Of a DNA stretch of 64,000 bases, positions 1 to 64,000 are shown piece by piece. A model generated the notes under the pieces. That model saw only the letters and a program-made list of their open reading frames with translations. It was not told the origin of the DNA and searched no databases. Position 1 is the first letter of the stretch. Every line of letters starts with the position of its first letter. A program made the translations under genes and the position numbers. Source of the stretch: Clostridia bacterium (GTDB lineage Bacteria; Bacillota; Clostridia; RGIG6154); the NCBI GenBank assembly GCA_017626145.1, contig JAGAJK010000045.1, positions 3,375-67,374 on the forward strand, given 5' to 3'.

Positions 1-954
1 GATACCTGCTATAATATGGAAGACTGGGTTAAGAGCAGTCATAACTATCAGGCTTTTGCAACAAAAACTATGACCGAAGCGTTCCGCCGAGACGACAAAA
101 TGGTAACAAACGCAATTCACTTATTTATCGATGCGTGGCCGGCAGGCTGGATGAAAACTATTATGGACTTTAAACGTAATCCTAAAAAAGCTTATTTTGC
201 TTTCAGGGATGCGTTAGAGCCATTGATGATAAGCCTTCGTTCGGACAGATTTACATATTTTGAAGGTGAAGAAATTAAAGTTGAGTGCCACATCTGTAAC
301 GATACACAGCTTTGCGGCGATAATTATAAAATCATATACGAGCTTTATAAAGACGGAGAAATTATAAAGTCAGCAGAAGAAAAAGCAAGTGTTGATGTGT
401 GCGCGAGCAAATATTCCTCATCTGCAGTTTTTGCAATTGATAAGGTAAATGACAGAGAAAAGTTCACATTGAAGGCAATTCTTGCAGATGGAAAGGGAAA
501 TGTACTTAACCATAATACATTTGATTTCGAAGTATTTGAAGATGTTGAAGTAGTGAAGAACGATAATGTTGAAATAATAACAAATCTTGAAGTTGGCGAG
601 CACACAATTGCAGGCGAAAAGGTAACTGTTGATGCCTGCGGTATGAGACCTGTTCACTTTGTTTCAAGAGCAACAGGCCATAAAGCTGTGGCTGAATTTA
701 AGGAAAAGGATTTTTCATACTGGTATAATAAGGAAGTTGATTATATAACCCCGATAGCAGAAAAAACATTCAGAGCAGAAGGGTTTACTCCTATTCTTAC
801 AAGCGGTAATAAATGCGTTGATTCCGAAGGTTGGGAAACTGTTTTAATTGCCGCCCAGAAGGAATATAACGGCAAAAAATACATTATCTGTCTTGCTGAT
901 TTAAGAACAGAAAACCCTATAGCAAAACGTTTTCTTAAGAATTTATACCAATAA
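1..954 (+). CDS. glycoside hydrolase family 2-like protein, C-terminal part (5' end outside window)
   Basis: Frame 1 is open from nt 1, so the listed ORF 16..954 is only a fragment. The segment NAIHLFIDAWPAGWMKTIMDFKRNPKKAYFAFRDALEP looks like the end of a GH2 (beta-mannosidase type) catalytic domain, followed by beta-sandwich sequence. Confidence 0.5.
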   Translation, partial: DTCYNMEDWVKSSHNYQAFATKTMTEAFRRDDKMVTNAIHLFIDAWPAGWMKTIMDFKRNPKKAYFAFRDALEPLMISLRSDRFTYFEGEEIKVECHICNDTQLCGDNYKIIYELYKDGEIIKSAEEKASVDVCASKYSSSAVFAIDKVNDREKFTLKAILADGKGNVLNHNTFDFEVFEDVEVVKNDNVEIITNLEVGEHTIAGEKVTVDACGMRPVHFVSRATGHKAVAEFKEKDFSYWYNKEVDYITPIAEKTFRAEGFTPILTSGNKCVDSEGWETVLIAAQKEYNGKKYIICLADLRTENPIAKRFLKNLYQ

Positions 955-976
955 TTAAGGGAAAGCAGGAATTAAT

Positions 977-1894
977 ATGAAATTGGCGACAACAACCAAC
1001 GACTTTGATAATTTTTTAAATACATATTGCGATAAGGTTGACTGTATCTGTGAGGCAGGCTTTAAATACATTGATTTAAGCTTGTATGTTATAAATAAGG
1101 ATGATGAGTTGCTGATAAGTGAAAACTGGGAGGATAATGCAAAAGCACTTTTAAATAAAGCAAATGAAAAGGGTGCAAAATTTGTTCAGGCTCATTCTCC
1201 CGGTGGTAATCCACTTTCGGAAGATGATTCTTATGTTGAAAATCTTATTAATGCAACCATTCGTTCAATTGATGTTTGCGGCATTCTCGGCATACCAAAT
1301 ACAGTTGTTCATGCAGGAGTGCTTAAGGGTATAAGTAAGGAAGAAAGCTTTGAGAAAAACAGGGAGTTCTTCAGAAAGCTTTTTCCTGCAATGGAAAGAA
1401 ATAACGTTAACGTGCTTTGCGAAAATTCAACGGCGAAAAATATGGGGGATATGTATTTTACAAATTCAGGTTCTGATATGAAAGAATTTGTTGAATATGT
1501 GAATCATCCACTTTTTCACGCCTGTTGGGATACCGGTCATGGTAACTGTGAAGGCAGTCAGTACGATGAAATAACAGCTCTCGGTTCTGATTTATATGCA
1601 CTCCATATAAACGATAACCGTGGCGGTCAGGATGAGCATCTTTTGCCATATTTCGGTACAATGAATTTAGATGAAATAATGAACGCTCTTATTGATATGG
1701 ATTATAAAGGTTATTTCACCTTTGAAGCTACCTCATCACTTCGTTCACCAAAGTACTGGCTTGGTGACCGTGCTTACTACGAGAAGGACACACGTCTTTT
1801 AAAGCCTCAGCTTTTTATGCAGAAGCACCTTGAAAAGCTTATGTACGATATGGGGGTTTATATTTTAAAACAGTATAACTGCTTTGAAGAATGA
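977..1894 (+). CDS. sugar phosphate isomerase/epimerase (xylose isomerase-like TIM barrel)
   Basis: 305 aa. Shows family-typical AHSP, VVHAG, CENS and WDTGH segments. ATG follows a purine-rich RBS. Confidence 0.7.
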   Translation: MKLATTTNDFDNFLNTYCDKVDCICEAGFKYIDLSLYVINKDDELLISENWEDNAKALLNKANEKGAKFVQAHSPGGNPLSEDDSYVENLINATIRSIDVCGILGIPNTVVHAGVLKGISKEESFEKNREFFRKLFPAMERNNVNVLCENSTAKNMGDMYFTNSGSDMKEFVEYVNHPLFHACWDTGHGNCEGSQYDEITALGSDLYALHINDNRGGQDEHLLPYFGTMNLDEIMNALIDMDYKGYFTFEATSSLRSPKYWLGDRAYYEKDTRLLKPQLFMQKHLEKLMYDMGVYILKQYNCFEE

Positions 1895-1956
1895 TGTTGT
1901 TTTCACGAAAATTTTACAAGAACAGCGGCAACTACAGAAAATTTAATGGTGATTAA

Positions 1957-2676
1957 ATGAAATCAAGATATACATATTTATACGGGCTTAAAAAAGGACT
2001 ACCTATAGCACTCGGCTATCTTTCCGTATCCTTCGGATTCGGAATAACAGCAGTAGGGCAGGGCTTGAGCGGTATCGAAGCAATACTTATTTCGCTTACA
2101 AACCTTACCTCTGCAGGTCAGGTTGCGGGAGTAAGCATTATTGCAGCAGGTGGAAGTATTATAGAAATGATACTTACACAGCTTATTATAAATATAAGAT
2201 ATTGTCTTATGGGATTGGCACTCACTCAAAAGCTTGATAAGTCCTTTACGACCATTCACAGACTTATAACCTCATTCGGTATAACCGATGAGGTTTTTGC
2301 CGTTGGTGCTTCCGAAAAGGAGCATATCGGTACAAAATATATGTACGGACTGATAACTCTGCCCTTTATAGGGTGGAGCCTTGGTACAGCTCTTGGTGCT
2401 TTCGCAGGCGAGATTCTGCCTGCGAGTGTTTGCTCAGCTCTTGGAATTGCAATTTACAGTATGTTTGTTGCAATAATTATTCCTCCGTCAAAAACAAACA
2501 GAGGTGTTCTTTTCTGCGTGCTTATTTCAGCACTTATGAGCTGTATGTTTTACTATGTTCCTTTATTTAAAGGACTTTCGGGCGGATTTGCGGTTATAAT
2601 ATGCGCAGTTACCTCTTCGGTGATAATGGCATTGTTGAAGCCTGTAAGGGAAGAGGAGGAAGAATTAAATGAATAA
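1957..2676 (+). CDS. azlC: AzlC family branched-chain amino acid transporter subunit
   Basis: 239 aa polytopic membrane protein. Starts GLKKGLPIALGYLSVSFGFG and contains NLTSAGQ. Followed by an overlapping azlD-like gene. Confidence 0.8.
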   Translation: MKSRYTYLYGLKKGLPIALGYLSVSFGFGITAVGQGLSGIEAILISLTNLTSAGQVAGVSIIAAGGSIIEMILTQLIINIRYCLMGLALTQKLDKSFTTIHRLITSFGITDEVFAVGASEKEHIGTKYMYGLITLPFIGWSLGTALGAFAGEILPASVCSALGIAIYSMFVAIIIPPSKTNRGVLFCVLISALMSCMFYYVPLFKGLSGGFAVIICAVTSSVIMALLKPVREEEEELNE

Positions 2677-2974
2677 AGAATTCTTTATGTACCTTCTTGC
2701 AATGGCGTTGGTTACATATTTGGTAAGAATGATACCTTTTACTTTAATGAGAAAGAAAATCAAATCGGTATTTATAAAAAGCTTTCTCTATTATGTCCCT
2801 TATGCAGTTTTGTCGGCTATGACATTTCCGTACATATTTTATTCAACGGGAGATGTAATAACATCTTCTGTTGGGTGTGCTGTTGCATTTATATTAGCAT
2901 ATATCAACAGACCTTTAATTGAGGTAGCAATAGCTTCCTGTGTGGTCGCTTTTGTTTCAGGTCTGATTTTTTAA
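2669..2974 (+). CDS. azlD: AzlD family branched-chain amino acid transport protein
   Basis: 101 aa, 3-4 TM helices. Overlaps the azlC stop by 8 nt, the typical AzlCD arrangement. Confidence 0.7.
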   Translation: MNKEFFMYLLAMALVTYLVRMIPFTLMRKKIKSVFIKSFLYYVPYAVLSAMTFPYIFYSTGDVITSSVGCAVAFILAYINRPLIEVAIASCVVAFVSGLIF

Positions 2975-2988
2975 AAGGGGTGGGGTAA

Positions 2989-3834
2989 ATGAGATACAAA
3001 TTTTTAAGATTTCCCGAGGGAAAGGGAAAAGCAGTTACTTTAAGCTATGATGACGGTGTTATTCACGATATGAAATTTTCTGATATAATTACCAAACACG
3101 GCTTAAAGTGCACCTTTAATCTTAATTCGGATGTAAACAGAGGGTTAACTGATGAACAGATAAAGGAATTTATGCTTGACAGAGGACATGAAATTGCAGT
3201 TCACGGTGCAAATCACAGAGCCAACGGAAGTCAAAGCACAACTGTAGGCATAAGAGAGACTTTGGATTGTCGTCGCAGTCTTGAACAAAGATTCGGCAAG
3301 ATAATCCGCGGAATGGCATATCCCGATACAGGAATCAGATTTTCTGCAAATAATCAGTCTTACGAAAAAATTAAACAGTATTTAGAAGATTTGGGAATTG
3401 CTTATTCAAGAACTCTTGGTGGTGATAACACAAGCTTTATGCTCCCTGAAGACTGGCACGCGTGGATGCCTACAGCACATCACAAAAATCCTGAAATTAT
3501 GGATTATATCAACAAGTTCTTGAATTACGAGTTATCCGAAAAAACATACGGCGCAAGATTTTATCCCGTGCTTTTCTATATGTGGGGGCACAGCTATGAA
3601 TTTAATAATGATAATAACTGGGAGCTTATAGAAGAAATAGGTGAAAAACTCGGTCACCACGACGATATCTGGTATGCAACAAATATTGAAATCTACGATT
3701 ATGTTAATGCATACTATTCTCTTGTGTGGAGTGTGGACGAAACAATGGTTTATAATCCTACTCTTTTCGAAATCTGGATAAGCATTGATAAAACAATCTA
3801 TTCAATTAAACCGGGCGAAACTTTAAAATTCTGA
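2989..3834 (+). CDS. polysaccharide deacetylase family protein
   Basis: 281 aa. TLSYDDG and GHEIAVHGANH motifs are characteristic of the NodB-type deacetylase fold. Confidence 0.75.
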   Translation: MRYKFLRFPEGKGKAVTLSYDDGVIHDMKFSDIITKHGLKCTFNLNSDVNRGLTDEQIKEFMLDRGHEIAVHGANHRANGSQSTTVGIRETLDCRRSLEQRFGKIIRGMAYPDTGIRFSANNQSYEKIKQYLEDLGIAYSRTLGGDNTSFMLPEDWHAWMPTAHHKNPEIMDYINKFLNYELSEKTYGARFYPVLFYMWGHSYEFNNDNNWELIEEIGEKLGHHDDIWYATNIEIYDYVNAYYSLVWSVDETMVYNPTLFEIWISIDKTIYSIKPGETLKF

Positions 3835-3863
3835 TAAAATAAAAACAATGGTGTCGTTTTCAA

Positions 3864-4649
3864 TTACGTTGTTTTGTTGTATTTGTTTCTATATTCCATC
3901 GGAGAAAGACCGTAACGCTTATGAAACTGTTTGCTGAAATATTTGGAATCCTCAAATCCTGATAAGGTTGCGATTTCACTAATTGAAGATGTGGTTGACT
4001 GAAGTAACTCAGAAGCATTTTCAAGTCTTAACAGACGTATGTATTTATTCGGCGATACAAGATAAACCTTCTTAAAATTTTTACGGAATGCGGCTTCGGA
4101 CATATGTACCTTTTCTGCAAGTGCCGAAATTGTGATATTTTCTTTTTTGTAGTTTTGATGAATGTAGTCGCAAGCAGGTCTTATCCGTGTAAAAATTGAA
4201 TTTGTGGCAGATACGTCACCGCTTGCAAGATTAAGGAGATAAATAAGTTTATAAAAAAGCGAGGTGCAAAGATACTTGTAGCCTTGCTTTTTTGATGTCC
4301 ATATATCAAAAATTTCCGAAAACAGTTTTTGGATTTCGTTAATATTATCAAAACGGTATACTTCCATATCGGTAGGTGGAGAATTGTATGTTATAAAGTG
4401 AATGGCTATAATGGTTTCATTTTCGGTTGTTTGTTTATATTGTGAAATATAGGGAAGGTAAAGTACGTCGTTTCCGGACACAGCATAAGTTTTGTCACCA
4501 AAAACAAAGTCAGATTTTCCCATAAGCCGTATGCTAAGAGAAGAGTATTCACGTTGATAGCTTTGGTGAACATTTTTACCTCTGGAAATTTTGTATACAC
4601 CAATTATTTCAAAAGTTAAATCATTTTCGGAAAAAAACATTTTAGACAC
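3864..4649 (-). CDS. AraC family transcriptional regulator
   Basis: 261 aa. N-terminal cupin-like part. C-terminal double HTH (ISALAEKVHMSEAAFRKNFKK ... IATLSGFEDSKYFSKQFHKRYGLSPMEYR). Confidence 0.85.
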   Translation of the reverse strand: MSKMFFSENDLTFEIIGVYKISRGKNVHQSYQREYSSLSIRLMGKSDFVFGDKTYAVSGNDVLYLPYISQYKQTTENETIIAIHFITYNSPPTDMEVYRFDNINEIQKLFSEIFDIWTSKKQGYKYLCTSLFYKLIYLLNLASGDVSATNSIFTRIRPACDYIHQNYKKENITISALAEKVHMSEAAFRKNFKKVYLVSPNKYIRLLRLENASELLQSTTSSISEIATLSGFEDSKYFSKQFHKRYGLSPMEYRNKYNKTT

Positions 4650-4801
4650 TTCATCTCCAAGATAAGTATTTGTTTAATATATATTAGCATTATTGAAAAG
4701 CAATGTCAAGTTTCGTTTCAGACACCTTTTGGTTGCGGTATGTAGGTTTCTTTTAACAATCAAATATGTTAAAATACCGATAAAGAAAGTGAGGGTTTTG
4801 T

Positions 4802-6166
4802 ATGAGCGAAGCTTTATTAAAGGGTCTTATCCCTTATCCAAGAAAAACAGAAGAAAAAGACGGGATATTTAATACCGATGGAAACGTTAAAGTTTATTTT
4901 TCTGAATTTGAAGTTAAAAATTATGATTTCTGGCTTAATAAGTTGAATTTTAATGTTGTTGAAAAAAAAGAATTAAAAGCGGATTGCTGTGTAATATTGA
5001 TAGGAAAAGAAAAACAAGAGATTATAATGCCTCAATATAAAGGAAAAGAAGCATACAGAATAGATGTAACAACCGAAAGTATAGTTATTACAGCAAATAG
5101 CTGTGAGGGTCTTTCTCTTGCACTCAGAACACTTGTAAGAATCAAAAAGCTTAAAAATAATATTCCATGTGTTGTGATTGAAGATGAACCGATGGTTGAT
5201 ATGAGAGCAATCCATATGTGTATTTTTGATCCTGCTGACGGAACACAAAAGGATGATACATCCTATGTTTCGGTAAAAGAAAGGATAGAACTTTGTGCAC
5301 TTTTAGGATATAATTATGTATTCATTGAGTTCTGGGGTATGTTCCCTTATGAAAAACATCCTTATGCCTGCTGGAAGCATTCTGAATACACAAAAGCGGG
5401 CATCGAACAACTTATCGCTTTTTGTATAAATGATTTACATATAACGCCATGTCCATGTCAGAACCTCACAAGTCATGCCGGCTGGAGCAGAATTTCCACG
5501 CGCAGACATGTTGTTATTGATCAGAACAGTGAACTTGCAGATATGTACATTCCGGGCGGCTGGTGTTTTGCAACCGAGAATCCTAAAACAAAGCAGTTTT
5601 TACAGGATATTATAGATGAATTGGTTGAAGCTTTCCATAATCCGCCTATGTTTCATATAAGTTGCGACAAGGCTTTCGGTTTTGGTTCTACAGAAGAAGA
5701 CAGAACAAAGTCTGCGGACATTCTTTTCGCACAGCATATAGCAAATCTTAATACATATATAACATCGAAAGGAATCCGTCCTGTTATGTGGTCCGATATG
5801 CTTTATACGTCTATGGACTCACTTACATTTAAATGCGCTCCTTTTGTAGCAGATGTTCTTCCAAAAAATATACTTATGAATATATGGACACATAATGACC
5901 CGGGAGAATACTGGGGTGATATTGATTTCTTTCAGGACAGAGGTTATGAAACTGTTTATTCTCCATTTGTTAACTATAACAGCATAGAAAATATGATTAA
6001 GCTTTGTCTGTCGAAGAAAAGTAAAGGTATTGTTCAGACCACATGGTATATGCCTGAAGGAGCAAAACCTTATTTTACTTATTCTATTGCAAAACAATGG
6101 AATTTTGATGCGGAAATCAACGAAATCGGTGTAAATGCATTTTTAGAAGCTGTTTCCAAGGAGTGA
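4802..6166 (+). CDS. glycoside hydrolase-like TIM-barrel protein (GH20-like, uncertain)
   Basis: 454 aa. Divergent from the AraC gene. Architecture resembles GH20 (N-terminal alpha/beta domain then barrel) by eye only. Confidence 0.4.
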   Translation: MSEALLKGLIPYPRKTEEKDGIFNTDGNVKVYFSEFEVKNYDFWLNKLNFNVVEKKELKADCCVILIGKEKQEIIMPQYKGKEAYRIDVTTESIVITANSCEGLSLALRTLVRIKKLKNNIPCVVIEDEPMVDMRAIHMCIFDPADGTQKDDTSYVSVKERIELCALLGYNYVFIEFWGMFPYEKHPYACWKHSEYTKAGIEQLIAFCINDLHITPCPCQNLTSHAGWSRISTRRHVVIDQNSELADMYIPGGWCFATENPKTKQFLQDIIDELVEAFHNPPMFHISCDKAFGFGSTEEDRTKSADILFAQHIANLNTYITSKGIRPVMWSDMLYTSMDSLTFKCAPFVADVLPKNILMNIWTHNDPGEYWGDIDFFQDRGYETVYSPFVNYNSIENMIKLCLSKKSKGIVQTTWYMPEGAKPYFTYSIAKQWNFDAEINEIGVNAFLEAVSKE

Positions 6167-6172
6167 TTATAT

Positions 6173-8125
6173 ATGAATACGGTAGTTTGGGGTGGGCGAA
6201 AAAACTTTATATCCTTTCTTGAAAAGGCAAACAACGGAAATGTTAAAGCGTTTTCAAAATTAAATGAAGCGCTTGATTTTGCGTTGAAAAATGAATCAAA
6301 AGCTTTGTTTTTACTGCCTGATTACGAAAATTCAGCTAATGTAATTGAAGAATTTGATGACAGTCATATTGAAACAATAGTTGATATAATAAAATCTCAA
6401 AAAACTAAAATATACATAGAAAATTATCCTTCTTTTGATTCAAGGGACCATTATATTTTCGGTGTTCAGGCTCGTGCTTATCAGCAGAGTTTAGGCAGAA
6501 ACAGTATAAAATTGTTGGGAGATTTCAAAGACGAGCTCGGTTTTGAATTATTGCAAAAAAGAAACGGCATTTTTTACCAGAACGGAAAACATTATGAACA
6601 GGGAATGGAAATTCTTGCAGAGATAAGAAACTGCCTTGGGGTACACGATGTGGTGGCTCAGGACTTGCAAAGCAATGGAATTGCTTTAGCTAAAACAAAA
6701 ACAAATGTGTATACCGCAATGGTTAATTTTACGGATTTTGACGGAAACTTCACTTTGCCTTATAGGAATTGGCAAAAATTTTATGCAAAAGTTTTCGGTG
6801 AAATTCTTTCTGCAGATGAAAACATTGTTAAAGTCGCTTTTGAAGATACCTTTTCGGGAATCGGAACCACGAAAGAAGCATCCTATATCCGTTCAAAAGA
6901 ACAATTTAATGATGATTTGCAAAAGTGCGTTTTAAATTCCGTTAACTGGCATCTTAATTCAGGAATAATGCCAAATATAAACGGTAAAAGCGGCGTTTAC
7001 GAAATGATACGTTCATTTGATTTAAAAACTGCTAAAAATGTCCGTGGTGATTCAACTTTATTTACAGCAGCACTTTTTGCACTTGCAGGTAAATATTTTG
7101 AAAATCCAAAGTGGAGCGAAATAAGTAAAAATATATCAGAAGAAATTTTGGTCAACCGTTCAATTCAAATTGAAGAAGGGGAAAATAAAGGTCTGCTGAA
7201 GTGGTTTTCGGGTGCTAAAGATATGGGAACGCACTCCGTTTACGCATCCGACAGTGCCCGTGGCGGAAACTGTATGTTTGCTTTGTATAAAGTAACAAAA
7301 GACGAAACACTTTTAAAAAGACTAATTATGATGGGTGAGGCATTCTTAAAATGGTTTTCGGGCGATGAACTTCTTCCTATGGGGTGGTTTATTTATGACG
7401 AGTGGAATTTAACAACCATATCCACACAGGAACGAACAACGGCACCCGAATTTTACGAGGCGGTAATGATTTTACTTAAAAATATTTACAGCGTAACAAA
7501 GGATGTTCGTTACAAAGAACAAATTCTTAAAACGGCAGAAAAAATGGCGGATATTTATCCGAATTTCGGAATAGGTCCATCTCATTCAAAGAATTTTACA
7601 TTAAGCCGTGCTTTGGGAATTTTCGCCGTTGCTCAATCTTTTGAAAGCGGAAAGTGGACTCCTGCAATAGATGAAATTTTAGAATATTTCAATAATCTTC
7701 AGCATGAATGCGGAGGTTTTGCAGATGGTAAGGCTTATTTTGATGAAAACAGTTTAAATAACGATATGGAGTTTGCCATAGGTTTCGGTCCTGAACACGG
7801 AAACATTTGCGACCTTATGTATTGCCAGAATACGATGCTATATATACTTAATATACTGACTAAATGCAGTGCAGAAGGGTTTAATAAAGCACTTGCAGAA
7901 AAAATGCTTAACAAATCAATAAATTTTCTTCTTAATGTTCAGATTGTATCTGAAGACAAAACTCTGTCAGGCGGTTGGATGAGAGCCTATGATATGGATC
8001 TTGGTGAGTACTACGGATGCGATAAGGATTTTGCGTGGGGACCTTACAGTATACTTACAGGTTGGATGACAGGTGCAATCCCCATAACATTTCTTGATTT
8101 GCTTGGTGAAGAAACTATGTATTAA
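6173..8125 (+). CDS. hypothetical protein, 650 aa, family not recognised
   Basis: Long ORF starting 7 nt after the previous stop. The C-terminal half is helix-rich and looks alpha/alpha-toroid-like. No motif I can name. Confidence 0.5.
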   Translation: MNTVVWGGRKNFISFLEKANNGNVKAFSKLNEALDFALKNESKALFLLPDYENSANVIEEFDDSHIETIVDIIKSQKTKIYIENYPSFDSRDHYIFGVQARAYQQSLGRNSIKLLGDFKDELGFELLQKRNGIFYQNGKHYEQGMEILAEIRNCLGVHDVVAQDLQSNGIALAKTKTNVYTAMVNFTDFDGNFTLPYRNWQKFYAKVFGEILSADENIVKVAFEDTFSGIGTTKEASYIRSKEQFNDDLQKCVLNSVNWHLNSGIMPNINGKSGVYEMIRSFDLKTAKNVRGDSTLFTAALFALAGKYFENPKWSEISKNISEEILVNRSIQIEEGENKGLLKWFSGAKDMGTHSVYASDSARGGNCMFALYKVTKDETLLKRLIMMGEAFLKWFSGDELLPMGWFIYDEWNLTTISTQERTTAPEFYEAVMILLKNIYSVTKDVRYKEQILKTAEKMADIYPNFGIGPSHSKNFTLSRALGIFAVAQSFESGKWTPAIDEILEYFNNLQHECGGFADGKAYFDENSLNNDMEFAIGFGPEHGNICDLMYCQNTMLYILNILTKCSAEGFNKALAEKMLNKSINFLLNVQIVSEDKTLSGGWMRAYDMDLGEYYGCDKDFAWGPYSILTGWMTGAIPITFLDLLGEETMY

Positions 8126-8134
8126 TCAAAATTC

Positions 8135-8171
8135 AAAAAAGTTGAGCATATTTCCAATGCTCAACTTTTTT
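8135..8171. terminator. bidirectional intrinsic terminator between convergent genes
   Basis: A6-GTTGAGCAT-loop-ATGCTCAAC-T6. Lies between the stop at 8125 (+) and the stop at 8186 (-). Confidence 0.75.
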
Positions 8172-8185
8172 GATGGATTACATTC

Positions 8186-9016
8186 TTAAAGTGTTTTTAA
8201 AATGTGTTTTCCGATTTCATATCCCGGTTCGATGTTACAAACCTCAGTGAGATTATTAACAAGAGGATTTGAGTTTACTTCTATTAAATAATAGCTTCCG
8301 TCTTTTTCAATTATATCAACACCGCAGAAGTCAAGACCGATGATTTTTGATGCTTTTTCTGCAATTTCGCATAGCTTTTCATTAAGAGGGTAAAGCGTTG
8401 CATTGCCACCACCTGCACAGTTACTGCGAAAATCTTTTTCGTTATGTCTTTTCATACCACAGACTGCTTTATTGCCGACAACAAAAACTCTTATGTCACT
8501 TCCGTCACATTCTATGTATTCCTGAACTAAAAGTCTTGCGTTTGATTTTTTAATAACAGAATGAAAATCTTCCTTATTATATATAAGGTTGATTTGCTGT
8601 CCCAATGACCCGAATTCTTCCTTTATAATAATAGGATAGTTTTTAATCTCATTTTCAAATTCATAGTCCGAGTATTCCATATTGGAAAACTTAAAGGGGA
8701 GAATAGTCGTTTGGGGCATCGGTACGTCAGAATGCATAAGCTTTATATATGTAAGTATTTTACTGTCGCATATTCTTATTGCATCGGATGTATTGAAAAC
8801 CCTGATTCCTTTTTCTTCAAGAATATACCCAAGACTTATATCCTTGTCGAGCAGGAGAGCATATTCAAAATTAAAGTTTGTTTTTGTTATAAGCTCTGCT
8901 GACGAAACTTTAAATGCGTCAAGCCCGCTCTTTTGTAAACCTCTTACATATATATCAATACTTTCGTTATAAGTATCAGATTTGAAATACCTGTTATAAA
9001 TAACTGCGATTCTCAA
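8186..9016 (-). CDS. RimK-family ATP-grasp ligase
   Basis: ATP-grasp signature: IIIKEEFGSLGQQI, LLVQEYI, DIRVFVVG, CGVDIIE...YLIEVNSNP. Start trimmed to the TTG at 9016, preceded by GAGGTGA; the ORF track extends to 9064. Confidence 0.7.
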   Translation of the reverse strand: MRIAVIYNRYFKSDTYNESIDIYVRGLQKSGLDAFKVSSAELITKTNFNFEYALLLDKDISLGYILEEKGIRVFNTSDAIRICDSKILTYIKLMHSDVPMPQTTILPFKFSNMEYSDYEFENEIKNYPIIIKEEFGSLGQQINLIYNKEDFHSVIKKSNARLLVQEYIECDGSDIRVFVVGNKAVCGMKRHNEKDFRSNCAGGGNATLYPLNEKLCEIAEKASKIIGLDFCGVDIIEKDGSYYLIEVNSNPLVNNLTEVCNIEPGYEIGKHILKTL

Positions 9017-9107
9017 ACTAATCACCTCTGTAAGTATAATAACACAGCTTTTTTTTATAATCAATAAATTTTCAAAAAAAAAAAATCAAAAAAATTTGCG
9101 GAAACTA

Positions 9108-9136
9108 TTGACAAAACCCTATAAATGTAGTATGAT
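9108..9136 (+). promoter_or_regulatory. sigma-A type promoter of the S10 operon
   Basis: TTGACA (9108-9113), a 17-nt spacer, then TATGAT (9131-9136). Preceded by a long A-tract (9066-9095), possibly an UP element. Confidence 0.65.
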
Positions 9137-9223
9137 AAACGAGTTATGTGCTGTCTGGGAGGTATGCGACGTCATGAAACACCCGGAACAGTTGTAAGAA
9201 AATTATGAAAGGAGAGAACATTT

Positions 9224-9538
9224 ATGGCATCAAATTCAAAAATCAGAATCAAGATTAAAGGCTATGACCATGCCTTAGTCGATCAGTCTGCTGAGAGAAT
9301 AGTTGATACTATCAAGAGATCAGGCGCTGAAGTTTCAGGACCTATCCCGCTTCCTACTAAAAAGGAAATCATCACTATTTTAAGAGCTGTTCATAAGTAC
9401 AAAGATTCAAGAGAACAGTTTGAAATGAGAACTCATAAGAGATTGATTGATGTTATCTCACCTAAGCAGAAGACAACTGAAGCATTAGGAAAGCTTGATT
9501 TGCCTGCCGGTATCAATGTTGAAATTAAAGTCATCTAA
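9224..9538 (+). CDS. rpsJ: 30S ribosomal protein S10
   Basis: 104 aa ([10 protein letters not shown]...). First gene of the conserved S10 operon order. Confidence 0.97.
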
Positions 9539-9602
9539 CCGACAGTGTTGTAGGTCAAGTTCGCAATCGGGCGAACCAATAACCATAAGGAGGAAAAATT
9601 AA

Positions 9603-10232
9603 ATGAACAAGGCAATACTTGGAAAAAAGCTTGGTATGACACAGCTTTTTGACGAAACAGGAAAAATTGTTCCTGTTACAGTAGTAGAAGCCGGTCCATG
9701 CGTTGTTTCACAGGTTAAAACAGTTGAAAACGACGGTTATGAAGCAGTTCAGGTTGGTTTTTGTGATCTTAAGGAAAAGCACACAAACAAGCCAATGAAG
9801 GGACACTTCGAAAAGGCCGGAATTTCTGCAAAGAAATATTTAAAGGAATTCAAACTTGAAAATGCAGCATCTATGAACGTAGGAGACGAAATCAAAGTTG
9901 ACGTGTTTGCAGCAGGAGACAAAGTAGACATCACAGGTACAAGCAAGGGTAAAGGTTTCCAGGGCGCAATCAAGAGATGGGGCGCTCACAGAGGTCCTAT
10001 GGCTCACGGTTCAGGTTATCACAGAGGCGCAGGTTCAATGGGTGCATGCTCAAGCCCATCAAGAGTTTACAAGGGCAAGAAGCTCGCAGGACATATGGGT
10101 ACTGACACAGTAACAATCCAGAATCTTGATGTGGTTAGTGTTGACGCAGAAAAGAACTTACTTTTAGTTCGTGGCGCAATCCCCGGACCAAAAGGCGGAT
10201 TAGTAATAGTTAAGAACGCTGTTAAGTGTTAA
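9603..10232 (+). CDS. rplC: 50S ribosomal protein L3
   Basis: 209 aa ([14 protein letters not shown]...GKGFQG). Conserved operon position. Confidence 0.97.
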
Positions 10233-10258
10233 GACAAAGAGAAAGGAGGAAGTTATAC

Positions 10259-10879
10259 ATGCCTAACGTGGCTTTATATAACATGGATGGTAAGGAAGTA
10301 GGAACCATCGAGTTAAATGAAAATGTATTCGGTGCTGAAGTTAATAAAGTAGCAATTTACGAAACAGTAAAGAACTACCTTGCAAATCAGAGACAGGGTA
10401 CACAGAGCACAAAAACAAGAGCTGAAGTTAGTGGCGGTGGAATCAAGCCATGGCGTCAGAAGGGCACAGGCAGAGCAAGACAGGGCTCAATCCGTGCTAC
10501 ACAGTGGATTCACGGCGGTATCGCACTTGGACCAAAACCAAGAGATTACAGATACTCAATCAACAAGAAAATGAAGAATGTTGCTTTGAAGTCTGCATTA
10601 TCATCTAAGGTGGCTAACGGCGAAATCGTAGTAATCGACAATCTTGATGTAGAAGAAATCAAGACAAAGAAAATTGTTAACCTCCTTGGAAATGTTGGAG
10701 CAGACAAGGCTCTTATCGTTACAAGTGAAGTTAATAATAAAGTATATATGTCAGCAAGAAACATCGAAAACGTAAAGGTTTCATTTACAGGTGCTTTAAA
10801 CGTTTACGAAATCTTGAAGTATGACAAGCTTGTAATCGCACAGGATGCGGTTAAGAAATTAGAGGAGGTGTATGCATAA
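10259..10879 (+). CDS. rplD: 50S ribosomal protein L4
   Basis: [14 protein letters not shown] motif. Start moved from the track's 10226 to the ATG at 10259, behind AAGGAGGA. Confidence 0.95.
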
Positions 10880-11169
10880 TGATGTATCATGATATCATTA
10901 AAAGACCTATCATTTCCGAAAATTCTATGGAAGATATAGCAAACAAGAAGTACACCTTTGAAGTTGCTCCAAATGCAACTAAAGTTGATATTAAAATTGC
11001 TGTTGAACAGATTTTCAAGGTTCAGGTTGACAAGGTTAACACAATGAACTATTTAGGCAAAACAAAGAGAATGGGTGTACACGTTGGCAAGAGAAACGAC
11101 TGGAAGAAAGCAATCGTAACTCTTAAGCCCGACAGCAAGGCAATCGAATTTTTTGAAGGACTTGCTTAA
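10879..11169 (+). CDS. rplW: 50S ribosomal protein L23
   Basis: 96 aa. The ATG overlaps the rplD TAA. Conserved order. Confidence 0.95.
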
Positions 11170-11194
11170 TTAATAGTGAAGGAGTTGAAAGCAA

Positions 11195-12028
11195 ATGGCT
11201 ATAAAGAAGTATAAACCGACTTCTCCCGCGAGAAGAACAATGACCGTTTCAGCCTTCGAAGAAATCACTAAGAGCACTCCCGAAAAGAGCTTGGTTGTTT
11301 CATTAAACAAGTTTGCAGGCAGAAACTCATACGGTAGAATTACTGTTCGTCACAGAGGCGGCGGAAATAAAAAGAAATACAGAATTATCGACTTTAAGAG
11401 AAATAAAGACGGTATCAATGCAACAGTTATCGGTATCGAATACGATCCAAACAGAAGTGCAAACATTGCATTACTTCAGTACGAAGACGGTGAAAAGAGA
11501 TATATTATCGCTCCCGTTGGTTTAAAAGACGGTGATGTAGTTGTTTCAGGTTCAGGTGCTGATATTAAGCCCGGTAACGCATTACAGATTAAAGACATCC
11601 CTGTAGGTACACTTATTCATAACATTGAATTAGTTCCTGGCAGAGGTGCTCAGCTGGTTCGTTCAGCAGGTAACTCAGCACAGCTTATGGCTAAAGAAGG
11701 CGCATACGCACAGGTAAGACTTCCATCAGGTGAAGTTAGAATGGTTAGCGTAAACTGCAAAGCTACAATCGGTGTTGTAGGTAATATCGATCATGAAAAC
11801 ATTTCAATCGGTAAAGCAGGTAGAAAGCGTCACATGGGTATCAGACCTACCGTTCGTGGTGTTGTTATGAATCCTAACGACCATCCACACGGTGGTGGTG
11901 AAGGTAAATCACCTATCGGTCGTCCAAGTCCTGTTACTCCATGGGGTAAGCCGGCACTCGGTTATAAGACAAGAAAGAAAAACAAGAAGTCGGATATGTA
12001 TATCGTAAAGAGCAGAAAATCTAAATAA
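11195..12028 (+). CDS. rplB: 50S ribosomal protein L2
   Basis: 277 aa ([15 protein letters not shown] motif). Confidence 0.98.
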
Positions 12029-12057
12029 TCCGATAAAATATTGAATGGAGGTAAACC

Positions 12058-12336
12058 ATGAGTAGATCAACTAAAAAAGGTCCTTATGTCAGCGAAAAAC
12101 TCTTACAGAGAATCGTTGATATGAATGAAGCCGGTGAAAAAAGAGTTTTAAAGACATGGTCAAGAAGCTCAACAATATTCCCGGAAATGATTGGTCACAC
12201 AATTGCTGTTCATGACGGCAGAAAACATGTGCCTGTATATATAACAGATGACATGGTTGGTCATAAATTAGGCGAATTTGCTCCTACAAGAACATATAAG
12301 GGTCATGCAGGTGCAAAGACAAGCGGTGTTAGATAA
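12058..12336 (+). CDS. rpsS: 30S ribosomal protein S19
   Basis: 92 aa ([10 protein letters not shown] ... [11 protein letters not shown]). Confidence 0.97.
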
Positions 12337-12366
12337 AACAACTAATTAAGAGAGGAGGAGCATAAC

Positions 12367-12711
12367 ATGGAAGCTAAGAACGAAGCAAAAGCTGTCCTTC
12401 GTTATGCACGCATTTCGCCTCGTAAGGTGAAAATCGTGATTGATTTAATAAGAAATAAGTCAGTTGCTGAAGCTATCGGTATTATCAACAATACTCAAAA
12501 GGCTGCATCTGAATATCTTATAAAATTATTAAATTCAGCAGTAGCAAATGCTGTTAACAATAATGGTATGGATCCTGAGAAACTCTATGTTGCAGAAACA
12601 TATGCAAATGCAGGCCCAATTCTTAAGAGAATTATGCCAAGAGCTCAGGGTAGAGCATTTAGAATCAGAAAGAGAACAAGTCATATAACAATTGTTCTCA
12701 AGGAAAGATAA
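12367..12711 (+). CDS. rplV: 50S ribosomal protein L22
   Basis: 114 aa ([15 protein letters not shown]). Conserved order. Confidence 0.96.
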
Positions 12712-12734
12712 TTCGTTAAAGGAGGTAATCGCAA

Positions 12735-13394
12735 ATGGGTCAGAAGGTACATCCACACGGACTCAGAGTCGGCGTCATTAAAGATTGGGACTCTAAGTGG
12801 TATGCTGATTCAAAGAACTTCGGCGATAGCTTGGTTGAGGACTACAACATAAGAAAGTTCATCAAAAAAGCTCATTTTGATGCCGGTGTTGCAAAGATTG
12901 AAATTGAAAAGCCTTCAAACAGACTTAAAATTAATATTTACGCTGCAAAGCCTGCGTTTATTATTGGTAAAAAAGGTGAAGGTATAGAAAAAACAAAAGC
13001 ACAGATTACAAAGATGACAGGAAAGGTTGTTTCAATCAATATTGTTGAAATCAAGAATCCTGACGTTGTAGCTGTACTCGTAGCAGAAAACATCGCAGCT
13101 CAGCTCGAAAAGAGAATTTCTTTCAGAAGAGCTATGAAGCAGGCTATGGGCAGAACAACAAAAGCCGGTGCAAGCGGTATTAAGTGTTGCTGTTCAGGTC
13201 GTTTAGGCGGTGCAGAAATTGCTCGTTCAGAGCAGTATCATGAAGGAACAATTCCTCTCCAGACTATCAGAGCAGATATCGATTACGGTTTTGCTGAAGC
13301 TGATACAACATTCGGTAAGATTGGTGTAAAGGTTTGGATTTACAAGGGTGAAGTTCTTCCTGGTTCAAATAAGAAGAAAGGGGAGAATAAATAA
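12735..13394 (+). CDS. rpsC: 30S ribosomal protein S3
   Basis: 219 aa ([16 protein letters not shown] domain). Confidence 0.97.
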
Positions 13395-13825
13395 TGTTAT
13401 TACCTAAGAGAGTTAAATACAGAAGAGTAATGAGAGGCAGAATGACAGGTAAAGCTACAAGAGGTAATACTGTTTCAAACGGCGAATTTGGTATTCAGGC
13501 TACACAGCCTGGCTGGATCACCAGCAACCAGATTGAAGCTGCCCGTATCGCTATGACAAGATACACAAAAAGAGGCGGTAAAGTTTGGATCAAGATTTTC
13601 CCTGATAAGCCTGTAACAGAAAAACCTGCTGAAACTCGTATGGGTAGCGGTAAGGGTTCTCCTGAGTATTGGGTAGCAGTAGTTAAGCCGGGCAGAGTAA
13701 TGTTCGAAATCGGCGGCGTTGACGAGTCAATCGCAAGAGAAGCTTTAAGACTTGCTATTCATAAACTCCCAATTAAGTGTAAAATCGTTGCTAAGAGCGA
13801 TTTGGAAACGGAAGGTGAAGCTTAA
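13394..13825 (+). CDS. rplP: 50S ribosomal protein L16
   Basis: 143 aa ([11 protein letters not shown] ... [10 protein letters not shown]). ATG overlaps the rpsC stop. Confidence 0.97.
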
Positions 13826-14025
13826 TGAAAATCAAGGAAATCAGAGATTTATCATATGAAGAATTAACACAGAAATTAGCAGATCTCAAGGCTGAATTAT
13901 TTACATTAAGATTTCAGAATTCCACAAGTCAGCTTGACAATACTTCTAAAATTGCTGAAGTTAAGAAGTCAATTGCAAAAGTTATGACTGTAATGAGAGA
14001 AATTGAAATCAAAGAAGGTAAATAA
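13825..14025 (+). CDS. rpmC: 50S ribosomal protein L29
   Basis: 66 aa ([11 protein letters not shown]). ATG overlaps the rplP stop. Confidence 0.95.
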
Positions 14026-14057
14026 TAGCCCCGAAATTCGGAAAGGAGGTACCGGCA

Positions 14058-14315
14058 TTGTCAGAACGCGCATATAGAAAGACAAGAGTTGGAAAAGTAG
14101 TAAGCAATAAAATGGATAAAACAATCGTTGTTGCAATCGTAGACAGCGTAAAGCATCCTTTATATAGCAAAATCATTAAAAGAACCTACAAACTTAAAGC
14201 TCATGATGAAAACAATACCTGTTCAGTGGGCGATACAGTTAAGGTTATGGAAACAAGACCTCTTTCAAAGGATAAGAGATGGCGTCTTGTAGAAATCGTA
14301 GAAAAGGCTCGTTAA
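14058..14315 (+). CDS. rpsQ: 30S ribosomal protein S17
   Basis: 85 aa. TTG start 7 nt after AAGGAGGT. Conserved order. Confidence 0.95.
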
Positions 14316-14340
14316 TTTTGAGCAGGAAGGAGAATTAGCC

Positions 14341-14709
14341 ATGATACAGCAGCAGACATTATTAAAAGTTGCTGACAACACCGGTGCAAAAGAGCTTATG
14401 TGTATCCGCGTACTTGGCGGTACAAGAAGAAGATATGCTAACATCGGAGATGTTGTAGTTGCTTCTGTTAAAAAGGCAGCACCCGGCGGCGTTGTTAAGA
14501 AGGGCGAAGTTGTCAAAGCCGTTGTTGTAAGAAGCGTTAAGGGTATGAGAAGAGTTGATGGCTCTTATATAAAATTCGACGAGAATGCAGCAGTTATTAT
14601 CAGAGATGATAAGACTCCTAAGGGAACCCGTATATTCGGACCTGTTGCAAGAGAATTGAGAGATAAAGAATATATGAAAATATTATCTTTAGCTCCTGAA
14701 GTATTATAA
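14341..14709 (+). CDS. rplN: 50S ribosomal protein L14
   Basis: 122 aa ([17 protein letters not shown]). Confidence 0.98.
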
Positions 14710-14723
14710 GGAGGTGCAACATA

Positions 14724-15047
14724 ATGAATAAAATGCACATTAAAAAAGGTGATACAGTTGTTGTGCTTTCCGGCAAGGATAAGGGAAAGAAGGGTAAAGT
14801 TTTAACCGTACTCCCTAAGCAGAATAAAGCAATCGTTGAAGGTGTTGCATTAGCAACAAAGCACACAAAGCCCAGAAAGCAGGGCGAAACAGGCGGTATT
14901 GTTAATCAGGAGATTGCAATTCACGCTTGCAAACTTATGCACGTATGTACAAAATGCAATAAACCAACAAGAATCGGACGTAAGGTTCTTGATGACGGAA
15001 GCATAGTTCGTTACTGCAAGAAGTGTAACGAAACATTTGCAGACTAA
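14724..15047 (+). CDS. rplX: 50S ribosomal protein L24 (with CxxC...CxxC C-terminal hairpin)
   Basis: 107 aa. KOW motif ([20 protein letters not shown]). The C-terminus carries CTKC and CKKC. Confidence 0.93.
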
Positions 15048-15070
15048 TATTTGGGAAGGAGGCAATATAA

Positions 15071-15616
15071 ATGTCAAGATTACACGACAAATATGTCGCT
15101 GAAATCGCTCCGGCTTTAATGAATAAGTTCGGATACAAGAGCGTAATGCAGATACCAAAGCTTGATAAGGTTGTTATCAATATGGGTGTTGCTGATGCTA
15201 AAGAAAATGCAAAAGCACTTGAATCTGCTGCAAACGATCTTGGAATCATCACAGGTCAGAAGCCATTAATCACAAAAGTTAGAAAGTCAGTTGCTAACTT
15301 CAAGATTAGAGAAGGCATGAATATCGGATGCAAAGTAACATTAAGACATGAACAGATGTACGAGTTTTTAGACAGACTCTTTAATGTTGCATTGCCACGA
15401 GTAAGAGACTTCAGAGGTATTAATCCTGATTCTTTCGACGGAAGAGGTAATTACAACTTCGGTTTAAAGGAACAGTTAATCTTCCCTGAAATCGAATACG
15501 ATAAAATTGATAAAATCAGAGGTATGGATATCACTGTAGTAACTACAGCGAAAACAGACGAAGAAGCAAGAGAGCTCCTTACACTTTTAGGTGCTCCATA
15601 TGCTCAGAACAAATAA
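15071..15616 (+). CDS. rplE: 50S ribosomal protein L5
   Basis: 181 aa ([12 protein letters not shown]). Conserved order. Confidence 0.97.
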
Positions 15617-15630
15617 GGAGGTAATCAATC

Positions 15631-15816
15631 TTGGCTAAGAAGGCTATGGTAATTAAGCAGCAGAGAACTCCAAAATTCAGCTCAAGAGCTTACACAAGAT
15701 GCAAAATTTGCGGAAGACCTCATGCTTATTTGAGAAAATTCGGTATTTGCCGTATCTGCTTCAGAGAATTGGCTTACAAAGGTCAGATTCCTGGTGTTAA
15801 AAAGGCAAGCTGGTAA
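15631..15816 (+). CDS. rpsZ: 30S ribosomal protein S14 type Z (zinc form)
   Basis: 61 aa (CKICGRP...CRIC). TTG start behind AAGGAGGT. Confidence 0.95.
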
Positions 15817-15900
15817 AATTAAGTCCATTTGGACAGTAAACTGGAGATATTTTCTCTATACAGAATAATTGCAGTAGTTATTATGGAAGGAGGTAACACT

Positions 15901-16299
15901 ATGCAGATTACAGATCCAATTGCAGATATGCTTACACGTATCAGAAATGCTAACGATGCAAAGCACGAAACTGTTGATGTTCCTAATTCAAATATGAAGA
16001 AGGCAATCGCTGAAATCTTACTTGAAGAAGGTTATATAAAGAATTATCAGATTATTGACGACAATACACAGGGCGTTATCAGAATTACTTTAAAGTATGC
16101 TGCTAACAAGCAGAAGGTAATTTCCGGTCTTAAGAGAATTTCAAAGCCCGGCCTCAGAATTTATGCCTCAAAGGATGAATTGCCAAGAGTACTCAAAGGT
16201 CTCGGTATTGCAATCATCTCAACATCAAAGGGTATAATGACTGACAAGAACGCAAGAAAGAACAATGTCGGCGGAGAAGTTTTAGCATTTGTTTGGTAA
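15901..16299 (+). CDS. rpsH: 30S ribosomal protein S8
   Basis: [17 protein letters not shown]. Start trimmed from the track's 15829 to the ATG at 15901, behind GGAAGGAGGT. Confidence 0.96.
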
Positions 16300-16344
16300 T
16301 AAACGAATTAACAGATTTAATTAAACATTAAGGAGGTGCACACG

Positions 16345-16887
16345 ATGTCCAGAATAGGTAGAATGCCAATCGAAATACCACAGGGCGTTGATGTTAAGCT
16401 TAATGCGGGTAATGAACTTACTGTTAAGGGACCAAAAGGTACATTAACAAGAACACTTCATGCTGACATGAACATTGCAGTTGAAGGTAATACAATTACA
16501 GTTACAAGACCGTCAGAAGTTAAGATGCACAAGTCACTTCACGGTTTAACCCGTACTTTAATAAACAATATGATCATCGGTGTAACAGATGGTTTTTCAA
16601 AGACACTTGAAGTTAATGGTGTTGGTTACAGAGTACAGAAGCAGGGTAACAAGCTTGTTATGACACTTGGTTACTCACATCCTGTAGAAATGGAAGAAAT
16701 CGATGGAATCAAGATCGATGTTCCACAGCCTAACCAGATTATCATTTCAGGTGTTGACAAGCAGTTAGTTGGTGAATTTGCTGCTAAGGTAAGAGAAAAG
16801 AGATTACCTGAACCATATAAGGGCAAGGGTATCAAGTACATTGATGAAGTTATCATCCGTAAGGAAGGTAAGACAGGTAAGAAATAA
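16345..16887 (+). CDS. rplF: 50S ribosomal protein L6
   Basis: [15 protein letters not shown] at 16345 behind AGGAGGTG. Confidence 0.96.
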
Positions 16888-16924
16888 TAAAATTGCCTGA
16901 ACTTTATGAAAGGAGTAGAGCAAA

Positions 16925-17284
16925 TTGATTAAGAAGATTTCAAGTAATGTTTCTAGAGTAAGCAGACATGAAAGAGTTAGAAAGTCAATTTCAGGAACAC
17001 CTGAAAGACCACGTCTCTGCGTATTCAGAAGCTTAAAGAACATTTATGCTCAGATTATAGATGATGCTTCAGGTACAACACTTGTTTCTGCATCATCAAT
17101 AGAAGCTGGTTTCGAAGGAAACGGCTCAAATAAAGAAGCTGCTAAGAAAGTTGGCCTTATGGTTGCTCAGAAAGCACTTGACAAGGGTATTAAGACTGTT
17201 GTTTTCGACAGAGGAGGCTATGTATACCACGGTCGTGTTCAGGAGTTAGCTGAAGGTGCAAGAGAAGGCGGACTCGAATTCTAA
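16925..17284 (+). CDS. rplR: 50S ribosomal protein L18
   Basis: 119 aa ([12 protein letters not shown]). TTG start. Confidence 0.95.
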
Positions 17285-17297
17285 TAGGAGGTAAATC

Positions 17298-17801
17298 ATG
17301 GCAGATATAGCTAACACAAATGGTGTTGAATTCAAAGAAAAAGTTGTTAATATTAACCGTGTAGCTAAGGTTGTTAAGGGTGGTAGAACTTTCAGATTCA
17401 GCGCTCTCGTAGTTGTCGGTGACGAAAACGGTCACGTTGGCTGCGGTATGGGTAAAGCTGCTGAAATTCCGGAAGCAGTAAGAAAAGCAATCGATGATGC
17501 TAAGAAGAATGTTGTTACAGTTCCAATGGTTAATACAACAATTCCTCACGAAATTATTGGTGAATATGGTGCCGGCAGAGTACTCTTAAAGCCTGCTGGT
17601 GAAGGTACCGGTGTTATCGCCGGCGGTCCTGTCAGAGCCGTACTCGAGCTCGCAGGTATCAGAGATATCAGAACAAAGTCACTTCGTTCAAACAATCCTA
17701 AGAATATGGTAGGCGCTACAATTCAGGGCCTTGCAAGTCTTAAGAATGTTAAAGATATCGCAGCTCTTCGTGGAAAAACAGAAGAAGAAATTTTAGGTTA
17801 A
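17298..17801 (+). CDS. rpsE: 30S ribosomal protein S5
   Basis: 167 aa ([18 protein letters not shown]). Confidence 0.97.
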
Positions 17802-17816
17802 TAGGAGGAAATAGTA

Positions 17817-17999
17817 ATGGCTAAAGTTAAAGTAACATTAGTTAAGAGCGTTATTGGCAGAAAAGATGACCAGATTGCCACTGTTTCAGCCTTAGGCCTT
17901 AAGAAAATAAGACAGTCTGTTGTTCATGAAGCAACTCCTCAGATTCTTGGTATGGTGAACAAGGTTTCACATCTCGTAAGTGTTGAGGAAGTAAAATAA
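17817..17999 (+). CDS. rpmD: 50S ribosomal protein L30
   Basis: 60 aa. Conserved position between rpsE and rplO. Confidence 0.94.
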
Positions 18000-18015
18000 A
18001 AGGAGGTGTAGCGTA

Positions 18016-18456
18016 ATGAAACTTAGTGAATTAAAGCCGGCAGAAGGTTCTGTTAAAGAAGCTTACAGAAAGGGTCGCGGACACGCATCAGGTAACGGTA
18101 AGCAGGCCGGAAAAGGTCACAAGGGTCAGAATGCACGTTCAGGTGGCGGAGTTAGACCGGGCTTTGAAGGCGGTCAGATGCCATTATACAGAAGATTACC
18201 TAAGAGAGGTTTTCATAACGCATTCGGACATAAGTATGTTGAAGTTAATCTTTCATCATTAAACGCTTTCGAAGACGGTGCAGAAATTACTGCAGCTCTT
18301 CTTAAGGATATGGGCATTATCAGCAAAATTGCTGATGGTGTAGTTATTCTCGGCAATGGAGAATTAACTAAAAAATTAACAGTAAAGGCAGCAAGAATCA
18401 CAGCATCAGCAAAAGCTAAAATTGAAGCTGCCGGTGGGAAGGCTGAGGTGGTTTAA
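18016..18456 (+). CDS. rplO: 50S ribosomal protein L15
   Basis: 146 aa ([24 protein letters not shown]). Confidence 0.96.
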
Positions 18457-19746
18457 GTGTTTCGTACATTAGCAAATGCTTGGAAGATTCCTGACCTCAG
18501 AAAGAAGATTTTATATACAGCATTATTACTTGTTGTATTCAGATTCGGTTCAATAATTCCTGTTCCGGGTCTTGATAAAGAGATGGTAAAGGCAATTGTT
18601 GACGGAGCTTCAGATACACTCTTCGGCTTATTCAACACATTCAGCGGTGGTGCTTTCGCAAATGCAACAATCTTTGCTATGAGCATTACACCATATATCA
18701 ACTCTTCAATTATTATGCAGCTCTTAACAGTTGCAGTGCCTGCTTTGGAAAGACTTTCAAAGGAAGGCGAAGAAGGAAGAAAGAAAATTGCTTCTATTAC
18801 AAGATATGTAACAGTTATTCTTGGTTTCATTCAGGCTGCAGGTCTTTATGCAGCACTTAGTGCACAGAGAGCTATTACAACAAGCGGATTTCTTTCATTC
18901 ATCACTATAACATTTACTTTCACTGCAGGTACAGCATTCTTGATGTGGCTGGGTGAAAAGATTACAGAAAAAGGTATCGGTAACGGTGTTTCATTAATCA
19001 TTTTCATCGGTATCATTTCACGTGGTAGTGAATTGGTTAATGCAGCAATCAGCTCAGTTCAGGCAAGTAATTACAGCATTATGAGCTTTGTAACTATTGT
19101 TCTGGTTGTTATCGCTGCAATTATTATGATTGCATTCGTAATCACAATCAATGAAGGCGAAAGAAGATTACCCGTTCAGTATGCTAAGAGAATGCAGGGT
19201 AGAAAGATGTATGGCGGACAGAGCACATACATTCCGTTAAAGGTTGCTATGGCTGGTGTTATGCCAATCATCTTTGCAATGTCAATACTTTCATTCCCTG
19301 CAACAATTGCAAACCTTATGGGTGCACAGCCTGCTGCGAACACATTCTGGGGCAAGTTCCTTGCATTGTTCTCACAGACACACTGGGTATATGCAATTAT
19401 CTACTTCCTGCTTGTAATCTTCTTCACATATTTCTATACTTCAATACAGTTTAATCCTATTGAAATAGCAAATAATATGAAGAGAAACGGTGGTTTTATC
19501 CTTGGTATCAGACCAGGTAAACCAACTTCAGATTATATTCAGAAGATTTTAACAAGAGTAACTCTTATCGGTGCTATCGCACTTGCAATCATTGCAGTTA
19601 TTCCTGTACTTGCAAGCGTGTTCACACACTCAAACATCGGTATAGGTGGTACATCTGTGTTAATCGTTGTATCTGTTGCACTTGAAACAGTTAAGCAGAT
19701 CGAATCACAGATGCTTATGCGTCACTATAAGGGATTTCTTGAATAA
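18457..19746 (+). CDS. secY: preprotein translocase subunit SecY
   Basis: 429 aa, 10 TM helices (ITPYINSSIIMQLL). GTG start directly after the rplO stop. Confidence 0.97.
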   Translation: MFRTLANAWKIPDLRKKILYTALLLVVFRFGSIIPVPGLDKEMVKAIVDGASDTLFGLFNTFSGGAFANATIFAMSITPYINSSIIMQLLTVAVPALERLSKEGEEGRKKIASITRYVTVILGFIQAAGLYAALSAQRAITTSGFLSFITITFTFTAGTAFLMWLGEKITEKGIGNGVSLIIFIGIISRGSELVNAAISSVQASNYSIMSFVTIVLVVIAAIIMIAFVITINEGERRLPVQYAKRMQGRKMYGGQSTYIPLKVAMAGVMPIIFAMSILSFPATIANLMGAQPAANTFWGKFLALFSQTHWVYAIIYFLLVIFFTYFYTSIQFNPIEIANNMKRNGGFILGIRPGKPTSDYIQKILTRVTLIGAIALAIIAVIPVLASVFTHSNIGIGGTSVLIVVSVALETVKQIESQMLMRHYKGFLE

Positions 19747-19773
19747 TTGACAGTTTGTAGGAGGACCAGCTTT

Positions 19774-20406
19774 ATGAAAATAATTTTACTCGGAGCACCG
19801 GGTGCGGGAAAAGGCACCCAAGCAGAAAAAATTTCAAAGAAGTTTGGGATACCGACAATATCCACTGGTTTTATAATCAGAAATGCCATTGCCAACGAAA
19901 CTGAGGTTGGTAAGGTTGCCAAAGGGTATATAGATAAAGGTCAGCTTGTACCCGATGAGGTTGTTACAAATATTCTTATGGAACGAATCAGCAATGAGGA
20001 TTGTAAAGACGGCTTCATATTAGATGGTTATCCCCGTACAATTGCACAGGGAGAATCGCTTGATGATAACAATATCAAAATCGATTATGTAATTGACCTT
20101 GTTGTTCCCGATGAAGTAATTTTAGGCAGACTTACAGGTCGCCGCGAATGCTCAAAATGTGGAAGAACGTATCACATAGTTGATAACAAACCAAGTGTAG
20201 AAGGAATTTGTGATGCTTGCGGCGGAGAGCTTATCTGCCGTAAGGATGACAATCCTGAAACTATAAAGAACAGACTGGAAGTTTACCACAGCCAGACTGA
20301 ACCTTTAGAGAAATTTTACACAGATAAAGGCTTGCTTTGTAAGGTAATCGGACAGGACAGCGTTGACGGAACCTACGCTGAGGTACTTAAAGTACTGGAG
20401 GCGTAA
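19774..20406 (+). CDS. adk: adenylate kinase (zinc-lid form)
   Basis: MKIILLGAPGAGKGT P-loop. Lid carries CSKC...CDAC. Start trimmed from 19747 to the ATG behind GTAGGAGGA. Confidence 0.96.
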   Translation: MKIILLGAPGAGKGTQAEKISKKFGIPTISTGFIIRNAIANETEVGKVAKGYIDKGQLVPDEVVTNILMERISNEDCKDGFILDGYPRTIAQGESLDDNNIKIDYVIDLVVPDEVILGRLTGRRECSKCGRTYHIVDNKPSVEGICDACGGELICRKDDNPETIKNRLEVYHSQTEPLEKFYTDKGLLCKVIGQDSVDGTYAEVLKVLEA

Positions 20407-20407
20407 T

Positions 20408-21154
20408 ATGATTAACGTAAAATCTTCAAGAGAAATCGAACTTATGAAAGAAGCCTGTAAGATTACAGGAGAGGTACTTAACCTTCTTGGTGAAAGTATA
20501 AAGCCTGGCATAACTACTTTAGAGCTTGATGCGATTGCAGAAAAGTTTATAAGAAAACATAATGCAACGCCATCATTTAAAGGATATGCCGATTATCCCA
20601 ATGCACTGTGTGCGTCGGTAAATAATCAGGTTATTCACGGAATACCTGGTAACAGAGTGCTCAAAGACGGCGATATAATAAGCTGTGATATAGGTGCTTG
20701 TTACAAAGGCTATAACGGTGATGCTGCAAGAACCTTTGCAGTCGGTGAGATAAGTGAAAAAGCACAAAAGCTTATCGATGTGACAAGGGAAAGCTTTTTC
20801 AAAGGTCTTGAATTTTGTAAAGAAGGCTTCAGAGTTTCCGATATATCTCATGCAATTCAAATTCATGCAGAAAGCTTTGGATACGGAGTTGTAAGAGATT
20901 ATATAGGTCACGGTGTAGGAGCTGAGCTTCACGAAAGTCCCGAAGTTCCTAATTTTGGAAGACCGGGCAGAGGCCCAAGACTTGTCAGCGGTATGACGCT
21001 TGCAATTGAACCTATGATTAATGAGTGTGACTACAGAGTAAAATGTCTGCCTGACGGCTGGACAGTAGAAACTTTGGACGGCTGCTTGTCAGCTCATTAT
21101 GAAAATACGGTTTTAATCACAAACGGCGAACCTGAAGTACTGACACTGGTATAA
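20408..21154 (+). CDS. map: type I methionine aminopeptidase
   Basis: 248 aa (HGIPG, D...D...H...E...E metal ligand pattern). Start trimmed from 20363 to the ATG at 20408. Confidence 0.96.
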   Translation: MINVKSSREIELMKEACKITGEVLNLLGESIKPGITTLELDAIAEKFIRKHNATPSFKGYADYPNALCASVNNQVIHGIPGNRVLKDGDIISCDIGACYKGYNGDAARTFAVGEISEKAQKLIDVTRESFFKGLEFCKEGFRVSDISHAIQIHAESFGYGVVRDYIGHGVGAELHESPEVPNFGRPGRGPRLVSGMTLAIEPMINECDYRVKCLPDGWTVETLDGCLSAHYENTVLITNGEPEVLTLV

Positions 21155-21174
21155 AATTCTCAGAGGTGATTTTG

Positions 21175-21450
21175 TTGGTTATTTACCCCGGACAGATAGT
21201 TATTTCACTGGCAGGACGGGATAAAAACAAATATTTCGTGGTGCTTGATGTTATTGATAACTCATATTGTCACATAAGTGATGGGCGAACCCGTAAGGTA
21301 GATTCGCCGAAAAAGAAGAAAATTAAGCATCTGAGATTTACCGGACATTCATTATCGGATGTGAGTGATAAAATCAAAACCGGTCAGACGGTTACAAACT
21401 CTATGATAAGAAAAGAGTTAAAGAAAGAACTAAACAATCAAGGGTGTTAA
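21175..21450 (+). CDS. KOW domain-containing RNA-binding protein
   Basis: [22 protein letters not shown] is a KOW motif. Occupies the map-infA slot usual in Clostridia. Start ambiguous: GTG 21166, TTG 21172 or TTG 21175. TTG 21175 has the best spacing from GAGGTGA. Confidence 0.6.
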
Positions 21451-21463
21451 AGGAGGGTTATCC

Positions 21464-21682
21464 ATGGCAAAAGATGATGTTCTGGAACTTGAAGGAACGG
21501 TAGTGGAATCACTGCCTAACGCAATGTTTCAGGTAGAATTGGAGAATGGTCATGTAATACTTGCTCATATAGCAGGAAAACTCAGAATGAATTTCATTCG
21601 TATCCTGCCTGGTGATAAGGTAACAGTTGAAATGTCACCTTATGACTTAACTAAGGGCAGAATTACATGGAGAGCAAAATAA
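21464..21682 (+). CDS. infA: translation initiation factor IF-1
   Basis: 72 aa ([30 protein letters not shown]). Confidence 0.97.
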
Positions 21683-21743
21683 TAAGATTGCTTTTTAAAG
21701 CAAATATCGCTGCAGGACGCAGCTGAATAAATGGAGGTTATTT

Positions 21744-21857
21744 ATGAAAGTTAGACCATCCGTAAAACCTATTTGCGAAAAGTGCAAGGTTATTAAGCGC
21801 AAAGGTAACATTATGGTAATATGTGCAAATCCAAAGCACAAACAGAAACAGGGCTGA
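21744..21857 (+). CDS. rpmJ: 50S ribosomal protein L36 (zinc form)
   Basis: Absent from the ORF track because it is under 60 aa. My translation is [37 protein letters not shown], with GGAGGT 6 nt upstream and a TGA stop at 21855-21857. Confidence 0.93.
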
Positions 21858-21876
21858 TAAAGGAGGTGCGAACTAA

Positions 21877-22245
21877 ATGGCAAGAATAGCAGGTGTTGAT
21901 TTACCCCGTGAAAAGCGTGTAGAAATCGGTTTAACCTATATCTACGGTATCGGTATTAACCTTTCTAAGCAGATTTTACAGGAAACAGGTATTAATCCTG
22001 ACACAAGAGTTAAAGATTTAACAGAAGAAGAAATTTCAAAGCTTCGTGACGCTATTGATAATGGTTACACAGTAGAAGGTGACCTTAGAAGAAAAGTCGC
22101 ACTCGACATTAAGCGTCTTATGGAAATCGGCTGCTACAGAGGTCTTAGACACAGAAAAGGTCTCCCATGCAGAGGTCAGAGAACAAAGACAAATGCAAGA
22201 ACAAGAAAAGGTCCTAAGAAGACTATGGCAAATAAGAAGAAGTAA
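21877..22245 (+). CDS. rpsM: 30S ribosomal protein S13
   Basis: 122 aa ([15 protein letters not shown]). Confidence 0.97.
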
Positions 22246-22260
22246 AGGAGGCGTTTTCAG

Positions 22261-22656
22261 ATGGCAAAGACAACTGGCAAAACAGTCAGAAGAAGAAAAG
22301 AAAAAAAGCACATTGAAAAAGGTGCGGTTCATATTAACTCAACCTTTAACAATACAATTGTTACAATTACCGATGTTAACGGTAATGCAATTTCATGGGC
22401 TAGTGCCGGCGAATTAGGTTTTAAGGGCTCAAAGAAATCAACTCCTTTTGCTGCACAGATGGCTGCTGAAACAGCTGCAAAGGCTGCTCAGGAGCACGGT
22501 CTTAAGAGCGTTGAAGTTTATGTAAAGGGACCTGGTGCAGGTAGAGAAGCTGCAATCAGAGCTCTTCAGGCAGTAGGCTTGGAAGTTGATATGATTAAAG
22601 ATGTAACTCCTATTCCTCACAACGGTTGCAGACCGCCAAAGAGAAGAAGAGTTTGA
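22261..22656 (+). CDS. rpsK: 30S ribosomal protein S11
   Basis: 131 aa ([15 protein letters not shown] ... [13 protein letters not shown]). Confidence 0.97.
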
Positions 22657-22715
22657 TTTAATTTCAAATCTGTATTATTACAGTATGTAAATTTAAAAAC
22701 GGAGGTAAAGTTAAT

Positions 22716-23342
22716 ATGGCAAGATATACAGGTGCTGTATGCAGACTCTGCAGACGTGAAGGCATGAAGCTTTTCCTTAAGGGCGATCGTTGCTACTCAG
22801 ATAAGTGCAGTCTTTCTCAGAGACAGTATGCTCCGGGTCAGCATGGACAGGGCAGAAAGAAACTCTCTGAATACGGACTTCAGTTGAGAGAAAAGCAGAA
22901 AGCTAAACGTTATTACGGCGTATTAGAAAAGCAGTTCAGACATTATTTTGAACTTGCTGAAAAGAAGCAGGGTATCACCGGTGAAAACTTACTTGGTATC
23001 CTTGAAACAAGACTTGATAACGTAGCTTACAGATTAGGTTTTGGTACATCACGTGCTGAAGCAAGACAGATTGTAAGACACGGTCATGTTACAGTAAACG
23101 GTAGAAGAGTTAACATTCCTTCATATCTTGTTTCTGTAGGCGATGTAATCGCAGTTGCAGAAAAGAGCAAGGGTGCTGACAGCATGAAAGCAATCCTCGA
23201 ATCAACATCAGGAAAAGCAACTCCAAAGTGGCTTGACCTTAATAAGGATACAGCTGAAGCTAAGGTTATCGCTGCTCCTGCAAGAGATGATATTGACATC
23301 GAAATTGCAGAACACTTAATCGTTGAATTGTATTCTAAGTAA
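22716..23342 (+). CDS. rpsD: 30S ribosomal protein S4
   Basis: 208 aa ([16 protein letters not shown], zinc-finger form). Confidence 0.97.
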
Positions 23343-23422
23343 TATATAAATTTAGAATTTAGAAGATTAAGTAAGAGAACGTTCCTGCCCAAAAGGTGGG
23401 TGATAGGAGGGTTATTTTGAAT

Positions 23423-24370
23423 ATGTTAGAAATGCAAAAACCAAAGATTGAGTGTGTCGAATTATCTGAAGACGGTTCATACGGCAGATTTGTCGTAGAA
23501 CCACTCGAAAGAGGTTACGGACTTACAATCGGTAATTCACTCAGAAGAACATTACTTTCGTCTCTTCCGGGTGCGGCAGTATCATATATAAAGATTGATG
23601 GTATCGAACATGAATTTACATCGGTTCCCGGTGTAAAGGAAGATGTTGTAGAAATCATTCTTAACATAAAGGATTTGCACGTAAAATTACATGAGCCGGG
23701 ACCAAAGGTTGTTCGCATTGAAGCTGCCGGTAAATGTGAAGTTACAGCTGCAGACATCATTATTGATGACACAGTTGAAATTTTAAATCCTGAACTGCAC
23801 ATAGCAACTTTAAATGAAGATGCTAAGCTTAATATGGAAATTACAATTACTTCAGGCAGAGGCTATGTTTCAGCGGATAAGAACCGTGCAGAGAATACTA
23901 TAATAGGTATTCTTCCCGTAGATTCAATTTATACACCGATTACCAAGGTAAATTATCAGGTAGAAAATACCAGAGTAGGTCAGGTTACAGACTACGACAA
24001 ATTAACCGTGGATGTATGGACCAACGGAACAATTGAACCTGATAAAGCAGTAAGTCTTGCTGCTCAGATTCTTATTGAACATTTAAAATTATTCCTTGAC
24101 CTTTCAGACGGTGCTATGCATACAGAAGTATTAGTTAGCAAGCCTGATTCAAAGAAGGAAAAGGTAATGGAAATGACAATCGAAGAGCTCGATTTGTCAG
24201 TTCGTTCATACAACTGTCTCAAACGTGCAGGTGTTAACACAGTTGAAGACCTTGCTGAAAAGACAGAAGAAGATATGATGAGAGTAAGAAACCTTGGCAG
24301 AAAATCTCTTGAAGAAGTCTTGAATAAGATGGAAAGTCTTGGTTTATCTCTGAGAAGAGAAGAAGAATAA
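23423..24370 (+). CDS. rpoA: DNA-directed RNA polymerase subunit alpha
   Basis: Contains [17 protein letters not shown] and a C-terminal [15 protein letters not shown]. Start trimmed from 23396 to the ATG at 23423. Confidence 0.97.
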
Positions 24371-24404
24371 AACTTATTACCTTATACGAAAGGGAGGTAT
24401 AAAG

Positions 24405-24746
24405 ATGCCGGGTACAAGAAAGCTTGGTCGTGCTACAGACCACAGAAGAGCTATGCTCAGAAATCTTACAACTTCATTACTCGAAAACGGCAAAATGGTT
24501 ACAACAGAAACCAGAGCTAAAGAAGTAAGATGCATGGCAGAAAAGATGATTACTTTAGGCAAGAAGAACACACTTCACACAAGAAGACAGGCTCTTGCTT
24601 ACATCACAAAAGAAGATGTAGTAGTTAAATTATTTAATGAAATTGCACCAAAGTATGCAGACAGAAACGGCGGTTATACAAGAATTATTAAAATGGCGCC
24701 AAGAAGAGGCGACGGTGCATCACAGGCAATTATTGAATTAGTTTAA
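24405..24746 (+). CDS. rplQ: 50S ribosomal protein L17
   Basis: 113 aa ([16 protein letters not shown]). Last gene of the alpha operon. Confidence 0.96.
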
Positions 24747-24768
24747 TTCTTTAGTCTGTACAATAATA

Positions 24769-24804
24769 GCAGAGATTTTGCCTTAGTGCAAATCTCTGCT
24801 TTTT
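24769..24804 (+). terminator. intrinsic terminator after rplQ
   Basis: GCAGAGATTT (24769-24778), an 11-nt loop, AAATCTCTGC (24790-24799), then T5. Confidence 0.8.
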
Positions 24805-24838
24805 AAATTTAAGGATGAAAACAACAGGGAGGGATAAA

Positions 24839-25573
24839 ATGCTTAGTCAGTTTTCCAGAACAGAATTAATGTTCGGTAAAGATTCAACCCAAAAGCTTAA
24901 AGAATGTCGAGTGGCAGTATTTGGAATAGGCGGTGTAGGTGGAACAGTTGTAGAAAGCTTAGCACGAAGCGGAGTAGGAACAATTGATATAATTGATAAT
25001 GATACCGTTTCGCTTACCAACATTAACCGTCAGATTATAGCACTCAACAGCAATGTAGGAAAGTTCAAGGTTGACGTAATGGAGGAAAGAATTAAGGATA
25101 TTTGTCCCGATATTACCGTTAATAAATATAAATGCTTCTTTTTACCTGAAACCTCTGCAGAGTTTGATTTTTCTGTGTACGATTATGTTGTTGATGCCAT
25201 AGATACGGTTAAGGGTAAAATCGAAATAGTGGAAAAAGCAAAGCAGGCGGGAGCCAGGGTAATCTGTGCTATGGGTGCAGGAAACAAAACAGACCCGACC
25301 AAATTTGAAGTGACAGATATTTATAAAACTCATACCTGTCCATTGGCAAAGGTTATGAGAAGTGAACTGAAAAAACGTGATATAGAAAGCCTTAAGGTTG
25401 TATATTCTACTGAAAAGGCTGTTGAACCGGATGTGGCAGCATTGGATGAGTTTCTGAACGAGGAGGGTGCTTCAAAAAGAAGTGTTCCGGGTTCAAATCC
25501 CTTTGTTCCACCGGTATGCGGGTATATTATAGCAGGTGAAGTTATCAAAGATTTAATCGGGAAGGAATTTTAG
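24839..25573 (+). CDS. tcdA: ThiF/HesA-family adenylyltransferase, tRNA threonylcarbamoyladenosine dehydratase-like
   Basis: GIGGVGGTVVESLARSGVG Rossmann motif and NINRQ. ATG at 24839 behind GGGAGGG. The only TAG-terminated CDS I found in the window. Confidence 0.75.
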   Translation: MLSQFSRTELMFGKDSTQKLKECRVAVFGIGGVGGTVVESLARSGVGTIDIIDNDTVSLTNINRQIIALNSNVGKFKVDVMEERIKDICPDITVNKYKCFFLPETSAEFDFSVYDYVVDAIDTVKGKIEIVEKAKQAGARVICAMGAGNKTDPTKFEVTDIYKTHTCPLAKVMRSELKKRDIESLKVVYSTEKAVEPDVAALDEFLNEEGASKRSVPGSNPFVPPVCGYIIAGEVIKDLIGKEF

Positions 25574-25575
25574 TT

Positions 25576-26640
25576 ATGAGCAAAGCACTTATTGCGATGA
25601 GTGGCGGTATTGATTCTGCGGTTGCAGCATTACTTACAAAAAATAAAGGCTTTGAATGTATTGGTGCTACTTTAAGACTTGTTTGTAGCTCTGTTTTCGG
25701 CTTGCCTGCAGAAAATGATGAAAAAGTTGAAAATGATATTGCGGATGCAAAAAAAGTAGCAGAAAGACTTGATATGGTTCATAAAGCATATGACGCCGTT
25801 GACAAATTCAAAAAGTGTGTTGCTGATTATTTTGTGACTGCTTACGAAAAAGGTTTAACACCAAATCCCTGCGTGGTATGTAATAAGCTTATTAAATTCG
25901 GACTTCTGCTTGATATAGCAAAAGAGAATGAATGTGATTACATTGTAACAGGTCATTATGCCCGTATTGAAGAAAAAGATGGCAGATTTTTACTAAAGAA
26001 GGCTGTTGATGAAACAAAGGATCAGAGTTATTTTTTATATACTCTCTCTCAGTATCAGCTGGCACATTCATTATTTCCCTTGGGAGAAATGACAAAAGAA
26101 GAAGCAAGACTTTTAGCAGAGGAAAATGGGTTTGTGAATGCACGTAAGCGTGATAGCCAGGATATTTGTTTTGTACCTGATGGCGAATACGTAAATATAA
26201 TAGAGCACCTTACGGGGAAAAGCTATCCCGAAGGCGAATTCATTTCTCTTGACGGTAAATGCCTCGGAACACATAAGGGAATAATCCGATATACAGTCGG
26301 CCAAAGAAAAGGTCTTGGCATTTCTCTGTCAAAGCCTGCTTATGTAGTAGAAAAGAATGTGACGGATAATACTGTGGTTCTTGGTGATAATGAGGATCTA
26401 TTTACAGATACTCTGAGAACAGAAAGCTTCAATTGGATTATGTTTGATACACCACAGTCCAAAATTCGTGCGAAGGTAAAAATTCGTTATAATCATAAGG
26501 CTCAGTGGGCAACGGTTACCGCTTTAAATAATGGTGGTGTGGAGATTAAATTTGATGAGCCACAGCGTGCAATTGCAAAAGGACAGTCGGCAGTAGCATA
26601 TGACGGTGAATATGTTATAGGCGGTGGAATAATTATATAA
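25576..26640 (+). CDS. mnmA: tRNA 2-thiouridine(34) synthase
   Basis: 354 aa (AMSGGIDSAVAA PP-loop, TPNPCVVCN, KDQSYFL). Confidence 0.9.
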   Translation: MSKALIAMSGGIDSAVAALLTKNKGFECIGATLRLVCSSVFGLPAENDEKVENDIADAKKVAERLDMVHKAYDAVDKFKKCVADYFVTAYEKGLTPNPCVVCNKLIKFGLLLDIAKENECDYIVTGHYARIEEKDGRFLLKKAVDETKDQSYFLYTLSQYQLAHSLFPLGEMTKEEARLLAEENGFVNARKRDSQDICFVPDGEYVNIIEHLTGKSYPEGEFISLDGKCLGTHKGIIRYTVGQRKGLGISLSKPAYVVEKNVTDNTVVLGDNEDLFTDTLRTESFNWIMFDTPQSKIRAKVKIRYNHKAQWATVTALNNGGVEIKFDEPQRAIAKGQSAVAYDGEYVIGGGIII

Positions 26641-26645
26641 AACTG

Positions 26646-26674
26646 TTGCATTGAAAAGAAAATAGTGTTACAAT
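26646..26674 (+). promoter_or_regulatory. sigma-A type promoter upstream of the YitT-family gene
   Basis: TTGCAT, a 17-nt spacer, then TACAAT. Confidence 0.55.
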
Positions 26675-26676
26675 AT

Positions 26677-26716
26677 GAGTTACGGAATCTGTCAGATTTC
26701 GTAACTCATGTTTTTA
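26677..26716 (+). promoter_or_regulatory. leader hairpin followed by a T-run (possible attenuator or 5' stabiliser)
   Basis: GAGTTACGGAATC...GATTTCGTAACTC forms a roughly 13-bp stem with one G-U pair. It is followed by ATGTTTTT, 15 nt before the start codon. Confidence 0.35.
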
Positions 26717-26730
26717 TAAAGAGGCGTAAT

Positions 26731-27573
26731 ATGAAAAAGACTAAAAATTTTTTAATGATGACTTCAGGCAGTTTACTTCTCGCTATGGGAGTGTACTTTT
26801 TCAAGATACCTAACGGATTTTCAACCGGTGGTGTATCGGGTATAGGTACAATTTTAGGTAAGCTTATACCTTTTATTTCTTCGGGTCTCTGGATCTGGAT
26901 TCTTAACATTTTGTTACTTATTCTGGGTGTTTTATTCTTAGGTAAGGATGCTATAGTAAAAACCATCTATTGCAGTATGCTTTATTCAGCGCTTACATAT
27001 GTTTTTGAATTTGCATTTCCTCTTTCACAGCCTCTTTCGGATCAACCGCTTTTAGAGCTTATATATGCAATGCTTTTAACGTCTATTGGTTCAGCAATGA
27101 TTTTCAACAGCGACGCATCGGCAGGCGGTACCGATATAACTGCTCTTATACTTAAAAAATACACAAGCCTTGACGTAGGAAAATCACTTCTGGTAGTGGA
27201 TTTTGTGGTTGCGGCAAGCTCATTTTTCGTATTTGGAATTGAAATAGGATTATTTTCTCTTCTTGGTCTTTTTGCTAAAGCTTTCATCGTCGACAGCGTG
27301 ATAGAAAGCTTTAACACCTGTAAGTATTTTATTGTAATCACTTCAAAACGTGAAGAAATATCTGAATTTATTATTAAAAATCTCCATCACGGCGTAACTG
27401 TAAGCAGTGTAATAGGTGAATATACCAAGGAAGAAAAAACAATGATTCATACTGTCTGCAAAAGAATCGAGGCTATAAAGCTCCGTAACAGAATAAAAGA
27501 AATCGATTCCCACGCCTTTATCATTATAACAACAAGCACGGAAATTATAGGCAGAGGCTTCAGAAGTGTCTGA
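26731..27573 (+). CDS. YitT family membrane protein (DUF2179 C-terminal domain)
   Basis: N-terminal TM helices (FKIPNGFSTGGVSGIG) and a soluble C-terminal domain. Start trimmed from 26665 to the ATG at 26731. Confidence 0.75.
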   Translation: MKKTKNFLMMTSGSLLLAMGVYFFKIPNGFSTGGVSGIGTILGKLIPFISSGLWIWILNILLLILGVLFLGKDAIVKTIYCSMLYSALTYVFEFAFPLSQPLSDQPLLELIYAMLLTSIGSAMIFNSDASAGGTDITALILKKYTSLDVGKSLLVVDFVVAASSFFVFGIEIGLFSLLGLFAKAFIVDSVIESFNTCKYFIVITSKREEISEFIIKNLHHGVTVSSVIGEYTKEEKTMIHTVCKRIEAIKLRNRIKEIDSHAFIIITTSTEIIGRGFRSV

Positions 27574-27642
27574 TATTGAAAATATAAATGAAAATGTGTT
27601 TTAATATGAAGTCATTCGATTATATCAAAGGGAGGAATACAG

Positions 27643-28206
27643 ATGAAAAATTTTATTGTTAAAAAGATAGGAATATTAATTATTGCCACAATGCTTGGTA
27701 TTTTATCGGTAACAGTATGTGCTCATCCGGGACGAACTGATGCTAAGGGTGGACATGAGGTAAAAACAGATGGCTGGGGGTATGAGGTTGGTACATACCA
27801 CTATCACGACAAGAAATATGAAAATATTGTTCCTGTAGATAAAAATACAGGTAAACCAACAGAAATAACGGTTATTGTAAAAGGGGAAAATATATTATTC
27901 GATCAAAAGCCTGTTGTAATTGACGGCAGAACGCTTGTTCCGGTAAGATTTGTTGTGGAAAAATTAGGTTATAACGTGGAGTGGGATGAAAGTACTCAAA
28001 CAGTATACATAAAAAATAGTGCAATGGAAAATATGACTGTAGAAGGAGACGACATCAAAGTTTTAGTTAATAACGAATTGATACATTTTGATGTTTCTCC
28101 TGTTATTATCAATGGAAGAACTTTAATACCTATTCGAGCTGTTGTGGAAAAAATGGGATGTGAAGTAGATTGGGACGGAGATTTACAGGTAGTATATGTA
28201 GAATGA
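27643..28206 (+). CDS. secreted protein with a YHYH motif and two copper amine oxidase N-terminal-like (stalk) domains
   Basis: Signal peptide, then HPGRTDAKGGH...YHYH. Two repeats of the form (V/L)IDGRTL(V/I)P(V/I)R(F/A)VVEK(L/M)G. Confidence 0.7.
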   Translation: MKNFIVKKIGILIIATMLGILSVTVCAHPGRTDAKGGHEVKTDGWGYEVGTYHYHDKKYENIVPVDKNTGKPTEITVIVKGENILFDQKPVVIDGRTLVPVRFVVEKLGYNVEWDESTQTVYIKNSAMENMTVEGDDIKVLVNNELIHFDVSPVIINGRTLIPIRAVVEKMGCEVDWDGDLQVVYVE

Positions 28207-28428
28207 TTTTCACTTCTGACTTGATATGACAATATGCGTTGCATAACAACGCATTGATATGAATTCATATCATATCGAGTTTGACCGCAGTGAAAACATA
28301 TCGATTTTACTTGTGCCCTGAGCGAAGTGCCCTTGAGGCATAAAAATATTTAGCAAGCTTCAGTTTGCATATTGACAAAATTATATAATTCAAATTTACT
28401 GACTTTGATAATGTGTAAGGAGAATAAA

Positions 28429-29373
28429 ATGTTTACAGGTATTATGGCAGGCGTTACGTGGGCACTTGAAACAGTTATACTGGGAATTGCATTAGGTATG
28501 ACTCCGTTCATTTCAGGGGTTCACTCCGTGTTTTTGGCACCCTTTGTAAGTACATTTCTTCACGATTCATTTTCTGCCGTATATATGTGGATTATTAATA
28601 TTTTAAGAGGCGAAATCAAGAATGTTCTCAGTATTTTTAAGAGTAAAAATGTTCTGTGGCTCGTTTTGGCTTCTGCAATCGGCGGACCTGTTGGAATGAC
28701 GGGTTATGTTCTTGCAGTGAATTATATGGGTTCTTCCGTAGGTGCTGTAGCAAGTGCGGTTTATCCGGCTATAGGAAGCGTACTGGCATATTTCTTTTTA
28801 AAAGAAAAAATAAAATGGTATCAGTGGATATTTCTTATTATGACGTTGGCGGGAGTTTTCGGTCTAAGCTATTCACCCGATCTTAACGTGAAAAACTTCT
28901 GGCTTGGGCTTTTAGGTGCATTTATGTGTGCCTTCGGATGGGGAATAGAGGGAGTTATTCTTTCAAAATGCTTTAAAGATAACAGTTTTAAGAGTGAATA
29001 TGCCCTTCAGATTCGTCAAAGCGTTTCCGCACTTATTTATGGAATAATTATTCTGCCTTGTATAAAAGGCTGGAGTCTGACTGTTGAAATGTTTAATACA
29101 GGAAATGTTAGGACGCTTTTATTTGTTGCCTGTGCCGCACTTTGTGCAACGGTTTCTTATCTGTTTTATTATAAGGCAATAGCAAAATTGGGTGTGTCAA
29201 AAGCAATGGGACTTAATATTACATATACAGCCTGGGCAATTCTGTTTTCGGTGATTTTAATTAAAGATTACAGCATTTTAAATTTTACTACAGTTACCTG
29301 TGCCGTAGTCGTGGTAGTGTGTGGTATCTTCGCAGCAACCGACTTCAAAGAGCTTTTCAAAAAACATAGTTAA
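28429..29373 (+). CDS. DMT/EamA family transporter
   Basis: About 10 TM helices in two EamA-like halves. Start trimmed from 28372 to the ATG behind AAGGAGA. Confidence 0.7.
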   Translation: MFTGIMAGVTWALETVILGIALGMTPFISGVHSVFLAPFVSTFLHDSFSAVYMWIINILRGEIKNVLSIFKSKNVLWLVLASAIGGPVGMTGYVLAVNYMGSSVGAVASAVYPAIGSVLAYFFLKEKIKWYQWIFLIMTLAGVFGLSYSPDLNVKNFWLGLLGAFMCAFGWGIEGVILSKCFKDNSFKSEYALQIRQSVSALIYGIIILPCIKGWSLTVEMFNTGNVRTLLFVACAALCATVSYLFYYKAIAKLGVSKAMGLNITYTAWAILFSVILIKDYSILNFTTVTCAVVVVVCGIFAATDFKELFKKHS

Positions 29374-29435
29374 TTAAGAATTCAGATTGAAATAAATATG
29401 AATCAAGGAAATATTTATAAATAAGGTAAAAAATT

Positions 29436-30227
29436 GTGAAATATTGTGTTGATAACGATTTACATATTCATTCAAAAACATCTTCCTGCTCAAATGACCC
29501 TGAGCAGACAAATGAACGAATTTTGCAATATGCAAAAGAAAACAGGCTTAAAACAATTTGTCTCGCAGACCATTTCTGGGATGAAGCGGTCGATGGGGCT
29601 TCCGAATGGTATAAGCCTCAGAATTTTGAACATATAAGCAAGGCAAAACCATTGCCGCAGGACAAGGAAGTAAGATTTTTATTTGGTTGCGAAACGGAAC
29701 TGGACAAAAACTTAAATCTTGGAATATCGAAAGAAAAATTCGATTTATTTGACTTTATTGTTATTCCGACAACACATTTTCATATGAAATTTACTTTAAC
29801 CGATGAAGATAAGGCAAGCCCTGAAAACAGAGCAAAAGCGTGGGTAAAGAGGCTCGATACGGTACTTAATATGGATTTACCGTTTTACAAAGTCGGTATC
29901 GCACATTTAACCTGTGGTCTTATCGCTCCCTCGCGTGAAGAACTGCTTAATGTGCTTACGTTAATTCCCCAAGAAGAAATGAGGCGTTTATTTAAAAAAG
30001 CTTCATCTGTTGGGGTAGGAATTGAAATAAATTCGGGATGTATGAATTTTACCGACGAAGAAGCGGATGTAATTTTAAAACCATACCGTATCGCCAAAGA
30101 TTGCGGTTGTAAATTCTATCTGGGCAGTGATGCGCATCACCCTTTGAGCCTCGATAATGCAAAAGCAAGACTTGAAAAGGGGATTGAATTGCTCGGACTT
30201 ACCGAAGAAGATAAATTTATCATATAA
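29436..30227 (+). CDS. PHP domain-containing phosphoesterase (HisJ-like)
   Basis: 263 aa (DLHIHS at the N-terminus, GSDAHH near the C-terminus). GTG start. Confidence 0.6.
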   Translation: MKYCVDNDLHIHSKTSSCSNDPEQTNERILQYAKENRLKTICLADHFWDEAVDGASEWYKPQNFEHISKAKPLPQDKEVRFLFGCETELDKNLNLGISKEKFDLFDFIVIPTTHFHMKFTLTDEDKASPENRAKAWVKRLDTVLNMDLPFYKVGIAHLTCGLIAPSREELLNVLTLIPQEEMRRLFKKASSVGVGIEINSGCMNFTDEEADVILKPYRIAKDCGCKFYLGSDAHHPLSLDNAKARLEKGIELLGLTEEDKFII

Positions 30228-30263
30228 CTGTTATTTATTAATAAGGAAAAACAGGAGAGAACT

Positions 30264-30824
30264 ATGCTTTTATATATGATTCGTCACGGAGAGAGTACGG
30301 CGAACGAAAAAAAGCTCCACGCAGGCTGGGCGCAGATTCCTCTTACGATAAAAGGAATAGAAGATGCAAAAACGGCAGGAGAACATTTAAAGGGAATAAG
30401 TTTTGACAAAGTGTATTCAAGTGACCTGCTTCGTGCATTGCAAACAGCAGAATTTGCTTTGCCCGGAATAATAGCAGAAAAGTGTGAGCTGTTAAGAGAA
30501 ATAAGTGTCGGCACCCTTTCGGGAAAAAGTGCAGAGGAATGCTTTAGGCTTTACGGTGAGCAGTATGTAAATGATAAAGCAGTTCACGATTTTACATTCT
30601 GTAACGGTGAAAATCACAGCATGCATTTAGCTCGTGTTAAAACATTTGTTGAAATACTGTCAAAACAGCCCTTTGAAAATGTTGCCGCATTCTGCCACGA
30701 GGGAACAATAAAATGTGCTCTTGAATTAGCAAAAATTGACCCGAAGAGTATTGAATTAAAAAATGGTAGTGTTCTTGTTTTTGAAATAAAGAACACCGAA
30801 TTGAATTATAAATCTAAGTTATGA
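30264..30824 (+). CDS. histidine phosphatase family protein (phosphoglycerate mutase-like)
   Basis: 186 aa. Starts with the MIRHGES catalytic motif and has CHEG later. Confidence 0.8.
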   Translation: MLLYMIRHGESTANEKKLHAGWAQIPLTIKGIEDAKTAGEHLKGISFDKVYSSDLLRALQTAEFALPGIIAEKCELLREISVGTLSGKSAEECFRLYGEQYVNDKAVHDFTFCNGENHSMHLARVKTFVEILSKQPFENVAAFCHEGTIKCALELAKIDPKSIELKNGSVLVFEIKNTELNYKSKL

Positions 30825-30844
30825 AAAATTTACACAAAACTTAT

Positions 30845-30878
30845 AAAAAAAGTGCTGTCTTAAGACAGCACTTTTTTA
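30845..30878. terminator. bidirectional intrinsic terminator
   Basis: A6-AGTGCTGTC-TTAA-GACAGCACT-T5, between convergent stops at 30824 and 30879. Confidence 0.8.
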
Positions 30879-32258
30879 TTATATAAACAATGTGACAATT
30901 CCCGAAACAAATACTACAAGAATGATAACCGGTAGAATGTACTGCATATAAATCTTTAGAGCTTTCGGGAATTTTAAGCCTTTTGTTCCCGAGTTAACTT
31001 CGTCGTTGAAGTTTTTCCATCCCCAACCGAAACGATGTGAACAGAATAAAACGTAAACAAGAGAACCAACCGGCAGAAGAACGTTACTTACGATAAAATC
31101 TTCGATATCCATGATATTCTTAGGTCCGATTTTAACACCGGAAAGATACGAAAAACCTAAAATGCAGGGAAGAGATAAAACAAGCATTAAAACTACATTA
31201 ATGATTGCTACCTTTTTTCTGCCTAATTTGGTAAGCTCAAGCCAGAAGGACATAATGTTTTCGAATACCGCAATAACAGTTGAAACTGCTGCAAAAATCA
31301 TAAACAGGAAGAAAAGAGTCCCTATTATCTGACCACCCGGCATTTTATTGAAAATACTCGAAAGGGTGGTAAACAAAAATGAAGCACCAACCGTTCCTGC
31401 ATCTGCGGTAACACCATTGTTATATGTGAAGCAGGCAGGGAAAATAATAAGTCCCGACATTAAGGCGATAGTTGTATCAAGGCTTACGATTGTAATAGCT
31501 TCACCTAAAAGACGGCGTTCTTTTTTAATATAGCTTCCGAAAATCGCAATAGAACCGATACCTATACTTAAAGTAAAGAATGCCTGTCCCATAGCTGCAG
31601 AAATTACAGTCCATAAACCGTGTTCTTTTATTCCGTCCAAGGAAGGAACAAGATAGAATTTAAGACCCTCTGCTGCATTGTCAAGAGTAAGAGCGTAGAT
31701 TGCAATACCTGCCATAAGAGCAAACAGAATAATCATCATATATTTGGTGATTCTTTCAACACCCTTTTGAAGGCCAAGTGAACAAATGCCGAAGCAAACT
31801 AAAATAACACCGAAGGTTGCAGTAATAATTAAAGGTGAATTTGTTACCATACCTCCGAAAAAGGCACCGAGCTTTTCACCCGGTACAGCGGAAATGGAAC
31901 CGTTTAAATAACCGATAAAATAAAGAACCATCCAACCTGAAATTGTGGTATAAAACATCATTAAAAGATAGTTGCCTATGATGCCTATGTACTTCATAAA
32001 ATGCCATTTCTGACCTTTTCTTTCCAAAACATCAAAGCTTGAAGCTATACTTCGCTGACTTGCTCTGCCTACTGCAAGCTCTGCCGTCATACAAGGTATA
32101 CCAAGAAGAAGCAGAAATGCAATATAAATGAGTACAAATAAAGCACCGCCATAGCTGCCTGTTATAATCGGAAAGCGGTAAACATTTCCCAGACCTATGG
32201 CACAACCGGCTGAGATTAAAATAAATCCCAGTCTTGAACCGAATTTTTCTCTGTTCAT
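30879..32258 (-). CDS. sodium-dependent transporter (neurotransmitter:sodium symporter family)
   Basis: 459 aa, about 11-12 TM helices. N-terminal GCAIGLGNVYRFP signature. Confidence 0.88.
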   Translation of the reverse strand: MNREKFGSRLGFILISAGCAIGLGNVYRFPIITGSYGGALFVLIYIAFLLLLGIPCMTAELAVGRASQRSIASSFDVLERKGQKWHFMKYIGIIGNYLLMMFYTTISGWMVLYFIGYLNGSISAVPGEKLGAFFGGMVTNSPLIITATFGVILVCFGICSLGLQKGVERITKYMMIILFALMAGIAIYALTLDNAAEGLKFYLVPSLDGIKEHGLWTVISAAMGQAFFTLSIGIGSIAIFGSYIKKERRLLGEAITIVSLDTTIALMSGLIIFPACFTYNNGVTADAGTVGASFLFTTLSSIFNKMPGGQIIGTLFFLFMIFAAVSTVIAVFENIMSFWLELTKLGRKKVAIINVVLMLVLSLPCILGFSYLSGVKIGPKNIMDIEDFIVSNVLLPVGSLVYVLFCSHRFGWGWKNFNDEVNSGTKGLKFPKALKIYMQYILPVIILVVFVSGIVTLFI

Positions 32259-32331
32259 AATAATCTCCCTTTATCTATTTGTTATTTTAAATAATAACAT
32301 AAAAACAGAAAATTTACAAGAAAAATTTATC

Positions 32332-32360
32332 TTGACGGGTGATAACCAAAATGTTATAAT
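32332..32360 (+). promoter_or_regulatory. sigma-A type promoter upstream of the GH94-like gene
   Basis: TTGACG, a 17-nt spacer, then TATAAT, 27 nt before the start codon. Confidence 0.6.
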
Positions 32361-32387
32361 TAAAATCAGAGAAAAGGAGGGCATAAA

Positions 32388-34670
32388 ATGTACTCATTTA
32401 ATAATAACGAAAAGGAAATAACAATAAAAAAGTATAATACACCAACCCCGTGGATGAACTATCTTTCCAATGGAACATTTCACACTATGATGTCTCATGC
32501 AGGTGGTGGTGTTGCTTTTTATAAATCACCTCAGATATGGAGAATAAATCATTACAGATTCTTCCATCTTCCGACAGACAGAAGCGGTTTCTATACATAT
32601 ATAAAAGACGGTGAAAGCGTCTGGTGTCCAACAAACGAACCCACTCCTGATAAGCCGGAAAAATGGCAGTCAACTCATGGTATGGGTTATACGCGGTTTG
32701 AAGCAGAAAAGAATGGTATCAAGGCAATTGCCAAATATTTTGTAGGTGAATATGAAAACGCACTTATCTGGAACATTAAGCTTACATCGGATACCGACAA
32801 AGATATAACCTTATTCCCTTATGTAGAATTGGGTATGATGGAATTTATGCGTGAATTGCAGTGGCAGTGCTACAATAAGCATCAGCTTCGTTGTACAAAT
32901 AACGGGGATATTTTAATTTACGAATACGGCGTTGAGACTCAGCCAAAGCCTGACGAAACACCACTCGTGTATTTTGCTACAGATGCAAAAATCAATTCAT
33001 TCGACTGTGACAGAGATGAATTTGTAGGTTCATACCGCAGCGAAGAAAATCCAAAAAATGTTGAATCGGGAAAATGCACCAATTCAACCCTTTATGGCGG
33101 TGATCCTTGCTTTGCTTTCGAAATTCCTGTTTCCTTAAAAGCAGGAGAAGAGAAAGAAATCAATATTTTCCTGGGAACAGCTATGACTGTGGAAGAGGTT
33201 GAAAAAAGCGTAAGCCATTGTCGTGAAAATGACTTTGTTGAAAAATCTTTTGCAAAGTTAAAGGAACACTGGACTGATTATCTTGATAAATTCTCCTGCG
33301 AAATTCCCGATAAGGATGCACAGACAATGATTAATATCTGGAATCCGTATCAGGCTGAAAGAAACTTCCAGTTCTCAAGAAATATTTCATACTATGCAAC
33401 GGGAACATTCCGTGGCGTAGGTGTGCGTGATACCGCACAGGATATTTTATCTATGGTTCCCTTTGATTTAAGAAGAGCAAAGGATAAATTAAATCTTTTG
33501 TTCAGTCAGCAGTATAATGACGGTCATTGTAACCATTACTGTTTCCCTACAGAAGGATGGGAGCCTGTAACAAGAATTCATTCTGATAACCATTTATGGC
33601 TTATTATGACAACCTATAATATCGTTATGGAGGAAGGCAATCTTAATTACCTTGACGAGGTTGTTGAATTCTACGATGGCGGAAAAGCAACGGTGTGGGA
33701 ACACATTAATAAATCTGTTGATTTCACAATGGCAAATTTAGGTGCCCACGGCTTCCCGCTTATGCTTTCTTCCGACTGGAACGATATGCTCTTTAAGGTT
33801 TGCCGTGAGGGCAAAGGCGAAAGTATCTGGACATCAATGCAGTTCGGTACAGTTCTTCCTATGATTGCTCATATGGCAGAATTGAAGGGCGAAGACAGAA
33901 CAAAATTTGATGAAATCTACGAAGCACAGAAAAAGCTTGTTAACGAAGTTGCCTGGGATGGAAAGTGGTTCCGTCGCTGTATCACCGACGAGGGAAGATT
34001 TATCGGTTCTGAGAAAGAACCTCAGGCGAAAATCTGGCTTAATTCACAGAGCTGGTCTGTTATCAGTAATATGGGTGATAAGGAAAAACAGCTTTCTGCT
34101 ATGAATTGCGTTAAGGAAATGCTTGATACAGATTTAGGTGTTAAGAAAATTCACCCGTCAATGACAACTGATTATCCTACGAAGGACGGAAACCTTACAA
34201 TGTATAACAAGGGCTGTGGCGAGAACGGTTCAGTTTTCTGTCATGCAAACACTTGGGCAATTATTGCTGAATGTATGCTCGGCAGACCTGAAAATGCATA
34301 TAAATACTATCATCAGCTTCTGCCCATGATTGCACAAAGCAAAGCAGGAGAGTGGCGTTATAAAGCTGAACCTTACGTTTATGCTTCAAATATTTTTGGT
34401 CCGGAAAGTGATAAATTCGGTTTAGCTAACGTAAGCTGGCTTACAGGTACAGCGGCATGGATGTACGTTGCATCAACACAGTATATTTTAGGTGTAAAAG
34501 CAAGATGGGACGGTCTTGAAATTAATCCTTGCATGCCAAAAGAATGGGATAACGTAAAAATAAAGAGAGTTTTCAGAGGATGTACATATAACATAACAAT
34601 TAAAAACGGCGGTAAGAAAACTTTAATCCCTCATGTTGAAGGCAGAACAAGTTTTGATATAACAATATAA
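32388..34670 (+). CDS. GH94-like glycoside phosphorylase (cellobiose/chitobiose phosphorylase family)
   Basis: 760 aa. The N-terminus (TPTPWMNYLSNG...AGGGVAFYKSP...HYRF) parallels the cellobiose phosphorylase N-terminal domain. The central and C-terminal part looks like an alpha/alpha barrel. Confidence 0.65.
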   Translation: MYSFNNNEKEITIKKYNTPTPWMNYLSNGTFHTMMSHAGGGVAFYKSPQIWRINHYRFFHLPTDRSGFYTYIKDGESVWCPTNEPTPDKPEKWQSTHGMGYTRFEAEKNGIKAIAKYFVGEYENALIWNIKLTSDTDKDITLFPYVELGMMEFMRELQWQCYNKHQLRCTNNGDILIYEYGVETQPKPDETPLVYFATDAKINSFDCDRDEFVGSYRSEENPKNVESGKCTNSTLYGGDPCFAFEIPVSLKAGEEKEINIFLGTAMTVEEVEKSVSHCRENDFVEKSFAKLKEHWTDYLDKFSCEIPDKDAQTMINIWNPYQAERNFQFSRNISYYATGTFRGVGVRDTAQDILSMVPFDLRRAKDKLNLLFSQQYNDGHCNHYCFPTEGWEPVTRIHSDNHLWLIMTTYNIVMEEGNLNYLDEVVEFYDGGKATVWEHINKSVDFTMANLGAHGFPLMLSSDWNDMLFKVCREGKGESIWTSMQFGTVLPMIAHMAELKGEDRTKFDEIYEAQKKLVNEVAWDGKWFRRCITDEGRFIGSEKEPQAKIWLNSQSWSVISNMGDKEKQLSAMNCVKEMLDTDLGVKKIHPSMTTDYPTKDGNLTMYNKGCGENGSVFCHANTWAIIAECMLGRPENAYKYYHQLLPMIAQSKAGEWRYKAEPYVYASNIFGPESDKFGLANVSWLTGTAAWMYVASTQYILGVKARWDGLEINPCMPKEWDNVKIKRVFRGCTYNITIKNGGKKTLIPHVEGRTSFDITI

Positions 34671-34697
34671 TTTTTTAATAAGAAGAGGGAATTTGTT

Positions 34698-35426
34698 ATG
34701 TGTTTGGGTAAGAATTCTATTGAAAAATACGAAAAGTTTGCGTTTTTTATATCTGAAAATGCAGACCGATATAATGAATATGCAGATATTAATCCTGATA
34801 TGGGCGCGGATGAGGTTGTATGGCGTGTAAATAACAAACTGGATAAAGAAAGATATACATTTATCGAAGAAATTTTAAATGTCGATGATATATGTGTCTT
34901 AGTTAACAAATACTTTAAATTGCCTGATACTTTTGTACCCCATGAGCTTGTTGAATCTGACGGATTTCTGATGAGGAAAGAAGTAGCGGAAAGCTTTACT
35001 CTAATGCGTGATGAGGCGTTAAAGGAAGGTTATTGTCTTGAAATAGTCTCAGCGTATCGTTCAATACAAGAGCAAAAGCAGATATATGAAGAAAAACTTT
35101 TAAAGGATAAAGCGGAATTTATTGACGAATCCTGTGCCAGACCGGGACACAGTGAGCATCATACAGGTTTGGCTATAGATGTTGTATGGCCGGTTCCTGA
35201 AAATATGGAGCTTAGCCAAACACCTGAAACAGCCTGGGTAAGAGAAAACGGACCTCGCTTTGGTTTTATTGTTCGTTATTTGCCTGAAACAGTTGAAATA
35301 ACGGGTTATACATCGGAACCGTGGCATATGCGTTATATTGGTAAAGAAAAAGCTATTGATATGAAAGAAAAAAATATAAAAACTTTAGAAGAATATACAG
35401 AACGGTATCTTAAAAAACAAAAATAA
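34698..35426 (+). CDS. M15 family D-alanyl-D-alanine carboxypeptidase (VanY-like)
   Basis: SAYRS..EQ, SEHHTGLAIDV and EPWHMRYIG zinc-peptidase motifs. Confidence 0.85.
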   Translation: MCLGKNSIEKYEKFAFFISENADRYNEYADINPDMGADEVVWRVNNKLDKERYTFIEEILNVDDICVLVNKYFKLPDTFVPHELVESDGFLMRKEVAESFTLMRDEALKEGYCLEIVSAYRSIQEQKQIYEEKLLKDKAEFIDESCARPGHSEHHTGLAIDVVWPVPENMELSQTPETAWVRENGPRFGFIVRYLPETVEITGYTSEPWHMRYIGKEKAIDMKEKNIKTLEEYTERYLKKQK

Positions 35427-35438
35427 ATAACCTCAAAA

Positions 35439-35476
35439 ACAGATGGAGTGTAATTTTTTACATTCCATCTGTTTTA
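35439..35476 (+). terminator. intrinsic terminator after the VanY-like gene
   Basis: ACAGATGGAGTGT, an 8-nt loop, ACATTCCATCTGT, then TTTT (one G-U pair in the stem). Confidence 0.7.
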
Positions 35477-35502
35477 ATGCAGAAAAATAGACATTAAATT
35501 CC

Positions 35503-35531
35503 TTTACAAACACATAAAAATGTAGTATAAT
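35503..35531 (+). promoter_or_regulatory. sigma-A type promoter of the prfB operon
   Basis: TTTACA, a 17-nt spacer, then TATAAT. Two further TATAAT hexamers follow at 35532 and 35540. Confidence 0.55.
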
Positions 35532-35572
35532 TATAATGATATAATATTATTAAAAGTAAAGGTTGTGAGTAA

Positions 35573-36683
35573 ATGCTGGAATTTGATGAAATCAAGTTAA
35601 CACTTGAAGGCATGGAAAGCGGTATAAGCGAACTGAGGGATTCACTTTAGCATCGCTAAAACCGAAACAGAAATAGCAGAGCTTGAAGAAAAAACTACTG
35701 CGGCTGATTTTTGGGACGATATGGCGAACTCCCAGAAAGTACTGCAGAAAATTAAACAGCTTAAAGACAAGGTAGAAAAATATAAGAATCTTGAGCAAAC
35801 CCGTGAAGATTTGCTTGTTCTGGCTCAGATGGCAGACGAGGAAGAGGATTTGTCTGTACTTGATGAAATTAAGGACGGACTTAAAGAGCTTACTAAAAAT
35901 CTTGACGAAATGACTCTTGAAACACTTCTTTCAGGGGAATACGACAAGAACAATGCAATACTTACTCTTCATTCGGGAGCAGGTGGAACCGAGTCTCAGG
36001 ACTGGACTGAAATGCTTTACAGAATGTACACACGTTGGGCTGAAAAAAGAGGTTATACAGTAACAACTCTTGACTTTCTGGACGGCGATGAAGCAGGACT
36101 TAAAAGTGTTACCTTCCAGGTAAGCGGTGTTAACGCATACGGCTACGCAAAGGGTGAAAAGGGTGTTCACAGACTTGTAAGAATATCTCCTTTTGATGCG
36201 GCAGGCAGAAGACATACGTCATTTGCCAGCCTTGAAGTTATGCCTGAAATTGAGGACGACACAACTGTTGTAATCAATCCTGATGACTTAAGGGTAGATA
36301 CTTACCGTTCAAGCGGTGCAGGCGGTCAGCATGTTAATAAAACTGACTCTGCGATAAGAATCACTCATATTCCAACAGGTGTTGTTGTGTCTTGTCAGAA
36401 TGAACGTTCTCAGCATAAGAATCGTGAAACTGCAATGAAAATGCTTCGTGCTAAATTGGCAGAAATCTTAGAAAGAGAGCACAAAGAAAAGATTGACGAT
36501 ATTAAGGGTGAGGAAAAGGACATTGCCTGGGGCAGTCAGATTCGTTCTTACGTTTTCCATCCATATACAATGGTAAAAGACCACAGAACCAGCTTCGAAT
36601 CAGGTAATATCGGTTCTGTAATGGATGGCGAAATTGACGGATTTATTAATGCGTATCTAAAAATGAAAGCGACGGAAGAGTAA
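35573..36683 (+). CDS. prfB: peptide chain release factor 2, made by programmed +1 frameshift (join 35573..35647, 35649..36683)
   Basis: ORF0 is [25 protein letters not shown], ending at CTT TAG (35645-35650). The +1 frame continues [24 protein letters not shown] into the track ORF 35721..36683. SPF and GGQ motifs are present ([25 protein letters not shown]). Confidence 0.9.
35635..35651 (+). promoter_or_regulatory. prfB +1 recoding site (internal SD-like GAGGGA, slippery CTT T, stop TAG, 3' C)
   Basis: GAGGGATTCACTTTAGC read directly. Apart from the stop codon identity, it has the same architecture as the canonical AGGGGGnnnCUUUGAC site. Confidence 0.8.
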
Positions 36684-37756
36684 TGATAGAAAAACTTAAA
36701 GAGATTTATGACAGATTTGTTGAAGTTTCCGAAAAAATTGCATCACCTGAGCTTATAAGCAATCAGGATGAAATGACAAAGCTTTATAAGGAACATTCGG
36801 AGCTTACACCACTTGCGGATAAGTATCTTGAATATAAAAAGGCAGAGGAAACCGTAGAGGAAGCAACAATGATGCTTGAAGATGCTGATGACCCTGAGTT
36901 TAAGGAAATGCTTGAAGATGAATTAAGAGAAGCAAAAGAAAAGCTTCCTGTTATCTTAGATGAACTTAAAATAATGCTTCTTCCCAAGAATCCTGATGAT
37001 GATAAAAACGTTATTGTTGAAATCAGAGGCGGTGCAGGTGGAGATGAAGCGGCACTTTTCGGGGCTGATTTAATGAGAATGTATACCCGTTATGCAGAAA
37101 GAAATAACTGGAAAACGGAAATGCTTTCTTCTAATATTACCGATATGGGCGGTGTAAAGGAAGTATCCTTTTCATTGCAGGGAAAAAGTGCATATTCAAG
37201 ACTTAAATTTGAAAGCGGCGTTCACCGTGTTCAGAGAATACCAACCACCGAATCAGGTGGAAGAATTCATACATCAACGGTAACAGTTGCTGTTCTTCCC
37301 GAAGTTGAAGAGGTTGAAGTTGAGATAAACCCCAACGATTTAAGAATTGATGTTTTCCGTGCAGGCGGTCCGGGCGGTCAGTGCGTTAATACAACTGACT
37401 CTGCAGTAAGAGTAACACACCTGCCTACAGGTCTGGTTGTTTCCTGTCAGGATGAAAAATCTCAGCATAAGAACAAGGATAAGGCAATGAAAATCCTTCG
37501 TTCAAGACTTTTTGACCTGATGCAGGCTCAACAGCACGATGAGATTGCGAATCAGAGAAAGAATCAGGTAGGTACAGGCGACAGAAGTGAAAGAATAAGA
37601 ACCTATAACTTCCCACAGGGAAGAGTTACCGACCATAGAATAGGCTTGACACTTCATAAGCTTGATGCAGTTCTTGACGGAGATCTTGATGAAGTAATTG
37701 ATGCTCTGGTAACTGAAGATCAGGCTCAAAGACTTAAATCCCAGGAGGGAAAATAA
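36683..37756 (+). CDS. prfA: peptide chain release factor 1
   Basis: 357 aa. Has a PxT-type motif ([14 protein letters not shown]) and GGQ ([11 protein letters not shown]). The ATG overlaps the prfB TAA (TAATG). Confidence 0.95.
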
Positions 37757-39154
37757 ATGAAACTTGATGCTAAAAAGCTTCCTGTAATTACAACATTGAT
37801 AATAACATTAGTGATGATAATTACTTTGTTCGTTGTCCGTGCAGGTGTTGCGGATAACGGCAATCTGAGATATGTGCTTGAAGATATTGGTATGTACGAT
37901 TATCAGAGTGCTTCAGGCTCAGGCTATTATGCCGATGGCTTCGGAGTCAGCTCAAAAACTCTGGGAACAGGAACAGGCGGTCTTGTTTACGGTATAATTA
38001 AGCTGGCATTTCCTGTTGACAGTGTTATGTTTGTCTGGATTCCTGCAATTGTTTATTTAGCTGTTTTTGTTGCCGGTATATATCTTTTTCTTAAGAGTAT
38101 GATTGGCGAGAATAAAACTGTTAATATATTGATGTGTATACTTGCGGCAATTATAGTAGCTGATGCAGGATATGTTGCATTCTTTAATACTCCATATACG
38201 GAAGGTGCATTTATAGCGTATCTCGTTCTGTTTTGCGGTTCATTTGCAGCCTGTGCAAAAACAGGTAAAGTAAGATACCTTATTCTTTCGGGTATAGCAG
38301 GAATATTATTCGGAGCAACTGGTATCTATGCCTCACTTACAGGTATACTGCTTGCATTTGTGCTTCTCGGATTTATGAAAACAGAGGATATTAAGAAAAG
38401 AGTTATAGCTGTTTTAATGGCTGTACTTGTTTTTGCGGCATCTGTTTATGGCTTTACTATTGATAAATCAGGCGATGGAATGAAGTATAACCGTATTTTT
38501 TACGGAGTACTTTCTGTTTCTGAAAATGCAGAGCAGTCACTTGGTGATATGGGCATTGATAAAGAGTTTGCGCAGTACGCAAATACAGCAAGCTTTGATG
38601 AAAAAGCGCAGAATTTTATAGCTTCTCAGGATTTTGCAAAGGTCAGAGATAAAGCGGATACTTTTTCTGTGTTAAAATATTATTTTACCCATACGGATGA
38701 TTTTTCAAAGGCTTTGAAAGCCTGTGTTAACAACAGCACAATGATTAAATCCTCATATCTTGGTGATTATCCTGCATCAAGCGGAAAAGCAAGTCAGCAG
38801 AGTAGCTTCTGGACTATTTACAGTACTTTAAAGGCGAAGCTGATGCCTGCATCGATGGTGTTTATTCTTGTTTTTGCATTAGCTGTTTTGGTTTTATCTC
38901 TTTCATACAAGGGTAAACACAAAGATAAGCAGGGAACCGCTCAGATGGTGTATTTGCTTATAGCACTTGCTTTGGGTGCAGTTCTTACATTGCCTTTAGC
39001 AGTTGTACAGAACGGTTTATCTCTTATTGATTTTAATATGCGTTCGTATAATTTCTTATTTGATTTATCACTCTTCGGCGGTGTAACCGGCGGCGTTAAT
39101 ATGATGCTCAGCCGACAGCAGGAGCTTCGTGATAAATACGGAGTAAATCAGTAA
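37757..39154 (+). CDS. polytopic membrane protein of unknown function
   Basis: 465 aa, roughly 9-11 hydrophobic helices plus a soluble segment of about 110 aa. The ATG directly abuts the prfA TAA. Confidence 0.6.
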   Translation: MKLDAKKLPVITTLIITLVMIITLFVVRAGVADNGNLRYVLEDIGMYDYQSASGSGYYADGFGVSSKTLGTGTGGLVYGIIKLAFPVDSVMFVWIPAIVYLAVFVAGIYLFLKSMIGENKTVNILMCILAAIIVADAGYVAFFNTPYTEGAFIAYLVLFCGSFAACAKTGKVRYLILSGIAGILFGATGIYASLTGILLAFVLLGFMKTEDIKKRVIAVLMAVLVFAASVYGFTIDKSGDGMKYNRIFYGVLSVSENAEQSLGDMGIDKEFAQYANTASFDEKAQNFIASQDFAKVRDKADTFSVLKYYFTHTDDFSKALKACVNNSTMIKSSYLGDYPASSGKASQQSSFWTIYSTLKAKLMPASMVFILVFALAVLVLSLSYKGKHKDKQGTAQMVYLLIALALGAVLTLPLAVVQNGLSLIDFNMRSYNFLFDLSLFGGVTGGVNMMLSRQQELRDKYGVNQ

Positions 39155-39786
39155 TGGCTATGAACGATTATAAACAAATGACAGACAACGACCTTGTTCT
39201 TCTTGCACAGGATGGAGATAATGGTGCAATGGAAGAGCTTATAGGAAAGTATAAGAATTTTGTGAAATCAAAATCAAGAACCTATTTTCTTATCGGAGCA
39301 GACCGTGATGATATAATTCAGGAGGGTATGCTCGGACTTTTTAAAGCAATCCGTGATTATAAGGCGGATAAGCAGGCGTCATTCCGTTCTTTTGCGGAGC
39401 TGTGTGTTACAAGACAGATGATAACTGCAGTAAAAACAGCTACAAGACAAAAGCACACTCCTCTTAACAATTACATTTCGCTGAACAAACCTGTTTATGA
39501 GGATGAGACGGAGCGGACTTTAATAGACCATCTTAGTATGCGTCATAATTCCGACCCTGAGGTAATACTTATCGACAATGAGAATTATACTGTTACCAAC
39601 GAAAAAATAAAAAGTATGTTAAGCCGTTTTGAATACGAGGTTCTGGAGAAATATATAAACGGTCAGTCTTACAATGAAATCGCCGTTATTATGGATAAGT
39701 CTCCTAAAAGTATTGATAATGCTTTGCAGAGAATAAAGAAAAAGGTTTTAAAGTGTCTTGAAGAAATGAAAGGAAAAGGCGTATGA
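39154..39786 (+). CDS. sigH: RNA polymerase sporulation/stationary-phase sigma factor SigH
   Basis: 210 aa. Near-collinear with Bacillus SigH as I remember it (YFLIGADRDDIIQEGMLGLFKAIRDYK...FAELCVTRQMITAVKTATRQKHTPLN...KSIDNALQRIKKK). Confidence 0.9.
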   Translation: MAMNDYKQMTDNDLVLLAQDGDNGAMEELIGKYKNFVKSKSRTYFLIGADRDDIIQEGMLGLFKAIRDYKADKQASFRSFAELCVTRQMITAVKTATRQKHTPLNNYISLNKPVYEDETERTLIDHLSMRHNSDPEVILIDNENYTVTNEKIKSMLSRFEYEVLEKYINGQSYNEIAVIMDKSPKSIDNALQRIKKKVLKCLEEMKGKGV

Positions 39787-40586
39787 ACACAGAAAAAAGC
39801 AGTTGTAGTTTACTAAGAAGCATTGAACAATGTGTAAAAGGCGTTATGGAGTCGTACGCATATAATGAAGTAATTCATACTTACGGAAATGATACTGACA
39901 ATGCAGTTTGCGATATTATATTATCCGAAATAACCGATGAAATTCTTCCGGTACGAATATACTCAAGTATGATAAATAATTCGGTTATGGTTTCTGCAAT
40001 TTGCGGCAGCGACAGTTCAAAGGCGGCAGCTGAACAGGTTGCACTTATGATAAATGCTGTGCTTGGAAACGGAATTGAAAAAATTTCCGTTAAGCTTGGA
40101 AATACAGAAAAATGGGATAATGTAAAAGAGCATCTGGATAGCTACGGATATACAAAATATCTTGACGGTGATGCAAAGCTCGGCTTTGACGGATTTATGG
40201 GTGTCTCGGAAAACGAAAAACTTATCTTTGAAGGCTTTGCTGTAGAATTATCGGGAAAGAAATGTCTCTACAGTAAAATCCATATGGATGTGCTGATGGA
40301 TTTACTTTCTCATAATGCACAGCCTGAAAGTAAGCTTCTTCCTGTTGCATTGGTTGCATCGGACGAATCATCTTTATCCTTTAGTGTAGCATTGGGGCTT
40401 CGCAGTCAGGGCTTGAAAATTGAAGAATATACAGGCACGGGAAGTATGATCGAAGCTGAAGAATATGCTGAGCTTAAAGGCATAACGATTCTTTTGTGGA
40501 TAAGCGGAAATACCGTTATGATGAAAAATTTAAAGAACGGTGAGAGAAGTGAAACCACAGTAGATAAATTATTACAGAATAAGTAA
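39783..40586 (+). CDS. truncated class II aaRS (HisRS/HisZ)-like protein with an anticodon-binding-like C-terminal domain
   Basis: 267 aa. The ATG overlaps the sigH TGA (ATGA). The C-terminal 100 aa (LPVALVASDE...ALGLRSQGLKIEEY...ILLWISGNTVMMKNLKNGERSETTVDKL) resembles the HGTP anticodon-binding fold. The catalytic core is largely absent. Confidence 0.45.
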   Translation: MNTEKSSCSLLRSIEQCVKGVMESYAYNEVIHTYGNDTDNAVCDIILSEITDEILPVRIYSSMINNSVMVSAICGSDSSKAAAEQVALMINAVLGNGIEKISVKLGNTEKWDNVKEHLDSYGYTKYLDGDAKLGFDGFMGVSENEKLIFEGFAVELSGKKCLYSKIHMDVLMDLLSHNAQPESKLLPVALVASDESSLSFSVALGLRSQGLKIEEYTGTGSMIEAEEYAELKGITILLWISGNTVMMKNLKNGERSETTVDKLLQNK

Positions 40587-40588
40587 TT

Positions 40589-40613
40589 AAAAGGAGCTTT
40601 CAGGCTCCTTTTT
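40589..40613 (+). terminator. intrinsic terminator ending the prfB-sigH gene string
   Basis: AAAAGGAGC-TTTCAG-GCTCCTTTTT. Confidence 0.65.
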
Positions 40614-40627
40614 AAATAAGGTGGATT

Positions 40628-41449
40628 ATGAATACTGAAATAATGAACATAAATAAAAAAGAAAATGTTGTATTCCTTACATTCAAAGAGCTTGAAAAAT
40701 ATGATTTTTTAAAGCATGCCGTTTCAACACGTCACGGAGGAATTTCCAATAGTGAAAAAACGTCTTCAATGAATCTTGGACTGAAAACGGATGATTCTGT
40801 TGAAACGGTAAAAGAAAATTTCAGGATTTTTTGTAATGCAACAGCTTTGAATTACAACAATATAACGCTTGCAAATCAGACACACAGTACAGGTATTCGT
40901 ATTATAACCAAAGAAGACGTAGGCAAAGGGCTTCATATTCAAAGGGATTATAACGATATTGACGGCATAATTACCAATCTTAAAGATGTACCGCTGATGA
41001 TTCATACGGCAGATTGTGTTCCTGTTATTTTTGCAGATGTGAAAAAACAGATTATAGGTGCTGCACATTGCGGATGGAAAGGAACATTTGAAAGCCTTTC
41101 TGTGAAAATGGCAGAAAAAATGAAAGCCAAATTTAACTGCAGGTATGAAGATATAATTTGTGGTATAGGAACAGCAATAGGTGTGTGCTGTTATGAAGTG
41201 TCAGAAGAACTCTATTGTAAGTTTAAAGACCGTTTTTGCGATTTTGAAGAAGCTTTTGAAATAAGAGAAGAAAAGTATTATCTGAACTTAAAGCTTTTAA
41301 ATAAACTACAATTAGAAGGTGTAGGCGTACCAAGCAGAAATATATCAGTCTGTGACATTTGTACAAAATGTAACAGCGACGAATTGTTTTCTCACCGTGC
41401 TTTAGGTGACGGCAGGGGAATGATAGGTACGTTTGTAAGCCTTAAATGA
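40628..41449 (+). CDS. pgeF: peptidoglycan editing factor PgeF (YfiH/DUF152 family)
   Basis: 273 aa (NQTHS, DGIIT, TADCVPVIF, AAHCGWKGT motifs). Confidence 0.88.
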   Translation: MNTEIMNINKKENVVFLTFKELEKYDFLKHAVSTRHGGISNSEKTSSMNLGLKTDDSVETVKENFRIFCNATALNYNNITLANQTHSTGIRIITKEDVGKGLHIQRDYNDIDGIITNLKDVPLMIHTADCVPVIFADVKKQIIGAAHCGWKGTFESLSVKMAEKMKAKFNCRYEDIICGIGTAIGVCCYEVSEELYCKFKDRFCDFEEAFEIREEKYYLNLKLLNKLQLEGVGVPSRNISVCDICTKCNSDELFSHRALGDGRGMIGTFVSLK

Positions 41450-41452
41450 AAT

Positions 41453-41487
41453 AACGCAGTTTGCAATCAGCAAACTGCGTTGTTTTT
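41453..41487. terminator. bidirectional intrinsic terminator
   Basis: AACGCAGTTTGC-AATCA-GCAAACTGCGTT-GTTTTT, between convergent pgeF and araB. Confidence 0.8.
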
Positions 41488-43117
41488 AAAGTTCATTAAG
41501 TTTTTTCATTATGTGTCTGTGAGTTTCACCAAAAAGAACGGACAGTTCCTTATAAACAGAATATAGCTTTTCATAAGCTTTGGTATTTTCTTTTATAGGC
41601 GTGTAAATATGCCGAGGATAGTTACACAAAGCTTTTGTTGCTTCTTCATAGGTTTTATAATATCCACAGGCACAGGATGCAAGGACTGCGCTTCCTTTTG
41701 CACCTGCCTGAGGAATATCAGGAACAATAATTTTTTTGCCGATAATATCTGCATACAATTGCATCAGAAAGCTGTTTTTCTGAGAAATTCCACCGGTTGC
41801 ATATATTTCTTCAATTTCGATTCCGTTACTTTCATACAATTCAATTATAGACCTTGTTCCGTAAGCGGTGGACTCTAACATAGCACGGTATATTTCTTCC
41901 GGCTTTGTTTGTATATTAAGACCTATTATTGCACCTGTTAAATCGTAATCTGCATATGGTGTTCTGTTTCCGTTCCACCAGTCAAGTGCTATAAGATGAT
42001 TTTCACCGATTTTAAGTGCAGATGCCTTAGAGTCAAGATATTCAAAAATATTTTTACCGAGTGCATTTGCTTCGTTAATGTATCCGGCAGGAACTATATT
42101 TTCAATAAACCAGTTAAAAGAATCGCCAACACAAGCCTGACCTGCTTCATATGCCGTATATCCCGGCACAATACCGTCCTCAACACTTCCGCAAATACCT
42201 TTGACAGGTATATTTTTTTTGCTCATTACAATATGGCAGGAGGATGTTCCTAAAATAAGCATCAGCTTTTTATCACTTATACCTGCTGCAGGCAAAGATG
42301 CGTGTGCGTCGATTATCGGAACGGCAACGATAGTTTCTTTACTAAGTCCCGTAAGCGAAACTCCGTGTTCACTTAATGTTCCTGCTTTCGAACCCGTAGG
42401 TAATACCGTATCTAAAAGCTTTGTGCCCGCAAGATTTTTAAATTTGGGTGTTATTTTGCTTAAAAACTCAGATGATGGGTACCCTGATTGTTTATTCCAC
42501 ATCCCTTTATACCCGGTAGTACAACTGCTGAGAACATTGTTGCCTGTAAGAAGTATTGTAAGCCAGTCTGCAGCTTCGATGAAATAGCAGGCTTTTTTGT
42601 AAACATCAGGTGCTTTTCTTAATGTTTCAAGTATTTTCGGAATCATCCATTCCGAAGACACCTTTCCGCCATAGCTGTCAAGCCACACCTGATTATGCTC
42701 TTTTGCAAGAGTGTCAATATAATCTGCTTCATCCTGTGCAGAATGATGCTTCCACAGCTTAGCATATGCCTGCGGTTCTGTTTTAAATTCATCTTTAAAA
42801 CAAAGAGGGACAGCATTTTCATCAACAGGGAGCATAGTGCAGGATGTAAAATCTATACCAATACCAACAATATCATTTACATTGGTTTCTGATTTTTTAA
42901 CGATATCCCTGATTGTGAAGGAAAGAGCATCAATATAGTCCTGAGGATGCTGAAATGCCGAATTTTTATCAACAGGAGTACCACAGGGGAGAGTTATATC
43001 CATAACCTTATGAGGATATTTGAACTCACTTTCTGCAACAGTATTTCCGTTATCGAGATTAATAAGTATTGCTCTTGCGGAAAGCGTACCGTAATCTATA
43101 CCTATACAATATTTCAT
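41486..43117 (-). CDS. araB: ribulokinase (FGGY family)
   Basis: Collinear with Bacillus AraB as I remember it (IGIDYGTLSARA..., KLWKHH, LDWWNGNR, GGI..KN). ATG at 43117, 9 nt after AAGGA, preferred over the track's TTG at 43126. Confidence 0.85.
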   Translation of the reverse strand: MKYCIGIDYGTLSARAILINLDNGNTVAESEFKYPHKVMDITLPCGTPVDKNSAFQHPQDYIDALSFTIRDIVKKSETNVNDIVGIGIDFTSCTMLPVDENAVPLCFKDEFKTEPQAYAKLWKHHSAQDEADYIDTLAKEHNQVWLDSYGGKVSSEWMIPKILETLRKAPDVYKKACYFIEAADWLTILLTGNNVLSSCTTGYKGMWNKQSGYPSSEFLSKITPKFKNLAGTKLLDTVLPTGSKAGTLSEHGVSLTGLSKETIVAVPIIDAHASLPAAGISDKKLMLILGTSSCHIVMSKKNIPVKGICGSVEDGIVPGYTAYEAGQACVGDSFNWFIENIVPAGYINEANALGKNIFEYLDSKASALKIGENHLIALDWWNGNRTPYADYDLTGAIIGLNIQTKPEEIYRAMLESTAYGTRSIIELYESNGIEIEEIYATGGISQKNSFLMQLYADIIGKKIIVPDIPQAGAKGSAVLASCACGYYKTYEEATKALCNYPRHIYTPIKENTKAYEKLYSVYKELSVLFGETHRHIMKKLNEL

Positions 43118-43132
43118 ATGATTCAATCCTTT

Positions 43133-43756
43133 TTATTTCAATACACCGCTCATCAATTTAACAGCTCTCTGCCATGCAAGACGTTCTTCGTCTGTAAGCT
43201 GTTCTGATGTATAATGATAGTCGTGCTTACGGATGATTTCATCAAGACATGCCTTTGCGTGAAGTAAATTATCGTTTTGAACATCTGAAAGCTTTTTGAT
43301 AAGCTCTTTGTTTTTTGTAAGCTTTTTCATCTTTTTTAAATGCGGTCTGCATATGCAGGTTTTAGTATCCCTGAATGCATTAGAAAATTCTTCACTTTCT
43401 CCGAAAAAGTTTAAAAAGGCATTGAGCGAACGCCTCTCCGCATCAATTTCAAGGTCACAAACAAGACAGCCGTCTTTTTTCTTTGCATCAGGCTTTTTAA
43501 CGTAGTCATCAATTAAAACAGTATAAATAATTGAGTGCCCAAGAGGATCGCCTTTTCCCATCATAGCTTTAGCGTGCTTAGGGCAAAAGCCTCCCGTCTC
43601 CATAATTCTTCTGCGCATAGAGCGGTCGTTAACACATTCATATAAAAATTCCTCTAAAAAATTATCAAGCCATTCGTCCATAATAAGACAAACAGGGCAG
43701 TCGTCTTTTTTAAAAAGCTCCAAATATTCGTAGTATTGATTTGTTTTGTATAGCAT
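43133..43756 (-). CDS. cysteine-rich hypothetical protein (two CxxC...CxxH-type clusters)
   Basis: 207 aa. Contains CPVC, FCPKH, CLVC and CICRPH. Its stop lies 15 nt upstream of the araB start. Confidence 0.6.
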   Translation of the reverse strand: MLYKTNQYYEYLELFKKDDCPVCLIMDEWLDNFLEEFLYECVNDRSMRRRIMETGGFCPKHAKAMMGKGDPLGHSIIYTVLIDDYVKKPDAKKKDGCLVCDLEIDAERRSLNAFLNFFGESEEFSNAFRDTKTCICRPHLKKMKKLTKNKELIKKLSDVQNDNLLHAKACLDEIIRKHDYHYTSEQLTDEERLAWQRAVKLMSGVLK

Positions 43757-43775
43757 AAGAAAGAAATCCTTCCAT

Positions 43776-43804
43776 AAAAACGAGCCGCTTTAAGCGGCTC
43801 GTTT
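43776..43804 (-). terminator. intrinsic terminator after the SLH protein gene
   Basis: On the minus strand: CGAGCCGCT-TAA-AGCGGCTCG, followed by TTTTT. Confidence 0.75.
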
Positions 43805-43811
43805 AATTTTT

Positions 43812-45638
43812 TTATTTACCGAGAATTACAATTGAAATTGCTTCTTGTGTAAAGCCGTTAGAGGTGATAACCGCAGTAATTGTATCGCCTTCTTTTATTG
43901 AAGAAAGTGTTCTTGCTTTCTGTGTTGTACCATCAAGAATTGATGCGGTCTTCTTAACAAAAATCTGCTGTGTTGAACCGTCACTTACTGTGAGTGTAAT
44001 GCACATATAGTTAGTATCAACATTCTGAACTGTTCCGACAATGTTTACAGTATCAACAGAAACAGCAGTTGTTTCGATTTCGATTTTTGTAACAGTTGAG
44101 CTTTCCACTGTTAAAGTTGCCTTGTCTCCGAGTCTGAGGTCATAAATGTCGGAATTTTCTTCTCCGTTTACATATATTTCAATGCTGGAAGCATCAATTG
44201 CACATTCAACATTGGTTGAACCCGTATTTACGGTAATGCTTGGTGTTGATGAAATAACGATTTCTTCAACGGTACCTGTAACAACCTTTTTGGTACTTGT
44301 TGCAACAACATTTGAAATGTTATTGTATGTAAGAGTAACAGTTACTTTATCGCCAACCATAAGTTCTGAAACTTCAGCATTCTGATTATTTCTCTTCACA
44401 TTTACGTTTGCGGAGAGCTCGTAATCTACTGTTGTGTTATTTGCAAGTCTTATCTGCATTTTTGAAGGTACGTCGTATATGAATGCAGAAATTGTACCTG
44501 AAACAGTTTTAGTCTTTTCCTCAGCAACAATGCTTACAACCTTGTTATCTTCAATCTGAAGAGTAAGGAAGCTGTCAACCTTCATATCTGCAAAGGTTGC
44601 AGGAGCATTGTTAACATATATTACACAATCCTCTGCAAGTGTATACTGTTCTGTTTCGGAAGATGTGAGAGTAGGTCTGATAGTAACCTTTTTAGTAGAT
44701 GGTGTTGAACTGTTGCTTGCGTAAACACCGGTTACTGTTGAGTCTGCAACTACTCTTAATGATTCAACGAAAATGAGTTCTGTGCCTGAATAAATAGCAG
44801 TAATCTTGTCACCTATAGAAAGCTCATCTAAAGACATAATATCTTCGCCGTTGTATTTAACAGGAACGTTAGCTGTGTTAACGTTAATTGTTTTTGTGTT
44901 GCCGTTTGAATCGGTATACGTAATGCTGTCTGTTACAGAATTAACCTCAAGAACAGAGCCTCTTGAATAAGTTAAGTTCAGCTTGTTCATAGCCTTTTCA
45001 AGAAGAACAGCCATCTGAGCTCTTGTAACAGAGGTGTTAGGGCTGAATTCTGTTTCACTCATACCAAGCATAAGACCTTCTTCGTAGCAGTATTCAACAT
45101 AAGCCTTTGCTGTAACAGGAATAGCAGCTGAGTCATCAAAAGAAAGAACAGGCATAGTATTAAGCTTAACTTCTTCTTCAGCACCTACAAGCTTAACTAA
45201 AATTACAGCAGCTTCATATCTTTTAAGCTCACTGTTGCCTGCACCGCCTTTAAGGAAGTTGTAAAGCTCACTTTCTGTATATATACCTCTGTAAGTAAGG
45301 TATGCAAGAGTTTCTTCGTATGATGGGTAACCAAGTGAAGAAACTGCTGTTGAGTGAGTATCGTATGCCATTTTGAGGTATTCTTCTTCTCCATTGGCAA
45401 CAGAACCAGCTATTCTTGAAACGAGAAGGAGAGCATCTACTCTTCTTACTGCATCTTCAGGTGCAAAGGTCTGTGCATCGTAACCGTTTATTATTCCCAT
45501 TTCTGCCATTTTTGTAATCTGCTTATCTGCCCAGCTGTACTTAACCGGATCAACATCAGCAAAAGGGGAAGCAAATACTGATATTTGTGCCAATACAAGA
45601 ATTAAACACAAAATACTTGAAATTAGTTTCTTTTTCAT
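43812..45638 (-). CDS. S-layer homology (SLH) domain cell-wall protein with repeated beta-rich domains
   Basis: Signal peptide (MKKKLISSILCLILVLAQISVFA), then three SLH-like segments (FADVDP..., FAPEDAVRR..., FSPNTSVTRAQMAV). Start trimmed to the ATG at 45638 behind GGAGGT. Confidence 0.8.
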   Translation of the reverse strand: MKKKLISSILCLILVLAQISVFASPFADVDPVKYSWADKQITKMAEMGIINGYDAQTFAPEDAVRRVDALLLVSRIAGSVANGEEEYLKMAYDTHSTAVSSLGYPSYEETLAYLTYRGIYTESELYNFLKGGAGNSELKRYEAAVILVKLVGAEEEVKLNTMPVLSFDDSAAIPVTAKAYVEYCYEEGLMLGMSETEFSPNTSVTRAQMAVLLEKAMNKLNLTYSRGSVLEVNSVTDSITYTDSNGNTKTINVNTANVPVKYNGEDIMSLDELSIGDKITAIYSGTELIFVESLRVVADSTVTGVYASNSSTPSTKKVTIRPTLTSSETEQYTLAEDCVIYVNNAPATFADMKVDSFLTLQIEDNKVVSIVAEEKTKTVSGTISAFIYDVPSKMQIRLANNTTVDYELSANVNVKRNNQNAEVSELMVGDKVTVTLTYNNISNVVATSTKKVVTGTVEEIVISSTPSITVNTGSTNVECAIDASSIEIYVNGEENSDIYDLRLGDKATLTVESSTVTKIEIETTAVSVDTVNIVGTVQNVDTNYMCITLTVSDGSTQQIFVKKTASILDGTTQKARTLSSIKEGDTITAVITSNGFTQEAISIVILGK

Positions 45639-45782
45639 GTTATACCTCCAAAAATAGAATATTTCTATTTTAATGATACCATATATTGTGTTTTTTTTCA
45701 ATAGTTTTCTTAAAAAAATAATGTATAAAATGGGTAAAAATGGTCAATAATTTTATCAGTACAAAGCAAAGGGAGATAAAGT

Positions 45783-46421
45783 ATGGCAAAGAAAAGAAAA
45801 AAGAAGAATATCAGGGCATATATCATGCTTTTTGTGTGTATGCTGATTTTTTCATCTGTGACCTTTTTGAGTGATATACCTGAACCTGCAAAAGACAAGC
45901 CTGTAATATCAGAGCAGCTTAATGTGGAGGCGGAGCCTGAGATGATATATATAAGCGACAATGTTGCCGGCGATGATATAGAAGAAGAGGAAGCAATACC
46001 GGAAGAAGAATACATTTTCAGTTTGTCTTATCCGCTGGAAGGGGAGATAACCGAAAAATTTTCAGGAGATGTTCCTGTATTTTCAAAAACACTGGGAGAC
46101 TGGCGTGTTCATAACGGTATCGACATAAAAAGCGAGCTTCTTGACAGGGTCTACGCATCAGAAAAGGGAATTGTTGAAAAGGTTTATGAGGACAATCTTA
46201 TGGGGAAAACCATTATAATCGACCACGGAAACGGTTATAAAACCGTGTATTCGAATCTGTCATCAACAGAGATGGTAGATAACGGAGAAGAAGTAGAGAA
46301 GGGAAGGATTATAAGTGGCGTGGGAGATACTGCTCTTGCGGAAGCTTCGGTGGAACCTCATATTCATTTTCAGGTAATTAAGGACGGTATTTCTGTAAAT
46401 CCCGAAGAACATATAAATTAA
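45783..46421 (+). CDS. M23 family metallopeptidase (LytM-like)
   Basis: 212 aa. Basic N-terminus plus a TM helix, an acidic linker, then HNGIDI...IIIDHGNGYKTVYSNL...PHIHFQV. Confidence 0.85.
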   Translation: MAKKRKKKNIRAYIMLFVCMLIFSSVTFLSDIPEPAKDKPVISEQLNVEAEPEMIYISDNVAGDDIEEEEAIPEEEYIFSLSYPLEGEITEKFSGDVPVFSKTLGDWRVHNGIDIKSELLDRVYASEKGIVEKVYEDNLMGKTIIIDHGNGYKTVYSNLSSTEMVDNGEEVEKGRIISGVGDTALAEASVEPHIHFQVIKDGISVNPEEHIN

Positions 46422-46479
46422 ACAAGAAGTTTTCAAGATTAGCGATAAATTAACAGAGAGCTATGGCTGATATGACAAT

Positions 46480-46512
46480 AAAACGGGAGGATGATTTCAT
46501 CCTCCCGTTTTT
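46480..46512. terminator. bidirectional intrinsic terminator
   Basis: AAAACGGGAGGAT...ATCCTCCCGTTTTT, between the M23 gene and the end of addA. Confidence 0.8.
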
Positions 46513-46517
46513 GTATG

Positions 46518-49500
46518 TTACACTTCAATAAATTTATCCGCTTCAAGAAAGTACAGAAAAGCTTTAACATTTTTAGTAGAATGCATCTTTTTTACTGCTT
46601 CTTTGTAAAGCTGAAGCTGTATTTTATATTCTTCAGCTTTTGCTGTAATTGTACTTTGTGTTACTTTATCTGACTTGAAATCAATAATAGTATATCCGTC
46701 AGAGGAAGCGTAATAAAGGTCTATAACACCCTGTATAAGAATATCAGTCCCCTTTGTTTCGAAGTCTGCAACACTGCTGTCCTGCATTATTTCAAAAGGA
46801 GCTTCTGTATGGATTTCATTCGAAAGATATACCTCTTTACATATGTCTGAATTTATAAAATTCATTATTTTATCTGAAGGAATATTGTTTTTTTCTCTTT
46901 CGTCAATGATTCCGCTTTCCTGCAACTTATTAATCAGAAGGGTTAATTCTGCTTCGTTGTTAATACGGTTTTCTATAGCCTTTTCGAAAACAAGATGTAT
47001 AAGTGTTCCCTTTTCAGCACCCGAAAGAAATTCCGTTTCATTGTTTATATCGCTAAGTCTTTCCGAGAAGCGTTGTATATTATTATAACGTGATGCCTTG
47101 TGCTTGATGTTGCTTACCGAATATTTGGTGTATACCTCGTTGGCTGTATGGTTGTATTTCCACGACAAAAGCTTGTCAATTCTGCTTGTATCGATCTGTT
47201 TCGGAGCAGAGGTTTCTTCGGTAATTTCTGCCTCTTCACCTACGGTGAATTCCTCAAGGTCGGAAAAACCGATTTTTACAGGGCAGTCAGTTTTTAAAAG
47301 TTCAGAATTAATTTTCAGGGAATTTCTTAAATCTTCAAAGCATTCAAAACGTACCAGAGCCATACAAAGCCATTCAATTAAGCTATCTGCCTGACGGCAA
47401 ATGTATGATGGTAGCTTAAAATCTTTACATTTTGCAGGAGCACGTAATTTTTTTGCAAGCTTATCATATGATACTGTTCCGAGAATAATAAGCTTTTCCT
47501 TTGCTCTTGTAAGAGCAACGTAAAGTATACGCATTTCTTCAGACAGACCCTCATATTTTTTTATATTCATAAGTGCGTTTTTTAAAGGAGATTTATATTT
47601 AACCCGTTCTTTAGAAACACAGTCAAATGCAAATCCGAAGCTGTTATGTGTTTCTATTTTAGATTTACTTGACAGGAGAAATTTGGTTCCTGTTTTCGGA
47701 AGTATAACCACAGGATATTCAAGACCCTTACTTTTGTGAATTGTTGTAATGGTAACAGAATCGACATTATCAGGAAGCTTTTTGGGAGAAATCATAGACG
47801 CGGTTTTGTCATCATAATTATCTATGTATTTTATAAATGCATAGATACCTTTAAAGCTTTCTGATTCAAAATCAGCGGCACACTTCAGAAGATAATTAAT
47901 ATTTGTCTGCCGTTGTTCGCCGCCACTCATTGCACCTACGTATTCATAAAAGTTACTTTCCGCAAGAATGAGCTTAATCATTTCTGATGAGTTAAGGTAT
48001 GCTTTGGCATCTGTATATTTTTCCAGAAGCTTTCTGAATCTGTCAGCTATTATACTTTGATGCTTATCGGCAAAATTGCAATTAAGAACCTTTTGACAGA
48101 AATTATTTCCTTTTTCTTTTGAGGCAAGTGCAAGACTGTCGTCGCTTAATCCGAACATCGGACTTTTTAAAACAGCCGCTGCCGAAACATCGTCATAAGG
48201 GTTATCTATTATTCTCAGAAAGGCAAGAATCACCTTTATTTCATAGGAGGATAAAAGATATTCCGTATTATCGTCAACGAACACAGGAAGCTTCATTTTT
48301 GTAAGTGTTGAAGCAAAAATATTAACTACACCCTTGGCATTTCTCAGAAGAATAGCAAAATCTCTGTAAGTAACAGGTCTCAGCTCACCTGTTTTTTTAT
48401 CCTTTACTTTAAAGCCTTCATCTATCATTTTCTGAATCTTTGCACCTGCGATATAAGCTTCTTTTTCGGTACCTGTCAGCTCGTCCTCTGACGCATTTTC
48501 ATTTGAAATGAGCAGTATTTCCGTGCAGGGGTCGTCGGCAGGAAATGGTAAGCCGTGATTCAGACATTCCTTTTGAGTGTAGTCAATCTCTCCGGCATTT
48601 CTGTTCATAATCTGTGAGAATACAAGGTTGCTAAAATCAAGAACCGATTTTCTGCTTCTGAAATTTTTTGAAAGAAAAATCTTTTTTCCGTCACCATTTC
48701 CATCTTCGGAATACAGGTCAAGCTTTTGTGTAAAAAGCTTAGGCTCAGCATTTCTGAACTTGTAAATACATTGCTTCATATCACCAACCATAAAGAGGTT
48801 TTCGCCGTTTCTTGAAATTGCGGAAAAAATAACCTCCTGAACAGGATTGGTATCCTGATATTCGTCGATAATTATTTCGTCATACTGCATACTTATCTCT
48901 TTTGCGGTTTCCGTAGGCTTTGAATCCGAATCCGTGAGAAGCTTTATGGTAAGATGCTCCAGGTCATTATAGTCAAGCATATTTTTCTCATTCTTTTTTT
49001 GGTTAAAGACCAGAGCAACTTTTTTGGTTAAAGCAATTAAAGCTTCAGCCTGAGCAAGTGATATATCAAGCAGCCTGAAGAGAACATCTTCATCGCAATA
49101 CAAAAATTCCTTTATTACATCATTTATTCCGTTTCTGAAATCATCACGGAAGCTTTTGAAATACTGTGCGTTGGCGTCTTTTGAGTATTTTGACGGGAAA
49201 TTTGAAAGCCCGAGCTTGAAGTCAGATTGAAAAGCAGAATAACTTGTTACAGGCACATTTACTATATCAAGAAGTCGGTTTGCCTTTGCAAGGTCATCGT
49301 AAAACAAATCACGCAGTTCAAGCTGAGGATTTTCGTCAAGAAAGCTTTCCTGTGTTTTGTAAGTGCTTATTTCAACACGTATTTTATCTGTAAGTGCACC
49401 TGTAATTTCTTTAAACCATAATGAATCAAGTGCATTTTCTTTTTTAAAATTTTCTATTGAATCCGAAAACCATTTATCGGGATATGGCATACTTTCCGAT

Positions 49501-50048
49501 GCATTATAAAGAGTTTCAACCATAGTAAAAACAGCGTCATCGTCAATGTTTTTGCAGTAAGCAGAAACCGTATCAAGAAAATTACGGTCGCCCTCCTCGT
49601 AAAGCTGAGCGGTTACCTCATCATATGCTTCCTTAAATATAAGCTTTCTGTCTTCAGGCTGTATTATTGAAAAATCTGCAGAAATGTCAAGCTCTTCAAA
49701 ATGAGAACGTATCAGCCTTGAACAAAATGAATGCATAGTAGAGATGCTTGCATCACCAATAAGCAGAAGCTGTTTTTTAAATCTGTCTTTTAAGTGTGCA
49801 GGAGTTTCATTTTCTGAGATTCGTTCTTTAATTTTATCAGCAATTCCTTTTTTCATCTGGCTTGCCGCCGCTTCTGTAAATGTAACCACTATAAAACGGT
49901 CAATGTCAGTTTTTTCAAGCTTTCTTAAAATTCTTTCAACAAGAACCGCTGTTTTTCCTGAGCCTGCCGCGGCAGAAACGAGTATGGAGGTGCCTTCGGA
50001 ATTAATTGCATTTTCTTGATCAGGTGTCCAGTCAGGTTTATTGCTCAT
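46518..50048 (-). CDS. addA: helicase-exonuclease AddAB subunit AddA
   Basis: 1176 aa. UvrD-type helicase motifs (AAAGSGKT, DEYQDTN) plus a C-terminal RecB nuclease (GVIDLYY...DFK). Confidence 0.93.
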   Translation of the reverse strand: MSNKPDWTPDQENAINSEGTSILVSAAAGSGKTAVLVERILRKLEKTDIDRFIVVTFTEAAASQMKKGIADKIKERISENETPAHLKDRFKKQLLLIGDASISTMHSFCSRLIRSHFEELDISADFSIIQPEDRKLIFKEAYDEVTAQLYEEGDRNFLDTVSAYCKNIDDDAVFTMVETLYNASESMPYPDKWFSDSIENFKKENALDSLWFKEITGALTDKIRVEISTYKTQESFLDENPQLELRDLFYDDLAKANRLLDIVNVPVTSYSAFQSDFKLGLSNFPSKYSKDANAQYFKSFRDDFRNGINDVIKEFLYCDEDVLFRLLDISLAQAEALIALTKKVALVFNQKKNEKNMLDYNDLEHLTIKLLTDSDSKPTETAKEISMQYDEIIIDEYQDTNPVQEVIFSAISRNGENLFMVGDMKQCIYKFRNAEPKLFTQKLDLYSEDGNGDGKKIFLSKNFRSRKSVLDFSNLVFSQIMNRNAGEIDYTQKECLNHGLPFPADDPCTEILLISNENASEDELTGTEKEAYIAGAKIQKMIDEGFKVKDKKTGELRPVTYRDFAILLRNAKGVVNIFASTLTKMKLPVFVDDNTEYLLSSYEIKVILAFLRIIDNPYDDVSAAAVLKSPMFGLSDDSLALASKEKGNNFCQKVLNCNFADKHQSIIADRFRKLLEKYTDAKAYLNSSEMIKLILAESNFYEYVGAMSGGEQRQTNINYLLKCAADFESESFKGIYAFIKYIDNYDDKTASMISPKKLPDNVDSVTITTIHKSKGLEYPVVILPKTGTKFLLSSKSKIETHNSFGFAFDCVSKERVKYKSPLKNALMNIKKYEGLSEEMRILYVALTRAKEKLIILGTVSYDKLAKKLRAPAKCKDFKLPSYICRQADSLIEWLCMALVRFECFEDLRNSLKINSELLKTDCPVKIGFSDLEEFTVGEEAEITEETSAPKQIDTSRIDKLLSWKYNHTANEVYTKYSVSNIKHKASRYNNIQRFSERLSDINNETEFLSGAEKGTLIHLVFEKAIENRINNEAELTLLINKLQESGIIDEREKNNIPSDKIMNFINSDICKEVYLSNEIHTEAPFEIMQDSSVADFETKGTDILIQGVIDLYYASSDGYTIIDFKSDKVTQSTITAKAEEYKIQLQLYKEAVKKMHSTKNVKAFLYFLEADKFIEV

Positions 50049-53000
50049 TTGTTTCTGCCTCCTTTAAAAGCTGTATTATTTCATCCTTTTTCAGATTAAG
50101 CGGCTTTCTGAAATTGCCGCTATTTTGTTCAAAGCCGCATATGGGGCTGAAGCTACAGTAGGTACAGGAGCTTCCCATACCTGTCAGACAAGGGCTTGGA
50201 GATATTTCTCCTCCCAAAATACGGTCACCGAAGTCGGTGGCATTTTTTACAGCACGCTTTTCCAGAAGAAGATATTCTTCCTTTGAAAGAACGTTTCCCG
50301 AAAGAACGTCCTTTTTGTAGTCAACGTTGATAACCTCGGATTTATGGAAGTTTTCATCCATAATTTCCGCAACCTTTTCGTCGCCAACCATAAAACCGTT
50401 CATTTTCCGTTCATTGTACATTGCTTTTTCAAGCTCCTCTGTTGTTCCTGCCTTTTTATAATCAATTTCAGGAACGGCAAGTGTTAAGTAAAACATACCT
50501 GTTGCTTCACCGCTTTTGTTACGCATCGCTGCCGAATATAAAAGAAGCTGAAGCATAGAACCTTCATAAACCTTGCACAAATCAAGCGTTTTTTTGGAGG
50601 ATTTGTAATCTATAATACGGAAGCTGTCACCGTAGCAATCAACACGGTCTATAGTTCCGTAAAGTGTTAACTTGTTGCCATCAGGAGTAGTAACCTCGAA
50701 GGGTACTCCGTTATCCTTAAGCTTATATTCCGTTGCAACAGGGCGCATTTTTCCCGATTGAATATGACGTACAATTGTCCAGGCTGTTTCTATACCTGCG
50801 TTTTTCATTCTGTTTACAAAAAACGTCATACGTTTGTCCATAAGAGGAAACTTTCCTGTTAATTTATCAATGGCAGTCTGTGCGGATATTGACGCAATAC
50901 GGTCACTTTCCTCTTTGGTAATTTGCTCCCAATTTATCTTGTTTTCGAGAATATGGGAGGTAAAGCATTCTAAAATACGGTGCATAAATGTACCTGCATC
51001 CGTAACCTCGTAGCCGGAGGTTTGCTTTTCATTTAAAGAAAGTCCATATTTTACGAAGAATGAATAAGGACATTTTGCAAACTGTTCAAGTCTTGAAACC
51101 GTAGCATTGATTTTTCCGCGGTAAAGAATATTTGCGGTTTCTTTGCTTATTGTATCGGAAAGACGGTAATATTTAGCACTTAAAATACGGTTAAATGCAT
51201 TATATTTTCCGTGCTTTCCTTCAAACCATGCCATAAGGCTTTCTTTTTCAGCAGATTCACCCTTATCGGCAAAAGCGAAAACGGCCGCTTCAGGAGTAGT
51301 TATAAGTGATTCTAAGGAACGCTGTGATGCACTTTTTATATTTACAGATGGAAACATTTTTGTTAAGTCTTCTATAATTTCAGCTTTTTCGTTTGCTTTT
51401 CCGCTTTCAGAGATGTTAGGATAAGAAATTATGAGCTTTTCGGAAGGAACAGTTATAACAGAATACATTTTAAAGGGTTGTTCCATCGCTTTTTTTCTGT
51501 TGTCGGGAGCAAGAAGTATATTATTTCTTTCAAATATTCTTCTTTCAGTATCGGTTATTATACCCGTTCCGCTTATTGCAGGGGGGAAGGAGCCGGCTGT
51601 TGCACCTAAGATAAACAAAACCTTGATTTTGCTTAGTCTGCTGTCGGTAAAGCCTCCCGTTATAACTCTGTCACTTGAAACGGGGATAGAACCTGTTTTG
51701 CTTTGAGAAAGCATAGCACAAAGCATATCTTTAAATTTCGTAAGAGTGATTTTAGTGTTGCCCATACATATCTTAAACTGTTTAAGACAGTCATAAATAA
51801 CATTAAGTACGGCACCGAAGGTGGCACTTCTTTGTAATTCACCTTCCTTGAAAAGCTTGGAAGAAATTTTTTCGACCTTTTGTGAAAGCTGAATTTTCTC
51901 ACATAATTCTTCTATGGCAGAGCAAAATTCACCGGCAGTTTTTCCGCCGTTCAGTCTGTTTTTGAAGGGAAGTACAATTTCGGAAATCTTATTCTTTATA
52001 CAGTTGATTTTTTCAATATCGTATTTATCTGAAAAGTAGCTCCAGTCGTCACCTGATTGCCATTGGCGACCTTTTATGCCTGTGTGAATAAGGTAGTTTT
52101 CAAAAATTGCAATTTCATCGGCTTCGAGCCCGAAAAATCCGCTTTTGAGAAGGTTAATAACATCGTCAGAAGCGAAATTTGAAATACACATATTGCACAG
52201 ATTTACAAAAAAAGCACTCAGCGGATGAGAAGAAACACTTATTTTTGAATCTGTATAATAATCAATATCGTACCTTTTGAAGGTATCGGCAATAATGCCG
52301 TCGTAAACTGCCGGGTTTGAGGAAAGTACGGCAATATCACCAAATCTGTAGCCGTTGTTTTTTACCAGATTATAAATTTCCCAGGCACACATATCACATT
52401 CCGAGTAAGGTGTGTCGGCTGTGAAAATTTCAATATCAGTTACATCCTTGTCGTACACCTCGTTGGAAAATGAGTAATAATTCCTTTCAAGGAACTTCAG
52501 CCCGTCTGTATGTTTTTTATTGCCCTTTAAAACGGTGTCTTTACCCAATAAATCTGAGCTTACAAGTGATTTCAGCTTTTCGGCAGATGCAGCAATTGGT
52601 TCAAACAAGAATGAATTGTCATCGGAAAGGGTGAGGGTTATAAAAACATTTCTTGTGTTTTCAATCAAAGCTTTGATAACCGACATTTCTACGGAAGTAA
52701 AGCTTGAAAAACCGTCAATAAAAATGGTTGTAGCTTTAAGTTCTTCATTTTTGTAAATCATTTCGGAAAGTAAAGAAAGATTGTCTTCGCTGTCGCAGCC
52801 GAACTTACCGATTTCCTTAACATATTCTTTATAAAGCAGAGAAAGGTCACTAAATTTAAGTGCAGCTTTTCCTGTCAGAACAGAACCTGCTTTTTCTACA
52901 GTTGCAGGCTCTATGCTGTGTCTTTTGAATTCAGAAAAGGTTGAGAGTATCTGCCCTGAGGCTATGGCATATTTCTGTGCATTTTTAAACACAGTAAGCT

Positions 53001-53295
53001 TTTCGGAGTTTTCGGCAAGAAGTCTGTTTATAACAAGAGTCTTTCCGATAGAGGAAATATATTCACGTTTTTTACCGTTTTCCTGCTTGTAAAGTGAATG
53101 AAACAGACGGTTAAAGCTTAAAACGTTACAGTCTTTTCCAAGATAACCAAGTTTTTCAACAGCAAGAAGCTCCATAGAAAGTGAAGTTTGTTCAGGTACA
53201 ATTATTATACTTGTACCACCGTCGGATTTAATTTTTTCAAGACAGAGCATAGTCTTACCTGTACCTGCTCTTCCGTAAATAAGATTAAGTGCCAT
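50038..53295 (-). CDS. addB: helicase-exonuclease AddAB subunit AddB
   Basis: N-terminal GRAGTGKT. The C-terminal nuclease has the Cys cluster (CPYSFF ... C..C.....C). Overlaps the addA start by 11 nt. Start is ATG 53295 (MALNLIYGRAGTGKT) or TTG 53304. Confidence 0.9.
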   Translation of the reverse strand: MALNLIYGRAGTGKTMLCLEKIKSDGGTSIIIVPEQTSLSMELLAVEKLGYLGKDCNVLSFNRLFHSLYKQENGKKREYISSIGKTLVINRLLAENSEKLTVFKNAQKYAIASGQILSTFSEFKRHSIEPATVEKAGSVLTGKAALKFSDLSLLYKEYVKEIGKFGCDSEDNLSLLSEMIYKNEELKATTIFIDGFSSFTSVEMSVIKALIENTRNVFITLTLSDDNSFLFEPIAASAEKLKSLVSSDLLGKDTVLKGNKKHTDGLKFLERNYYSFSNEVYDKDVTDIEIFTADTPYSECDMCAWEIYNLVKNNGYRFGDIAVLSSNPAVYDGIIADTFKRYDIDYYTDSKISVSSHPLSAFFVNLCNMCISNFASDDVINLLKSGFFGLEADEIAIFENYLIHTGIKGRQWQSGDDWSYFSDKYDIEKINCIKNKISEIVLPFKNRLNGGKTAGEFCSAIEELCEKIQLSQKVEKISSKLFKEGELQRSATFGAVLNVIYDCLKQFKICMGNTKITLTKFKDMLCAMLSQSKTGSIPVSSDRVITGGFTDSRLSKIKVLFILGATAGSFPPAISGTGIITDTERRIFERNNILLAPDNRKKAMEQPFKMYSVITVPSEKLIISYPNISESGKANEKAEIIEDLTKMFPSVNIKSASQRSLESLITTPEAAVFAFADKGESAEKESLMAWFEGKHGKYNAFNRILSAKYYRLSDTISKETANILYRGKINATVSRLEQFAKCPYSFFVKYGLSLNEKQTSGYEVTDAGTFMHRILECFTSHILENKINWEQITKEESDRIASISAQTAIDKLTGKFPLMDKRMTFFVNRMKNAGIETAWTIVRHIQSGKMRPVATEYKLKDNGVPFEVTTPDGNKLTLYGTIDRVDCYGDSFRIIDYKSSKKTLDLCKVYEGSMLQLLLYSAAMRNKSGEATGMFYLTLAVPEIDYKKAGTTEELEKAMYNERKMNGFMVGDEKVAEIMDENFHKSEVINVDYKKDVLSGNVLSKEEYLLLEKRAVKNATDFGDRILGGEISPSPCLTGMGSSCTYCSFSPICGFEQNSGNFRKPLNLKKDEIIQLLKEAETNEQ

Positions 53296-53320
53296 AACTG
53301 CCAATCACTCCTTTGATTTA

Positions 53321-53349
53321 ATTATAGCAAAAAAACGTGGAATTTACAA
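53321..53349 (-). promoter_or_regulatory. sigma-A type promoter of addBA
   Basis: Minus strand: TTGTAA, a 17-nt spacer, then TATAAT. Confidence 0.55.
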
Positions 53350-53350
53350 T

Positions 53351-53378
53351 ATAAAAAATCTGCTTAAGCAGATTTCAG
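53351..53378 (-). terminator. intrinsic terminator after the small GGDEF-like gene
   Basis: Minus strand: AAATCTGC-TTAA-GCAGATTT, followed by a T-run. Confidence 0.65.
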
Positions 53379-53387
53379 ATGATACTT

Positions 53388-53795
53388 TTATTTTAAATTT
53401 TTTAATAATTCGGAATAGCTTTTACCTTGTTCGGGAAATATGCTTTTGACAAATGAAAAGTCGTTCTTATGTAAAATATTGGAATTAAATATCATTTTAA
53501 TTATGTCGTCAGGATTTGTAAAAGGTGTGTCAAGGTGGATAAGTACAATGAAACGGTTTACACTAAAGGTGGCAGGATAAGAAAGCTTAAGTAAGCGATT
53601 GCTTATTTCAAGAATTTTTCTGTTTTCGGGGACAGTGTTGAAGCAGATGGTTATCAAAGCGTATCTGCTATGTTTGTTGTTATATAATAAATCATTTACA
53701 GTCTGTTCAAAATAATCTTTGCTGTATAGTCCGGTGAAAAGGTCGAACTTAATGTTTTCCCTGATACTATAGCTGTTCGGTGTTTTGTTCATCAT
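53388..53795 (-). CDS. small degenerate GGDEF-like domain protein
   Basis: 135 aa starting at MMNK behind AAGGAGAAG. DLFTGLYSKDYFEQ resembles the start of a GGDEF domain, but no GG(D/E)EF motif is present. The track ORF's extension to 54029 is rejected. Confidence 0.5.
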   Translation of the reverse strand: MMNKTPNSYSIRENIKFDLFTGLYSKDYFEQTVNDLLYNNKHSRYALITICFNTVPENRKILEISNRLLKLSYPATFSVNRFIVLIHLDTPFTNPDDIIKMIFNSNILHKNDFSFVKSIFPEQGKSYSELLKNLK

Positions 53796-53919
53796 CGTTT
53801 CTTCTCCTTGGCATAGTGTAAGCACAGTATAACATAAATTTTCAAAAATCGCAATACAAATGTTATGCATACTGCAAACAAAACTATAAATATAATGGTA
53901 TTGCGAGGGTGATGCATAT

Positions 53920-54093
53920 ATGAAAAAATTCAAAATTCCGTCGGTTCCGCCAACCACCAATAAATGTATAAGATTTCCAAATGATGTTATTGAGCAGGTG
54001 GAGGAAGCGATACAGGGAAAAAATTGCACATTTACCGCTTTTGTTATTGAAGCAGTAAAGGTAGCACTTGAAAATTTAACTGAAGAAAATTAA
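53920..54093 (+). CDS. small ribbon-helix-helix-like protein (57 aa)
   Basis: Absent from the ORF track because it is under 60 aa. My translation is MKKFKIPSVPPTTNKCIRFPNDVIEQVEEAIQGKNCTFTAFVIEAVKVALENLTEEN, with GAGGGTGA 7 nt upstream. The beta-strand then two-helix pattern is typical of Arc/CopG-type proteins. Confidence 0.6.
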   Translation: MKKFKIPSVPPTTNKCIRFPNDVIEQVEEAIQGKNCTFTAFVIEAVKVALENLTEEN

Positions 54094-54120
54094 AACAGGC
54101 AGAATCATCTGCCTGTTTTA
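54092..54120. terminator. bidirectional intrinsic terminator
   Basis: ACAGGCAGA-ATCA-TCTGCCTGT-TTT, flanked by an A-run. It overlaps both convergent stop codons. Confidence 0.75.
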
Positions 54121-55053
54121 ATTTTTAAAATTCATTCCCTGCAGTAAATTGTTATCATTCATAAATTTGTCGATACCGCCGAGAACGGCTATTTTGTTGA
54201 GGCTCCATTTGGGAGCAATTAAATTTTCCTTTGAACCGTCTCCGGTTATTCTCTCTATAACTGTCTCTTCGGGGAGATAACAAAGCTGACGGCATACAGT
54301 TTCAATGTAATCCTCCATAGTCATCGGGATAACAAGACCATTTTCGTAATCCTGTGCCATTTTTGTGTTTTTCATAATGTGAAGAAGATGTATTTTAACC
54401 CCGTCAGGCTTTAATTTACCCAATTCTTCTGCAGTTTTAACCATCATTTCTTTTGTTTCACCCGGAAGTCCGTTAATAATATGAACACATACGCGAATGC
54501 CTTTATCTTTAAGTCTTCTGTAACCGTCAAGAAAGGTTTTGTAATCATGACCGCGGTTTATAAGAGTGGCGGTTTCGTCAAATATGGTCTGCAGACCAAG
54601 CTCTACGGTTAAGTAAGTCTTTTTATTAAGTCTGTCAAGAAGGTTTATTTTATTTTCTTCAAGACAATCTGCACGTGTGGCAATACTTATTCCATTAACA
54701 TTTGATGAAAGTGCTTCGTTAAAAAGCTTGTCAAGCTTTGGGGTGGGAGCATAGGTGTTGGTGTTTGCCTGAAAGTATGCAATAATACCGACTTCGCCCC
54801 ATTTCACAAAAATACGTTCCTTTTCTTTTTCTATCTGCTCTTTTACTGATACATAAGAGGGGAGTGTAAATTCACTTGCACCGTTTGTGCAGTAGGTGCA
54901 TCCACCGAAAGAAACCCTGCCGTCAATATTAGGGCAGGAAAAGCCTGCATTTACCGAAGCCTTAAAAACCCTGCGTCCGAATTTTCGCAGGGTATAGTAA
55001 TTAAGTGTATGATATCTTTTATTATCGTTTGCGTATTTAAAAACAGGTATCAT
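54118..55053 (-). CDS. TIGR01212-family radical SAM protein
   Basis: Contains FSCPNIDGRVSFGGCTYC. I prefer the ATG at 55053 (MIPVFKYANDNKRYH, a family-typical N-terminus) over the track's GTG at 55089. Either start overlaps the upstream gene. Confidence 0.8.
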   Translation of the reverse strand: MIPVFKYANDNKRYHTLNYYTLRKFGRRVFKASVNAGFSCPNIDGRVSFGGCTYCTNGASEFTLPSYVSVKEQIEKEKERIFVKWGEVGIIAYFQANTNTYAPTPKLDKLFNEALSSNVNGISIATRADCLEENKINLLDRLNKKTYLTVELGLQTIFDETATLINRGHDYKTFLDGYRRLKDKGIRVCVHIINGLPGETKEMMVKTAEELGKLKPDGVKIHLLHIMKNTKMAQDYENGLVIPMTMEDYIETVCRQLCYLPEETVIERITGDGSKENLIAPKWSLNKIAVLGGIDKFMNDNNLLQGMNFKN

Positions 55054-55933
55054 TGAATTTTTTAATGTATTCTGCCGCAACGCCGTCACGTATTGAGCGT
55101 GTACAGAAATAAACCTCCTGTGTATCTGTTAATGACATAAGGGTTACAAGAGGGGAAAGACCGGCAACAATAATGTCCTTTCTTGCGTCCTCCATACCGA
55201 ATTTTTCGCTTCTTTCATTTACAGGCGTTATAAAAATTTCATCATAAAGCGTAAATGCCTGGTCCGAAGAAATTTTCTGCCCATCAGGGTCACCTTGTAT
55301 GCCGCTTGCTGAGGCAAGCGCCTTAACCGAGCCGCCCAAAGCAACAACCGGATAGGAATTTAAAGTAATAAAGCCCGTTTCCTTCAGTCTCTGCTCAAGA
55401 CAGCAAAGCATTTCTTCAACCCCATTTTTATCAGGCATAAATGCTTCATTTAAAACAACTGCCCCATAAGGCATACAAGTATGAGCCTTAAGTGCTTTAT
55501 TTTCTACAAGCGAAAGCTCAAAGCTTCCGCCACCTGTGTCAAGCACATAGTAGCTGTCAATTGAAACGGAGGTAGAAGCGGCGTACATTCCGTATTTTGC
55601 CTCTCTTTCACCGTCAATTATTTCTATGTCAATATTTGCTTCAGCTTTTACACGTTTTGTAAAAACAGATGCATTTTCTGCCCGACGCAGACTCTCGGTT
55701 GCAACGGCAATAACTGTATTGATTTTGTGAGAATCAATGTAATTTCTGAAATCCTTAAGAGCAGAAACCGTTCTTTCAATCGGTTCATCCTTTAAAAGAT
55801 TGTCAGAATTGAGTCCCTGCGCAAGACGTGTATTAAGTCTTTTTCTGTCGTGCTCGCAAAAGCCGTTTTCATCGGAGTAAATTCCCATTCTTACGGAATT
55901 TGAGCCAATATCTATAACTGCAAATTTTTCCAT
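55037..55933 (-). CDS. Ppx/GppA family phosphatase
   Basis: 298 aa (AVIDIGSNSVRM and DTGGGS ASKHA-fold motifs). Confidence 0.85.
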   Translation of the reverse strand: MEKFAVIDIGSNSVRMGIYSDENGFCEHDRKRLNTRLAQGLNSDNLLKDEPIERTVSALKDFRNYIDSHKINTVIAVATESLRRAENASVFTKRVKAEANIDIEIIDGEREAKYGMYAASTSVSIDSYYVLDTGGGSFELSLVENKALKAHTCMPYGAVVLNEAFMPDKNGVEEMLCCLEQRLKETGFITLNSYPVVALGGSVKALASASGIQGDPDGQKISSDQAFTLYDEIFITPVNERSEKFGMEDARKDIIVAGLSPLVTLMSLTDTQEVYFCTRSIRDGVAAEYIKKFNDTCF

Positions 55934-57102
55934 TAATTAATTCCCATTTCCTTCAAAAACTCTTCAATTCTGTCGAGTGCTTTTTGGATTTTCTCAATTG
56001 AATAAGCGTAGGATACACGAACAAAGCCTTCTCCCGATTCACCGAAGGAGTTACCCGGAATAACAGCAACGTGCTTCTTTTCCAGCAGAGTTTTACAGAA
56101 TGTTTCTGAATTCATACCTGTATTTTTGATACAGGGGAATACGTAAAACGCACCCTGCGCTTCAAAACAGTCAAGACCGATACTGTTGAAACGGTCTATT
56201 ATGTATCTTCGTCTTTCATCATATTTTTCAGCCATATATTCAATATCAGCATCACCGTTTTTCAAAGCCTCAATAGCGGCATACTGACTTGATGTGGGTG
56301 CTGACATAATAGCAAACTGATGAATTTTTGTCATAGCTTTTATTATAATTTCGTCGCCTAAAGCATAACCAAGTCTCCAGCCTGTCATAGCATAGCACTT
56401 TGAAAAACCACCGATAACAACAGTTCTTTCTTTCATACTTTCAATATTTGCAATTGAAAAATGCTTTGTACCGTATGTAAGCTCTGCGTAAATTTCATCA
56501 GACAGAACAAGGATTTCCGTATCCTCAAGCACCTTTGCAATTTCCTTTAATTCCTTTTCGGTCATAATTGCACCGGTTGGATTATTCGGGTAGGGAAGAA
56601 TAAGTAATTTTGTTTTTGGGGTAATAGCTTCCTTTAATGCCTCAGCTGTAAGCTTGAAATTATTGTCTGCTGTGGTAACAAGTGCAACGGGAATACCGCC
56701 TGCAAGTCTTACACAAGGCTCGTAGCAAACAAAGCAGGGCTCCGGTATAATAACCTCGTCGCCTGACTGAACTGTAGCACGTATGCACGCATCAATCGCT
56801 TCGCTGCCGCCAACGGTAACCAAAACATTCTGTGGTGCATATGAAAGGTCAAAACGTCTTTCCATATACGTACATATTTCATGTCTTAATTCAATGAGAC
56901 CTGAGTTTGATGTGTAATAAGTCTGCCCTTTTTCAAGAGAAGCAATGCCTGCATCTCTTATGTGCCAGGGTGTAACAAAGTCGGGTTCACCGATACCAAG
57001 AGAAATAACGTCAGTCATTTCTGCCGCAATATCAAAAAACTTACGGATACCCGACGGTTTTATATCGGTAACAACCGATGAAATTTTCTTTTCAAGATTC
57101 AA
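55933..57102 (-). CDS. pyridoxal phosphate-dependent aminotransferase (class I/II)
   Basis: 389 aa (PSGIRKFFD, NPTG, SFSKCYAMTGWRLGY). The TTG start overlaps the Lrp stop (TTGA). Confidence 0.88.
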   Translation of the reverse strand: MNLEKKISSVVTDIKPSGIRKFFDIAAEMTDVISLGIGEPDFVTPWHIRDAGIASLEKGQTYYTSNSGLIELRHEICTYMERRFDLSYAPQNVLVTVGGSEAIDACIRATVQSGDEVIIPEPCFVCYEPCVRLAGGIPVALVTTADNNFKLTAEALKEAITPKTKLLILPYPNNPTGAIMTEKELKEIAKVLEDTEILVLSDEIYAELTYGTKHFSIANIESMKERTVVIGGFSKCYAMTGWRLGYALGDEIIIKAMTKIHQFAIMSAPTSSQYAAIEALKNGDADIEYMAEKYDERRRYIIDRFNSIGLDCFEAQGAFYVFPCIKNTGMNSETFCKTLLEKKHVAVIPGNSFGESGEGFVRVSYAYSIEKIQKALDRIEEFLKEMGIN

Positions 57103-57581
57103 AGGGTAATCACCTGCCTGCTGTCGGGTGCTTCATTATTGAGCATAAATCCGTCTTCTTTATATTTTCTTAAAATAAAGTGTGTAGTAGTCGAGGTAAC
57201 ACCTTCAAGTGTTGCAAATTTTTCAGCAACAAAAAGAGCAACCTCTTTCATACTTTCGCCCTGTACGGAAACAAATAAATCATAACCGCCTGACATAAGG
57301 TAAACTGTTTTAACCTGTGGGAACTGACATATTCTTTCTGCAATTCTGTCAAAGCCTCTGCCTGCCTGAGGAGCAATTTTAAGCTCAATAAAAACAGTAG
57401 GTGCAGATTCTGTATCATATTTGTCCCAGTTTATAACAGCCTGATATCCGGCAATTATGCCGTTTTCTTCAAATTCGGCAATTTTTGCTTTAACCGTAGT
57501 AGTATCAAGTCCTGTTTTTTCAGCAATTTTTTCAGGTGTCAGAGTACTGTCCGACTGTAATATTTCAAGAATTTCTTTCAT
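57099..57581 (-). CDS. Lrp/AsnC family transcriptional regulator
   Basis: 160 aa. N-terminal HTH and a C-terminal RAM-like domain. Confidence 0.85.
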   Translation of the reverse strand: MKEILEILQSDSTLTPEKIAEKTGLDTTTVKAKIAEFEENGIIAGYQAVINWDKYDTESAPTVFIELKIAPQAGRGFDRIAERICQFPQVKTVYLMSGGYDLFVSVQGESMKEVALFVAEKFATLEGVTSTTTHFILRKYKEDGFMLNNEAPDSRQVITL

Positions 57582-57607
57582 TATATTCTCAACCTTTCTT
57601 TGTTTGA

Positions 57608-58036
57608 TTATATGTCTGTTTTTTCATCCTTTGAAGCATTTATCATAATATCAAGCTCGCTTTGGTACTTATTTACAGAAGTCATAAGATTTGAACGGAG
57701 CTGTTTGATTTCCTCATTAAGCTTTTTAAGCACAAGGGAAGAATGCTTGATTTCGTTGTCAATTTCTTTTTTACGGCTAAGTGCTTCTTTTTCGGCTTCT
57801 GCAATAATGTCGTGAGCCTTTTTCTCAGCATTAAGCAATGCATTTCCTACAAATCTGTTTTTTTCCTGATAATCGTCGAGTTTTGTCTGAAGCTCTTTAT
57901 TTTCCTTTTTAAGGTCGCTTATTAAATCGTCCTTTTCATCAAGAGCTCTCTGTGTTTCGGCACTGTAATCGTTAAGGTACTGTACTACATCCTTCTTTTT
58001 AAAACCGAATAAACCTTTTCTGAATTTCTTATTCAT
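57608..58036 (-). CDS. DivIVA domain-containing protein
   Basis: 142 aa. F.KGLFGFKKKDVVQYL is a DivIVA N-terminal motif, followed by coiled-coil sequence. The start overlaps the kinase stop by 8 nt (ATGAATAA). Confidence 0.8.
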   Translation of the reverse strand: MNKKFRKGLFGFKKKDVVQYLNDYSAETQRALDEKDDLISDLKKENKELQTKLDDYQEKNRFVGNALLNAEKKAHDIIAEAEKEALSRKKEIDNEIKHSSLVLKKLNEEIKQLRSNLMTSVNKYQSELDIMINASKDEKTDI

Positions 58037-59822
58037 CTTTTTTATCCTCCGTGTGCTTTAAAGGTAATTTGATGGTAACCGCAGTACCTTTATTATAGAT
58101 ACTGTCAATGTGGATTGAACCCCCGTGAGCTTCCGTGATTTCCTTGGCAATTGCAAGCCCAAGTCCTGTTCCGCCCTGCTTTCTTGAACGTGCCTTATCG
58201 ACACGGTAAAATCTTTCGAAAAGCTTTGGCAGGTCTTTTTTGTCAATACCCATACCTGTGTCGGTTACCTTGATATAGGCAAAATCCTTCTGCTGACCTG
58301 TTATGATACTTATAGTACCCTTTTCAGGTGTATATTTGATAGCATTTGAAACAATGTTGACAATAACCTGATTTATTCTGTCCCTGTCAAGAAAAACAGA
58401 TATATTTTTTCCACTTTCAATGAAGGTAAGAATCTGGTTTTTCTTTTTAGCTTCAATGCTCATTGTGTTAATTACATCGTTGACAAATTTATTAAGGTTG
58501 ACTTTTTCAAACTTAAGTCCCGATTTAGAGCTATCAAGCTGAGAAAGAACAAGTAAATCCTGAACAAGACGAGCCATACGGTCAGCTTCCTTGTTGATAA
58601 CTCCCAAAAAGTTTTTCTGAATTTCAGGGTCATCGATTTCGTTGTCCAGCAAGGTTTCAGAATAGCTTTTTATATTTGTAATAGGAGTTCTCAGCTCGTG
58701 GGAAACGTTAGCAACAAATTCTCTTCTTGATAAATCAAGCTTCTGCTGAACGGTAACGTCCTGGAACACGGCTATAATACCTTCGGTTACCATAGATTCT
58801 GTCTTGTAAGGAGCGAAACGCAGCTTGATTGCAGTATCACCTACCGCAAATTCTTCGCTGATACCCTCTTTGTTGTTAAGAACCTCATTGAAATCAAGCT
58901 CAAGTCCGTATCTTTCGAAAAACTCAGAAAAGCTGTAATGGACTCTTCTGTCTACAGAAAGCATTTTTACCGCCGCAGGATTTATATGAGTGGATTTCCC
59001 TTTTGCGTCAAAAGCAATAACTCCGTCTGCCATACTTTTAAGAATTACTTCAATTTTGTCCTTTTCTGTCGATATTTCATCAAGGTTACTTTTAAGCTTT
59101 GCAGCCATTATATTAAAGGTTTCGGTAAGACGGCTTATTTCATCGTCACCTTTAGCTTCAATTACCGTATCAAATTTGCCCTCCGCCATTTTTCTTGCTT
59201 TATGTGTAAGAGTACGGATAGGAGCGGTAATGGTTCTGCTCATAAATATGCCGATGAAAAGTGCAAGGAGTGCACCGTAAAGAACAGACTGCACTATAAC
59301 TCCGAACATTTTATCTGTAATAGCGCTTACTTCGTCTTTGTTATCACGTACATATATAATGTATCTTACACCGTTATCGTCTGTAACAGGCCAGGCATAA
59401 TCCATAAAAGGGTCCTTTGGCTTTATTTCATCACCGGGCTGTCCTGACATAGCTGTTATTATATTATCTGTAATATCAAGCTGTGAATCGGCCTCAATAC
59501 TTCCACCCAGTACATCTGCATTTTCGTCAAGCACAAAATAATTCCTGTTGGCATTTATGCCGAGTCTGTTGGAAGCAAAGGTATCCATTACCTCTAAAAC
59601 CTTTTCGTTTGGATTTTCTTCGGCGAGTGCAAGTGTAAGAGCTTTGGAAATACTGCCGTCAAACTGTGTGTTCATAGTATCCTGAAACTGTTGCCGGTAA
59701 ATGGAGCGGATACTGTTGAAAAGAACAGTTCCCGTGGTTACCATAACCGCAAGCACCAGGAGTATGAAAATTAAAACAAGACGGAAACTCAGCTTATGAG
59801 AATTTATCCTGATTTTCTTCAA
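58029..59822 (-). CDS. sensor histidine kinase (TM-extracellular-TM-HAMP-PAS-HisKA-HATPase, WalK/PhoR-like)
   Basis: 597 aa (FVANVSHELRTPIT H-box, N, G1 DTGMGI and G2 GGTGLGL boxes). TTG start. Confidence 0.88.
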   Translation of the reverse strand: MKKIRINSHKLSFRLVLIFILLVLAVMVTTGTVLFNSIRSIYRQQFQDTMNTQFDGSISKALTLALAEENPNEKVLEVMDTFASNRLGINANRNYFVLDENADVLGGSIEADSQLDITDNIITAMSGQPGDEIKPKDPFMDYAWPVTDDNGVRYIIYVRDNKDEVSAITDKMFGVIVQSVLYGALLALFIGIFMSRTITAPIRTLTHKARKMAEGKFDTVIEAKGDDEISRLTETFNIMAAKLKSNLDEISTEKDKIEVILKSMADGVIAFDAKGKSTHINPAAVKMLSVDRRVHYSFSEFFERYGLELDFNEVLNNKEGISEEFAVGDTAIKLRFAPYKTESMVTEGIIAVFQDVTVQQKLDLSRREFVANVSHELRTPITNIKSYSETLLDNEIDDPEIQKNFLGVINKEADRMARLVQDLLVLSQLDSSKSGLKFEKVNLNKFVNDVINTMSIEAKKKNQILTFIESGKNISVFLDRDRINQVIVNIVSNAIKYTPEKGTISIITGQQKDFAYIKVTDTGMGIDKKDLPKLFERFYRVDKARSRKQGGTGLGLAIAKEITEAHGGSIHIDSIYNKGTAVTIKLPLKHTEDKKDE

Positions 59823-59931
59823 TCGTAATCACCCTTATAAATATTACTTCTATAATATCATATTTATAATATATTTGTCAATTTAAAACGTATAATGAAA
59901 TTAAAAGTTATAAAAAAATCTTCAAAAGGTA

Positions 59932-59960
59932 TTGACAAAACATAAAAAGAGTGGTATCAT
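59932..59960 (+). promoter_or_regulatory. sigma-A type promoter of infC-rpmI-rplT (extended -10)
   Basis: TTGACA, a 17-nt spacer ending in TGG, then TATCAT. Confidence 0.7.
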
Positions 59961-59967
59961 AACCGTA

Positions 59968-60101
59968 CAACAAAGTAGATTTATCTCACCCTGAGCGAAG
60001 TAAAAGGGTTAATATTCTGTATTGGCTTTATGCTTTTTATGGGGAGAGGACTGCTTTGGGCGGTTCTTTTTTTGAACCGTAAAATATGGAGGTGTATAGT
60101 T
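59968..60101 (+). promoter_or_regulatory. infC leader with a terminator-like hairpin (candidate L20-responsive leader)
   Basis: A leader of about 130 nt. Hairpin GGACTGC-TTTGG-GCGGTTC (60048-60066, two G-U pairs) is followed by T7 (60067-60073), just upstream of the infC SD. Confidence 0.45.
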
Positions 60102-60617
60102 ATTAGCAGTAAACAGGAGCATCTGATTAATGAACAGATAAGAGATAAGGAAGTAAGACTTATTTCTGACGACGGTGAACAGCTTGGAATAATGAGTGCG
60201 AAGGAAGCACTTAACATCGCTGTTCAGAGAAATCTTGATCTGGTGAAAATTTCACCTAATGCAAATCCACCTGTATGTAAGGTTATGGATTACGGTAAAT
60301 TCCGTTTTGATGCAGCAAAAAGAGAAAAAGAATCCAGAAAGAACCAGAATGTTGTAAACATTAAGGAAATCCGTCTTTCACCGGCAACCGATGACCATGA
60401 TTTACAAACTAAAATCAATCAGGCAAGAAAGTTTCTTGAAAAGAAGGATAAGGTAAAGGTTACGGTAAGATTCAGAGGCAGAGAAGTCGCTTACGTTAAA
60501 GCAGGCGAGGAAGTGCTCGACAAGTTTGCTGATGCTGTGCTTGATATCGCAACAGTTGATAAAAAAGCTAAGCTTGAGGGTAAGAATATGTCAATGTTCA
60601 TAGCCCCTAAAAACTAA
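60102..60617 (+). CDS. infC: translation initiation factor IF-3 (ATT start codon)
   Basis: LINEQIRDKEVRLISDDGEQLGI is the conserved N-terminus. The only well-placed initiator is ATT at 60102, 7 nt after GGAGGTG. The track's ATG at 60030 adds an implausible 24-aa extension. Confidence 0.88.
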   Translation: MSSKQEHLINEQIRDKEVRLISDDGEQLGIMSAKEALNIAVQRNLDLVKISPNANPPVCKVMDYGKFRFDAAKREKESRKNQNVVNIKEIRLSPATDDHDLQTKINQARKFLEKKDKVKVTVRFRGREVAYVKAGEEVLDKFADAVLDIATVDKKAKLEGKNMSMFIAPKN

Positions 60618-60651
60618 TACAGTATTATAAAATTCGGAAGGAGAATAAAAA

Positions 60652-60849
60652 ATGCCTAAGTTAAAAACACACAGAGCTGCAGCAAAGAGATTCAGCTTAA
60701 CAAAAACCGGTAAAGTAAAAAGAGGCAGTGCTTACAGAAGCCACATCTTAACCAAGAAGACAACAAAGAGAAAAAGAGGATTAAGAAAGATGGCATATGC
60801 ATCACCTGCTAATGCTAAGGTAATCAAGAAGTTAATCCCTTACAAATAA
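60652..60849 (+). CDS. rpmI: 50S ribosomal protein L35
   Basis: 65 aa ([14 protein letters not shown]). Confidence 0.96.
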
Positions 60850-60878
60850 TTAATTGAGAAAAACTGGAGGTAATATAA

Positions 60879-61232
60879 ATGGCTCGTATTAAAGGCGCTG
60901 TTACAACAAGAAAACGTCATAAAAGAATATTAAAGCTTGCAAAAGGATACAGAGGTGCGAAAAGCAAACAGTTCAGAACAGCTAATCAGGCTGTAATGAA
61001 GTCACTCGTGTATGCTTATGTTGGCAGAAAGCAGAAGAAGAGAGAATTCAGACAGCTTTGGATTTCAAGAATCAACGCTGCTGCAAGAATGAACGGAATT
61101 TCATATTCACAGTTCATGAACGGTCTTAAGAAGGCTGAAATCGCTTTAAACAGAAAGGTACTTGCTGAAATCGCAGTATCTGATGCTGAAGCATTCAAGG
61201 CTCTTGTAGAAAAAGCAAAAGCTGCTCTTTAA
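60879..61232 (+). CDS. rplT: 50S ribosomal protein L20
   Basis: 117 aa ([26 protein letters not shown]). Confidence 0.97.
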
Positions 61233-61254
61233 TTCTTAAAACAGAGACAAAATT

Positions 61255-61287
61255 ACGCCGACACATTTATGTGTCGGTGTTTTTTTC
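61255..61287 (+). terminator. intrinsic terminator after rplT (copy 1 of a duplicated hairpin)
   Basis: ACGCCGACACA-TTTA-TGTGTCGGTGT followed by a T-run. Confidence 0.8.
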
Positions 61288-61385
61288 AGGCTGTCGAAAA
61301 AGTCGTTCTACCGCAAGCAGGATTATTTTTCTGAAGTATTACTATTTATAGCTTTAATTATTCAAATTTAATAATACTACTACTT

Positions 61386-61421
61386 AAAAAAGCCTATAAA
61401 CATCGAGTTTATAGGCTTTTT
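61386..61421. terminator. bidirectional intrinsic terminator inside the rplT/wall-protein intergenic region
   Basis: A6-GCCTATAAA-CATCGAG-TTTATAGGC-T5. Confidence 0.7.
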
Positions 61422-61540
61422 GCTTGCTTCTTGTCGAACGGGTTATTGCCGTACCATCGTACTGTCTGCAACCCGTTCGACAAAATATAACTTCCTTTTT
61501 CCTTGTCTGCCAGCGTGTCGATAAACCTATCGAAACGCTG

Positions 61541-61570
61541 ACACCGACACATTTATGTGTCGGTGTTTCT
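61541..61570. repeat. copy 2 of the 30-nt hairpin (28/30 identical to 61255-61284)
   Basis: ACACCGACACATTTATGTGTCGGTGTTTCT versus ACGCCGACACATTTATGTGTCGGTGTTTTT, a direct repeat 286 nt apart. Confidence 0.85.
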
Positions 61571-61575
61571 GCACT

Positions 61576-62877
61576 TTATCTTATAAAAACTTTATAGTCG
61601 GTATAATTTCCGTCAGAATCTTCTACTCTTGATAAATTGTTGTTTTCGTCGTAAATGCATTTATACCAATACTTATCTGAATCTTCAGAATAGACTAAAT
61701 TTCCCTTTTCATCATATTCGTACTTTACAAAGTATCCGTCTGAATCCTCACGGTATATTTCGTTACCATTATCGTCGAAGGTTGATTTTGAATAAAATCC
61801 TTCAGATGTTTCAAAATAAATCAGATTGTCATTTTCGTCATATTCATACTTAACAAAGTAACCGTCCGAATCGGCTTCATATGTAACAAGACCTGAATTG
61901 TTATATCTGGTTTCACTCCAGTAACCATCGCTGTCTTTGCAAAATGTTTCATTGCCATTACCGTCGTAGGTAGTTTCCTCCCAGTATCCGTTTGAGCTTT
62001 CAAAATATGTTTCTTTATTCCCTGAATATGTGGATTTATACCAGTTCCCATTAGAATCCTCAAAATAAATTTCGTTTCCGTTATCATCGAAATAGGATTT
62101 GCTCCAGCCTGTACTGTCCTCATTGTATACTGTATTGTTTTCTTTATCATACGTTGTCTTACACCAATAGCCTTCGGAAGTTTCATTGAATATCAGGTTA
62201 TCATCTTCATCATAAAGGAACTTAGACCATGAACCGTCGTGAAATTCCCATTGCACAGCATTACCTTTTTCGTCGTAGGTGTATCTCGACCACTCACCGT
62301 TTGAATTGTTGTAATAGGTTTCGTTCCCGTATTCATCATACTCATAGGTTGCCCAATATCCGTCAGATTCTTCTGTTTTTATTATGTTTCCGTTTTCGTC
62401 GTGAGTAACCTTTCTGATTACGTCACCAACTTTATCTTCAACAACTAAAGAAACAGGTATTTTCACCTTAGCGGTATACGTAGCGTCAATCCATTCAACC
62501 TCTAAATCAAATGCTTCTGCACAAGCTCTTAAAGGAACTAAGGTTCTGTCGTTTTTAAGCGTGGCAGGAACATCAATAATCTTTTCTTCACCGTTGATTT
62601 TCATAACATTGCTGTTAATTACAAGTTCGACAGTTGTATTGTCTTTTGTTGCAACAACCTTTTCTTCCTCATCTATGTAGGAAACATCAGCTCCGATTGC
62701 TTCAAAAACAGCTCTTACAGGGAGCATAGTACGGTCGTTTATCATAATCGGTGCAACATCTGTTTCAAGAAAATGTCCTCCAACCATAACATCAATAGGT
62801 CTTTCAGCCCAGACTGTGAGAGCTAAAACAATCAATGTTGAAATAAATGTAAATACAAATGTGAGTCTTTTTTTCAT
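61576..62877 (-). CDS. secreted protein with two copper amine oxidase N-terminal-like domains and about 12 YD-type repeats
   Basis: 433 aa. Signal peptide, then two stalk-like domains (INDRTMLPVRAVFEAIG, KNDRTLVPLRACAEAF). These are followed by repeats of roughly 21 aa of the form Y(E/T)YDExGN..Y.E.SDG.W. Confidence 0.75.
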   Translation of the reverse strand: MKKRLTFVFTFISTLIVLALTVWAERPIDVMVGGHFLETDVAPIMINDRTMLPVRAVFEAIGADVSYIDEEEKVVATKDNTTVELVINSNVMKINGEEKIIDVPATLKNDRTLVPLRACAEAFDLEVEWIDATYTAKVKIPVSLVVEDKVGDVIRKVTHDENGNIIKTEESDGYWATYEYDEYGNETYYNNSNGEWSRYTYDEKGNAVQWEFHDGSWSKFLYDEDDNLIFNETSEGYWCKTTYDKENNTVYNEDSTGWSKSYFDDNGNEIYFEDSNGNWYKSTYSGNKETYFESSNGYWEETTYDGNGNETFCKDSDGYWSETRYNNSGLVTYEADSDGYFVKYEYDENDNLIYFETSEGFYSKSTFDDNGNEIYREDSDGYFVKYEYDEKGNLVYSEDSDKYWYKCIYDENNNLSRVEDSDGNYTDYKVFIR

Positions 62878-63004
62878 AACTGACCTCCTTGGTTATTCCT
62901 TAAGTAAATTATACTATGTAGTCTGCTAAAAGTCAAACGAAAATATCGTTACAGTAAGTGTTATGCACTTTAAAGAGTGATTGACATAAAATAAGGTAAG
63001 GGAG

Positions 63005-63277
63005 GTGTGTGGTATTTATTCATTAATTGTTTTAACGTCGGTAACGGCGGCAAAAAGAGTTGAAAAGGCAGCAAACGATTATTTCTTGCATTGCAGCACA
63101 ATGCGTACCCCTAAAACACTCTCAAATCACGGATGCAGTTATTCGGTGAAAGTAAAAAGTGAAAATCTTAGACAAACCTTTTCAATAGCCGAGAAGATGG
63201 GACTTAAAATTTACGGGGTTTTCAATGAATTAAAGGAAGCCGGTAAAATCAATTATGTAAAGGTAGATATGAAATGA
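63005..63277 (+). CDS. DUF3343-like small protein (start codon uncertain)
   Basis: About 87-90 aa. LIVLTSVTAAKRVEKAA...MRTPKTLSNHGCSYSVKV resembles the DUF3343 pattern. There is no ATG near the 5' end; candidates are GTG 63005 (inside the SD) and ATT 63014. Confidence 0.5.
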   Translation: MCGIYSLIVLTSVTAAKRVEKAANDYFLHCSTMRTPKTLSNHGCSYSVKVKSENLRQTFSIAEKMGLKIYGVFNELKEAGKINYVKVDMK

Positions 63278-64000
63278 TATATTTTGACAATGGAGCAACT
63301 ACTCTTAAAAAGCCCTCCTCTGTGTATAAAAAAATAATGTATGTTATGAAAAAAGCGGGAGGAAATCCCGGCAGAGGCGGACACTTAATGGCAGACAAAG
63401 CATCAGATGAGATATTTAAAACAAGAGTTGCCGTAAGTGAATTTTTCGGCATACCAAATCCGCAATGTGTTTGTTTTACCAATAATGCCACAACAGCCTT
63501 AAATTATGCAATAAAAGGCTGTCTTAATGAAGGTGACCACGTAATAATATCCCATTATGAGCACAACTCGGTTTATCGTCCTGTGCATAAGCTTTCGTCA
63601 AAGGGTATAAGCTATACTGTTGCTGAAAGTGTTGATGTAGAAGCTTTGGATTCGCTTATACGCGAAAACACAAAAATGATAATTGTAAATCACGTTTCAA
63701 ATGTGTGCGGTAATACAGCTGATATAAAGAAAATCGGAGCTTTTGCAAAAGAAAAGGGAATAATTTTTATGGTGGATGCTTCCCAGTCTGCAGGACATAT
63801 TAGAATAGATGTTACAGATTATAATATAGATATTCTTGCCACCGCAGGACACAAGTCGTTGTTTGGTATGCAAGGAAGTGGTATTCTTTATATAAAAGAA
63901 GGAATTGAGCTTGATACAACCATAGAGGGTGGAACAGGAAGTATGTCGCTTTACAGACTTCAGCCTGACATTATGCCGGATCGTTTTGAAGCAGGGACAC
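63274..64000 (+). CDS. cysteine desulfurase family aminotransferase (class V), 3' end outside window
   Basis: Absent from the ORF track because no stop falls in the window. My translation is MIYFDNGATTLKKPSSV...NATTALN...HYEHNSV...VNHVSNVCG...DASQSAGH...ATAGHKSLFG. The ATG overlaps the upstream TGA (ATGA). Confidence 0.85.
   Translation, partial: MIYFDNGATTLKKPSSVYKKIMYVMKKAGGNPGRGGHLMADKASDEIFKTRVAVSEFFGIPNPQCVCFTNNATTALNYAIKGCLNEGDHVIISHYEHNSVYRPVHKLSSKGISYTVAESVDVEALDSLIRENTKMIIVNHVSNVCGNTADIKKIGAFAKEKGIIFMVDASQSAGHIRIDVTDYNIDILATAGHKSLFGMQGSGILYIKEGIELDTTIEGGTGSMSLYRLQPDIMPDRFEAGT

Follow-up and report, generated by a model that had tools for sequence, protein, structure and literature searches.

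A natural UAG stop in the prfB +1 frameshift site of Clostridia with adjacent prfB and prfA: a candidate RF1-responsive recoding site

The prfB frameshift is a textbook case of autoregulatory recoding, in which the regulatory logic rests on RF2 reading the sensor stop. In a Clostridia bacterium we found that this site carries the RF1-specific stop TAG within an otherwise canonical cassette, and that prfA follows prfB directly. We think it rather probable that this is a functional prfB +1 site whose sensor changed from UGA through UAA to UAG in lineages with linked prfB and prfA, and at which RF1 sets the shift and feeds back on the operon. It is about an even call, in our judgement, that the locus represents the first natural RF1 autoregulatory circuit, with a sensor repeatedly retuned from UGA to UAA to UAG after fusion with prfA, a junction tightened to UAAUG, and one recoding event that governs both class-I factors and possibly the sigH gene run.

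The window, that is, the whole 64,000-nt stretch of DNA that was analysed, comes from a gut-type Clostridia bacterium. The elements of its split prfB gene are as follows.

35573-35650 (+): prfB ORF0, 25 sense codons followed by an in-frame TAG
35635-35640 (+): internal Shine-Dalgarno (SD)-like GAGGGA, 4 nt before CTT
35645-35651 (+): shift site CTT TAG C, comprising the slippery CTT-T, the RF1-specific stop TAG (35648-35650) and a 3' C
35649-36683 (+): +1-frame ORF of prfB, Ser26 to Glu369, with a TAA stop at 36681-36683

ORF0 ends in AGG GAT TCA CTT TAG C (35636-35651), and the order of the whole cassette is GAGGGA-TTCA-CTT-TAG-C. The internal SD-like GAGGGA upstream of the shift codon is identical in the TGA relatives, and the slippery CTT-T and the C 3' of the stop are invariant among relatives. 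The stop itself departs from the canonical motif, being TAG where an RF2-cognate UGA, or rarely UAA, would stand. An RF1-sensing window, so far known only in the form of an engineered assay, combines CUU-UAG-N with an upstream SD-like sequence and an RF1 with intact PxT and GGQ motifs, and all of these are present here. Read-through of the TAG is unproductive, with a 0-frame TAA three codons on. No tRNA genes and no rRNA were found in the window; read-through by a suppressor tRNA or Pyl was rejected both on the lack of tRNA genes and because it would halt at that TAA. Rfam gave no match in the window for a stimulatory structure or a known RNA family, and local folds were unremarkable at the shift site (z = -1.75) and at the prfB/prfA junction (z = -0.49).

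A short ORF0 and a +1 ORF together encode full-length RF2, as in the split coding sequence of the canonical motif. The joined 369-aa product scored 537.3 bits against TIGR00020 prfB (cut-off 370), and the match crosses the junction, aligning residues 13-363 with profile positions 3-353 of 353. The +1 frame opens only 4 codons upstream of the site, at a TGA (35634) within the SD-like CTGAGGG. In frameshift-less relatives, for example L002 (MIEFEEIKLSLEGMKSGMEELRDSL), the unshifted RF2 has an N-terminus homologous to the ORF0 peptide. SPF with its neighbouring residues and GGQ are canonical in RF2, and FWDD lies before the first +1-frame ATG (35721), the position from which automatic gene callers annotate a truncated prfB of 320 aa. 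An earlier sequence-only reading had described a 25-codon ORF0 ending in TAG at CTT TAG C, all other canonical elements of the site, a +1 frame open from AGC (35649), an FWDD upstream of the first in-frame ATG, a prfA start overlapping the prfB stop and normal decoding motifs in both factors, and each of these points was borne out. It had also raised the alternative that RF2 is made from Met 35721 without shifting. This is opposed by the lack of conservation of the internal Met, as the first +1-frame ATG lies at residue 42, 50, 82 or 113 across the TAG lineages.

The surroundings of prfB were then annotated on both sides.

35440-35475 (+): terminator-like hairpin and T-run, CAGATGGAGTGT..ACATTCCATCTG then TTTT, ending the upstream VanY-like gene (low confidence)
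35503-35531 (+): promoter-like TTTACA-17-TATAAT, 11/12, a consensus match only
36681-36685 (+): TAATG, in which the stop of prfB and the start of prfA overlap; translational coupling is likely
36683-37756 (+): prfA, encoding RF1 of 357 aa with P-T-T as its PxT motif and GGQ (NF001859, 543 bits, cut-off 400)
37757-39154 (+): WsfD/YfdI_N-like membrane protein gene, directly after prfA
39154-39786 (+): sigH
39783-40586 (+): unknown 267-aa ORF

TTTACA-17-TATAAT is the best promoter match in 35300-41600, and a consensus scan found no promoter-like match of 9/12 or better on the + strand within 35573-36683. prfB and prfA are adjacent, on the same strand and overlapping, with no promoter or terminator between them, and with a good promoter upstream of prfB they would form a single, coupled transcription unit. 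The hairpin at 35440-35475, which was not listed by the terminator consensus scan, may tentatively set this unit apart from the VanY-like gene. On the other side, the three co-directional genes 3' of prfA abut or overlap one another (gaps of at most 0 nt), and the scan showed no convincing + strand terminator before ~40589-40612; the WsfD/YfdI_N-like gene, sigH and the 267-aa ORF are probably part of the prfB-prfA unit. Before prfA, the only SD-like sequence is a weak and closely spaced GGAAGAG (36674-36680), and translation of prfA may well be coupled to that of prfB at TAATG.

On the reading we prefer, a ribosome would pause after 25 codons, its P site occupied by CUU and its A site by UAG-C. 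RF1, not RF2, would then compete with slippage of the peptidyl-tRNA-Leu to UUU, a step that contact between GAGGGA and the anti-SD would promote. Plentiful RF1 would release a 25-residue peptide; scarce RF1 would permit the shift, the reading of AGC (Ser) and the completion of RF2. Because the prfA start codon is embedded in the prfB stop (UAAUG) and is served only by a poor SD, ribosomes ending prfB would feed prfA. The loop would close on RF1, and the coupling would fix the ratio at which RF2 follows. We infer the dependence of the shift on RF1 from E. coli reporters, and such a loop would presumably bring a regulatory benefit. RF2 without its own feedback seems risky, because overproducing RF2 is toxic to B. 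subtilis (PMC12421855). A second, unshifted prfB could be located elsewhere in the genomes of the TAG lineages.

The recurrence of the TAG site was examined in independent assemblies, related genomes and metagenomes. Eight independent assemblies of the strain (L096-L103; 8 samples, 2 pipelines) agree at every position of the 151-nt leader, CTTTAGC included, by which a base-call or sequencing error, the TGA-to-TAG miscall that the sequence-only reading had wished to see excluded, was rejected. CTTTAGC is also present in 6 GTDB species-level genomes and 12 metagenome contigs, and chance occurrence of the motif was rejected since it recurs in the prfB of relatives. The metagenome search gave 15 pattern matches, from which L081 and L087 (identical to each other) and L094 were dropped as chance matches outside prfB; L089, a low-coverage contig that looks chimeric with its join at the cassette, and the truncated L082 were left out. 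Across the TAG, TAA and TGA relatives known from genomes the 20-21-nt cassette does not vary, and 14-19 of every 21 flanking columns do.

The same reading had suggested tabulating the prfB stops of related genomes, and in an RF2 tree (single-gene NJ, 200 bootstrap replicates) TAG recurs in at least three lineages beside TAA and TGA relatives, monophyly of all TAG sequences being recovered in 0/200 bootstraps, which points to three or more separate origins of TAG. Bootstrap support was 0.99 for clade B and 0.91 for the group of the window sequence with L001-L004, and RF2 identity is 83-95% within clade B and 63-73% between TAG lineages. TAG is kept throughout a clade of at least 5 species. Clade B lies inside a TAA clade, one of whose members is the cultured Ructibacterium gallinarum DSM 107454. 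In L002, which is related to the window and lacks the frameshift, the sequence is CTT AAC, equal to CTT-TAA-C with one T removed. These sequences support TAA as a likely intermediate between UGA and UAG. Among close relatives, TGA, TAA and TAG stops all occur side by side with loci that have lost the frameshift; the no-frameshift loci number 25. A gene-conversion test on the adjacent paralogues showed raised protein-level similarity between RF1 and RF2 in the GGQ domain of clade B; third-position identity was not raised.

The identity of the stop is closely associated with the position of prfA. Among genome loci, prfA lies directly downstream of prfB in 7/7 with TAG and 14/15 with TAA versus 2/29 with TGA and 2/22 without a frameshift (Fisher p = 4.6e-11), in a test that ignores kinship and draws on few independent events placed by the single-gene tree. 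TAG and TAA sites are nearly confined to lineages with adjacent prfB and prfA (21/22, compared with 2/29 for TGA), and in all TAG loci prfA is immediately 3' of prfB. Overlapping or 2-nt prfB/prfA junctions are found in 5/10 TAG loci, representing all three lineages, versus 0/16 other linked loci (p = 0.004, likewise ignoring kinship). Tight junctions would be expected in TAG loci if RF1 synthesis has to depend on the shift for a UAG sensor to work. In the other five of the 10 TAG loci, prfA is preceded by a 25-33-nt spacer bearing its own SD-like sequence. Coupling is therefore not equally tight in all TAG loci, and RF1 synthesis in these loci may be partly independent of the shift.

The association might also arise by drift. 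Once a single mRNA yields RF1 and RF2 in fixed proportion, either factor would report the output of the operon, and the stop could move neutrally from TGA to TAA to TAG with RF1 still setting the shift and no RF1 loop being selected. We consider this unlikely, even though the near restriction of non-TGA stops to linked lineages, the mixture of all three stops and frameshift loss among close relatives and the ordinary SD-bearing spacers in half of the TAG loci all agree with it. TGA is the minority in the linked group (2/23 frameshifting loci), which looks directional, and a change from TAA to TAG opposes the mutational bias towards AT that we would expect at 37-49% GC. The occurrence of tight junctions with TAG only and the retention of TAG across a whole clade also argue against neutral drift.

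In the window, TAG is rare as a gene stop. The 64 ORFs of at least 100 aa end in 53 TAA, 10 TGA and 1 TAG, and 1/64 is below the ~13% of related loci (binomial p = 0.0014). The single TAG-ended ORF of this size (24815-25573) is TcdA-like, with 148.5 bits under an equivalog cut-off of 304 and the stop context TAG-T, in agreement with the sequence-only reading, which had found tcdA alone to use this stop. Genome-wide avoidance of TAG was rejected as a general correlate of TAG sites, as it holds for the window but not for the other TAG lineages when pooled (7/74 vs ~13%, p = 0.24). Scarcity of TAG could nevertheless act in another way: if it made RF1 scarce, UAG-C would be "hungry" and the shift always near its maximum, an escape from RF2 autoregulation that raises RF2 output without deletion of the T. 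RF2 can read the other 63 stops of the window, and autoregulation is often lost among the relatives, a loss that has been linked to high RF2 demand (PMC12421855). This explanation appears improbable, however, as the other TAG lineages show no clear scarcity of TAG stops and as it leaves the exclusive tie to prfA linkage and tight junctions unexplained. Moreover, deletion of the T is an easy route to constitutive RF2 that relatives have taken repeatedly (L002, L005), and yet the TAG lineages keep the whole cassette invariant.

Whether RF2 of the TAG class might itself read UAG was judged from its specificity residues. These RF2 proteins have D167, D/A/E170 and D/E172, with no Lys at any of the three positions, and K177 is unchanged. 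Positions 167, 170, 172, 177, 293, 294 and 329, the SPF motif and the tip of helix alpha-5 are the same in the TAG, TAA, TGA and no-frameshift classes, and the changes that mark an omnipotent, E167K-type RF2 (charge reversal at 167/170/172, or K177R, D329A/G or A293E) are absent. Because the decoding determinants are canonical, RF2 should not read UAG and its negative feedback on the shift is predicted to be absent. An RF2 of broadened specificity that terminates at UAG itself and keeps classical autoregulation is very improbable: single changes such as E167K can confer UAG activity on RF2, but omnipotent variants misread UGG and are costly (PMC7530605), and RF1 is kept here with intact PxT and GGQ. 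We give hardly any credence to an artefact or non-functional copy (a TAG due to sequencing or assembly error, a prfB pseudogene, or RF2 made unshifted from Met 35721), for which the annotation by automatic callers of nothing but the 320-aa ORF might speak, against the identical assemblies, the presence of TAG in multiple species and metagenomes, a full RF2 under obvious purifying selection with canonical motifs, an ORF0 homologous to unshifted N-termini, an internal Met that is not conserved and a +1 frame made inaccessible from upstream by the TGA 4 codons before the site.

If the RF1-sensing circuit is real, it overturns the recent general claim that RF2 autoregulation is the sole purpose of the prfB motif, and it offers a concrete system for RF1 self-control, which no bacterium is known to have (PMC8073009). 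The fusion of prfB with prfA and the tightened junction suggest how a regulatory sensor can pass between paralogues. For genome annotation, pipelines cut these prfB genes to 320 aa, and TAG sites will escape frameshift-aware callers in which TGA or TAA is a requirement. The cassette is also a candidate natural RF1 sensor for synthetic biology and recoded-genome work.

The canonical prfB +1 site, CUU UGA C, was reportedly described by Craigen and Caskey in 1986 and surveyed by Baranov et al. in 2002. The present site shares with it an ORF0 of ~25 codons, an upstream SD-like sequence, CUU-U, a 3' C and a +1 ORF for the remainder of RF2, and except for the stop every base of the cassette matches the TGA relatives; the difference is a UAG that RF2 would not be expected to read, at which feedback of RF2 on itself could not operate. 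A survey by Prince et al. (mBio 2025) of 8,164 motif-bearing RefSeq genomes found 98.6% TGA, 1.4% TAA and 0% TAG, and the absence of TAG was taken as proof of universal RF2 autoregulation by the motif (PMC12421855). The TAG lineages contradict this claim of universality, and the survey missed them because it sampled RefSeq only, which excludes MAGs (PMC12421855). The survey article does not mention a link between TAA and a prfB-prfA operon, the word "operon" being absent from it (PMC12421855), and the text-form mBio supplements gave no match for Ructibacterium, Congzhengia or CTTTAA. No natural UAG prfB site was found in the articles covered by a full-text literature search. The natural CUU UAA C variants (PMC12421855) also depart from UGA with the remaining cassette intact and are the closest evolutionary neighbours here. 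They differ in that UAA is read by both RF2 and RF1 and RF2 feedback persists, whereas UAG would remove it.

Prior to this, UAG-substituted prfB windows are said to have served as RF1 activity assays in work by Curran and Yarus in 1989 and Poole et al. in 1995. In E. coli, Diago-Navarro et al. (2008) showed that prfB windows with TAGA or TAGU still shift, with a termination/frameshift ratio ~10-fold lower in prfA mutants (PMC2680264). Such constructs set up the same contest of CUU-U slippage with UAG-N termination, and their dependence on RF1 is shown in E. coli only; they are artificial reporters with TAGA or TAGU, whereas the site described here is natural, has UAG-C and lies in native prfB upstream of prfA. 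As cited in PMC2680264, Elliott (1989) proposed that RF1 controls itself in Salmonella/E. coli by way of hemA, which precedes prfA and ends in a weak UAGC stop. There too, by that account, UAG-C lies directly 5' of prfA and its poor reading at low RF1 would send more ribosomes into prfA, RF1 likewise acting as the sensor of its own codon; the proposal, still a hypothesis as it is presented there, invokes read-through of an unrelated upstream gene and no frameshift. According to Lalanne et al. (2021), RF1 autoregulation had not been reported (PMC8073009). Plant eRF1 is reported to offer a eukaryotic parallel (PMC5397192), in that the mRNA of a termination factor bears a recoding signal that reports the activity of the factor, but it works by read-through and NMD with one omnipotent factor. 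Judged from its sequence, the natural UAG in the prfB site appears to be a new variant of a known mechanism.

In the window's prfB (the RF2 gene), the sequence-only reading had placed a programmed +1 frameshift at UAG, a codon read by RF1 and not by RF2, with prfA (the RF1 gene) possibly coupled downstream. The features concerned are:

35573-35650, + strand: prfB ORF0, the short 5' frame, 25 codons ending ...CTG AGG GAT TCA CTT TAG C
35635-35640, + strand: SD-like GAGGGA, then a 4-nt spacer, slippery CTT-T and a C after the stop
36683-37756, + strand: prfA (RF1), 543 bits against NF001859 (cut-off 400)

The canonical frameshift elements are complete, with the TAG stop as the sole exception. 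The +1 frame is blocked by a TGA at 35634 (within SD-like CTGAGGG); from 35637 it stays open until the TAA stop at 36681-36683. RF2 assembled by passing from ORF0 at CTT into the +1 frame, with AGC (35649) as the first codon read there, has 369 aa and scores 537.3 bits against NCBIfam TIGR00020 prfB (cut-off 370), in one alignment (residues 13-363) that spans the shift junction unbroken. The sequence and this match confirmed the 25-codon ORF0 ending in CTT TAG C, the open +1 frame and the canonical elements. By anatomy the site belongs to the prfB frameshift family, but it has no RF2-cognate stop, the feature that defines how this family is regulated. Local RNA folding was unremarkable, and no tRNA genes or Rfam families were found in the window.

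Three other routes to RF2 were ruled out. A read-through product would hit a 0-frame TAA 3 codons after TAG, the TGA at 35634 closes the +1 frame to entry from upstream, and the first +1-frame ATG shifts position, falling at residue 50 in the window, whereas other TAG lineages have it at 42, 82 or 113. Since unshifted RF2s, such as that of the no-frameshift relative L002, also have an N-terminus homologous to the ORF0 peptide, the +1 shift is the only conserved route to RF2 from prfB. Public gene predictions (contigs L096-L105) cut prfB to a 320-aa ORF from Met 35721 (35721-36683) and miss ORF0; 14 contigs of separate samples code for this truncated product. Frameshift-aware annotation built for TGA or TAA would miss TAG prfB genes too. 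A TGA-to-TAG base-call error, which the sequence-only reading had asked to be checked, is excluded, since the 151-nt leader including CTTTAGC is the same as the window's in all 8 contigs examined from independent assemblies of its strain (L096-L103; 4 ENA and 4 Logan).

When TGAC in the E. coli prfB window was changed to TAGA or TAGU, shifting persisted, and the termination-to-shift ratio fell ~10-fold in prfA mutants whose RF1 amounts were normal (PMC2680264). Because these windows respond to prfA mutations, there are good grounds, by analogy, to infer that RF1 sets shift efficiency at the window site. At CUU-UAG-C, +1 slippage would compete with RF1: when RF1 is high, the 25-residue peptide would be released, and when it is low, ribosomes would shift and finish RF2, and after terminating at UAAUG would start again on prfA. 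RF1 would thus be under negative feedback, and RF2 would be regulated together with it. We lean towards this adaptive RF1 loop as the reading of the site.

When GTDB was scanned with each species represented by one genome, 80 related prfB loci emerged; the window was added to them for class counts.

Stop class of the shift site and position of prfA at the related prfB loci and the window
CTTTAG: 7 loci; prfA directly downstream, 7; no prfA within at least 1.2 kb, 0; too little sequence, 0
CTTTAA: 16 loci; prfA directly downstream, 14; no prfA within at least 1.2 kb, 1; too little sequence, 1
CTTTGA: 33 loci; prfA directly downstream, 2; no prfA within at least 1.2 kb, 27; too little sequence, 4
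No frameshift: 25 loci; prfA directly downstream, 2; no prfA within at least 1.2 kb, 20; too little sequence, 3

TAG is thus the stop at 7 of 81 loci including the window, and at further prfB sites in metagenomes, where an exact-pattern scan with GAGGGATTCACTTTAGCAT gave 15 matches, 12 of them prfB sites. The remaining 3 (2 distinct sequences) were chance matches in unrelated DNA, about as many as expected for a 19-mer. L089, a 1620-nt contig of ERZ1034065 with coverage ~2, was not counted as a lineage: as far as the cassette its ORF0 is identical to that of the L014 type, its downstream RF2 looks like L083 immediately past the shift site and shares only ~63% identity with any TAG lineage, and the contig was probably misassembled as a chimera with its join at the invariant cassette. 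That 20-21-nt cassette is invariant among genome-derived TAG loci, against 14-19 variable columns per 21 in the flanks; the metagenome loci are invariant there by construction, having been retrieved by that very pattern. The named relatives are Clostridia, NCBI Oscillospiraceae (Ructibacterium, Congzhengia), and the genome closest to the window's organism is L001, 'Clostridia bacterium SGB_2602'.

prfA lies directly downstream of prfB at nearly all TAG/TAA loci and at few TGA or no-frameshift loci (TAG+TAA vs TGA, Fisher p = 4.6e-11, kinship among loci ignored). L053 and L054 form a separate CTTTAA lineage with the SD-like element GGGGGA; the L053 flank is too short to judge, and the 1.2 kb downstream of prfB in L054 contains no prfA, so linkage to prfA is not required for TAA to arise. 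In the window, prfA starts inside the prfB stop as TAATG, as had been read from the sequence alone, and its sole SD-like sequence, GGAAGAG, is weak and closely spaced. Such an overlap or a 2-nt junction occurs at 5 of 10 linked TAG loci (the window, L001, L006, L012, L083), covering all three TAG lineages, and at none of the 16 linked TAA, TGA or no-frameshift loci, where spacers of 11-97 nt carry AAGGAG-type SDs (Fisher p = 0.004, or 0.010 with the window and L001 collapsed to one event). By consensus match, the best promoter-like site of 35300-41600 (TTTACA-17-TATAAT, 11/12) lies just upstream of prfB; there were no + strand promoter-like matches of at least 9/12 inside prfB, and no convincing + strand terminator was seen in the window ahead of ~40.6 kb.

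Within 36683-40586, prfA is followed by the gene of a WsfD/YfdI_N-like membrane protein, by sigH (a sporulation sigma factor gene) and by a 267-aa ORF, with gaps of 0 nt or overlaps (37756/37757, 39154, 39783-39786). If they are co-transcribed, the prfB shift could influence sigH expression too, via polarity or coupling. The usual Firmicute arrangement is secA-prfB, and a SecA-type C-terminus (…KYKKCCG*) directly precedes prfB in eight related loci (L002, L011, L020, L027, L046, L050, L055, L071). The window's prfB comes instead after a VanY-like carboxypeptidase and a GH94 phosphorylase, indicating that its neighbourhood was rearranged in this lineage.

A neighbour-joining RF2 tree with bootstrap resolved at least three TAG lineages, and 0 of 200 replicates gave a single clade of all TAG loci. 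Lineage A (the window and L001) groups with TGA loci L003 and L004 and with L002 (support 0.91). Lineage B (five species-level genomes and metagenome contigs; support 0.99) is nested in a TAA clade including cultured Ructibacterium gallinarum, and lineage C (L083, L086) comes from metagenomes only. RF2 sequences from clade B share 83-95% identity with one another; across TAG lineages the figure is 63-73%. L002 reads TTG AGG GAT TCG CTT AAC, as the cassette would with one T deleted from CTT-TAA-C, suggesting that lineage A too had a TAA ancestor. The nested clade B and this remnant give a path TGA to TAA to TAG by single transitions, along which the residue after the shift changes from Asp to Asn to Ser. 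This comparative pattern is consistent with two steps. Once prfA had been fused behind prfB, RF1 output would have become proportional to prfB translation, and an RF1-readable sensor (UAA, then UAG) could then close a loop; with UAG the loop would close through RF1 alone, favouring tighter coupling. The comparative evidence gathered here supports and extends the interpretation first drawn from the confirmed site.

Two features of the release factors were noted in passing. The RF1 catalytic loop of the window (37310-37360) and of relatives L001-L005 has Pro before GGQ and Cys after it, unlike the SGAGGQH context of other RF1s and of RF2s; this is a trait of the whole group and is not TAG-specific. 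In clade B (TAA/TAG; L006, L009, L010, L012, L014, L016, L021, L023, L041), same-locus RF1 and RF2 are 80-93% identical over a 30-aa GGQ-domain window, compared with 50-63% in the lineage A group, and the S/A variant in YR[SA]SGAGGQ co-varies between the paralogues. Third-position identity is not raised overall (52-68% vs 58-70%), and identical runs of 23-27 nt are present; short-tract gene conversion between adjacent paralogues could account for the likeness.

Among other explanations of the window site, neutral relaxation of constraint, with the same biochemistry but TAG not selected, is a real though clearly lesser possibility. It is rather unlikely that UAG is so rarely terminated that the shift is near-constitutive: the window's stops (53 TAA, 10 TGA and 1 TAG in ORFs of at least 100 aa) bear out the reported rarity of TAG and suggest such de-repression, but TAG is not clearly scarce among the stops of other TAG lineages (7 of 74). 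The single TAG-terminated ORF had been called tcdA; it is only TcdA-like, at 148.5 bits against an equivalog cut-off of 304. Its stop, within 25571-25576, has the strong context TAG-T, with the next gene's ATG 2 nt on. An omnipotent RF2 is very improbable. Substitutions enabling UAG termination by RF2 are E167K, E170K, E172K, K177R, D329A/G and A293E (PMC7530605); at these positions, mapped with an E. coli RF2 ruler on which all landmark residues checked out, TAG-class RF2s do not differ from TAA, TGA and no-frameshift relatives, and Lys is absent from 167, 170 and 172 in all of them. The decoding motifs, read earlier as normal, are kept in all stop classes (SPF, the alpha-5 GGTE/A tip and GGQ in RF2; PxT and GGQ in RF1). 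Artefact, pseudogene or internal start hardly deserves credence, being contradicted by the identical assemblies, the lack of other RF2 routes and the relatives.

Full-text searches, together with a 2026 MBE article on how prfB autoregulation is lost, gave no natural UAG prfB site; most subscription journals lay outside the texts covered, so an older mention is possible. Lalanne et al. 2021 knew of no reports of RF1 autoregulation (PMC8073009). The nearest idea to the RF1 loop favoured here is the untested hypothesis of hemA-UAGC-prfA autocontrol of Elliott 1989, as cited in PMC2680264. Among 12,753 RefSeq representative genomes with PGAP annotation, Prince et al. (mBio 2025, PMC12421855) found the motif in 8,164, with 98.6% TGA, 1.4% TAA and no TAG, and argued from this that the motif universally serves RF2 autoregulation; every TAG lineage here is a MAG or metagenome contig, a category that RefSeq excludes. 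Linkage of prfB and prfA is not discussed in their survey.
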